The translations under genes were made by a program, and so were the position numbers. This document shows, piece after piece, positions 1 through 64,000 of a stretch of 64,000 nt of DNA (position 1 is its first letter; each line of letters starts with the position of its first letter). The notes beneath the pieces were generated by a model, which was not told the origin of the DNA, searched no databases, and saw only the letters and a program-made list of their open reading frames with translations. Location of the stretch: positions 66,773 to 130,772 of the forward strand of contig JAFRAK010000039.1 in assembly GCA_017405445.1 (NCBI GenBank), in the 5' to 3' direction. Source of the DNA: Bacilli bacterium (GTDB lineage Bacteria; Bacillota_I; Bacilli_A; RF39; UBA660).

Positions 1-1
1 T

Positions 2-436
2 ACTAAAGTAGTTTTAGATAATGGAGTGGAGGTAAAACATTTCATTGCTGGAATATTTACTATAACTGAAGACAAAAAATTTGAAATCGTTTTAGATGGA
101 TTTGCAAATGCTGAAAAAGCAGATGCTGCATTATCAGAATTTACATTAAGAGCAGAACAAGACAAAATAGTAGAACAGTTTGAGAAACTAGTTTATAAAG
201 AGAATCCTACTAAAACAGAGCAAAATAAATTAGACAAATTACAAGAGCAGATAAATGAAATGGCTAATAAAATTGATAATGCTCCTAAGTATGATGAATT
301 AGTAATTGAAACTATAACAGTAGAAATACCATATACAGAAGATATAAAAATTACTGATGAATATATCATAGAAGAGCTTTTAAAACTAAACATATTTAAT
401 GGAGCAGTTAAATATGAAGTTAAGAAAGGAGAATAA
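2..436 (+). CDS. hypothetical protein; frame is open to the window edge, so possibly 5'-partial
   Basis: The ORF frame has no stop from nt 2 and no convincing SD before the GTG at 26. It is tightly packed with the next gene. Confidence 0.5.
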   Translation, partial: TKVVLDNGVEVKHFIAGIFTITEDKKFEIVLDGFANAEKADAALSEFTLRAEQDKIVEQFEKLVYKENPTKTEQNKLDKLQEQINEMANKIDNAPKYDELVIETITVEIPYTEDIKITDEYIIEELLKLNIFNGAVKYEVKKGE

Positions 437-438
437 TT

Positions 439-852
439 ATGGCATTACAAAAAGAAATAGAATTAACTAATGGAGTTAAAGTTAACTATCATAGAATACA
501 GAGAGTAGAATATAATTTAGTAAGAAATCAAACTATAGTTCACATAGAAAGTTATGTTAATAAAGATATAAGAGAAGAATCAAAAAGAGTACCGACGTTA
601 AGAAGTGCAGTAGATAGACTAAATCAACAGCTAATATTAGCTAGTGAAAGCAATAATGCAGACTTAGTAAAATCACTAAGAATTAAGATAAATGATTTAT
701 TAGTAGAATATAATGTTAAAGTAAACAAAAGATACTCAGCTAATATGACTCACTTGTATATTGATGGTTTACCAGAAAAAGACTTATCTTTAAAGGGTGT
801 ATATGAGTTAGTAAAAACTTTAGATACATATTCTAAATCAAAAGAGGTGTAA
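439..852 (+). CDS. hypothetical protein (tail/structural module)
   Basis: 137-aa ORF starting 3 nt after the upstream stop with GGAG upstream. No recognisable motif. Confidence 0.6.
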   Translation: MALQKEIELTNGVKVNYHRIQRVEYNLVRNQTIVHIESYVNKDIREESKRVPTLRSAVDRLNQQLILASESNNADLVKSLRIKINDLLVEYNVKVNKRYSANMTHLYIDGLPEKDLSLKGVYELVKTLDTYSKSKEV

Positions 853-855
853 AAT

Positions 856-1500
856 ATGAGAAAAACTTTAAAATCAGAAATATTAGGTTTAGTAGATATT
901 AAAAATAGTTATGTAGAACTTAAACTTAGTGATTTATTTATAGGGAATAAAAAGTACATGAATATATCTGCAAAAGTTAAAATATCTCCTAATAAAGAGC
1001 TAGAAGCTGCACATAGTTTAGAAATATTTACAGTGAAACTATATTTAGATGATGAAGTTATATTCAGAGAAAACGTTCAGGTAGATTTAGCTGAAGAAAC
1101 AGAAAAAATATTTGAGAAAGATATAGAGATGATTAACAGTCAATCAGAAGACAGAATGTTTAAACTAGAAATAGATGACATAAAGAATGGAAAGATAGAT
1201 TATACTTCAGTAAGTGAATTAGTTTCAGTAGAACCAGTGAAAGATTCTAAAGTTTATATAAAATTTGATTATTATAAGAGAGGACTAACTCACAACTTTA
1301 GCTTTTATAGTAATACTAAATCTAAGATATATTTGAAGATGAACAATAATAATTGGAAAGAAATTAAAGAAGGTTTTATGATAGAGGATGCAGATTTAGA
1401 AGGCAAAATAAACTATTTTCAATTATATACTACTGATGAAGAAAACACAAGAATTTATTCAAATATAGTCAGAGTAATCAAGAGTCAATCATCAGAATAA
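856..1500 (+). CDS. hypothetical protein
   Basis: 214-aa ORF with N-terminus MRKTLKSE. It ends ..SSE* inside the TCAGA cassette. Confidence 0.6.
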   Translation: MRKTLKSEILGLVDIKNSYVELKLSDLFIGNKKYMNISAKVKISPNKELEAAHSLEIFTVKLYLDDEVIFRENVQVDLAEETEKIFEKDIEMINSQSEDRMFKLEIDDIKNGKIDYTSVSELVSVEPVKDSKVYIKFDYYKRGLTHNFSFYSNTKSKIYLKMNNNNWKEIKEGFMIEDADLEGKINYFQLYTTDEENTRIYSNIVRVIKSQSSE

Positions 1501-1540
1501 ATTCTAGTACACTTTCAGATTTAATTAAATAAATTATATA
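1492..1540 (+). repeat. TCAGA-hairpin + AT-box intergenic cassette, copy a
   Basis: tcagaataaattcta....tcagatttaattaaataaattatata. Confidence 0.6.
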
Positions 1541-1545
1541 GTAAA

Positions 1546-1577
1546 AATGTAGATTATTTTATGTAATCTGCATTTTT
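1546..1577 (+). terminator. rho-independent terminator
   Basis: 11-bp stem aatgtagatta/taatctgcatt (one G:U pair) followed by a T-run. Confidence 0.6.
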
Positions 1578-1676
1578 GTTATTATAGAATAACTTCTAAT
1601 ATATTATAATAAGAAGAAATATAGATTCGTTGATTAAACGAAAATTATTTTAACTAAATCTTAGGAGGAGTGTTAA

Positions 1677-2381
1677 ATGACATTTGAAACAATTATGAAG
1701 TTTATTGTTGAAACAGGCATTAGTACAGTTATTTCTGGTTTAATGATTTATGTATTTTACAAACTTATAGAAAAGCAGATGAAAGACACAGATAAATTAA
1801 GACAGTCACAAGATGAACAAAGCAAGAAAATATTAGAAAGATTGTTAGAGTACACTCCCTACACTATCACTCCTAAGAAATATGACGAAAATGTAGCGAT
1901 AGACAAAGAGATAAACATCATTCTTCAAAGACTTAAAGACTCTCTTGGTTCATCTAGAGCTTATTTAGTTACATTTCATAATGGAGGTAAAGACTTGAGC
2001 GGATTATCATTCTTAAAAATGAGTATGCGAAATGAGATAACTGCTCCAAGCATTAAACCATTACAACCAGAATTTCAAAATGTTTTTAGAAACACATTAT
2101 CATATCTTTGTAATGAACTTGGAGAAAAAGGATTTTGCTATATTCAAGACTACAAAAACTTAGAAAAAGCAGATTCTAGCTTTTTCGATTTTATGAACTC
2201 AAGAGGAGTAATCAGTATTTATAGTAAAGCTATAAAAGATAATGATAATCACATTATAGGTTTTATAGGTGTAGAGTACATGAGTACACCAGAAGTAAAT
2301 TTAGAGCAAATAGAACATTGCTTAACTGACAAAAAGAACAAAATAGAAGCAATTCTTAATTTAGTTCATAAAGAAAACTAG
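1677..2381 (+). CDS. hypothetical membrane-anchored protein (GAF-like C-terminal region is only a weak impression)
   Basis: AGGAGG SD upstream. Hydrophobic N-terminal helix ISTVISGLMIYVFY. Confidence 0.6.
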   Translation: MTFETIMKFIVETGISTVISGLMIYVFYKLIEKQMKDTDKLRQSQDEQSKKILERLLEYTPYTITPKKYDENVAIDKEINIILQRLKDSLGSSRAYLVTFHNGGKDLSGLSFLKMSMRNEITAPSIKPLQPEFQNVFRNTLSYLCNELGEKGFCYIQDYKNLEKADSSFFDFMNSRGVISIYSKAIKDNDNHIIGFIGVEYMSTPEVNLEQIEHCLTDKKNKIEAILNLVHKEN

Positions 2382-2397
2382 GAAAGGAGAATAGACT

Positions 2398-3078
2398 ATG
2401 TATGCAATGATAAAGGATTCAACTAAAATTTTAATTAACAGACTAGATAGTAATGAAAAAGTTTTACTTCAACAGATAGCAGAAAATTCTAAAAATGCTG
2501 AAATAGCTTTTTCTGAGTTAGATGGAGAAACTGGAGATTTTGATGGTGTAATTATAAATGTAAATCCAATAGTACCAAAAACAGTAGAACCAACTGAAGC
2601 TATAGAAACTATATTGAAACCTTATAAAAATGAATTATTAACTTATAAATTCCCAGTTCCAGAAGATGTTAATATTTTAATTAAATATGAACATTACGAT
2701 AAATTAGATATTACTTCTATTGGTAATACAATAACTATTAAATCACCGGACATAGTAGAAGATACTTTAAAGTATGAAATTAGAGAAGAAGGATTTGAGC
2801 CTTTATATGGAGAAATTAAAATAGAAGTAGTTGAAAGAACAGAAGCAATAGTTACATTAAGTGTAACTCCAGAACCAGACAGATTAGTAGTTTTAGATAA
2901 TAATGATACTATGATAAAAGTTGAAGAAGATGGAACTTATCTATTACCACTAGGTGTTTATAGATACAAAGCTTCTAAATTAGATTATAAACAAAAAGAA
3001 GAAGAGTTTGAAATAACTCAAGAAGATATAGACCAGATAAATATTACTATAGATATAGAGTTAGAGCCAAAAGACTAG
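2398..3078 (+). CDS. hypothetical protein (tail/baseplate module)
   Basis: 226-aa ORF with AAGGAG SD upstream. Confidence 0.6.
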   Translation: MYAMIKDSTKILINRLDSNEKVLLQQIAENSKNAEIAFSELDGETGDFDGVIINVNPIVPKTVEPTEAIETILKPYKNELLTYKFPVPEDVNILIKYEHYDKLDITSIGNTITIKSPDIVEDTLKYEIREEGFEPLYGEIKIEVVERTEAIVTLSVTPEPDRLVVLDNNDTMIKVEEDGTYLLPLGVYRYKASKLDYKQKEEEFEITQEDIDQINITIDIELEPKD

Positions 3079-3091
3079 GAGGTAGATAATT

Positions 3092-3301
3092 ATGGGATTA
3101 TTTATTTTAACTGCATCTGGAAAACCTCAAAATCTTTTATTATTACAATATGTAAAAGCTATAGAATCAGAAAAAGAACCTGGTAAATATGCTTTAGCTT
3201 ATATTCAAGCTGATGGAGAAATATTTGAAGATACACTTTATGGTACAATGGCAGAGGCAGAAGCAGCTGCAAATGAAATTAGAGAAGAATTATTAAGTTA
3301 G
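3092..3301 (+). CDS. small protein paralogous to the N-terminal domain of the giant fibre
   Basis: MGLFILTASGKPQNLLLLQYV aligns with MGLFIQRDDGKPVNVTLIQTV of the next gene. Confidence 0.6.
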   Translation: MGLFILTASGKPQNLLLLQYVKAIESEKEPGKYALAYIQADGEIFEDTLYGTMAEAEAAANEIREELLS

Positions 3302-3316
3302 GAGGTATACATAGAA

Positions 3317-6300
3317 ATGGGATTATTCATTCAAAGAGATGATGGCAAGCCAGTAAATGTTACATTGATTCAAACTGTAGTTATAAATCCAGAAGATTCA
3401 ACTCAAGTTTTATGGTATTTTAAGAATGACGAAACATATATTGAATCATTTAGTAGTGCAGCTTCAGCTAACAGTAGATTAGAAGAAGTTATAGACTTAC
3501 TTCTTAATTCTGGTGGAGGCGGTGGAGAATCAGCTGGTGGGGTTGTTCAAAGAGATTATAAATCAGAATTCCCTATACCAGGAAACTCAAAATATATTTA
3601 TATTGAAAGAAGCACTGGTATAACTTATTACTGGAATGCTGCTCAGCAAAAATACGTAGCAGTAGGTGAATCTGGTACTACTGGAACTTATATGTATAAT
3701 GATAAGCTTAACAGTACTCTAGGTGGAACTAAAGTAATAGATAAAGCTGATTTAACAGCTATTATAGAACCATCTACACCTTATTTAGAAGGTTCTTTAG
3801 TTATAGATATAAATTCTAATGAAGGTATGATAACTTCTATTAGTGCTAGTAACGTAAACGTAGTTACTACTTATGTTTCAGTTACTAAATCTTTTGATGC
3901 AGTAGCTAATATAGCTAGTTTACCTACAAATCATAGAGAAGAAGTATTATATTATGTAAAAGATATAAATGAATTTAGACTATGGAGTTCTACTAAAAAT
4001 GCTTATATAGAACCTATGAAAACTATGATAACAGTAGACTCACCAGTAGCTTCAGCTAAGAAGGATACTTTATACATAATTGATGGTATTATGAAATACA
4101 CTACAGATAATATAAATTGGATTTATATAAATACAGATATAAATAAATATCAAAAGAATACTGCATACAAAAAGGGAGCTTTGTTATACTTAGATAATTA
4201 TTTAGTTAAAGCTACTAAAGACTTTACATCTTCTAATCTAACTTTACCGATAGAAGCACTTAAGAAAGATATTGAAGATTTAAATTTAGAAGTTATAATA
4301 GAAGATAAAGAAATACCAACAGTAGATGAATATCGTATTAGTACAGCTTATAAGAAAGATAAATTGTTGTACTTAAATAACAATTTAGTTAAAGCTACTA
4401 GAGATTTTACATCTGACAGTAATGTCGATATAAATTTAGCTTTTGAAAGAGATATTACTTTAGGAAATTTAGAAGTTATAATAGAAGATAAAGAAATACC
4501 AACAATCGATAAATATGCTAAAAATACTGAATATAAAAAAGATAAAGTATTATACTATGGAAATAACGTAGTTAAAGCATTGAAAGATTTTACATCTGAT
4601 AATACTCAAACAGAAATAATAGATGCTTTAAAGAAGGATGTAGAACTTTTAAATGTAGAATATATAGTAGAAGAACCAGTAATGCCTACTATAGATGAAT
4701 ATGAAAAGAATACAGCTTACAAGACAGAAAAAGTATTATACTATAACAATACAGTGGTTAAAGCTATTAGAGACTTTACATCTGATAATGTAGAAGTAAA
4801 CAAAGAAGACGCATTTAAGAAAGATATAAGATTAGGAAATTTAGTAGTTATAACTGAAAATCCAGTAGCTGATAGATACACTCAAAATACAGCTTATAAG
4901 AAAGATAAACTATTATATTTAGGAAATAATTTAGTTAAAGCTTTAAAAGACTTCATCTCTGACAATACTGAAACAGAAGCTATAGATTCTTTGAAAAAAG
5001 ATGTTGAGTTATTGAATCTAGAATATATAATAGAAGAAATACCAGTAGAATTTCCAACTACTGATATGTACGCACAAGACACAGATTATAAAGCAGAAAA
5101 ATTATTATATTATAATAACACTTTAGTAAAAGTTTTATCTGATTTTCATTCTGATGATACAGAAGTTGAAGCATTAGACTCTTTTAATAAAGACATAGAA
5201 GATGGTAACTTAGAAGTAATAGTAGTTAGTCATGATGAAGAGAAAGTAGATAAAGCTGTAGCAACAGATACAAATAATAAGATAATAGGTAAAGTAGAAG
5301 CAACTCAAGAGACTGGAGAAAATGATTTAACATTCACTAAAACGCTTTTAGATGTAACAGATAATACTTCAGAAGATGTTGCAACTACTATAACATCTTC
5401 AAATAATTCTATAAGTTTTGAAGTTAGAGAAACAGCTGGTGGTAAAGAAATAGATATCACTTCTAAAATTTATTTTGTAGCAGTAAATACTTTAAATGAT
5501 TTACCAGTTACAGGTAGTGTAGATACACTTTACTATGTAAAAGATATCAGAGAATTAAGAGTTTGGACAGGTGTAGCTTATGTAGAACCAGTTAAAACAC
5601 TTATAACTACTGATACTACTGCAGCTTTAGCTAAACTTAATACTTTATATGTGATAGATGGTATAGCTAAATTCACTACTGATAATATTAACTGGAAATA
5701 TTTATTATTAGACATAGATGAATATGCACAAGACACAGATTATTATGAAGGTAAGTTATTATATTATCATAATACTCTAGTAAAAGTTTTAACTGATTTT
5801 CATTCTGATGATACTGAAGCTACTACACAAGAATCTTTCGATAAAGACATAGAAGATGATAGTTTAGAAATAATTGTTAGAAGTGAAGACGAAACTAAAG
5901 TAGATAAAATAGTAGCAGCAAACACAAATAACAAAATAGTTGGAAACATAGAAGTAGCACAAGATACAACAAATGTAGAAGATTTAAACGTTACTAAAAC
6001 GCTTTTAGATGTAACAGATAATACTTCATCTGAAAAACACACTATAATTACTTCTTCAGATGAATCTGTATCATTTGAAGCAGAAACAGACTCATTAACT
6101 GGAGTTACTACAGTAGATATTACTTCTAAAAAACTATTTAAAGTTGTAAATACTTTAGCTAATTTACCAGTTGAAGGAGATTTAGATACACTTTACTATG
6201 TAAAAGACATAAATGAACTTAGAGTTTGGACTGGAACAGTTTATGTAGAGCCTGTTAAAACTTTAATCACTACAGATACAACAGTAGCAAATGCAAAGTT

Positions 6301-7738
6301 AAATACTTTATATGTAGTAAATGGAGTAGCTAAATTTACTAGAGACAATATTAACTGGGAATACTTAGTATTAGATATAGCAGAATATGCACAAGACACT
6401 ACTTACTATGCTGGAAGATTAGTATATTACCATAATACTTTAGCAGTTTCTTTACTAAACTTTACTTCTGATAATACAGAAACAACAGTTCAAGAATCTT
6501 TCAATAAAGATATTACCGATGAAAACTTAAAAATAATTGTTAGAAGTGAAGATGAACTTAAAGTAGATAAAGCTGTAGCAGATGATACAAATCATAAAAT
6601 ACTTGGAAGTTCAGAAGTAGAATTGAATTCAATAACTGAAGAGTTAGAAATAACTAAAAAGATTTTAGACGTTACAGATAATACTTCACAAGAAAAGAAA
6701 ATAAAAGTTAAATCTACTAATAATGCAGTTACTTTTGCACTAGAAGTAGACCCTATAACTGGAGTAACTACAATAGATATAGATGCTATAAAATATTTAG
6801 TAAGAGTAGCTAGTTTAGCTAATTTACCAGTTGAAGGTAGTGAAAATGCAATATACTATATAGAAGATATAACTGAATTAAGAATATGGGATTCTACTAA
6901 TGAGGTTTATATAGAGCCGGTTCATACAATAATAACTGATGTAGTACCTGTAGCTACAGCAAAATTAAATACTTTATATGTAACACCTAATTCTATAAAA
7001 TATACTTCAGATAATGTAAAGTGGAATTATTTAGCTTCTGAGGTATCAGAATACATTCAGGGACAAGATTATTTCAAAAATATGATATTATATTATAATA
7101 ACGTTTTAGTTAAAGTAGTTGATGATTTTACATCAGATGATACAGAGAGTACAGTTCAAGAATCATTTGATAAAGATATAGAAGATGAAAACTTATTACA
7201 AATTATAGATGGAAATAATTGTGAAGTACCAGTTACTAATATCTATGATTTAACATCTCAAATAGATGGAACTACTCAGATATTTAATATAGATTCAAAC
7301 ATTAAATCAACAGATACAATATTAGCTTTCTATGCAGGTCAACATTTAATAGAGGATGTTAATTATGAAGTAGATTATGATAATCATACTTTAACTACTT
7401 TATTAGATGAAGCACCTAATACTAGAGAAAACAAACACTTATATTTAATTGTTGGAACTATATCTGGAAAACAAGAACAAGAAAATACTTTCAAGAGAAG
7501 TATAGATTTAGAGCAAACAAACTGGGTAGCAGCTGGAACAAAATATGCTTATACAATATCTGACAGTAAAGTAAAAGCTACTAGTGTAGTTAAAGTTAGT
7601 TACAAATCTACATCTGTAGAAGACGCTTTAGCTGCAGATATAAAAGATATAATATCAGTTAGCAATGGACAATTTACAATTTATGCTGAAAGTCAACCTA
7701 GTGAAGACATTTCAATAAATTATATTATATTTAGATAA
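3317..7738 (+). CDS. giant repeat-containing tail fibre-like protein (1473 aa)
   Basis: GGGGG linker after the N-terminal domain. About nine copies of a ~60-aa unit (NTAYKKDKLLYL.NNLVKA.KDFTSDN...KKD.E.LNLE.I) and three tandem ~220-aa units. Located in the fibre module. Confidence 0.7.
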   Translation: MGLFIQRDDGKPVNVTLIQTVVINPEDSTQVLWYFKNDETYIESFSSAASANSRLEEVIDLLLNSGGGGGESAGGVVQRDYKSEFPIPGNSKYIYIERSTGITYYWNAAQQKYVAVGESGTTGTYMYNDKLNSTLGGTKVIDKADLTAIIEPSTPYLEGSLVIDINSNEGMITSISASNVNVVTTYVSVTKSFDAVANIASLPTNHREEVLYYVKDINEFRLWSSTKNAYIEPMKTMITVDSPVASAKKDTLYIIDGIMKYTTDNINWIYINTDINKYQKNTAYKKGALLYLDNYLVKATKDFTSSNLTLPIEALKKDIEDLNLEVIIEDKEIPTVDEYRISTAYKKDKLLYLNNNLVKATRDFTSDSNVDINLAFERDITLGNLEVIIEDKEIPTIDKYAKNTEYKKDKVLYYGNNVVKALKDFTSDNTQTEIIDALKKDVELLNVEYIVEEPVMPTIDEYEKNTAYKTEKVLYYNNTVVKAIRDFTSDNVEVNKEDAFKKDIRLGNLVVITENPVADRYTQNTAYKKDKLLYLGNNLVKALKDFISDNTETEAIDSLKKDVELLNLEYIIEEIPVEFPTTDMYAQDTDYKAEKLLYYNNTLVKVLSDFHSDDTEVEALDSFNKDIEDGNLEVIVVSHDEEKVDKAVATDTNNKIIGKVEATQETGENDLTFTKTLLDVTDNTSEDVATTITSSNNSISFEVRETAGGKEIDITSKIYFVAVNTLNDLPVTGSVDTLYYVKDIRELRVWTGVAYVEPVKTLITTDTTAALAKLNTLYVIDGIAKFTTDNINWKYLLLDIDEYAQDTDYYEGKLLYYHNTLVKVLTDFHSDDTEATTQESFDKDIEDDSLEIIVRSEDETKVDKIVAANTNNKIVGNIEVAQDTTNVEDLNVTKTLLDVTDNTSSEKHTIITSSDESVSFEAETDSLTGVTTVDITSKKLFKVVNTLANLPVEGDLDTLYYVKDINELRVWTGTVYVEPVKTLITTDTTVANAKLNTLYVVNGVAKFTRDNINWEYLVLDIAEYAQDTTYYAGRLVYYHNTLAVSLLNFTSDNTETTVQESFNKDITDENLKIIVRSEDELKVDKAVADDTNHKILGSSEVELNSITEELEITKKILDVTDNTSQEKKIKVKSTNNAVTFALEVDPITGVTTIDIDAIKYLVRVASLANLPVEGSENAIYYIEDITELRIWDSTNEVYIEPVHTIITDVVPVATAKLNTLYVTPNSIKYTSDNVKWNYLASEVSEYIQGQDYFKNMILYYNNVLVKVVDDFTSDDTESTVQESFDKDIEDENLLQIIDGNNCEVPVTNIYDLTSQIDGTTQIFNIDSNIKSTDTILAFYAGQHLIEDVNYEVDYDNHTLTTLLDEAPNTRENKHLYLIVGTISGKQEQENTFKRSIDLEQTNWVAAGTKYAYTISDSKVKATSVVKVSYKSTSVEDALAADIKDIISVSNGQFTIYAESQPSEDISINYIIFR
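4144..7200 (+). repeat. nested coding repeats of the giant fibre: six tandem ~60-aa units (about 4144-5230), then three ~660-nt units (about 5218-5873, 5874-6533, 6534-7200)
   Basis: Protein-level periodicity, e.g. IVRSEDE.KVDK..A..TN.KI.G at 5874 and 6534. Unit boundaries are approximate. Confidence 0.75.
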
Positions 7739-7754
7739 AGGAGGAAAGTAGAAT

Positions 7755-9791
7755 ATGGCAACAACAAAAATTTCAGTACAACAACTATCTGATGAATTAT
7801 TCAAATTAGTTGGTAGAAATTATTTATTTGTTAGTAAAGACGTAGTAACTTTTAATGCTACAAGTATAGATTTATCTAAAGCCAATTTTACAAATGCAGA
7901 AGGTTTAGAGCCAGAATGGAAAGAAGTTAATAGAGCAGCTTTCGCATTTGTTATAGATACTTCTAATAATGTCATTGTAGCAATAGCAAATATTACTGCA
8001 GTAGATTCTACAAACAATGTAATTTCTATAATAGTAAAAGCTAGAGAAGACTCTTTAGTTTACAAAGGTGAAGTTGCAGATAGAGCTCATTTACCTACTA
8101 CTGGAATGGCTACTGGAGATACTTATTATATTCAAGATGAAGCATCTACTACTTACTATAATGGAACTAACTGGATTGATATGAGTGGAGATAAGAGTTC
8201 ATTTATTTGGAAATGTAGCACAGATTTAGCTTCTTCAGTTACAACTCAAGTAACAGTTCCACTAGCTAATTTAACCAGAGTAGATGATAATACTGTAGTC
8301 CCAACATCTAGAGATATGATTATAGGTAAAACTATAATTTATTCTAACGATGGTTATATTGGAACAGTAATCGCATTAGCTGGAACTACTGGAGTAATAG
8401 TAACTAGAATAACTAAAGACACTAAATCAGACGGTATTTATAACACATCAGATGTAATATCAAATGATGTAGGAGATACAACTGAATTAGATGTAAATAA
8501 TATTACTAATATAGATTTAGACAAAGTAGTTTTAAATGAAACTTTGATTTATGATGATGCTGGTACTTTAGCTAAAGTAACAGCTATAGATACAACAAAT
8601 GATACAGTCACTGTAACCACAATTACTAAAGTAAGTGTAGAACCAAGTGATGGAACTTATAAAACTACAGACACTATTTCAACTACAATAGACGCTACTA
8701 CAGTTTTAGATGTTACTAATATAGCTGGATTAGTTCTAGCAAAAGTAGTTATAAATGAAACACAGATATACGATGCAAGCGGAACTGTAGCAATAGTAAC
8801 AGCTATTGATGATACTAACAATGAAATTACAGTTAAAACTATTACTATATCTGATGGTGAAACAATTCAAGTAGAAACATTGCCAACAGCAAGTGCAACA
8901 GAAGAAGATAAGATTTATCAATATATAGGAGCTACAACATCTACTTTAACTAATGGACATTTTTATAAATGTGTAAGTGATGGTGAAGACCCAGCAACAT
9001 ATAGTTGGGAAGAAATAAAATATTCAGCAGAAATATCAGAAAATGAAACTAATGCTATAACTTTATTAAACGATAAAATGTATACTAGAAAAGTTCAATT
9101 AGAAACATTACCAACAGACAAAGAAGAATATGAAGGAATGCTAGTTCAATATATAGGAACAACTACAGCTAATTATACTAATGGTTACTTTTATAAATGT
9201 CAAGAAGTAGCAGGTAGTGACCCTAAAGAATATGAATGGATTCAAGCTTTAACTCAAGAACAAGAAGATGGTGTACCTCATTGGAGTGGTACAAGAGCAG
9301 AATATGAAGTTGTAAAAGATACACTTCCTGTAGGAACTTATGTAAGTTTTACAGACGATTATGATGAAGGACTTGAAGTAGTAGATGTTGTTGAAGAAGA
9401 TAATATGAATCCTGTTACAAGCAACGCAGTGTATGAGTTTGTTAAACCACCTCTTGAACAAACAATGTCTGTTGATGTTACAAAAGGTGAAGGTGAAGTA
9501 ATTTGTGAACTTACAGCACAGGAAGACGGTATGTACATGGTAATTTTCTGTGCATATATAACACATAATAATACAGGTAATTATACATATCTTATTACAA
9601 CTACGCAGAATGGCTTGTATAATTATCAGGTTCATTTACCTGACACTGGTTTGTGGCAGACATACGTTGGCTACCTTGGGCTTAGAAAAAATGAAAAAGC
9701 ACAAATCAAATGTCTTAGTGGTCTTGGTAATTATCAGGCAACGTATCATGGTTCATATAGAATGATTAAATTTGCTGAATTACCAGCATAA
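7755..9791 (+). CDS. tail fibre-like protein with internal repeats
   Basis: Repeated ~70-aa units (DG.Y.T.D.IS....T..LDV.NI......KVV.NET.IYD..GT.A.VTAID) and a duplicated LETLPT...QYIG.TT...TNG.FYKC motif. The 3' third is more GC-rich. Confidence 0.65.
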   Translation: MATTKISVQQLSDELFKLVGRNYLFVSKDVVTFNATSIDLSKANFTNAEGLEPEWKEVNRAAFAFVIDTSNNVIVAIANITAVDSTNNVISIIVKAREDSLVYKGEVADRAHLPTTGMATGDTYYIQDEASTTYYNGTNWIDMSGDKSSFIWKCSTDLASSVTTQVTVPLANLTRVDDNTVVPTSRDMIIGKTIIYSNDGYIGTVIALAGTTGVIVTRITKDTKSDGIYNTSDVISNDVGDTTELDVNNITNIDLDKVVLNETLIYDDAGTLAKVTAIDTTNDTVTVTTITKVSVEPSDGTYKTTDTISTTIDATTVLDVTNIAGLVLAKVVINETQIYDASGTVAIVTAIDDTNNEITVKTITISDGETIQVETLPTASATEEDKIYQYIGATTSTLTNGHFYKCVSDGEDPATYSWEEIKYSAEISENETNAITLLNDKMYTRKVQLETLPTDKEEYEGMLVQYIGTTTANYTNGYFYKCQEVAGSDPKEYEWIQALTQEQEDGVPHWSGTRAEYEVVKDTLPVGTYVSFTDDYDEGLEVVDVVEEDNMNPVTSNAVYEFVKPPLEQTMSVDVTKGEGEVICELTAQEDGMYMVIFCAYITHNNTGNYTYLITTTQNGLYNYQVHLPDTGLWQTYVGYLGLRKNEKAQIKCLSGLGNYQATYHGSYRMIKFAELPA

Positions 9792-9852
9792 AGGAGAAAA
9801 TGAATTATGAGTGTTAATATAAAATATAGAAAGGAGAAAATGAATTATGAGT
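9791..9852 (+). repeat. duplicated gene junction (22-nt SD+ATG unit twice, 40-nt period) leaving an 18-codon stub ORF
   Basis: aaggagaaaatgaattatgagt occurs at 9791-9812 and 9831-9852. Confidence 0.85.
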
Positions 9853-19220: not shown

Positions 19221-20576
19221 TTGGCACAATTAGACAATCTTCGCAAGAAATGTGAAGTTCTAGGTTTAGAACCAGAGAAAACTAGAAATAGAGTAAATAA
19301 AGAGACTGGTGAAAGATATAGAGAAAGTACAATAGACAGTTGTATTTTAACTTTACAAAATTATTATATTGAAAAATATAGAAGTGAAGGAGTATTAAAT
19401 CCTTTTGTAGAAAGAATATTAGAGTTTAAACCGATGTTAGCAGCTCAAATGAAAGCTTTAAAAGAAGATGAACAATCAAAGCTTTGGGTAGACAATAATA
19501 ATTGGATGGCTACAGAGAAAATAGATGGAAATAGAATGAGATATTGTTATAATGAAAATTATGGAGTAGAATATTTTTCTAGAAATCTATCAGAAGGTAA
19601 CGATGGAGATTATCTTCCACTTAGATATTCTAGTAAATTAACTATTCCAAGACCAGATATGAATGCACTTAAAGCTGCAGGAATACATGATTTTATAATA
19701 GATACTGAATTAGTTCCATATTATGACCATATAAATCAATTTAGTAATCTTAGAAGAATAGATGGAGAATGGAAAGAGGTTTTAGAATACCCAGTAGCAG
19801 ATACTGGATTATCACTTACTACTTCAGTTTTAGGAGCACTAGATGATTTATCTCATAGAATGCAAGAAACTAACCCTATGAAATTGATGGCTTTTGATAT
19901 AATATCATTGAATGGAGAAGATTTAACTCAAAAACCTTTAAAAGAGAGATTATTACAGTTAGCTAAAATAATGACAATTCTTAGAAACAATGGATTAGAA
20001 GATAAAATACAATTAGTAAAAGGAACTACTGTTAATAAAACAAAATTCTATAAAGATATAGCTTCTAAAGGTGGAGAAGGATGTGTAGTTAAAGACTTAA
20101 ATTCTATATACGTAGGTAAAAGAGAAAAAACTTGGGTAAAAGCTAAACGTTCTGTATCTGGTTCTATACTAGAAGAACAAGCTGGAGATACTATAGATGC
20201 TTTCATTATTGGATTTAAAAGAGGTAATGAAGGTACTAATATAGAACAATACGTTGGAGCAGTAGATTTTGGTATATATCTTTTAGATGAAGAAGGTAAT
20301 TTTGTCACAGATGATATGGGAATGCCTGTTATACATCATATAGCTACTGTTTCAGGTTTAACATTAGATGAAAGAATTCAAATGACAGAGATAGGACCAG
20401 ATGGTCTACCTAGATTAAAGAAAGATTGGTATAATAAAGTAGCTGAAATTGATGGACAAGACGTAAGTTCTAAAAACTTAAGATTATCACACTCATTGAT
20501 TAAAAGATGGAGAATGGACAAAAATGCAGATGATTGTCAAATTAAAAAGAGCTTCTTAGAAAGCTTAATATTATAG
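19221..20576 (+). CDS. ATP-dependent DNA ligase
   Basis: Motif I EKIDGNR, plus FIIDTELV, GGEGCVVKD and WVKAKR. TTG start with GAGAGG upstream. Confidence 0.9.
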   Translation: MAQLDNLRKKCEVLGLEPEKTRNRVNKETGERYRESTIDSCILTLQNYYIEKYRSEGVLNPFVERILEFKPMLAAQMKALKEDEQSKLWVDNNNWMATEKIDGNRMRYCYNENYGVEYFSRNLSEGNDGDYLPLRYSSKLTIPRPDMNALKAAGIHDFIIDTELVPYYDHINQFSNLRRIDGEWKEVLEYPVADTGLSLTTSVLGALDDLSHRMQETNPMKLMAFDIISLNGEDLTQKPLKERLLQLAKIMTILRNNGLEDKIQLVKGTTVNKTKFYKDIASKGGEGCVVKDLNSIYVGKREKTWVKAKRSVSGSILEEQAGDTIDAFIIGFKRGNEGTNIEQYVGAVDFGIYLLDEEGNFVTDDMGMPVIHHIATVSGLTLDERIQMTEIGPDGLPRLKKDWYNKVAEIDGQDVSSKNLRLSHSLIKRWRMDKNADDCQIKKSFLESLIL

Positions 20577-20663
20577 AATTTAAAATATAATGATTTACAC
20601 GAGAATAAATCAGAAATAAAAGATATAGACAAATAATATATTTATATTATGGAGGTGAAATAA

Positions 20664-21186
20664 ATGATTTATTATACATCAGATTTACATTTTCGGTCAC
20701 AAAAATATCATTAAATATGAGAATAGACCGTTTGAAAACGTAGAAGAAATGAATGAAAAACTTATAGCAAACTGGAATGCTAAAGTAAAACCAGAAGATA
20801 TAGTATATCATTTAGGAGATTTTGCTTTTAGAGGAGCAAATATGAATTTAGACAGAATAATAGAATTTTATAACAGACTTAATGGTAAAAAGATATTGAT
20901 TATCGGTAATCATGATTTAGATTGGATAGACAAAGTAGCAGATAAGTTAGAGTACAAACCAGTAGATTATTTAGAGATTAAAGATGGTAATGATATAGTA
21001 GTTCTTTGTCACTATCCTATAGAAGATTGGGATGGAAAACATCATGGAACTATGCATGTTCATGGCCACATACATGGTAGAGATATTATATCACACTTAC
21101 CTAACAGATTTAACGCAGGAGTAGATGTTAGAAACTATGAACCGGTAACATTAGAAGAAATGAAAAAGGGTGCTAGTATGTTTTAG
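20664..21186 (+). CDS. calcineurin-like metallophosphoesterase; needs a +1 shift at CGG 20694
   Basis: MIYYTSDLHF+G+HKNIIKYENRPF... is restored by skipping C20694. Downstream motifs are GDFAFRG, GNHD and HGHIHG. Confidence 0.85.
20694..20697 (+). other. in-frame CGG-T +1 recoding site (phosphoesterase DLHFGH motif)
   Basis: TTT CGG TCA reads as F-G-H. Confidence 0.75.
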
Positions 21187-21226
21187 TACCCTTTCTACAT
21201 ATATTATAATATAGGAGGTAATTTAT

Positions 21227-21781
21227 ATGAGTATTTTAGAAGCAATACAACAAAGCTCTAATATGGAAATATTAAAGAATAATCTTAAGTCACTAATAAA
21301 AGATTATGATAATTCAGTAGAATATTATAAGCATGAACTTAGAGAAAATAACTTATATAATACTGATTTTGATAGTGATACTGATAATATTATAGACAGT
21401 GTAGAAAGTTTAGATAAAGTAAAGAATGCACTTAAAAACATTATAACTTCATTAAATAAAATTCAAGTAGTATTTGAGAAAATAGGTTATAGTGATAGCA
21501 CTGGTACTACAGATGACTGTGGAGAAGAGAGTTATTTACAACAATTAGATAAATTTTCAGAACAAGGTTTAAAACTTATAGAAAATTTTGAAAGAGAGTA
21601 TTTTGTATCTTTTTCAAATCAGTTATATTATTTGACATCACTATCAGAGATTCACTACAATAACAAGTTTGGAGATTTAACTGAAGAAATAAAAGTTACT
21701 CCAGCAGCTGAAGAGATGTTAGAAGAAACAGAAGAGTATTTAGGTAGTTTACCAGAAATTAAAACTAATGAAATAAAATAG
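21227..21781 (+). CDS. hypothetical protein
   Basis: 184-aa ORF with AGGAGG SD. Confidence 0.6.
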   Translation: MSILEAIQQSSNMEILKNNLKSLIKDYDNSVEYYKHELRENNLYNTDFDSDTDNIIDSVESLDKVKNALKNIITSLNKIQVVFEKIGYSDSTGTTDDCGEESYLQQLDKFSEQGLKLIENFEREYFVSFSNQLYYLTSLSEIHYNNKFGDLTEEIKVTPAAEEMLEETEEYLGSLPEIKTNEIK

Positions 21782-21868
21782 AGATTGGATTTGAAATTAG
21801 AATACCTCTAGAAGAATCTTTAAAGTCAGCATATAATTATTATAAAATAAGTAAAGAAAGGGCTTCAG

Positions 21869-22408
21869 ATGACAAATAGAGAACAGGTAATACAATTCAT
21901 GAGTAATATAAAAGGTAGAACTCCTATTTTGCTTTTAGCTAAAGCAGCATCTATATTTAAAGATATGTACTCTGGAAGAGTTTATGATATTAAAAATGAA
22001 GATGATGTTCAAGATATAAATAATATGAATATTAGTAAATTGAATAGAGCTATAGTAATAGAAGATTTATCTAGTTTATATACTGATGAAGACATATTAA
22101 AGTTAATTGAAGAAAGTAATTTGCAATTTATATTATTAGCATATAAAGATAATTTATCAGATACTTTAATGAGTAGATGTAAATCAATTTTAAAAATTCC
22201 AGATATAGAAGTTACAGAATGTAAATATATTAGTAAAACTTCTGCATTAAGTGCTATTGATGGAATGAATGCTGATAACTCAAATAAATATTTAGCAGAA
22301 AATTGTCCATCACTCATGAGAGATATGATAGATACTCAATTCCTAAAATACAAAGAAAGACTTGTTAACATTTTAGCAAATATGGAAGGTGGTATAAATG
22401 GAAGATAG
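21869..22408 (+). CDS. hypothetical protein, possibly clamp-loader (pol III delta-prime/RFC)-like
   Basis: The segment FILLAYKDNLSDTLMSRCKSILKIP resembles the SRC sensor region of clamp loaders. No Walker A motif was seen. Confidence 0.35.
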   Translation: MTNREQVIQFMSNIKGRTPILLLAKAASIFKDMYSGRVYDIKNEDDVQDINNMNISKLNRAIVIEDLSSLYTDEDILKLIEESNLQFILLAYKDNLSDTLMSRCKSILKIPDIEVTECKYISKTSALSAIDGMNADNSNKYLAENCPSLMRDMIDTQFLKYKERLVNILANMEGGINGR

Positions 22409-22634
22409 AGATAGAAATCTGATAAAGAAGGTAGCTAATAAAACAGGAGCTACAGTTAGTTATACTAAACAGTCTTTAGAAGATTTTAAAGAAGTTGGAA
22501 TATATCCGACTGCAAAACAATTAACTGAGTATATGAGACTTAGACTTTCACCGGTTACTCTTTATACTAGAAATGATAATGATGATAGAGTATCTTTTAC
22601 GAAAGTAGATTATATAAAGAAAGCATTAAGGTGA
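22398..22634 (+). CDS. hypothetical protein
   Basis: 78-aa ORF overlapping the upstream gene end. Confidence 0.5.
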   Translation: MEDRDRNLIKKVANKTGATVSYTKQSLEDFKEVGIYPTAKQLTEYMRLRLSPVTLYTRNDNDDRVSFTKVDYIKKALR

Positions 22635-22638
22635 TATA

Positions 22639-23365
22639 ATGAGTAAAAGTTTAGCATACGAACCTAGAAAAATAGATATAATAAATCACAGTGTAAAGCC
22701 TAATAATGTAGAGTTATTGAGCTTTTTCTATCCAGATTTTAAAACTATTAGTGATAATGTAATGATTGTAGATGGACCAGTAATATATACTGGAGATACT
22801 GCTTATTTGAATAGAATTAAGAATTTTGGTCATTCTGTAATATCAGTAACTTCTTTAGGAGAGTTTGATTTATCTGATAATAGAACTTTAGTAGATATGA
22901 CATTTTCAAAATGGAATCAAGAAGTACCGGCTAGATTAGTTAAATTTATAGATGATTTAGACTACGATGAATTATTAAATGCAGTAAAAATACATTGGGT
23001 TACTGGTAAATGGACTATAAGAAAATACTCTAAGAAACGGAGCTTTTATAACATTAGCAGAAAGTTTTATGACTGACACTCCTAATATATTAGCTACATA
23101 TATAAAGCTTTTAGAAAGCAAATATAACACTGGGGCTTATATGGAGAAATCTATTCTTAGTTTCTTAGAAAAAATAGCTGCTGGTTCTTCAGTAAATACA
23201 TATTGGTATAAGAAAATTTTAAAACAATATAGTAGAGCTAAAAAGCATTTATTAAAACAAGCGATAGATAAATATATTAGAGTAAATATTTGGAACAAAG
23301 ACCTAAAAGTGTATAATTTATTGCAAGATTTAAACAGAGTAGACCAAAAGTGGACATCAGAATAA
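22639..23365 (+). CDS. hypothetical protein formed by joining two ORFs through a +1 shift at CGG 23038
   Basis: The zero frame stops 12 codons after the CGG. The +1 frame opens 6 codons before it and runs 109 codons further. The downstream ORF has no SD of its own. Confidence 0.6.
23038..23041 (+). other. in-frame CGG-A +1 recoding site
   Basis: AAA CGG AGC reads as K-G-A. Confidence 0.6.
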
Positions 23366-23405
23366 AATCTGAGACATTTTCAGATTTAGTCAAATAAATT
23401 ATATT
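23357..23405 (+). repeat. cassette copy c
   Basis: tcagaataaaatctgagacattttcagatttagtcaaataaattatatt. Confidence 0.65.
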
Positions 23406-23488
23406 ATTAAAATTTTAAAGGAGGTTATAAAATAACCTCTTCGTTATTTATTATAATAGGAAATTGTTATATGGAGGTAGTAACTTTT

Positions 23489-23767
23489 ATGGAAAAATCT
23501 GATGTAATATTTAGAGTAGCTAAAGATACTGATACTAAAAAACTAGCATCTGCAATATTCTCAAATTTGAAGAATACAGATAGTCTAGTTTTAAGTTGTT
23601 TAGGGGTACCTGCAGTAAATCAAGCTATAAAAGCTATAATTATTGCAAGAAGCTCTAGTATAAGTAATGGGTTTGATATAGCTAGTTACCCACATTTCTC
23701 AGAAGTAGTAATTTCTGGAGAAGAAAAAACTAGTATAGATATAGTTTTAAAGAAAGATTTAGTATAA
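23489..23767 (+). CDS. SpoVS-family (stage V sporulation protein S-like) protein
   Basis: FRVAKDTD..LASAIFSNL....LSCLGVPAVNQAIKAIIIARS...NGFDI...PHFSEVVISGEEKTSIDIVL is colinear with B. subtilis SpoVS (..IGAGALNQAVKAVAIARG...SGVDL...PAFTDIQIDGEERTAIKLIV). Confidence 0.8.
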   Translation: MEKSDVIFRVAKDTDTKKLASAIFSNLKNTDSLVLSCLGVPAVNQAIKAIIIARSSSISNGFDIASYPHFSEVVISGEEKTSIDIVLKKDLV

Positions 23768-23782
23768 GAAAGGAGAATAAAC

Positions 23783-25120
23783 ATGAGTAGATTAGACGGA
23801 GAAGCTAAAAGAGTTAGTGGTAATATTTTACACAATCTATTAGAAAATGCATCAGCTAAAACTTCAACAGAAAGACAAATAAATACAGATAAACCAGAGG
23901 AAGCTCCAAAAGAAACTAAAGAAGCTTTAGTTAAGAAGGTTCAAAAACCAGAGGTTCCTCATAAAGAGCACATTAAAGAGTCAGCTGGAGAACCTGGAAC
24001 TCAATATAGAGTTGTAGTATATACTCCATTTGGACAAATTGATGTAGATGTAGATGCAAACAGTGAAGAAGAAGCTAATGAAGTAGCTGTAAATAAAGTA
24101 AAAGATGCTTTTCAAGATGAATATAAAAGTGAAATAAGAGCTGCTAAAGTAATAAAATTAACAGAAACTGAAGAATTAGTAGAAGATATTTCTTCAGAAG
24201 ATAAACTTCAAGAATTACAGAATAGAGTAGCTGGATTACAAGATTATTTAGATAATACACCAGAAATAGCAGATGATGAAAGACAAGCAATTCAATCAGA
24301 AATAGATGAATTATTAGATGAAATAAACTATTTTGAAAATGGTTTACCAGAAATCGAAGAACCATCTGAAGATGATTTACATTTAGGAGAATCAGCTTTA
24401 ACAGAAGCTCCTAATCCAGAAAACGATGACATTAACAAAAAGATATTAAGTACTATAAGAACTAAATCAGATGTAGAACCAAGATATAAATCAGATTTAG
24501 AAGCAGCTGGACTAAAAGTAGAACCTAATAAATATGAAAATAGCTGGAATGTAATAGGAAGCAATGGTAGAAAGTTATCTAAAGATGCTTTTATGGGTGG
24601 TAAAAGTGCTAGATTTAACTCTAACAATAATAAAGTAGCTGATTATTACAATATGTTAACTAAAGAAGTAGATAATGATAAAAATTGGCAAAATAAAGAT
24701 TTAAGAAATTCTAAACCAATTCAAAGACAAGATAAATGGCATCACTATAATAAAGAAACACATGAGTGGGAACCAGGTACAGATTATTCTAGAAAAGAGT
24801 ACGATAGAAGACAAAGAAATTCTATGGGATACAATTTCGATGATTTAAGAGGCGGTTCTAAAGATATTAGAGATTATAAACAAGCTCAAGGTAATGAAGA
24901 CTTTCATAGTAGAGCTAAAGGATGGTCTCAAGATGATGTAGATTCAGCCAATAAGAAATTAGCTGATTTTCAAGCTAGTATATCTGACAAAATAGCAGAA
25001 TTACAAAGAAACATAGATAGAGCAAAAGAAAATTATAACTCTCATGTTTCAGGAGAAGAACAAGCTAAACAAGCTAAGCAAGATATATTAAATAGAAAAA
25101 GAGAAGCTCGTAATAAATAA
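23783..25120 (+). CDS. acidic/charged protein with MSRL-type N-terminal leader (head-internal or scaffold candidate)
   Basis: Starts MSRLDGEAKRVSGNILHNLLE|N. Low-complexity, E/K/D-rich. Confidence 0.6.
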   Translation: MSRLDGEAKRVSGNILHNLLENASAKTSTERQINTDKPEEAPKETKEALVKKVQKPEVPHKEHIKESAGEPGTQYRVVVYTPFGQIDVDVDANSEEEANEVAVNKVKDAFQDEYKSEIRAAKVIKLTETEELVEDISSEDKLQELQNRVAGLQDYLDNTPEIADDERQAIQSEIDELLDEINYFENGLPEIEEPSEDDLHLGESALTEAPNPENDDINKKILSTIRTKSDVEPRYKSDLEAAGLKVEPNKYENSWNVIGSNGRKLSKDAFMGGKSARFNSNNNKVADYYNMLTKEVDNDKNWQNKDLRNSKPIQRQDKWHHYNKETHEWEPGTDYSRKEYDRRQRNSMGYNFDDLRGGSKDIRDYKQAQGNEDFHSRAKGWSQDDVDSANKKLADFQASISDKIAELQRNIDRAKENYNSHVSGEEQAKQAKQDILNRKREARNK

Positions 25121-25140
25121 TTTGAAGGAGGTAAATAATT

Positions 25141-25869
25141 ATGAGTAGATTAAATAATGAAGGTGTAAGAAAAGCTGCAGGAGGAATACTTGCAAATTTA
25201 ACAGAAGCAGAACATTTATCAATTAAGAAAAGAGTTTTAACAGATAAACAAGGCACAGTAGAAACTAGAATATTAGAAGAAAGTGTAGAAGAAAAAGAAG
25301 AAGTTAAAGATGAAAAATTAAATGAATCAGTAGAACCTACACAACCAGAAGGAGCTGAAGACCCAGTTCCAGGTGAAGGTAAAGAACCTTTACAAGAAGA
25401 TGAAATAGAAGGTGAAGAACTTCCAGTAGAAGAACCAGCAGCTGAAGACCCAAATGAAAAATTAGCTAAAGCTACAGAGTTATTAGCTAAAGTATTTGGT
25501 GTAGAAGTTAGTGAAGAAGAAAGAGAAGCTGCTAGAGCAGAATTAACAGATTTAGTAGCTGGAGAAGCAGAAGCTACTGAAGAACTTCCAGTAGAAGAAC
25601 CAGTAGAAGGTGAAGAAATAGTAGAAGAATCTGCTAAAATCTGTGAAAAATGTGGAAAAGAACCTTGTGAATGTGAAAAAGATAAAGCAGAAGAAAAAAT
25701 GGTAGAAGGTTTAGAGATAGTAGACGTTGCTAATAACAAATTCTTACTAAAAGAATCAGCTGGTTATATCGTAGGTAAAAACTATAATAAAGCTACTGGT
25801 TTAATAGAAGAAGCTGAAACATATAAAACAGAAAAAATCGCAAGAAAAGCATTTGATAGATTAAAATAA
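25141..25869 (+). CDS. highly acidic protein with MSRL-type leader (scaffold/internal protein candidate)
   Basis: Starts MSRLNNEGVRKAAGGILANLTE|A. Contains E/P/V-rich repeats. Confidence 0.6.
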   Translation: MSRLNNEGVRKAAGGILANLTEAEHLSIKKRVLTDKQGTVETRILEESVEEKEEVKDEKLNESVEPTQPEGAEDPVPGEGKEPLQEDEIEGEELPVEEPAAEDPNEKLAKATELLAKVFGVEVSEEEREAARAELTDLVAGEAEATEELPVEEPVEGEEIVEESAKICEKCGKEPCECEKDKAEEKMVEGLEIVDVANNKFLLKESAGYIVGKNYNKATGLIEEAETYKTEKIARKAFDRLK

Positions 25870-25903
25870 GTAACATATAATCCTATATAGGAGGATGAAT
25901 GTT

Positions 25904-26284
25904 ATGGAAATTACAAGTGTAAAACAAGCGATAAAAGAACAGATTACACAAATAGATAACTTTATAAATAATTTACCAGATTTAAAAGTTAATCTAGATT
26001 GGAATCAAAAACACAACAAAGAGATAGTAGATAGAGAATGGACAAAATATCTTAATATAGAAGATGATTTAACTAGAACGATATTAGCCTCTGAATATTT
26101 ACAATCACAAATAAAGGAGGCTATATCAGTTTTAGGTAATAATTTAGAGATAGAGATAAATCAAAAGAATATGTTAAGAAAATCATTAGATATATTAGAG
26201 AATAGAACTAAACCATTAGAACAATTAAGAATGGGAATACAAAATAAAATTTACTATTATCAAAGATTATCTAGAGATATTTAA
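25904..26284 (+). CDS. hypothetical protein
   Basis: AGGAGG lies 9 nt upstream of the ATG at 25904. Confidence 0.55.
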   Translation: MEITSVKQAIKEQITQIDNFINNLPDLKVNLDWNQKHNKEIVDREWTKYLNIEDDLTRTILASEYLQSQIKEAISVLGNNLEIEINQKNMLRKSLDILENRTKPLEQLRMGIQNKIYYYQRLSRDI

Positions 26285-26306
26285 AATCTGGCAGAAAGGA
26301 GTAAAG

Positions 26307-27284
26307 ATGAAAAAGACTCTAAAGTTAGTAGAATCAGATAATAAAAAGGATAGATGGAAAAATTTCTGTAATAGTATGGCTAAAAAGGGATTTTTAAATA
26401 TAGATAATATGGAAGCTTTATCTGATAATGATTTTATAGATAAGCTTTCATTCGATGAATTAGATATGTTTAATGAATTAGAAGCATATAGCTATCAAGA
26501 AATACAAGATATGGTTAGAAAAGAATTAGCTAAAAATGAAGAAAATATATTTGGACAAGAGACTGCTGATGAAAAGAAAGCTAAAGAAGATAGTGCTAAA
26601 AGAGGTTTATACCCTGCAAGTGAATTAACAGAAGATGTAGACACTGGAAAAGATGAAGAGAATGATACAGCTGAAGAAATAGCAGATGAAATGCAAGATG
26701 AAACTCCAGCAGAGGAAGAAGAAAAGTCTAACGTATTAGATTCAGAGTTAGAAGACTTAAGAGAAGTTCTTCCAGATTTAGATTTAAATCTCTATCAAGT
26801 AACAGACAAAGAAGATACAAATAAAATCTTTTATTTTATAGGTAAAGTAGCTGAAGATAATAATGATGTATTGATGTTAATAGATAATAATCCAACTAAA
26901 GATATAGATGAACCTTCAACTATAAATGATGAACTACCAGAAGATGAAGATAACAGAGAAGTAGATGAATTAGAAGATACAGAAACTAACAATGACGAAG
27001 TAAATGATGAATCTAAAGAAAATAGATTTGATTTTGTTAGAATACCAGATAAATATGAAGATTTAGCTAAATTAAGTCCAAGATACGGAGATGAATTAAA
27101 TCCGGACCATGAAGCGGTTATGGAATATTTGATGAAATGTTTAGTAGAAAAAGACCCTAAAAGAGCTGAAGAATTATCTTCTGAAAAAGATACAAGTGAT
27201 GGTTCAAAGATACCATTAGATGCTGATATTCAAGCAGACATAGACAATAAAATAGAACACTATTCAAATAATTTAAATAAATAG
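26307..27284 (+). CDS. acidic protein with CTS-like leader MKKTLKLVE|S
   Basis: The leader resembles the T4 capsid-targeting sequence and ends in LxE. D/E-rich. Confidence 0.6.
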   Translation: MKKTLKLVESDNKKDRWKNFCNSMAKKGFLNIDNMEALSDNDFIDKLSFDELDMFNELEAYSYQEIQDMVRKELAKNEENIFGQETADEKKAKEDSAKRGLYPASELTEDVDTGKDEENDTAEEIADEMQDETPAEEEEKSNVLDSELEDLREVLPDLDLNLYQVTDKEDTNKIFYFIGKVAEDNNDVLMLIDNNPTKDIDEPSTINDELPEDEDNREVDELEDTETNNDEVNDESKENRFDFVRIPDKYEDLAKLSPRYGDELNPDHEAVMEYLMKCLVEKDPKRAEELSSEKDTSDGSKIPLDADIQADIDNKIEHYSNNLNK

Positions 27285-27300
27285 AGAAAGGAGATAAACA

Positions 27301-29214
27301 ATGAAAAAACTACTAAAATTGATAATTAAAGAATCAGTAGAAGTAGAACCTAGAAAAATGACTCAAGAAGAGTTTAATAAAGAATTCGGTTCTGGTTCTA
27401 AAGTAGATGTTATTAACGCAGGTAGAGAACCTCAAGATAGAATAGAGATAGTAGATGAATCTGTATTAACTAGAACTGCTGCAGAAGAAACACTAAATGA
27501 AGAAGATGTTTCTTTTGAAGAAATTATCAGAGAAATGGAGAATGCTACTGATTACTCAGAATTATATAATGCAGCTAACAAAATAGCAGATGAAGATTTA
27601 AAAGCAGATGTTAATACGTTAATCAGTCAATGTGAAACTGATGGAGACGATGTAGAAACTGCATATTCAATAGTAACATCTGATTTGTTAGATGATAAAA
27701 TTCAAGATTTAAATGAAGAAGCTTATATTACAATAAATGATGGAAGAAAAGAGGACCCTGATTATTTAATACAAGATGTTACAGAGCTTAAAGATTTAAC
27801 AGATGAAGATGTAGAAGCTCCATCTATAGAAGGTTTACTATCATTAGTAAACGAAAGTTTAAATAATAAATATGGAAGTACTTGGGGTTACATGAAAGCT
27901 AAATCTATATCAATGAAAGAAAACTTACAATATGCTATTATAGATATAGTAACTCCTTCAATTCTTAGAGAAGCTGAAGAAAATAAAATAAAAGACAGAG
28001 CAGTTTCTAAAACTGTTATAATAGAAAGTGTTCCTAATTCAAAATCTTTAGTTAATTTTAAAGTTAATACTTTAGCCGGAACTACTAGATTTAGTCAAAA
28101 AACTAGAGAACCTGCAAAGGTATTTGCAAGATGGCTAGAATCAGAATATTTATATGATGAAATGGTAAAAGACTTTCAAGCTAAAATAGAAGCTAGACAA
28201 GCAGAATTAAAAGATTCTATAGAAAGTTATTTAAAACAACATCCAGATTTAAAAGTTAGAATAGACGTTATAAAAGCTCAAGAAAAATTATTAAAAGATG
28301 CTGGAGTATTAGAAGATAGTAAAGATGAATTAGCTGATTTAGCTTATGGTATAGCAGTAGAATTCCCTGCAAATACTAACGTAAAAGGAAATAAAGACAA
28401 TGAATACACACAAGAATTTGATACAGTAGATGAGATAGTAAAAGCATTGTTTGGAGAATCTTATGTTAGAGAAGAGAAGAAAGAAGAAAAAGAATTAAAG
28501 AAACAAAATAAAAAAGTTCTAAAAAGTTCTTCACTAAAAGAAGGGTATGAAAGTTTTAAAATAGGAGAAATAGAAGGGACATTTAATCCATCTACTGGAG
28601 AAGCAATGTACTCTATTCCATCTAAAAATGTAGTAGATAAGAAAATATCTTTAGATAAAGTTCCTTCAGTAGAAACTCCTTATGATACAGATACTATAAT
28701 AAAAGATTATATAGAAAAGAACTATGGAGTAGTTCAATCACAAGAAGAACCAGCAGAAAATCCAGAGCCTACTCCAGATGAACAACCTCAAGGAGAACCT
28801 ATAGAAAAATCAGATGATGTAGAAACTGCAGAAACAGACGAAGAAGCTGTAGATATAGAAGATGAAAGTTCTTTAAATGAGGATGCTCAACAAGAGACTG
28901 GAAGTGCTAGCTTTTATAAAATAAGACAGAGAGAACCTATAAGTGTAGAACAATTAGCAGATAAAACATCTAGTATGTCAAACTCTCAAGAATCTGAATA
29001 TATAGTAGTAAAAGAAGTAACTTTAAGTCCAGAAGATATGAATAGTCTAACTTCAGATTTATCTAAAGCTCAAAGCTTCTTACAAGGAGTAGAACCAGTA
29101 GATAGAAAGAACTATGCATTTAATGTAGTAAAAGTAACTTCTAATGGTTCAGCTTACACATTGTTAATAGACCCGGTAGGGTACGATTACTGTCGTTACG
29201 TAGCCATAAAATAG
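27301..29214 (+). CDS. large acidic protein with CTS-like leader MKKLLKLIIKE|S
   Basis: 637-aa ORF with the leader motif; D/E-rich. Confidence 0.6.
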   Translation: MKKLLKLIIKESVEVEPRKMTQEEFNKEFGSGSKVDVINAGREPQDRIEIVDESVLTRTAAEETLNEEDVSFEEIIREMENATDYSELYNAANKIADEDLKADVNTLISQCETDGDDVETAYSIVTSDLLDDKIQDLNEEAYITINDGRKEDPDYLIQDVTELKDLTDEDVEAPSIEGLLSLVNESLNNKYGSTWGYMKAKSISMKENLQYAIIDIVTPSILREAEENKIKDRAVSKTVIIESVPNSKSLVNFKVNTLAGTTRFSQKTREPAKVFARWLESEYLYDEMVKDFQAKIEARQAELKDSIESYLKQHPDLKVRIDVIKAQEKLLKDAGVLEDSKDELADLAYGIAVEFPANTNVKGNKDNEYTQEFDTVDEIVKALFGESYVREEKKEEKELKKQNKKVLKSSSLKEGYESFKIGEIEGTFNPSTGEAMYSIPSKNVVDKKISLDKVPSVETPYDTDTIIKDYIEKNYGVVQSQEEPAENPEPTPDEQPQGEPIEKSDDVETAETDEEAVDIEDESSLNEDAQQETGSASFYKIRQREPISVEQLADKTSSMSNSQESEYIVVKEVTLSPEDMNSLTSDLSKAQSFLQGVEPVDRKNYAFNVVKVTSNGSAYTLLIDPVGYDYCRYVAIK

Positions 29215-29349
29215 ATTTAACTCTGATAATAGTCAAGGTATTTAATATATAATTTTATATCTTGGCTATTTTTGTGTCTCTGTTTTCATTCTGATTAAAG
29301 CTAATTATAATTTTATTTAATATATTATAATATAAGGAGGTAGATAGTT

Positions 29350-29661
29350 ATGGAACAATTCAGTAAATTATTCATAATGTCTTTTGTAGTTGTATCTATT
29401 TATGATATTATTAAATCTTTTTATAAAGATAATAAATTAGATATCAACTCAATTATAACAGCTATTATAGGTATATTTTTAGCTATTTTATCAGGACTAG
29501 ACGCATTTACATTAGTAGGAATTAACTTTGCAGTTCCATTTGTAGGACAAGTACTAACTGGTTTAGTAATAAGCAAAGGTTCAAACTATGTATACGACTT
29601 TATAACTAAAATTATATCAATGTTGAACGGTAAATCATCAGACACTAAAAATGTCGGATAA
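29350..29661 (+). CDS. putative holin
   Basis: 103 aa with two or three hydrophobic helices and a charged C-terminus. Lies just upstream of the endolysin. Confidence 0.6.
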   Translation: MEQFSKLFIMSFVVVSIYDIIKSFYKDNKLDINSIITAIIGIFLAILSGLDAFTLVGINFAVPFVGQVLTGLVISKGSNYVYDFITKIISMLNGKSSDTKNVG

Positions 29662-29676
29662 GGAGGTAGTAAGTTT

Positions 29677-29841
29677 ATGGGAAATGAAGAAACAAACAAT
29701 AAAGATAACGAATTAAAAACAGAGAACGGAGTTTTTGTAGATTCTATAGTAGACAGTCTAGAAATTCCAGTAATGACAGATGAAGAAGCAGATAATAGAG
29801 AATATGAAAATATAGAGATAGTACAGGAAGGAGGTTTATAA
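29677..29841 (+). CDS. small acidic protein in the lysis cassette (54 aa)
   Basis: AGGAGG SD upstream. The ORF sits between holin and endolysin and is not in the ORF track because it is short. Confidence 0.45.
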   Translation: MGNEETNNKDNELKTENGVFVDSIVDSLEIPVMTDEEADNREYENIEIVQEGGL

Positions 29842-29843
29842 TA

Positions 29844-30998
29844 ATGGGAAAAGTTTATTATAATCAAGCAGACCCTAGATGGGGAAGTCACCCATACCCT
29901 GCACCAGGCTATGAAAATGCTACTGTAGCTTCTGCTGGATGTGGACCTACTTGTGCTGCAATGGTAGTTTCTAGCTGTAGAGAAACTATAAGACCAGATA
30001 CAATGTGTGATATATCTAAAGAAAATGGTTACAGAGTATCAGGAGGAACATCTGACGGTTTATTTAGCTATGTAGCTCAAAGATGGGGAATAGAGATGAA
30101 AGTTTTACATTCATCTTATGAAGCTCATCAAGCATGTAAAGAAGGCTATTTTGTAGTAATTTGTTGTGGAGCTGGGTTATGGACTACTGGAGGACACTTT
30201 ATATTAGCAGTAGGAGCAAATAATAGTGATATAGAGATTTATGACCCATATTTATATGCAGGAAAATTCGATAGATATGGAAGAGCTGGTAAAGTAAATC
30301 TAATAGGAAATTCTGCATGGGTAAATATAGACGTATTTAAGGCTAACTCTAATGCTCAAAGATTCTACGCTTTTAAAGTAGATAGTGCACCTATACCAGA
30401 ACCAATAATAGACCCTCAAATAAAATATGTAAATACTCAATCTTTAAATCTAAACGTTAGAAATGCTCCAGGTGGAGATGTAATAGGAAGTCTTCCAAAA
30501 GGAACTCAAGTTTTAGTTTATGAAGAATATTCTGGATGGTCTAGAATAGGTGATAATAAATGGGTAAGTTCTGATTATTTATCAAGTTCTAAACCTGTAA
30601 CTTCTAGAACTATGTATGTAAATACTCAATCTTTAAATCTAAACGTTAGAAATGCTCCAGGTGGTTCAGTAATTAACAGTTTAGCTAAAGGTACAGAAGT
30701 AACAGTAGTAGCAGAACAAAATGGATGGAGTCAAATCACTAGTCCAGTAAATGGATGGGTAAGTTCTGAATACTTAGCAGATTCTCAACCATCTTCTGGT
30801 AGACATACTGAAGGTCAAGTAAAAAGATTTAAAGATAATACTGTAATATTTAGTAATAGTAATTTAACTGGAACTAGATACAATTACTTACCAAACACTT
30901 CAGTTAAAATATTAGAAAATGTTAGCAGTTCAGTAGATAAAATATACGTATTAGCGACTGGAAGAGTTGGATACGTAAATATAAATGCATATAAATAA
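29844..30998 (+). CDS. endolysin: C39-like cysteine peptidase domain plus repeated bacterial SH3 cell-wall-binding domains
   Basis: YYNQADPRWG...ASAGCGPTCAAMV...GGHFILAVG, followed by two near-identical SH3b units (YVNTQSLNLNVRNAPGG.VI.SL.KGT.V) and a third degenerate one. Confidence 0.85.
   Translation: MGKVYYNQADPRWGSHPYPAPGYENATVASAGCGPTCAAMVVSSCRETIRPDTMCDISKENGYRVSGGTSDGLFSYVAQRWGIEMKVLHSSYEAHQACKEGYFVVICCGAGLWTTGGHFILAVGANNSDIEIYDPYLYAGKFDRYGRAGKVNLIGNSAWVNIDVFKANSNAQRFYAFKVDSAPIPEPIIDPQIKYVNTQSLNLNVRNAPGGDVIGSLPKGTQVLVYEEYSGWSRIGDNKWVSSDYLSSSKPVTSRTMYVNTQSLNLNVRNAPGGSVINSLAKGTEVTVVAEQNGWSQITSPVNGWVSSEYLADSQPSSGRHTEGQVKRFKDNTVIFSNSNLTGTRYNYLPNTSVKILENVSSSVDKIYVLATGRVGYVNINAYK
30427..30664 (+). 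repeat. 49-nt exact direct repeat in the endolysin SH3b domains (30427-30475 and 30616-30664)
   Basis: atgtaaatactcaatctttaaatctaaacgttagaaatgctccaggtgg appears twice. Confidence 0.9.
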
Positions 30999-31013
30999 TA
31001 TAGCTTTGTTCAT

Positions 31014-31056
31014 AAAGAGCTATTTACTAATATAAGTAGGTAGCTCTTTTATTTTG
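31014..31056 (+). terminator. rho-independent terminator after the endolysin
   Basis: 9-bp stem aaagagcta/tagctcttt followed by ttatttt. Confidence 0.7.
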
Positions 31057-31074
31057 AAAATTTAACAGAAAATG

Positions 31075-31103
31075 TTTACAAATTGAAAATAATGTTATAT
31101 AAT
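31075..31103 (+). promoter_or_regulatory. sigma70-type promoter P3
   Basis: tttacaaattgaaaataatgttatataat. Confidence 0.7.
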
Positions 31104-31127
31104 ATATTATATAAAGGAGGTAGTTAC

Positions 31128-31301
31128 ATGCAAGGATTTATAAAAGATAAAAAAGAGTTAATAATAAATTCACAAATACTTGATAATGAAAAAGAAGATT
31201 TAGTAGAGTTTACTGAAAAAGCAGCAGAAAAAGGTGTAAATGTTGTGAAGCTATACGATACAGAAGGTAACGTAGCTGGAGTAAAGTTTGAAGTGAGGTA
31301 A
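31128..31301 (+). CDS. hypothetical early protein (57 aa)
   Basis: GGAGG lies upstream of the ATG at 31128. It is the first ORF after promoter P3, and the longer track ORF would begin inside the promoter. Confidence 0.5.
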   Translation: MQGFIKDKKELIINSQILDNEKEDLVEFTEKAAEKGVNVVKLYDTEGNVAGVKFEVR

Positions 31302-31306
31302 ATACA

Positions 31307-31486
31307 GTGCAAGAAGTAAATAGAAGTTTAAAGATAGTATTTTGTAAAAATTGTGATGAACCTGAATATTGGGGATGTATGTTTTGGCGTAATGGTAAAC
31401 AATATTGCAGAAAATGTATATACAAAATATGGGATGAAGAAAACCCTAATGCTAATTACGACCACATAGTATTTCCTGATTTATAA
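31307..31486 (+). CDS. small zinc-ribbon protein (59 aa, GTG start)
   Basis: CKNC...CRKC, with GTGAGG upstream of the GTG at 31307. Confidence 0.45.
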   Translation: MQEVNRSLKIVFCKNCDEPEYWGCMFWRNGKQYCRKCIYKIWDEENPNANYDHIVFPDL

Positions 31487-31508
31487 AATAAGAAAGGAGC
31501 AAATTCAA

Positions 31509-32009
31509 ATGAAAACAGAATTCGAAAATTTAGCGCAACAAAGAGTATATATTAGAAACTTTATAAATAGACATTATTTAGGAAGTAAAGCATGTGTAAA
31601 CTGTGGGAAAGAACCTACTACTATAGTTCATAATGAAGAAGATCCCTATTTAGTTACTTTTATATGTGATACTTGCAGACTAGGTTTAGATAAAGAGACT
31701 TTAGAAAGTTTACCTAAAATAAACATATTAGAACACATAGAAGTAAACAAGAGATTTTCACATTCTAAAGATTTAGTCTTAACAGAAGATTTAAAAAGAG
31801 TTTTAGAAAAAGCTCTATATACTGATAAAACTTTAGTAGAATATCTAAAAGAGAATAACTTATCTTATACTAAATACAAAGAAGCAGTTATAAAATATGA
31901 AGATGAGATAAAACCTATTCAAAAACGTTTAAAAGAACATTTTAACAACTTAAGAGCTAATAAGATATCAAATTCAATACAGAGTCATAAAAATGAATCA
32001 TCAGATTAA
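31509..32009 (+). CDS. hypothetical protein with N-terminal zinc ribbon
   Basis: CVNCG...CDTC. Ends ..SSD* in the TCAGA cassette. Confidence 0.6.
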   Translation: MKTEFENLAQQRVYIRNFINRHYLGSKACVNCGKEPTTIVHNEEDPYLVTFICDTCRLGLDKETLESLPKINILEHIEVNKRFSHSKDLVLTEDLKRVLEKALYTDKTLVEYLKENNLSYTKYKEAVIKYEDEIKPIQKRLKEHFNNLRANKISNSIQSHKNESSD

Positions 32010-32050
32010 AATCTGAGACATTTTAAAAACTAATTAAATAAATTATATAA
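32001..32050 (+). repeat. cassette copy d
   Basis: tcagattaaaatctgagacattttaaaaactaattaaataaattatataa. Confidence 0.65.
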
Positions 32051-32052
32051 TG

Positions 32053-32082
32053 AAGGTATTATTTTAACAGATAATACCTTTT
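32053..32082 (+). terminator. rho-independent terminator
   Basis: 10-bp stem aaggtattat/ataatacctt followed by tt. Confidence 0.65.
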
Positions 32083-32145
32083 GATGCATTCTAACACATT
32101 TTATATAAAAATATGAAAAAACTTAAAGAAATTTTGAAAAAACTA

Positions 32146-32174
32146 TTTACAAACTTAAAATAATGTATTATAAT
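32146..32174 (+). promoter_or_regulatory. sigma70-type promoter P4
   Basis: tttacaaacttaaaataatgtattataat. Confidence 0.7.
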
Positions 32175-32202
32175 TGACTTAACAATAACAAAGGAGGTAT
32201 AA

Positions 32203-32379
32203 ATGATGGAAGAGTTATTGAAAAATTGGAAAGAAAAATTGAAGGATTTAAAAAGTTATCAGAAAATGTTGTATAATGAATATGCAAAAACTGGTAATGA
32301 AGCAGCTAAAAAGTCTTTCGATAGAGTAACTGGAAAAATCGAAGTTTTAGAAAAATGTATAAAACTTGAAAAATTTTAG
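32203..32379 (+). CDS. hypothetical early protein (58 aa)
   Basis: AGGAGG SD upstream; first ORF behind promoter P4. Confidence 0.5.
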   Translation: MMEELLKNWKEKLKDLKSYQKMLYNEYAKTGNEAAKKSFDRVTGKIEVLEKCIKLEKF

Positions 32380-32411
32380 TAAAATAATATTATAATGGAG
32401 GTAAAATTTTT

Positions 32412-32624
32412 ATGGAAAATTTAGAAGAAAACGATTTAGAATGGCTTAATAGCATAATAGAAAAAGGAAAATTGCTAGAAGTTTTTGATAAAAGAATTTC
32501 AGACAGTCATTCAAAATCAGAAAGAATTGAAATTTATTACTATACTGGAGAAGTATTAGACACTGAGTTAACAGTATTTATAAAATTTGAAAATGATAAA
32601 ATAGTAGGTTATGAGACTTACTAA
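32412..32624 (+). CDS. hypothetical protein
   Basis: 70-aa ORF with GGAGG SD. Confidence 0.55.
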   Translation: MENLEENDLEWLNSIIEKGKLLEVFDKRISDSHSKSERIEIYYYTGEVLDTELTVFIKFENDKIVGYETY

Positions 32625-32653
32625 AACATATTATATAATGGAGGTAGATTAAA

Positions 32654-33028
32654 ATGTTTAGAATTATAGGAAGATTATTTAAATTTATAGGAGTATTATT
32701 TTATGCAATATTGCAAATGGGAGTAGTTTGTCTTAGCATAGGAGCAATCGCTTTTGGAGTAGCTACATTATTAGGATTATTCTTTAACTTAGGAGATTAT
32801 GTTTGGACATGGGCATTGTACATAACTTTAGCAATTTCTGCATTCTTAATGTTTGTAGCAGTTGTAGGAACTATCAAAGCATTTTTAACTGGAACTGAAG
32901 ATGATTTAATTGACGGTATGAATAATACATCAGAAGCATGGAGACAAGACAGAGAATTAGAAAATGAAAGAATGATGAATGCAGCACTTAGAGATTATCA
33001 TAGAAGCAAGGGTAGATTTTGGTTCTAA
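32654..33028 (+). CDS. membrane protein (about three predicted TM helices)
   Basis: Long hydrophobic stretches (FIGVLFYAILQMGVVCLSIGAIAFGVATLLGLFF..) with GGAGG SD. Confidence 0.6.
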   Translation: MFRIIGRLFKFIGVLFYAILQMGVVCLSIGAIAFGVATLLGLFFNLGDYVWTWALYITLAISAFLMFVAVVGTIKAFLTGTEDDLIDGMNNTSEAWRQDRELENERMMNAALRDYHRSKGRFWF

Positions 33029-33045
33029 GTTGAAAGGAGCTTATT

Positions 33046-33225
33046 ATGAATTATAATATGAGTAAAGAAGTTAGAGTTTGTCCAATATGTAAGAAAAAAT
33101 ATAGTGAACATCCAGCTTTAAGTAGAGTAGACAATAAAACAGAAATATGTTCAGCTTGTGGTTTAGCTGAAGCATGGTCAGATTATATAAAATATTATAC
33201 AAAAACTAATAAAAGGAGTATATAA
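33046..33225 (+). CDS. small zinc-ribbon protein (59 aa)
   Basis: CPICKK...CSACG, with AAAGGAG SD. Confidence 0.5.
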   Translation: MNYNMSKEVRVCPICKKKYSEHPALSRVDNKTEICSACGLAEAWSDYIKYYTKTNKRSI

Positions 33226-33228
33226 CAA

Positions 33229-33453
33229 ATGGGTTTATTATTTTATGATATAGAATTTCAGAGACATATAGACGTAGAAAAAGAAGTAGAATTAAATTTA
33301 GAGCAAATAAAATATTATATAAGAACTAGAGGAAAAACAGGTATTAGATTTAGATACTATGAAGAGATGGAACAATTTAAAAACATTTTACATAATAAAT
33401 TAGATAACGTAATGATGTTTAATTCTGGTTCTATATTATACATAAGAAGATAG
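33229..33453 (+). CDS. hypothetical protein
   Basis: 74-aa ORF with AGGAG upstream. Confidence 0.5.
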   Translation: MGLLFYDIEFQRHIDVEKEVELNLEQIKYYIRTRGKTGIRFRYYEEMEQFKNILHNKLDNVMMFNSGSILYIRR

Positions 33454-33499
33454 TTATAATTTGAATTATAATAATCTAGATTATAAAAGAGGTGATATA

Positions 33500-34321
33500 A
33501 TGGTTAGATATGAAAAAATACTTAATAGAGTTAGAGAGCACTTAAATTATCTTAAAGAAAACTATCCTAGTTATAATGTAGTTTATATAGGATTGCAGGG
33601 TAGTCAAAACTATGAATTAGATACGTATACAGAAGAATATATGTCAGATGTTGATACAAAGGCAATAGTAGTACCTTCACTAAAAGATATAGCTTTAAAT
33701 AGAAAATCAATATCTACTACAATTGTTTTACCGAATAATGAACATATAGACGTCAAAGACATCCGCTTAATGCTAGATAATTTTAAGAAACAGAATATAA
33801 ACTTTATAGAAATATTGTTTACAAAATTTAGAATTATAAATGATAAGTATAAAGATTTAATATTAGAACTTATAGATATGAAAGAAGATATAGCTCATCT
33901 AAATGAAAACCAAGCGTTAAGATGTATGTCAGGCATGTCAATGGAAAAGAAGAAAGCTTTATGTCATCCATACCCTACTTTAATAGATAAAATAGAAAAG
34001 TATGGTTACGATGGAAAACAATTGCATCATATAATAAGAATGAATGATTTTATAAAAGCATATACTTCTGGAAAAACATATAAAGAATGCTTAACAACTT
34101 ATACAGACAAAGAATTTTTAATGAAAGCTAAACTAAGTAAATTTACTTTAGAAGAAGCTTTAGAAATAGCTAATAGATACGATGAAGATACTAAAAATAT
34201 AAAAGATAAATTTCTAAAAGAACAAGATGAAGTAAATCAAGAAACATTAGAAAAAATGAATGAAATTCAATACGAAATTATAAAAAGAACAATTGAATTA
34301 GAAATGAAACTAGAAGATTAA
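33500..34321 (+). CDS. predicted nucleotidyltransferase (RlaP/Nuc-transf-like)
   Basis: VVYIGLQGSQNYELDT....SDVDTKAIVVPS is a G-S...D-x-D type motif. The remainder is helical. Confidence 0.55.
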   Translation: MVRYEKILNRVREHLNYLKENYPSYNVVYIGLQGSQNYELDTYTEEYMSDVDTKAIVVPSLKDIALNRKSISTTIVLPNNEHIDVKDIRLMLDNFKKQNINFIEILFTKFRIINDKYKDLILELIDMKEDIAHLNENQALRCMSGMSMEKKKALCHPYPTLIDKIEKYGYDGKQLHHIIRMNDFIKAYTSGKTYKECLTTYTDKEFLMKAKLSKFTLEEALEIANRYDEDTKNIKDKFLKEQDEVNQETLEKMNEIQYEIIKRTIELEMKLED

Positions 34322-34345
34322 AACATAATTATTGGAGGTGATTAT

Positions 34346-34591
34346 ATGAACAATTTGAAGATTTTAACTGAAGAGCAGATAAAACAGATGGACAAGATAA
34401 TGGAGACAGAAGCTTTTATAGAATTTTTAGAAGATTCTTTATCAGGACATCTTACTACAGAGACTAGAGATAAATATAGAAATCAATTAAAAACTGCTAA
34501 GAATAGACTAACTAAATTAGAAAAGAAATTTAGAGAAGGATTGGAGGATTTTGGTGATGTTTCTAAAAATGTTTCTAAAGATAGACAATAG
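34346..34591 (+). CDS. hypothetical protein
   Basis: 81-aa ORF with GGAGG SD. Confidence 0.55.
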   Translation: MNNLKILTEEQIKQMDKIMETEAFIEFLEDSLSGHLTTETRDKYRNQLKTAKNRLTKLEKKFREGLEDFGDVSKNVSKDRQ

Positions 34592-35015
34592 TAATAGAAG
34601 AATTAAAAACTTAGTAGATACAGAGTTATTATTTATAGCAAGATTATTAGACGAAAAAAATAATTTTAGCAAAGACGATATAATAATTCTAGATGAAAGA
34701 TTTAAAGATATATGTAAAGAATTAAATAAAATAGATAAAAATATAACAGAAGTCAAACTGAAGACTACTGGAGAAGTTTCAGTAAATGAAACTTTAAAAG
34801 AGCTAAATATAGATAAATCAACGGTAAGTTCAAATAGAATTAGAGAAGTATTATATGGCTTATTAAATGAGCTTGTTGATACTTCTGAAGACTTTTATAC
34901 ACAAGTTATTACTACTCTTTGTTTAGTTGGAGGTTTATGTGAAATATACTTAAACAATATCAACATAACAGATAATAAGATAGATTTTAAGGAGGTGGAG
35001 AATAGATATGAATGA
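34557..35015 (+). CDS. hypothetical protein
   Basis: GGAGG lies 9 nt upstream of the ATG at 34557. Confidence 0.55.
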   Translation: MFLKMFLKIDNSNRRIKNLVDTELLFIARLLDEKNNFSKDDIIILDERFKDICKELNKIDKNITEVKLKTTGEVSVNETLKELNIDKSTVSSNRIREVLYGLLNELVDTSEDFYTQVITTLCLVGGLCEIYLNNINITDNKIDFKEVENRYE

Positions 35016-35253
35016 TGATATAATGTTAGTTATAATAATGACTTTAAAAGATAAAACTAGAGAAAAAGATATAGACATGAAAATGACTATCGAAGAATAT
35101 TTAGACTGGATTAGATATTCTGAACATAGATATAAGAAAGACTACATAAATTATAAAATGATGTTGGAAACTATACAAGCATACTACGTTTTAAAAGATG
35201 AAGATGAAGCGTTGAAAACTATAAATTTATTCATCAATAATTTAATGCAATAA
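35008..35253 (+). CDS. hypothetical protein
   Basis: 81-aa ORF with GGAGGTGGAG upstream. Confidence 0.55.
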   Translation: MNDDIMLVIIMTLKDKTREKDIDMKMTIEEYLDWIRYSEHRYKKDYINYKMMLETIQAYYVLKDEDEALKTINLFINNLMQ

Positions 35254-35282
35254 ACCTATAATAATTAGTTTACTATATCTAG

Positions 35283-35350
35283 AAAAACTTTAAAATTTTT
35301 GAAGAAATTTTGAAAAAACTATTTACAAACTTAAAATAATGTGATATAAT
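35283..35350 (+). repeat. 68-nt promoter-containing repeat, copy 1 (identical to 50253-50320)
   Basis: aaaaactttaaaatttttgaagaaattttgaaaaaactatttacaaacttaaaataatgtgatataat. Confidence 0.9.
35322..35350 (+). promoter_or_regulatory. sigma70-type promoter P5 (extended -10 TGnTATAAT)
   Basis: tttacaaacttaaaataatgtgatataat. Confidence 0.7.
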
Positions 35351-35383
35351 GATAACATAATAAATATGGAGGAGGTAAATAGT

Positions 35384-35515
35384 ATGAAAAGAAAATCAAA
35401 CAAAAGAAAAAAGAAATTAGTAAGAGAGGCAATAGGAACACTAATAATGTTTTTAACAGTAGAAATATTTTATGGATGGTTCTTTATGCAAATATTAGAA
35501 AAATTATTAAGTTAA
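35384..35515 (+). CDS. small basic single-pass membrane protein (43 aa)
   Basis: First ORF behind promoter P5. It has a K/R-rich N-terminus followed by a TM helix, the same design as 14402-14557. Confidence 0.5.
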   Translation: MKRKSNKRKKKLVREAIGTLIMFLTVEIFYGWFFMQILEKLLS

Positions 35516-35579
35516 AGTTTTAAAAACTAAAGAAATTTAAGATATAGTTTAAACTATATTATAGGAGGTACATATTAAA

Positions 35580-36374
35580 ATGAAAAAGAATTTTAAAAAT
35601 TTATTAAAGAATTTATTAGGAAGAAAATCGAGAAAAGTTAAGAAAGCTAAAGTTTATAATAGAAAAAACAATTTAAGAAAGAAATCTATAAATCATGGTA
35701 AACATAGTAAGAAATTAAGATGGGATAGAATAATAGTTTTACTATGTATTATAGGATTGATTATAAGTTTTATATCATTACATAATGAAAATAATAACAA
35801 AAAGAATACTATTACATATTATAATAATCAAACAGAAGAATTAAATAATGAATTAGACAATACTAAAACTAAATTAGAGGAAACTACGAATCAATTGAAT
35901 GATACGAATACTAAATTAACAGAAACTACAAATCAATTAAATGATGCAAACACAAAAATAACTGAATTAGAAGGTACAATAGAAAATTTAAATAGTGAAA
36001 TAACTGAACTAAAGAAGAAAACTTCTACAACATCAAGAGGTGGAACTATTAGTAGAAATACTGCTACACCTAGTACAGAGAATGATGGTACATATATTGC
36101 TTTTGAAGCTACTGGTTATTGTCCTTGTGCAAAATGCTGTGATGTACAAACTGGTATAACAGCTTCTGGAACTAGAGCTACAGCAGGTAGAACTGTAGCA
36201 ATGAGTAAGAATTATGCTTTTGGTACTAATATTGAAATAAAAGGCATGGGAACTTATGTAGTAGAAGATAGAGGTGGAGCTATTCAAGGTAATAGAATAG
36301 ATATTTATTTTGATAGCCATCAAGAAGCTTTAAACTTTGGAAGAAGAACAGTTTATTTAAAAGTATTGAATTAA
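35580..36374 (+). CDS. membrane-anchored 3D-domain (MltA/Rpf-type DPBB) cell-wall hydrolase
   Basis: N-terminal TM helix and a coiled-coil with repeated NQLND.NTK. The C-terminus (ATGYCPCAKCCD..TGITASGTRATAGRTVA...FGT.IEI.G.G.YVVEDRGGAIQGNRIDIYF) matches the 3D domain. Confidence 0.8.
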   Translation: MKKNFKNLLKNLLGRKSRKVKKAKVYNRKNNLRKKSINHGKHSKKLRWDRIIVLLCIIGLIISFISLHNENNNKKNTITYYNNQTEELNNELDNTKTKLEETTNQLNDTNTKLTETTNQLNDANTKITELEGTIENLNSEITELKKKTSTTSRGGTISRNTATPSTENDGTYIAFEATGYCPCAKCCDVQTGITASGTRATAGRTVAMSKNYAFGTNIEIKGMGTYVVEDRGGAIQGNRIDIYFDSHQEALNFGRRTVYLKVLN

Positions 36375-36385
36375 AAGGAGAAATT

Positions 36386-37246
36386 ATGTCAGATAATAAA
36401 TACGAAGTAATAATTAAAAATAAAACTACGGGTAAAGAAGTAGATAGATTCGTTAGTAATCATGTTTTAGGAACTACAGAAAATGGTAACTTTACTATAG
36501 GAAATCCTAATTATGTAGAAAGATTAACATTATTAGCTACATTGTTAGAATCTCAATTTTTAAACATTATACAAGAAGGAATGCAAGCACCTACAGCACA
36601 ATTATTTGAAGAACTACCTAAATATTATAGTAAAGAAGTAGTTTTAAATGCTAGAGATAACATAAGAACTATGATGAGTATGCTAAGTTCAGCAGTTACA
36701 GAGAATTTAGATGAAAAGATAAAATATGATAAGTTAAAACCAGATACAAAATATAAAGTTCAAATAGTAGACAGCGATAATAATGTTGTAAAAGAAAAGT
36801 CAACGGATTTTTGTTTAATAGCTAGTCATGATAATGGAGTAAGTTTATTTGCAAATACTACAGATTTAAATAATAAAAAAGATATGACAGATGAAGAAAT
36901 GGACAACATGCTATATCAAACTATATGTAATGCAATTCATTATGCAGCTAAAGTATCTGTAGCATTACTGTCAGATTATTCTATAGATGAAATATGTGAC
37001 AAGATAGAAAAAGGTGATTTAGAAATAACTAATGAAGTAATAGGAAGAGCTGAAAGCTATTATCAAAGTGTAAGACAGTATAGTAGAGAACAACGAATAA
37101 TTAACAAGTTACATAATACTGATGCAAAATATGTTATAGATGAAGAAGAGTATGCTAAACAGATAGCTATGAGTCAATTTAATAAATTTATGAATAAAAT
37201 GATGGGAAATGATGGTTTAGAAGATGAAGATGAGGACTCAGAATAA
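36386..37246 (+). CDS. hypothetical protein
   Basis: 286-aa ORF ending ..DSE* in a TCAGA terminator. Confidence 0.6.
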   Translation: MSDNKYEVIIKNKTTGKEVDRFVSNHVLGTTENGNFTIGNPNYVERLTLLATLLESQFLNIIQEGMQAPTAQLFEELPKYYSKEVVLNARDNIRTMMSMLSSAVTENLDEKIKYDKLKPDTKYKVQIVDSDNNVVKEKSTDFCLIASHDNGVSLFANTTDLNNKKDMTDEEMDNMLYQTICNAIHYAAKVSVALLSDYSIDEICDKIEKGDLEITNEVIGRAESYYQSVRQYSREQRIINKLHNTDAKYVIDEEEYAKQIAMSQFNKFMNKMMGNDGLEDEDEDSE

Positions 37247-37262
37247 AATCTGAGTCTATTTT
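37235..37262 (+). terminator. rho-independent terminator
   Basis: gactcaga-ataaaa-tctgagtc followed by tatttt. Confidence 0.7.
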
Positions 37263-37287
37263 ACATAATAGTTAATATAATTTTATA
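37238..37287 (+). repeat. cassette copy e
   Basis: tcagaataaaatctgagtctattttacataatagttaatataattttata. Confidence 0.6.
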
Positions 37288-37326
37288 GTAATATTTATAG
37301 AAAATTTATAGAAAGAAGTGATTTAA

Positions 37327-38313
37327 ATGAAAGAAATGTGTAAACACTGCGGACTACCTATAGAAAAATACGGTAACAAAAAAGAAGAGATATGTTTTTC
37401 TTGTTATCAACGTAGAGTAAATGCTAAAAAGCACAATAAAGAGTACATAAAAATTATAAATTTATCAGAAGAAGAGAGACAGACAGTTTTAATGCAAAGA
37501 GAGATACATAAACGAAAGAATAGAAATATAGAAAATGTAATTGAAAAACAAGAACCAAAAACTATAAATACAGAAAAAGAAGCTGTTTTAGAAGACATAA
37601 AACAAGTATTTAAAAGCAGAAATATTAAGTATCCTTTAGAAATAAATTCAATTGTACCTATATTTCATCAGCTTAAATCTTTATTTGATGGTTATAGTGA
37701 TTATATAAAAGACTTTATAAATGCTGAAGATGCTTTAAACAAAATGGAAGTAGATTATAAACATGCTAAAGAACATTATAGTAGTTTGCATCAAGAATAT
37801 TTATTAAGTAATGATATAGCTAAAAGATTGGAAATAAAAAGAAAGAAAGACATTTGGGAAGAACGACACAATATATTACTTATGTATAGAAGAGACATTA
37901 AAAATATAATAGTAGAGTATGAAAATGGAGGGGCTATTATATTAGATTTAATAAAAGATACAGAATTTATGGAGAAGTTTAATTCTTACTACGAAAGACT
38001 GACTAGAGCTCAAACTTTCTTAACTGATGGAAGTTACAAAGCTGAAGCTTCTAAACTAGTAGAGTCTGAAGATTTTTGTATAGGATTTAAAGCTAATAGA
38101 AATGTTGGAAAGAGTAGATATCAAGTTGTTATTAAAACAAATTATTTAGGTAACATATCCACATTTAATAGAACTGTTTTAGCTTATGACGAAGAAGCGG
38201 CTAAAAATCAAGTAATTAGATTTATAAAAGACAGACCAGACCAATTTAAATTTACTTGGATGAGTAAAGACATATCAGTGTATAAATTGTCAGATGAGTA
38301 TTCCAGGCAATAA
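37327..38313 (+). CDS. hypothetical protein with N-terminal zinc ribbon
   Basis: CKHCG...CFSC. The C-terminal beta-alpha module resembles repeats in the next ORF. Confidence 0.6.
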   Translation: MKEMCKHCGLPIEKYGNKKEEICFSCYQRRVNAKKHNKEYIKIINLSEEERQTVLMQREIHKRKNRNIENVIEKQEPKTINTEKEAVLEDIKQVFKSRNIKYPLEINSIVPIFHQLKSLFDGYSDYIKDFINAEDALNKMEVDYKHAKEHYSSLHQEYLLSNDIAKRLEIKRKKDIWEERHNILLMYRRDIKNIIVEYENGGAIILDLIKDTEFMEKFNSYYERLTRAQTFLTDGSYKAEASKLVESEDFCIGFKANRNVGKSRYQVVIKTNYLGNISTFNRTVLAYDEEAAKNQVIRFIKDRPDQFKFTWMSKDISVYKLSDEYSRQ

Positions 38314-39295
38314 GGAGCCTGAGATAGTGGCTCCCAGAAGTCAAGAGCCACAGCAAACTAACGAAGACATAGAAGAGGCTAAAGAGAAAAGAAAGACTAA
38401 AGGTTACTATTTAGAGTTTAAAGTACAAAAAGAAGATGCAATATATTTAGCATCATTTGTATCTGACACAGATGAAAACTTTTTGGAAGAAACTAAAAAG
38501 AAATTAGAAGATGAAGGTTATACTAACATAGAAGAACTACATCATAGAAGAAGCAGAAACGGAGATATGAATGATTTACATCTTCTAAAAATAATTCCAA
38601 AGAAATATGAAGTTACTTTTAGAATTAAAATGGACAATGTAAAATACAAGAAGTGTTTTATAATAGAGAGTACAGATGAAAATAAAGTATGCGATTTAGC
38701 TAAACAAAGATGTAATAAAGAATTTAGTAGAATTAGAAGTATTACTAAAATGACTTATAAATTAGCAGATGAAAATTCTAGAGAGTATTCAGAAGTCATA
38801 AAAGAACCTAAAAATAAAATTATAAATAAAAGTTCAGAGAATGCTTCAGATGTCAATCTAATGACTCAGAATAATATAGAAAATTCTAACGTTAAAAGAG
38901 TTAATTCAATTATACCTAAAAATTTAAGATTAGATGCTGACCATGAAGAACTAGACGCAGCTTCATTAACAAATATTAAGATTGATGAAGATAATAAGAA
39001 AAAACAATTTGTAATAACACCTACAACTATGTTAGTAGACTATTCTAAGTATAAATGGTATATTATATCTACAGTTTTAGATACTCACACTTATATATGG
39101 CCAGCAAGAGTATTTGCTAAATCTTCTTCTAATGCACTTATGATGTTTTCAGTTATGGTAAATAGTAAAAAAGACTTAAAATATATATTATTAGAGAATG
39201 CTCAATTATATAATATAACAGAAGAATCTACTGGAAAACAAGCAAATATTTCTGTAAAAGTTTTAAATGATATTATAAGAGACATAGTAGTATAA
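38294..39295 (+). CDS. hypothetical protein; overlaps the upstream ORF by 20 nt and has no obvious SD
   Basis: 333-aa ORF in the +1 frame relative to the upstream gene. A repeated ~35-aa module is shared with the upstream ORF. Confidence 0.5.
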   Translation: MSIPGNKEPEIVAPRSQEPQQTNEDIEEAKEKRKTKGYYLEFKVQKEDAIYLASFVSDTDENFLEETKKKLEDEGYTNIEELHHRRSRNGDMNDLHLLKIIPKKYEVTFRIKMDNVKYKKCFIIESTDENKVCDLAKQRCNKEFSRIRSITKMTYKLADENSREYSEVIKEPKNKIINKSSENASDVNLMTQNNIENSNVKRVNSIIPKNLRLDADHEELDAASLTNIKIDEDNKKKQFVITPTTMLVDYSKYKWYIISTVLDTHTYIWPARVFAKSSSNALMMFSVMVNSKKDLKYILLENAQLYNITEESTGKQANISVKVLNDIIRDIVV

Positions 39296-39315
39296 AGTAC
39301 AACTAAATGTTAATA

Positions 39316-39355
39316 AAATTGCTATAATTTACATAAAAGTATTATAGCAATTTTT
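39316..39355 (+). terminator. rho-independent terminator
   Basis: 13-bp stem aaattgctataat/attatagcaattt followed by tt. Confidence 0.75.
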
Positions 39356-39392
39356 ATGTTACAGACATATAATATTTTAGGAGGAAATATTC

Positions 39393-39938
39393 ATGAAGAA
39401 AAAAGAAATACACAATAATGCAGAAGAAATCAAAAAAGCTCAAACTAATAAAACTATAAAAAGAGACTTACAATATTTCAGTGAATTACTAAAAAATATT
39501 AAGTATGAGACTGTATCGTTTAAAGATATAGAGCAAAAAATGAAGTTTCATTCATTTAAAGGAGCTATTGTAATTAACTCAAAAAATGAAATTTATAGAC
39601 ATGTATCTATAGCTGCTCTATCTAAATATTATAACATTAAAACTACTTATAAAGTATACCCTGTAGATAGTATAGTTGATATGTGGTTTAGTAATGTTGC
39701 TGGAAATCCATATAAGCAAGTAATATGGAATGTAGATGTTCTAATACTTCATGATACAAATGCATTAGATAGAAATAACGGACCTATTAGAAGAGTATTA
39801 GTAGAAATTATAGAAACTAGAAAAGGCTTTAATAAAGATACTTGGATTTTTACTCAATCAAATGATATTAACGATATACTTGCAAATAATTCAATTTATG
39901 CATTAAATAATTATATTAACAAAAGTTATAACTATTAA
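39393..39938 (+). CDS. hypothetical protein (helicase-loader position, no motif seen)
   Basis: 181-aa ORF with AGGAGG SD, immediately upstream of the DnaB-like gene. Confidence 0.55.
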   Translation: MKKKEIHNNAEEIKKAQTNKTIKRDLQYFSELLKNIKYETVSFKDIEQKMKFHSFKGAIVINSKNEIYRHVSIAALSKYYNIKTTYKVYPVDSIVDMWFSNVAGNPYKQVIWNVDVLILHDTNALDRNNGPIRRVLVEIIETRKGFNKDTWIFTQSNDINDILANNSIYALNNYINKSYNY

Positions 39939-39957
39939 AGGAAATGGAGAGATTAAA

Positions 39958-41386
39958 ATGAGTGATAAACCTGTAAAATTTGACACTATACCACAACTAG
40001 AAGTAATTTTAAAATCAATAGATTTAGAAGATTCAGCGTTATTAACTCCAATTTTAGATTCTAGAGAGGTTGACTCATCAGAAAAAATAATAATTCAAAA
40101 GTATATGAAATTATATGAGATATCTGGTAGACCATCAGTTGCATTATTACAAAAAGAAATACCAGGTAGAAATTTTGAAGTGGACCCTATAGAGAAAGAA
40201 GCACTTCCAGATTATATTCAGTTATATTTGTATAATAAGAAAAATATGCAAGTGTCAAAAAATTTAATGGAATTAAGTGCTAAAGTTAGAAGTGAAGGTT
40301 TAAATGAATCTATAGTATCAGAACTTTCAAAATTAACTAAAAGTGAAGTAGTTCAACATAAATTTACAGACATAGCAGATGAATATATAGATAGATATGA
40401 GAATCAAGAGTATGCGATAGGAATACCTACTGGAATATCATTTGTAGATGAGATGGTTGGAGGTATACATAAAGGAGAAGTTACTTGTATAGCTGGTTAT
40501 GCTGGTCACTGTAAAACTACATTAGCAGTAAATTCTGCTTATAATGCACTAAAATCTGGATTCAATGTTTTATATTGTTCATTTGAGGTTCCTAAAGAAA
40601 GTATTTATAATGACTTTTTATCTAGACATTCTAATGACAACAAATTTAAAATGAGAATACCTCATTATGGACTTAAGAAAAGATCTTTAAAACCAGAACA
40701 GTGGGATTATGTAAAAGAAGTTATACGGACCAGATTTAAGAAATATGGGTGGAAGACTATACATTGTAGATGAAACTGAGTTTGACAATTATTCACAATT
40801 TTCTTTTGAAGCAAAATTTAGAGAATTAGAAAAAGTAGCAATAGAAGAAACTGGTAAAGGTATAGATGTAGTATACATAGACCATGTTCAATTATTAAAG
40901 TTTGGAGGAAATAGAGTAACTAATACTGGAGAAATTATAAATGAATATGTATCTTGGTTTAGACAAATGGCGATGAACTGGCTTAAAACTGCAAGACAAG
41001 TAGCTATCGTTTGTTTATCACAGACTAACAGAGCTGGTTATACAGAGGCTAAAGAACATAATGGTAAATATAGTTCAACAGCTATGGCTGAGGCAAATGA
41101 GTTAGAAAGAGCTTCTACTTTAATATTAACTACTTACGCAGAAACAGAAATGAAAGATATGGGTGTAGCTAAAGTTCAAATATTAAAATATAGAGATAAT
41201 AGAAATGAAGATGACCCTACAGAAGTAAATGTAGATTTGCAATATTATTTATTCGGAGATTTAGTAGAAGGAGCTTCAGAAATATCACCTAATATTAGTG
41301 AAGACACAAATGAAGCATTGTCTAAAATAGACGATAATATGTTAGATGAATTTAAAGAGTTTATGCCTGATAACTTTGATTTATAG
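39958..41386 (+). CDS. DnaB-like replicative helicase; needs a +1 shift at CGG 40726
   Basis: Walker A AGYAGHCKTT. After skipping C40726 the sequence reads ..KEVI-G-PDLRNMGGRLYIVDE. Walker B is VVYIDHVQLL, followed by an LSQTNR motif. Confidence 0.85.
40726..40729 (+). other. in-frame CGG-A +1 recoding site (DnaB-like helicase)
   Basis: ATA CGG ACC reads as I-G-P. Confidence 0.7.
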
Positions 41387-41397
41387 GAGGAATTTGA

Positions 41398-41745
41398 ATG
41401 AATATATTAAAAACTAAAAAAGAACCTAAAAATGGTTGGTGGAACTACAGATTTTTGTTAAAATCAATATATGAAAAAGACAAAATTGTTGGATGTTACT
41501 ATGAGATGATAGAAGTGTATTATGACACTAATGGTAAAATAATAGCTTGGGCTGATGATGCTAGCAATATAGTAACAGAATCTACAGAAGATTTAAAAAT
41601 ATTTATAAGACAGATAAAAGATGCATCTAAGAGAACAGTATTAGAAATAAAAGATGGAATAATAGTAGATACAGAAAAATATATGAGTAAAGAAGCTACT
41701 GTATGCATAGAATGTTATAGAGATTCTTTAATAGAAGGTGATTAA
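41398..41745 (+). CDS. hypothetical protein
   Basis: 115-aa ORF with AGGAGG SD. Confidence 0.6.
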   Translation: MNILKTKKEPKNGWWNYRFLLKSIYEKDKIVGCYYEMIEVYYDTNGKIIAWADDASNIVTESTEDLKIFIRQIKDASKRTVLEIKDGIIVDTEKYMSKEATVCIECYRDSLIEGD

Positions 41746-41828
41746 GTGGAAGAAAATGAAATAGATAAATCGTTTAAACTTAAATGAAATGGACAAAATA
41801 TTATATATTACATTAGGAGGTAATTCTA

Positions 41829-42632
41829 ATGTATGGTTATATTTATGAAACTACTAATTTAGTAAACGGAAAGAAATATATAGGACAACATAGAGGTAAT
41901 TTTAATGAAAATTATCATGGCTCAGGAATAAATATATGTAGAGCTATAGAAAAATACGGTGAAGAAAATTTTAAAACTATTTTAATAGAAGAATGTGAAG
42001 ATTATGATAATTTAGATAAAAGAGAAATATATTGGATAGCAAAGTACAGAAAAATATATAAAGATAATCTGTATAATATAGCTGATGGTGGAAGAGTTAA
42101 TAGAACTATGAGCGGAAAAAGAAATCCAATGCATCATTCACGTTATACATTTACTAAAGAACATAGAAAACATTTATCTGAATCTCATTTAGGTAAATCT
42201 TCATGGATTAAAGGTAAACATTGGACAAATAAGCAGAAAGAAATTCTTAGCAAAGCAGCAAAAAATAGAAAAGTAAATTCTACAACAGGTAAAATTTCTA
42301 TTAAAAAAGACAACACTTTGAAGTATATATTCCCGTCTGATTTAGATATGTATATAAATAATGGTTGGATTAAAGGTAATCCTAAAAATGAATCTTGGCA
42401 AAAAAATCAGTCTGAAAGTAGAAAAAATTTTTATAAAATAGAACTTAATAATAAAGAAATAATAGTTAAAGGTAAAGACTCTATTTTTTCTTATTTAAAA
42501 GAAAATTATAATTGTGTAATAAGCGGAACTGAAGTAAAACATCTTATAAGAACGGGTAAAGAATTTATAGCTCATCACAGTAAGCATAAAATTTTAAAAG
42601 GATTAAAGATAAGTAGAGTAGAAAAGAGGTGA
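41829..42632 (+). CDS. GIY-YIG homing endonuclease
   Basis: MYGYIYETTNLVNGKKYIGQH...R..H...N, plus repeated NUMOD/IENR-like K-rich DNA-binding motifs. Free-standing between replication genes. Confidence 0.9.
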   Translation: MYGYIYETTNLVNGKKYIGQHRGNFNENYHGSGINICRAIEKYGEENFKTILIEECEDYDNLDKREIYWIAKYRKIYKDNLYNIADGGRVNRTMSGKRNPMHHSRYTFTKEHRKHLSESHLGKSSWIKGKHWTNKQKEILSKAAKNRKVNSTTGKISIKKDNTLKYIFPSDLDMYINNGWIKGNPKNESWQKNQSESRKNFYKIELNNKEIIVKGKDSIFSYLKENYNCVISGTEVKHLIRTGKEFIAHHSKHKILKGLKISRVEKR

Positions 42633-42636
42633 TGTT

Positions 42637-43070
42637 ATGGAAGAAAACATAATAGATACGAGTTTAGAAAGAAAAATCATAAATCATTACATTAGTATGG
42701 TAGATTTATTTGAAAAATTAAATATAGACTATAGTACTCACTCTAATATGTTTTGTCCTTGAAGTCATTTCACTACAATGTTGATACTCCTTCAGCGCAT
42801 TTCCATGTTAGTTCGAATTTGTTATGGTGTTATTCGGAGCAAAAGATGTATGGTAGTTGGAATCTGATAAAGCAATATTTTCCAGAAACTAATACTCAAA
42901 AATTAGCTTTAGGAATAATTCAAAAATTCGGAAAAGAAGAAATAGAAAGGCAATTGGGAGAAATAGAAATAGACAATTCTATACCATTTGAAAAGTCATT
43001 AAAAAAGTTTAAAGAGAATAAAATAACATATAAACAACTATGTAAAGAGATATCAGAGTGTTATCAGTAA
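42637..43070 (+). pseudogene. primase zinc-finger-like gene split by a -1 frame break at 42753-42762 (pseudogene, indel error or -1 frameshift)
   Basis: The 41-codon ORF ...VDLFEKLNIDYSTHSNMFCP stops at the TGA at 42760. The -1 frame continues (L)KSFHYNVDTPSAHFHV..LLWCYSE..YGSW, colinear with the DnaG CHC2 zinc-finger region. No CGG is involved. Confidence 0.45.
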
Positions 43071-43087
43071 TATTCTGATATCTTTTA
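43048..43087 (+). terminator. hairpin plus T-run upstream of the DNA polymerase gene
   Basis: agatatcag...ctgatatct followed by tttatt. Confidence 0.5.
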
Positions 43088-43133
43088 TTAAGAACATATT
43101 ATATAATATAATTATAGAAAGGAGAAGATAAAA

Positions 43134-45737
43134 ATGCCAGAAGGTAAAAGTAAGTTCAATTATAAACAGTGGGTAGACCCAGTTACAGAGTCTAATGATT
43201 TTCCTAGTAAATATAATTTTCATTTAGTTAGAGATTTAGACACATTACAACAAGTTTTATCTCAAAAATCTCCAGCAATGGGTTTTGATACTGAAACTAC
43301 AGGGCTAAATCATGAAGATATATTTATGGTAGGTTATTCTTTTTGTATGGATGGAAAGAATGCTTATTATGTACCAGTAAAACATTCAGTAGAGGACTTA
43401 GATTTAAGAATATCTGAATTAGAAGAAAGTATGAAAGATATAGATGAAAACACTGAAGATTATATCAATATAAGAAGCAAAATAGAAGTTTTAGAGAAAG
43501 CTAAGTTTTCTAGACAATTAGGAGAACCTGCAATAGATATGATATATGAAAAAATGAAAAATACTCCAATAGTTTTCATGTTTAATATGAGATATGATGT
43601 TAGAGTAATGGAATTTCATGGTTTTAAAGAGTTGATGGAAAAAATAGATGCTAGTGAACAATACACAGAAGAACAGAAGATATTATTAAAATCTAAAGTA
43701 TTAGAAAAACAATACATGAAATATGATATGAGTGAGGTAAATACGATAGATGTGCAAGCTATGGTATTTGATGTCGATACTAATAATAAATTCCCATCAT
43801 TAAAGAAATCAGAACAATATTTCTTAGGATGGAGAGGAGATAGCTTTGAAGAAACTTTAGGAGATGCAGCTAACTTTTATCAATTAGACCCTGAAAAAGC
43901 ATATTTTTACGCTGCAACAGATGCTTTAGGAACTTTATTATTAGGTTATAAACTAATGCCATTTTTAAAGGCTGCTAAAAAATCTGGTGAATTAGATGTT
44001 AAATGTTTACAACCTCTTACTAGATTTGAGAATGAAATGACAGAAGTAGATGTAGAAAAACTAAAGAATTATTCTAAAGATTTAACTGAACAAATAGAAG
44101 CTTGTCAACATAGATGTTGGGAAATGGCTGGAGAAGAATTTAACTTAGGAAGTCCAACAGATAACAATAGAGTACTAACTAAATTAAATATACACACTGG
44201 AGTAACTACATCTAGAGGAATGAGTACTAGTAAAGTAGCAATAGAAGGATGTCTTAAAACTTTAAGTAAAGATGACCCTGCTAGACAATTACTTAAAGAT
44301 TTAGTAGATTACGCTAGTTTATCTAAACAAAGAAGTAGTTATGTAGATAATGTTATTGAAATGTGCAAAAGAGTAACTAATCACCCTAATAGATTAAGAT
44401 TTAGATATAAAAATACAGAGGTTCCATCTGGAAGATTTGCAGCAGGTGGAGATAAAAAGAATGCATTTTTCAGTGATTTAAATATTCAAAACATAACTAA
44501 ACCACATGTAACTATGCATTATGTAGTAAAATTTGAAGATATTAAAGAAGCTTACCCAGATGTATATGAAGCTATATTAAATAGTGGTACTAGAGAAGAA
44601 TGTGATACTGATTTAGTTTATACAGAAGAACAATTATCAGAAATAGCTAAAACCACAGGAGAGGTAAAAGCTCAAGAAATAGTAGATAAAATAAAAGGAC
44701 AAACATTTAAAAGACATTCTTATAAAATATTAGATTGGGTATTTAGTAACTATCCTTGGTTTATAAATGGAATAGATGAAACTGAAGTGGAAGGATTTGA
44801 CAGTTATTTGAATATTAGAGCAGCATTTTTACCAGACCCTAATCATTATTGGGTAAGTATAGACTTTAATGCAGAAGAACTTAGAATACCTACTTTAATA
44901 ACTAAAGAACCAGTATGGTTAGATGCTTTTAAACACAATAAAGATATTCATAAACAAACTGCATTAGCTATATGGGGAGAAGAAAACTATGATAAAAATA
45001 AAAGAAAAATAGCTAAATCTGCAAACTTTGGTATTTTATATGGTCAAACTGGAAGAAACTTTGCAGACAGATTTAATATGACTATAGATGAAGGTAATCA
45101 ATTTGTTGAAGATTTTAAAGCATCATTACCAGTACTATTTAGATGGGTTAATATATGGGAGAAAGTAGGAGAAAAACAAGGTTATGTAACTACTTTATTC
45201 GGTAGACCGATAAGAGTAAGAAGTTATTTTGAGTCTGGAGAATGGAAGTGGAAATCTTACGCTAAAAGAATGTGTGTAAATGGTACTATACAAGGCACTG
45301 GTGCAGATATCATGAAATATTGTCTAATAAAAGTATTTCAAAAGTTTTATAAAACTAATAGAACAAATGAAGTTAGATTTAAAAATATGATACATGATGA
45401 AATAAACTATCAGATGAGAAAAGACAAACTATTTGATTTATTACCTGAAGTAATGGACATTATGAGAGTTCAAAGACCAGATTGGGAATTCCCTATGGAA
45501 GTTGGTTTAGAGATGGGAAATAGATGGGGACAATCAGTTCCATTTAGATTTAAAATCGAAAAAGTAGAAGGTGCTACTAGTAAAATATCAGGTGTAGAAC
45601 CTAAAACTGACCCAGTAGATAAGAAAACTATTTGTAATACATTCAAAGTTTCTGAAGAAGATAATGTAGAAGAGGAAGCTTCAGAGGAAGTAGAAGAGAA
45701 AGTAAAATTCACATGGGAGGAAGAAAAATATGAGTAA
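43134..45737 (+). CDS. family A DNA polymerase with 3'-5' exonuclease domain
   Basis: Exo I is GFDTETTGL and Exo III is YAATDA. Pol motif A is SIDFNAEELRIP, motif B is RKIAKSANFGILYGQ and motif C is MIHDEINY. Confidence 0.92.
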   Translation: MPEGKSKFNYKQWVDPVTESNDFPSKYNFHLVRDLDTLQQVLSQKSPAMGFDTETTGLNHEDIFMVGYSFCMDGKNAYYVPVKHSVEDLDLRISELEESMKDIDENTEDYINIRSKIEVLEKAKFSRQLGEPAIDMIYEKMKNTPIVFMFNMRYDVRVMEFHGFKELMEKIDASEQYTEEQKILLKSKVLEKQYMKYDMSEVNTIDVQAMVFDVDTNNKFPSLKKSEQYFLGWRGDSFEETLGDAANFYQLDPEKAYFYAATDALGTLLLGYKLMPFLKAAKKSGELDVKCLQPLTRFENEMTEVDVEKLKNYSKDLTEQIEACQHRCWEMAGEEFNLGSPTDNNRVLTKLNIHTGVTTSRGMSTSKVAIEGCLKTLSKDDPARQLLKDLVDYASLSKQRSSYVDNVIEMCKRVTNHPNRLRFRYKNTEVPSGRFAAGGDKKNAFFSDLNIQNITKPHVTMHYVVKFEDIKEAYPDVYEAILNSGTREECDTDLVYTEEQLSEIAKTTGEVKAQEIVDKIKGQTFKRHSYKILDWVFSNYPWFINGIDETEVEGFDSYLNIRAAFLPDPNHYWVSIDFNAEELRIPTLITKEPVWLDAFKHNKDIHKQTALAIWGEENYDKNKRKIAKSANFGILYGQTGRNFADRFNMTIDEGNQFVEDFKASLPVLFRWVNIWEKVGEKQGYVTTLFGRPIRVRSYFESGEWKWKSYAKRMCVNGTIQGTGADIMKYCLIKVFQKFYKTNRTNEVRFKNMIHDEINYQMRKDKLFDLLPEVMDIMRVQRPDWEFPMEVGLEMGNRWGQSVPFRFKIEKVEGATSKISGVEPKTDPVDKKTICNTFKVSEEDNVEEEASEEVEEKVKFTWEEEKYE

Positions 45738-45882
45738 ACCTAGCAATATTACTTGTTGGTTATTCAAGTGTCCAAAATGTGATAATAACAAACTTAAAGG
45801 TGTTAAATATAAAACTTATGAGATTTATACTTGTACTAAATGTAATTATAAATTTAGAAGGGAGATAGATAAAAATGAGTAA
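45730..45882 (+). CDS. small zinc-ribbon protein (50 aa)
   Basis: CPKC...CTKC; overlaps the end of the polymerase gene. Confidence 0.45.
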   Translation: MSKPSNITCWLFKCPKCDNNKLKGVKYKTYEIYTCTKCNYKFRREIDKNE

Positions 45883-46024
45883 ATCAGCATATCATTTCTG
45901 TCATAAATATAATAAGTACATTGATAAACTAAACAATACACAAGCAGGAGAAAAGCTACCTTGTGATAAAATATGTAAAGAATGTGAATATAATGATATA
46001 ATATGGGTAGAGGAGGATGATTAA
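45875..46024 (+). CDS. small Cys-rich protein (49 aa)
   Basis: Contains C..H...C...C..C and is tightly packed with its neighbours. Confidence 0.4.
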   Translation: MSKSAYHFCHKYNKYIDKLNNTQAGEKLPCDKICKECEYNDIIWVEEDD

Positions 46025-46309
46025 ATGTTTAAAATTATAAATGAAAACGGAGAAGCTTTAGACACAAATATCGTAGACATAAATTCAAATGATGTAATTA
46101 TAATAAAAGCTAACACTAATATGTCTATTGAAGAGCTAGTTGATATAAAACAAAAAGTCAAAGACATTTTTAAAGACAATAAAGTTTTAATATTAAACAA
46201 GAATATTGAATTAGATATTATAAAATCATCTGAAGATATGATTATTAAAGATGAGTCTGATAACATATTAAATAATATAGAAACTAAAAGAAAGGTGTTG
46301 AAAGGGTAA
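46025..46309 (+). CDS. hypothetical protein
   Basis: 94-aa ORF with GGAGG upstream. Confidence 0.55.
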   Translation: MFKIINENGEALDTNIVDINSNDVIIIKANTNMSIEELVDIKQKVKDIFKDNKVLILNKNIELDIIKSSEDMIIKDESDNILNNIETKRKVLKG

Positions 46310-46509
46310 TGTTAGTAAAGTTATATATTCATCCAAACAAATTAACTAATCTAAATAATAATGAAGCTGTATTAGCAAAGCAAATGCCTAATTCTCAATA
46401 TGAAATAGAAGTTTTTATAGACACTAGAGAATATAACATATCATATCAACAGAATGGAGTTCTAGTTTCAAAGAAAACTTTTATACAAAGATTATTTAAG
46501 AAAGGATAG
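46309..46509 (+). CDS. hypothetical protein
   Basis: 66-aa ORF with a TAATG junction. Confidence 0.5.
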   Translation: MLVKLYIHPNKLTNLNNNEAVLAKQMPNSQYEIEVFIDTREYNISYQQNGVLVSKKTFIQRLFKKG

Positions 46510-46515
46510 ATACCA

Positions 46516-47007
46516 ATGTTAAAGAAAGATATGCCTAAAGATAGATGGGGAATACCAGTTCCTGCTGAGATGTCTAAATCAATAGGATTAGATAAAGGTA
46601 AGCCAGTATACATAGATTTAGACAAATCTAATAATAGAATTATATTAACATCTTCTGAAAATGCTTCAGATGTCAATCTGGTAACCTCATCTGATAATAC
46701 AGATAAGAAAGAATATACAGATGAAGAAATCATAGACTTAATTAGAATGATAATGAATGAGAACTACAATATTAAATCTGGTATAATGGACATAGTTTTA
46801 AATAGAAAACAGTCTATAAATTATAAAGTAGATAAAAAGAAACAAGAGAAATGTGGTCATTGCAATAGAATATTAAAAGATAATGAAAGACTAAGAGTAA
46901 ATGGTAAAAGAATATGTAGTGATTGCAAGAAAATAGAAGTTCAAAAGTTCTTACTTTACTTAGAGAGGAGAAAACTTAATGCCAAAAAAGAAGAATCAAA
47001 AGAATAA
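46516..47007 (+). CDS. AbrB/SpoVT-type DNA-binding protein with C-terminal zinc ribbon
   Basis: DRWGIPVPAEMSKSIGLDKGKPVYIDLDKSNNRIILT is an AbrB swapped-hairpin signature. The C-terminus has CGHC...CSDC. Confidence 0.7.
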   Translation: MLKKDMPKDRWGIPVPAEMSKSIGLDKGKPVYIDLDKSNNRIILTSSENASDVNLVTSSDNTDKKEYTDEEIIDLIRMIMNENYNIKSGIMDIVLNRKQSINYKVDKKKQEKCGHCNRILKDNERLRVNGKRICSDCKKIEVQKFLLYLERRKLNAKKEESKE

Positions 47008-47749
47008 AGAAAAAATAGAGTATACTTCTTCTACAGACGGTATAGATGTCAATAAAATACCTAAACCTGATATAAAAATAAAGAAAGATAGTAAAGTATT
47101 CGAAGATGATAAGAAAGAAACAATAAATAAAACTAATGACTTAGATATCGATTTAAGCAATATAGATATCAATTCAATGTTAGATGGAGAAGATAGTGGT
47201 AATTCATCTTCTATGAAAGTAGGAGAAGTAGTTAGTAATATTAGTGCATTAGATAGAGCTGCAGATATAGACAGTTTAAGTACTACTGAAAGTTTAGTTA
47301 GATATGCTTTTGCTAATAATGAGGACAAACCTATATTATTAGAGAAGCTACTATCTGATGGAGATGCTAGAATAAAAGAAATATCTACTATAAATGCACT
47401 TCAATCACAATTAAATATAACAAAACTAGCAGCATTAGAACAGACTGTTTTAAACGATATTATATATAAAGTCAATAACATTTCATTTCTAAGTTTACAA
47501 GATGAATTATCTATATTTACAACTATAAATACTGCAAAAGAAAAAGCTCAGAAACAGATATTTGATTATATTAAAATGTCTAGAGATTTTAGCTCTATGC
47601 CTACAATATATAGACAATTAGTAGACAAGCTTATGATTATGCCAGATGATAAAGTTACTAGATTAAAGACAATTCCTGAGCTGATGGAACTTCCAGATGA
47701 ACTTTGGAATAGAATTATTGAAATAGTTGAAATATATAATAAAAGATAA
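46979..47749 (+). CDS. hypothetical protein
   Basis: 256-aa ORF overlapping the upstream gene. Confidence 0.55.
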   Translation: MPKKKNQKNKEKIEYTSSTDGIDVNKIPKPDIKIKKDSKVFEDDKKETINKTNDLDIDLSNIDINSMLDGEDSGNSSSMKVGEVVSNISALDRAADIDSLSTTESLVRYAFANNEDKPILLEKLLSDGDARIKEISTINALQSQLNITKLAALEQTVLNDIIYKVNNISFLSLQDELSIFTTINTAKEKAQKQIFDYIKMSRDFSSMPTIYRQLVDKLMIMPDDKVTRLKTIPELMELPDELWNRIIEIVEIYNKR

Positions 47750-47752
47750 TTA

Positions 47753-47803
47753 TCAGAATTAAATCTGAATCATTTTTATAGCTAAAATAATAAATTATAT
47801 TAT
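47753..47803 (+). repeat. cassette copy f
   Basis: tcagaattaaatctgaatcatttttatagctaaaataataaattatattat. A second tcagatttaaatctga lies at 47820. Confidence 0.6.
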
Positions 47804-47843
47804 AAAGTATTAACTTTTATCAGATTTAAATCTGAAATAAATT

Positions 47844-47877
47844 AAAGATATTAGTGGTATTTTCTACTAATATCTTT
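47844..47877 (+). terminator. rho-independent terminator
   Basis: 12-bp stem aaagatattagt/actaatatcttt. Confidence 0.7.
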
Positions 47878-47939
47878 ATTAAATTGTAATGCAGAAATGA
47901 TTAGCATAATATAAATATATAATGTGAAAGGATGATTAT

Positions 47940-48113
47940 ATGGAACAACCTAGAAGTTTTACAAGTTCTCCATATTGGGATTATATGAAAAAGGGAATAT
48001 GTCCATGTTGTGGAGGAGCTAAACATAAATCAAATCAAAATGATATAAGACAAATATTAGCATTAAAATATAATAAAACAAAACAACAGAATAAAGGTGG
48101 TAATAATGAATAG
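47940..48113 (+). CDS. small Cys-rich protein (57 aa)
   Basis: Contains CPCCGG. AAAGGATGA lies upstream. It overlaps the SNF2 start. Confidence 0.45.
   Translation: MEQPRSFTSSPYWDYMKKGICPCCGGAKHKSNQNDIRQILALKYNKTKQQNKGGNNE

Positions 48114-64000: not shown

Follow-up and report, generated by a model that had tools for sequence, protein, structure and literature searches.

The window, the 64,000-nucleotide stretch of DNA analysed here, encodes a prohead protease and a major capsid protein of T4 type, together with ten genes whose products begin with short leaders ending in (L/I)-x-E. An initial annotation had described the protease, the capsid protein and two types of leader, and all three were confirmed, the leaders on ten window genes; every N-terminus it quoted was found in place, with a Shine-Dalgarno site ahead. 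The phage is uncultivated and is known from metagenomes alone (ruminant and human gut); its contig is binned as 'Bacilli bacterium'. The features are as follows (vertical bars mark predicted cleavage sites).

23783-25120, plus strand: 445-aa acidic protein (pI 5.0); Type 2 leader, aa 1-21 (nt 23783-23845), MSRLDGEAKRVSGNILHNLLE|N
25141-25869, plus strand: 242-aa acidic protein (pI 4.4); Type 2 leader, aa 1-22 (nt 25141-25206), MSRLNNEGVRKAAGGILANLTE|A
25895-26284, plus strand: 129-aa protein (pI 5.9) with neither a Type 1 nor a Type 2 leader
26307-27284, plus strand: 325-aa very acidic protein (pI 4.1, 29.5% D+E); Type 1 leader, aa 1-9 (nt 26307-26333), MKKTLKLVE|S
27301-29214, plus strand: 637-aa acidic protein (pI 4.4); Type 1 leader, aa 1-11 (nt 27301-27333), MKKLLKLIIKE|S
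52996-53745, plus strand: 249-aa acidic protein (pI 4.6), immediately 5′ of the protease gene; Type 2 leader, aa 1-19 (nt 52996-53052), MSRLNNQTSRVNILKALKE|S
53765-54451, plus strand: prohead protease of T4 gp21 type (Pfam Peptidase_S77, E 1.7e-19; PDB 5jbl, T4 gp21, E 2.9e-9)
54486-54965, plus strand: 159-aa protein; Type 2 leader, aa 1-19 (nt 54486-54542), MKALNNENVGRNIMRILNE|S
54976-55656, plus strand: 226-aa Pol-beta-type nucleotidyltransferase; Type 1 leader, aa 1-9 (nt 54976-55002), MRRTIRLIE|S
56614-57969, plus strand: major capsid protein of T4 gp23 type (Pfam Gp23, E 2.1e-44, domain from aa 82); candidate propeptide, aa 1-31 (nt 56614-56706), with two sites, MVIDTLALKE|A and NALKE|S
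59115-59615, plus strand: 166-aa protein; variant Type 1 leader, aa 1-11 (nt 59115-59147), MNRLRRLLLKE|D
61521-61745, plus strand: 74-aa protein; Type 1 leader, aa 1-9 (nt 61521-61547), MKRTIKLTE|E
61742-62272, plus strand: 176-aa protein; Type 1 leader, aa 1-9 (nt 61742-61768), MRRTIKLIE|K

Some details of the initial annotation had to be revised. The 54486 leader had been listed under an MSRL pattern, but it actually starts with MKAL. The division into two types holds for the window but not for the clade, which has at least four leader classes. The four tagged proteins at 23783-29214 are acidic as described, but they do not form an uninterrupted leader block, as 25895 lies among them. Hydrophobic-x-E occurs near residue 15 in four of four 25895 orthologs (AVKE|R, ALEE|R, AVKE|R, LVDE|I), and the N-terminus of the window protein, MNVMEITSVKQAIKE|Q, is no more than suggestive of a fifth leader type. 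The least certain of the ten leader genes is 59115, which scored 12.1 bits with the full model and was not among the 20 best scores with models that excluded window sequences. A gene at 856 (MRKTLKSE), proposed as a possible member, was dropped because its LxE is out of register, it scores only 3.7-5.3 bits, and its orthologs lack a leader, beginning with MNITLKEPVLG and MKERLQVPING.

The resemblance among the remaining leaders was compared with several controls. On both strands of the window, a loose leader regular expression matched at leader-gene starts only. Six or more identities over the nine residues 2-10 were seen in 3 of 4186 gene pairs, all three of leader genes, and five or more in 10 pairs, eight of them of leader genes; comparison of N-terminal with internal segments gave 1 in 8372. 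HMMs built from two related contigs alone, with window sequences left out, recovered five window genes (26307, 14.7 bits; 61521, 15.4; 61742, 21.5; 54976, 22.0; 54486, 27.4), whereas shuffled N-termini reached 10 bits only 0.01 times per proteome. Beyond their leaders the tagged window proteins are not paralogs: the body matches seen were composition-driven, obtained with composition correction off, apart from a few shared modules. Thymidine kinase and HNH genes interspersed with the tagged genes have no leader, and helical amphipathicity of the leaders was not significant. Codons within the leaders vary synonymously (AGA/AAA for R/K, TTA/CTA/TTG for Leu, TCN/AGY for Ser) while the amino acids stay, which indicates that selection acts at the protein level and not at the DNA level.

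Comparison with five related metagenomic phages (∼120-134 kb) placed the boundary of this conservation at the motif. Orthologs in all five genomes retain a leader ending in hydrophobic-x-E, and the sequence directly after it is hypervariable. The long leader of 23783 is kept in three relatives (MRQLDSEAKKTSANILKSLYE|S, MNRWLETDTQKTARNIINILNE|S and MRFFDTDVQKASKNIIKTLNLNE|S), and 25141 orthologs carry MSRLGNEDVRKTAGGILANLVE|S, MSKLIDNEASRKASFGILEALKE|T and MSKLINNEGATKATFSILENLKE|A; in a five-genome alignment of 26307, the retained leader is followed by an indel-rich stretch. The 27301 family has the largest sample, with 118 of 120 cluster representatives beginning M.K..[KR]L[IV][IM]KE|S, followed by a hypervariable stretch. 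In a 20-sequence alignment of this family, M1, K3 and L7 are invariant, K10, E11 and S12 reach 90% conservation or more, and the next invariant column is E139, so that the leader is better conserved than the ∼125 residues that follow. The AlphaFold2 model of 27301 has pLDDT below 50 at residues 1-69 and 395-416, and a candidate internal site, SSLKE|GYESF (aa 409-414), falls in the latter, low-confidence linker.

Leu occupies P3 in 55 of 64 distinct leaders, with Ile there in 5 and Met in 3, and Ser stands at P1′ in 32 of the 64. Leaders in which the canonical LNE is changed to LNK have a new SLKE or LAE site within the next 3-5 residues. A bare [LIVMF]-x-E is not diagnostic, being too frequent in these acidic proteins; conserved internal copies were no commoner than control motifs with D or K at P1.

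The leader class found on homologous cargo differs between genomes. This was seen for W_61742 (the window gene, Type 1) and L011_8444 (class 4; E 1e-18), L003_17449 (Type 1) and L011_11973 (class 4; E 2e-33), W_52996 (Type 2) and L011_8808 (class 4, MINRKSESIKLLESIQTNLKE|S; E 3e-23), and L006_9383 (Type 1) and L012_5784 (Type 2; E 4e-29). The leader is therefore a swappable tag. Further body homologs are L003_7739 and L004_8179 (Type 2 leader) for 52996, and L012_14283, a Tpt1/KptA-domain protein with the leader MSYRKLRLIE|N, for 61742.

Tagged cargo in the relatives includes domains above Pfam gathering scores: ArdA (41.7 and 39.1 bits), SprT-like (42.3), LPD11 (110.3) and Tpt1/KptA (30.8), the last of which has an ADP-ribosyltransferase (ART) fold. 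Such domain types are described among counter-defence effectors that are packaged in virions or co-transferred (PMC5512222). The number of tagged genes in the variable island between the protease and capsid genes ranges from 0 to 14 across genomes; in one relative, 17 surround the protease when those upstream of it are counted. The ip genes of T-even phages also occupy a genomic hotspot (PMC12373910).

In the window, this interval holds 54486, for which family searches returned no significant match, and the nucleotidyltransferase 54976. The start of the latter is an internal ATG of a mechanical ORF (54928-55656) preceded by an AAGGAG site of its own; the NCBI annotation has the same 226-aa form. 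Its AlphaFold2 model (mean pLDDT 91.2) drops below 50 only at residues 1-9, exactly the leader, and its fold matches, although weak, were nucleotidyltransferases without exception. Across 391 homologs the core begins at LNPKLW, and the peptide ahead of it varies by lineage or is missing. The family is not always head-associated, as a homolog in cyanophage S-CRM01 sits among replication genes.

The leader motif recurs in the head proteins themselves. The protease has KLNE at its N-terminus and, in a C-terminal tail starting at ∼nt 54269, ARLTE|SE, IMTE|SE, NVLNE|S and LMKE|SQ, which are conserved in five genomes. The capsid N-terminus, whose two sites had been noted in the initial annotation, is near-identical in four relatives. 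These two regions are where T4 gp21 and gp23 get processed (PMC9026906). Further LKE|x sites lie downstream of the leader in 52996, a candidate scaffold or core protein.

In T4, gp21 cleaves after L/I-X-E (PMC9026906), and a 10-residue capsid-targeting sequence (CTS), MKTYQEFIAE, sends internal proteins into the core (PMC9026906; PMC8442874). The leaders described here are probably capsid-targeting propeptides that work like the T4 CTS and are removed by the encoded protease. This is what the initial annotation had proposed, and its sequence-based predictions agreed with the data wherever they could be tested here. Tagged proteins would be produced together with the head proteins, and the 9-23-residue tag would anchor its cargo on the scaffolding core as the gp23-type shell closes. 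The S77 (gp21-type) protease would switch on inside the prohead and cut after the Glu of Leu/Ile/Met-x-Glu, mostly before Ser, freeing every cargo from its tag. It would also take ∼31 residues off the capsid protein, trim its own C-terminal tail and fragment scaffold-like proteins. With a second, internal L-x-E site in the long tags, only small peptides would have to exit the shell. Mature cargo would remain in the head, and the variable cargo, at least, would probably be ejected alongside the DNA and act on the host ahead of phage gene expression; this would apply to the nucleotidyltransferase here and to the ArdA, ART-fold, SprT-like and LPD11 proteins of relatives. Core binding, cleavage, head retention and ejection into the host are steps that we infer from T4.

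Alternatively, the leaders could be propeptides without an address, silencing potentially toxic enzymes or serving as mere protease handles, while head entry would depend on regions outside the leader. The only feature that all leader classes share is the terminal L-x-E|S, targeting and processing determinants of the T4 CTS are separable (PMC9026906), and conserved domains further along the large block proteins could themselves bring about assembly. A cleavage site alone, however, gives no reason for 9-23 conserved upstream residues across unrelated proteins or for the invariance of M1, K3 and L7 in the 27301 family, and ORFan cargo of 74-130 aa offers little else for targeting. We regard this reading as unlikely.

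Somewhat less likely again is that the shared N-termini dock another partner (a chaperone, a host factor, or a degradation or secretion system) unrelated to the capsid. Short shared N-terminal peptides serve many purposes, the capsid link is reached by inference, and the tagged genes 61521 and 61742 have neck and tail genes, not the protease, as their neighbours. Against this, tags cluster near the protease, scaffold and capsid genes and terminate in the motif that a protease of the encoded type recognises, and the same motif stands at the expected processing positions in the capsid protein and protease. The leaders, as read from their sequences, lack a hydrophobic core, which rules them out as Sec or lipoprotein signals.

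A nucleic-acid element at the 5′ ends (for translation initiation, late-gene regulation or recombination), with the peptide incidental, is very improbable. All leader genes do combine a strong Shine-Dalgarno site with second and third codons rich in A, and some adjacent leaders of the relative G1531 are near-identical in DNA, which could favour cassette recombination. This reading is largely refuted by the many synonymous differences, among them Ser TCN/AGY switches, each of which takes two nucleotide substitutions. Also against it are a degenerate Type 2 DNA pattern that matches only two IMG/VR contigs while the peptide class occurs in more genomes, and interspersed leaderless genes that are expressed in the same setting. 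A chance resemblance, or simple paralogy within one gene family, retains almost no probability: low-GC genomes do yield Lys/Asn/Ile-rich N-termini, and 856 proved to be a chance match, but the shuffle and internal-segment controls refute it for the ten confirmed genes, whose bodies are non-homologous with the exceptions given above.

Capsid-targeting propeptides of the kind we propose can be compared with several known systems. In encapsulins, a short terminal cargo-loading peptide likewise directs diverse cargo into an HK97-fold shell; unlike the tags as proposed here, it is usually C-terminal and uncleaved and binds the shell protein directly. Neither a protease nor DNA is known to be involved in encapsulin loading.

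In phiKZ, 201phi2-1 and SPN3US, gp21-like proteases cut head and ejection propeptides at S/A-X-E, and phiKZ-type phages share with this one many head proteins with Glu sites, large multi-domain internal proteins and several sites per propeptide (PMC5694885; PMC9026906). The identical N-termini of the diverged paralogs gp53 and gp54 of SPN3US resemble the leaders here, as C-terminal autoprocessing of phiKZ-type proteases resembles the protease tail sites (PMC5694885; PMC9026906). The phiKZ-type P3 residue is Ser or Ala and propeptides often exceed 100 residues, whereas the tags here are short and have a T4-like Leu at P3; a genome-wide leader family, as found here, is not described for those phages.

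The P1 Dar system and polyvalent proteins (Iyer et al. 2017) share the cargo repertoire (ArdA, an ART-fold enzyme, a metallopeptidase and LPD11) and a location beside late structural genes (PMC5512222). Polyvalent proteins are one giant fusion, whereas the cargo here is mostly encoded by separate small genes, each with its own tag, and the proposed packaging signal is explicit in the sequence.

T-even ip loci, like the island here, are variable sets of small genes, most of them ORFans, with nothing but an N-terminal leader in common, and they encode injected anti-restriction proteins, matched here by at least one cargo with an ArdA antirestriction domain (PMC12373910; PMC3012670). They differ in that the present island lies between protease and capsid genes, reaches the sizes given above (14 tagged genes, or 17 with upstream ones) and mixes tag classes, its functions being predicted from sequence.

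T4 itself has a gp21-family protease and a gp23-family capsid protein, as encoded here, and its CTS is likewise a short N-terminal tag ending in hydrophobic-x-Glu on otherwise unrelated proteins. Its 10 residues match the 9-11 of Type 1 tags, with no sequence similarity beyond length, the Met-Lys start and the terminal hydrophobic-x-Glu. T4 Alt is paralleled by the ART-fold cargo of a relative (PMC9026906; PMC8442874). Unlike T4, this phage clade has several tag classes, two of them in the window, and some tags of 19-23 aa with two sites; ten genes are tagged in 64 kb, against three internal proteins (IPs) plus Alt in T4, and a scaffold-like protein bears the same tag. T4 IPs are highly basic (PMC8442874), whereas the block proteins here are strongly acidic; these may resemble core or scaffold proteins more than IPs. 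The tag system is most likely a larger, multi-class version of the mechanism known from T4.

Ten proteins encoded in the window begin with a short peptide of about 10-20 aa that ends in L/I-x-E and is common to otherwise unrelated proteins. The leaders are either short (Type 1, 9-11 aa, as in MRRTIRLIE/S, where the slash marks the predicted cut after Glu at P1) or long (Type 2, 19-22 aa), and they occur in phage DNA of about 27% GC in which every gene is on the + strand. The features concerned are:

23783-29214, + strand: block of acidic proteins with starts at 23783, 25141, 26307 and 27301, and a 129-aa gene at 25895
52996 (start), + strand: 249-aa acidic scaffold or core candidate, Type 2 leader
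53765-54451, + strand: prohead protease
54486-54965, + strand: tagged gene with a long leader
54976-55656, + strand: tagged gene with a Type 1 leader
56614-57969, + strand: major capsid protein
61521 and 61742 (starts), + strand: further tagged genes

All N-termini quoted in the initial annotation were found at their starts, each with a Shine-Dalgarno site upstream, and its figure of at least ten tagged proteins holds, as ten remain after dropping gene 856. The latter had been offered as a possible leader gene (MRKTLKSE) and was ruled out by ortholog comparison, because its orthologs begin MNITLKEPVLG and MKERLQVPING. Gene 54486 had been assigned an MSRL-type start, and its actual N-terminus is MKAL; a ParB-like motif picked out by eye in its product (DGRHR) had no Pfam or PHROG support. 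The leader proposed for 54976 is present, at a start internal to the mechanical ORF 54928. Public calls for this gene differ (242 aa vs 226 aa), and most sources use the 242-aa ORF. That call, starting at 54928, would overlap the end of 54486-54965 and mask the leader; the start at 54976 is favored because of the leader and an AAGGAG site. The protein encoded at 54976-55656 matches NCBI IJF92_00615, a MAG hypothetical protein [Bacilli bacterium], exactly, and it lies on a contig of ~132.4-132.5 kb, ENA ERZ28653717 (XIEF21-1_SAMN15829940).

A permissive regular expression for short leaders matched at leader-gene starts only, on either strand of the window. When residues 2-10 of all 92 gene products were compared all against all, just three pairs reached 6/9 identities or more, each made up of leader genes, and eight of the ten pairs at 5/9 or more were leader-gene pairs. 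N-terminal segments matched against internal ones, as a control, gave 1 such pair in 8372. A 69-aa ORF (3092-3301) and the adjoining 1473-aa tail-region protein (3317-7738) also have 5/9 identities at these residues, and their common N-terminus, MGLFI....GKP.N..L.Q, bears no relation to the leader families. Outside the leaders, no paralogy was found among the tagged proteins: the sole matches between their bodies appear with composition correction off and reflect common acidic composition.

Aligned leader codons show many synonymous differences with the amino acids unchanged (AGA/AAA for R/K, TTA/CTA/TTG for Leu, ATT/ATA/ATC for Ile, TCN/AGY for Ser), and genes of unrelated role amid the tagged genes, such as thymidine kinase 55911 and the HNH genes of relatives, carry no leader. 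The codon divergence and the leaderless genes together argue that selection on the leaders works at the peptide level. As a degenerate DNA pattern, the Type 2 leader matched two IMG/VR contigs and no more. The leaderless thymidine kinase (window 55911-56438, Pfam TK), which serves as an internal negative control, sits in an odd place: it is part of the head module, flanked by tagged genes on one side and by the capsid gene on the other.

Five related contigs were obtained from IMG/VR, and a metagenome scan added extra loci, among them human-gut contigs and more distant relatives.

Related IMG/VR contigs and their loci
G1531: 23-kb fragment; loci L003, L009
G21399: loci L004, L006, L010
G45988a: loci L005, L011
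G45988b: loci L007, L012
G22753: locus L008

The last four are 122-133 kb each, and the clade overall spans ~120-134 kb. The cultured phages nearest to the window, Listeria LIS04, Bacillus HSE3 and Bacillus SP-15, reach capsid protein identities of just 35-37%. In LIS04 and HSE3 the protease domain lies within a 559-aa protein, and Type 1 and Type 2 leaders were not found in either phage, where two loosely similar N-termini (ending LNE/S and INE/S) were all that was seen. Leader HMMs trained on contigs L003 and L004 alone, for which shuffled N-termini gave 0.01 matches per proteome at 10 bits or more, bore out the leaders of 54486, 54976, 61742, 61521 and 26307 with scores of 14.7-27.4 bits; the MSRL-type leaders (23783, 25141, 52996) were not reached by these HMMs and were confirmed via orthologs.

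The acidic block is syntenic in all five relatives, in the order SpoVS-like gene, long-leader protein, second long-leader protein, leaderless 127-aa protein, short-leader protein, second short-leader protein, then membrane and lysis genes. The SpoVS-like protein directly 5′ of the block (window 23471-23767; Pfam SpoVS, 72.6 bits) keeps its position in 5/5 relatives, and the genes after the block encode a small protein predicted to lie in the membrane (holin-like from its position) and a putative lysis enzyme. All block orthologs have kept a leader that closes with hydrophobic-x-Glu, including those of 36-40% overall identity (for example MKYKVLRLVE/S, MAKTLKLVE/A, MYRVLKLKE/S, MPKTFRLIIKE/S and MAKLLRLIMKE/S). 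In the 27301 family, M.K..[KR]L[IV][IM]KE/S forms the N-terminus of 118 of 120 cluster representatives, the remaining two being truncated gene calls. An alignment of 20 sequences shows M1, K3 and L7 invariant and K10, E11 and S12 at least 90% conserved; no further column is invariant before E139, and the leader is therefore more constrained than the indel-rich stretch of ~125 residues that follows it.

Among 64 distinct leaders from six genomes, P3 was Leu in 55, Ile in 5, Met in 3 and Phe in 1, and P1′ was Ser in 32; P3 and P1 belonged to the rule by which leaders were selected, so that what is non-circular in this pattern is the prevalence of Leu and the excess of Ser. Three G1531 genes have LNK in place of the canonical LNE, with a new SLKE or LAE 3-5 residues downstream, which looks like selection for a cleavable end.

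The two leader types described initially are both present in the window but undercount the clade, as relatives add a third class, MKHLTEKSDxLKLFxKLNE/[AGS], and a fourth, M..KSESVKLLESIQTNLKE/[GSD] and MSNTRALFESIQTNLKE/N. A second L-x-E lies upstream in most of the long MKIL, MKHL and class-4 leaders. When bodies were compared after removal of the first 25 residues, homologous proteins were found under different classes of leader.

Homologous bodies carrying different leaders (W_, window gene; otherwise locus and gene position in relatives)
W_61742 (Type 1) vs L011_8444 (class 4): E 1e-18
L003_17449 and L004_14519 (Type 1) vs L011_11973 (class 4): E 2e-33
W_52996 (Type 2) vs L011_8808 (class 4): E 3e-23
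L006_9383 (Type 1) vs L012_5784 (Type 2): E 4e-29

These comparisons indicate that the tag is modular. The 54976 family presents the same picture: in 391 homologs the conserved core begins at LNPKLW, and the peptide ahead of it depends on the lineage (MRRTIRLIE, MSSTIKLLESMLSYLNE, MSNTKNLFESMLSYLNE, MLLKE, MFYFQLKE and others) or is absent. In the AlphaFold2 model of 54976 (mean pLDDT 91.2), the sole segment below 50 is residues 1-9, exactly the leader.

Tagged genes are gathered in arrays. The G1531 fragment has 17, at positions 7739-19412 of locus L003, 14 of them in the interval from the protease gene to the capsid gene. The corresponding counts for this interval are 2 for the window, 6 for G21399, 3 for G45988a and 0 for G45988b. 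A more distant clade, represented by locus L032 (contig ERZ1643251 NODE-158, 117 kb; 14930-19736), has its protease domain in a 549-aa protein (41% identity over the matched stretch) and a leader family of its own, MK[ST]L.EAM.NL.E/S, on four genes beside the capsid gene, with N-termini MKSLNEAMNHLNE/S, MKTLLEAMGNLQ..., MKNLVEAMYNLKGTEKNINE/S and MNSLEKAMNNLKE/S. Because this clade has its own family, lineage-specific leader families may be widespread among phages with S77 proteases.

The reading of 53765-54451 as a T4 gp21-type protease was borne out by Pfam PF03420 (Peptidase_S77; 70.5 bits vs a cut-off of 27) and by a match to 5jbl (T4 gp21, E 2.9e-9). The capsid protein matches Pfam Gp23 (152.9 bits, domain from aa 82), and the two sites noticed at its N-terminus, LKE/A at aa 10 and LKE/S at aa 31, are indeed present, both upstream of that domain; they are kept in relatives and delimit a candidate N-terminal propeptide. 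The protease itself has KLNE at its N-terminus and four conserved sites in its C-terminal tail (ARLTE/SE, IMTE/SE, NVLNE/S and L[IM]KE/S), which parallels the LIE-9 site of T4 gp21 and the way in which gp21-type proteases process their own C-termini (PMC9026906, PMC5694885). T4 gp21 cleaves after L/I-X-E (PMC9026906). Putative removal of the leaders after Glu by the prohead protease is indirectly supported, since the Glu is invariant (64 leaders, 118/120 family members), a lost site is regenerated and, in the AlphaFold2 model of 54976, disorder is confined to the leader.

Internal cleavage sites could not be read from the bare motif. In alignments of block orthologs (A1, and A2 for 26307), conserved [LIVMF]-x-E columns inside the proteins were no more frequent than controls with D or K at P1, so that the motif is uninformative inside acidic proteins; SSLKE/GYESF in 27301 is the sole noteworthy internal site, because it lies within a low-confidence linker. 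The idea that the leaders are amphipathic helices was not supported, the hydrophobic moment against shuffles giving p ~0.05-0.08 for Type 1 and no significance for the long classes.

The only interpretable tagged cargo in the window is 54976, which has a GS...D.D signature and sub-threshold Pfam nucleotidyltransferase matches (NTP_transf_2, E 0.02). A fold search with its model returned Pol-beta nucleotidyltransferases only (MNT antitoxins, ANT enzymes, CD-NTases; E ~1e-3, TM 0.2-0.5), which supports the predicted fold class but no specific function. Its family, PHROG 36119, also occurs in Lak megaphages, T4-like cyanophages (S-CRM01, S-N03 and others) and Maribacter and Caulobacter phages, with 33-37% identity to the Lak and cyanophage homologs among the matches listed. 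The S-CRM01 homolog gave no proteomic link, and its gene lies among replication genes, not in a head module. For the four block proteins, family searches gave no match except PHROG 21303 (unknown function) at the C-terminus of 27301, and the AlphaFold2 model of 27301 (mean pLDDT 54.6) was too poor for a fold search. As they are kept in every relative and very acidic, the block proteins are more likely core/scaffold-like or inner-body-like than accessory.

In the variable islands of relatives, the recognised domains of tagged cargo all scored above Pfam gathering thresholds.

Domains in tagged cargo of relatives
ArdA antirestriction, on a class-3 leader: 41.7 and 39.1 bits
SprT-like metallopeptidase: 42.3 bits
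LPD11 polyvalent-protein domain: 110.3 bits
Tpt1/KptA, ADP-ribosyltransferase fold: 30.8 bits
DUF5662: 79

The remaining cargo is mostly ORFan. ArdA, Tpt1/KptA and LPD11 in relatives are counter-defence-type domains, and the window shows the nucleotidyltransferase fold only. Classes described as packaged or co-transferred counter-defence effectors include ArdA, ARTs such as T4 Alt, and polyvalent proteins (PMC5512222).

Other features of the head region were seen in passing. A CobS/MoxR-like AAA ATPase (window 50348-51667; phrog_249, E 1.8e-61) and a DUF7192 protein (51680-52579; phrog_1909) lie immediately 5′ of the head module, a likely place for a portal gene; none of the window genes checked could be assigned as portal or terminase. 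Window 52667-52984, just 5′ of the scaffold candidate, belongs to a second family with a common N-terminus (L003:5280-5930 and 5952-7655; L004:7314-8099; L011:4174-5955 and 5978-6607; L012:3558-3950 and perhaps 4066-5349). Its N-terminal ~50 aa are conserved (M.IKKLVQTGEDN.G.FNVMDGLSF..A.N.NADELGT.TKLDL..HNTPE), its C-termini differ greatly in length (proteins of 105 to 593 aa), and the ORF next to the G45988b member has SprB, PKD and Ig-like repeats; the family may decorate the capsid in the manner of Hoc, the constant part serving as anchor and the variable part for display. The G45988b capsid gene (L012:8680-11146) is interrupted by a ~1 kb insertion whose ORF (MKLECLICGKNY...) resembles window gene 58219-58965 (MKCLICGKECKN...), just 3′ of the capsid gene and with weak Pfam matches to ROS_MUCR and Phage_endo_I. 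The insertion is probably a mobile intron or homing-endonuclease cassette.

With the existence, selection, boundary and modularity of the tag, the identities of protease and capsid protein and some cargo domains established, a T4-like route is the best-supported model for the leaders. By analogy, the tag would bind the scaffolding core, the shell would close around the core, the protease would cut the tag off after Glu, the mature protein would remain in the head and accessory cargo would be ejected with the DNA. Tag swapping on homologous cargo is in line, indirectly, with a leader that would by itself direct a protein into the prohead core, and tag classes may differ in the partner, copy number or core position that they specify. 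Tentatively, as a realistic possibility that we stop somewhat short of expecting, this gut-phage clade and at least one distant clade (L032) have a modular capsid-delivery system in which interchangeable classes of cleavable tag load arrays of co-injected proteins. Such arrays may deliver up to 17 effectors (ArdA, an ART-fold enzyme, a nucleotidyltransferase, SprT-like and polyvalent-protein domains, and many ORFans).

If the tags work in this way, the sequence would reveal which proteins travel in the capsid and reach the host before phage gene expression, a set rich in anti-defence functions and otherwise found by virion proteomics only. The tags would then allow the injected "first-strike" proteome of uncultivated phages to be listed from sequence alone, and would serve as a ready-made toolkit for loading foreign proteins into these capsids. 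Most tagged genes are ORFan, and the tags thus nominate dozens of candidate injected gut-phage effectors for functional screening; the same cargo under different tags is a natural experiment on what a capsid-targeting peptide requires.

No published description of the clade or its leader families was found in literature searches restricted to T4/CTS and polyvalent proteins. The principle is already known and will not surprise a specialist; the interest lies in the scale, the modularity and the use for finding injected effectors in uncultivated phages. In T4, the 10-residue capsid targeting sequence (CTS) MKTYQEFIAE is sufficient for packaging (PMC9026906; PMC8442874), and in T-even internal proteins, which are injected anti-restriction factors, the CTS leader is the sole common part (PMC3012670; PMC12373910). 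All sequence-testable features of the T4 CTS/gp21 system are matched here except homology of the tag: by inspection against PMC8442874, the leaders share with MKTYQEFIAE only Met1, Lys2, a hydrophobic P3 and Glu at P1. The leaders thus appear analogous to the T4 CTS, with homology not demonstrable, and by this analogy the system would be its functional equivalent. In contrast to T4, several tag classes co-exist here, some of them long and two-site, far more genes are tagged, the same tag is found on a scaffold-like protein and on large acidic proteins, and lineage and habitat differ; in contrast to phiKZ and SPN3US, P3 is Leu and the tags are short. The T4 CTS principle, documented so far for the short tags of T-even coliphages and the long propeptides of phiKZ-like phages, would thereby extend to a distant lineage of the ruminant and human gut, with several tag classes side by side and much larger cargo arrays.
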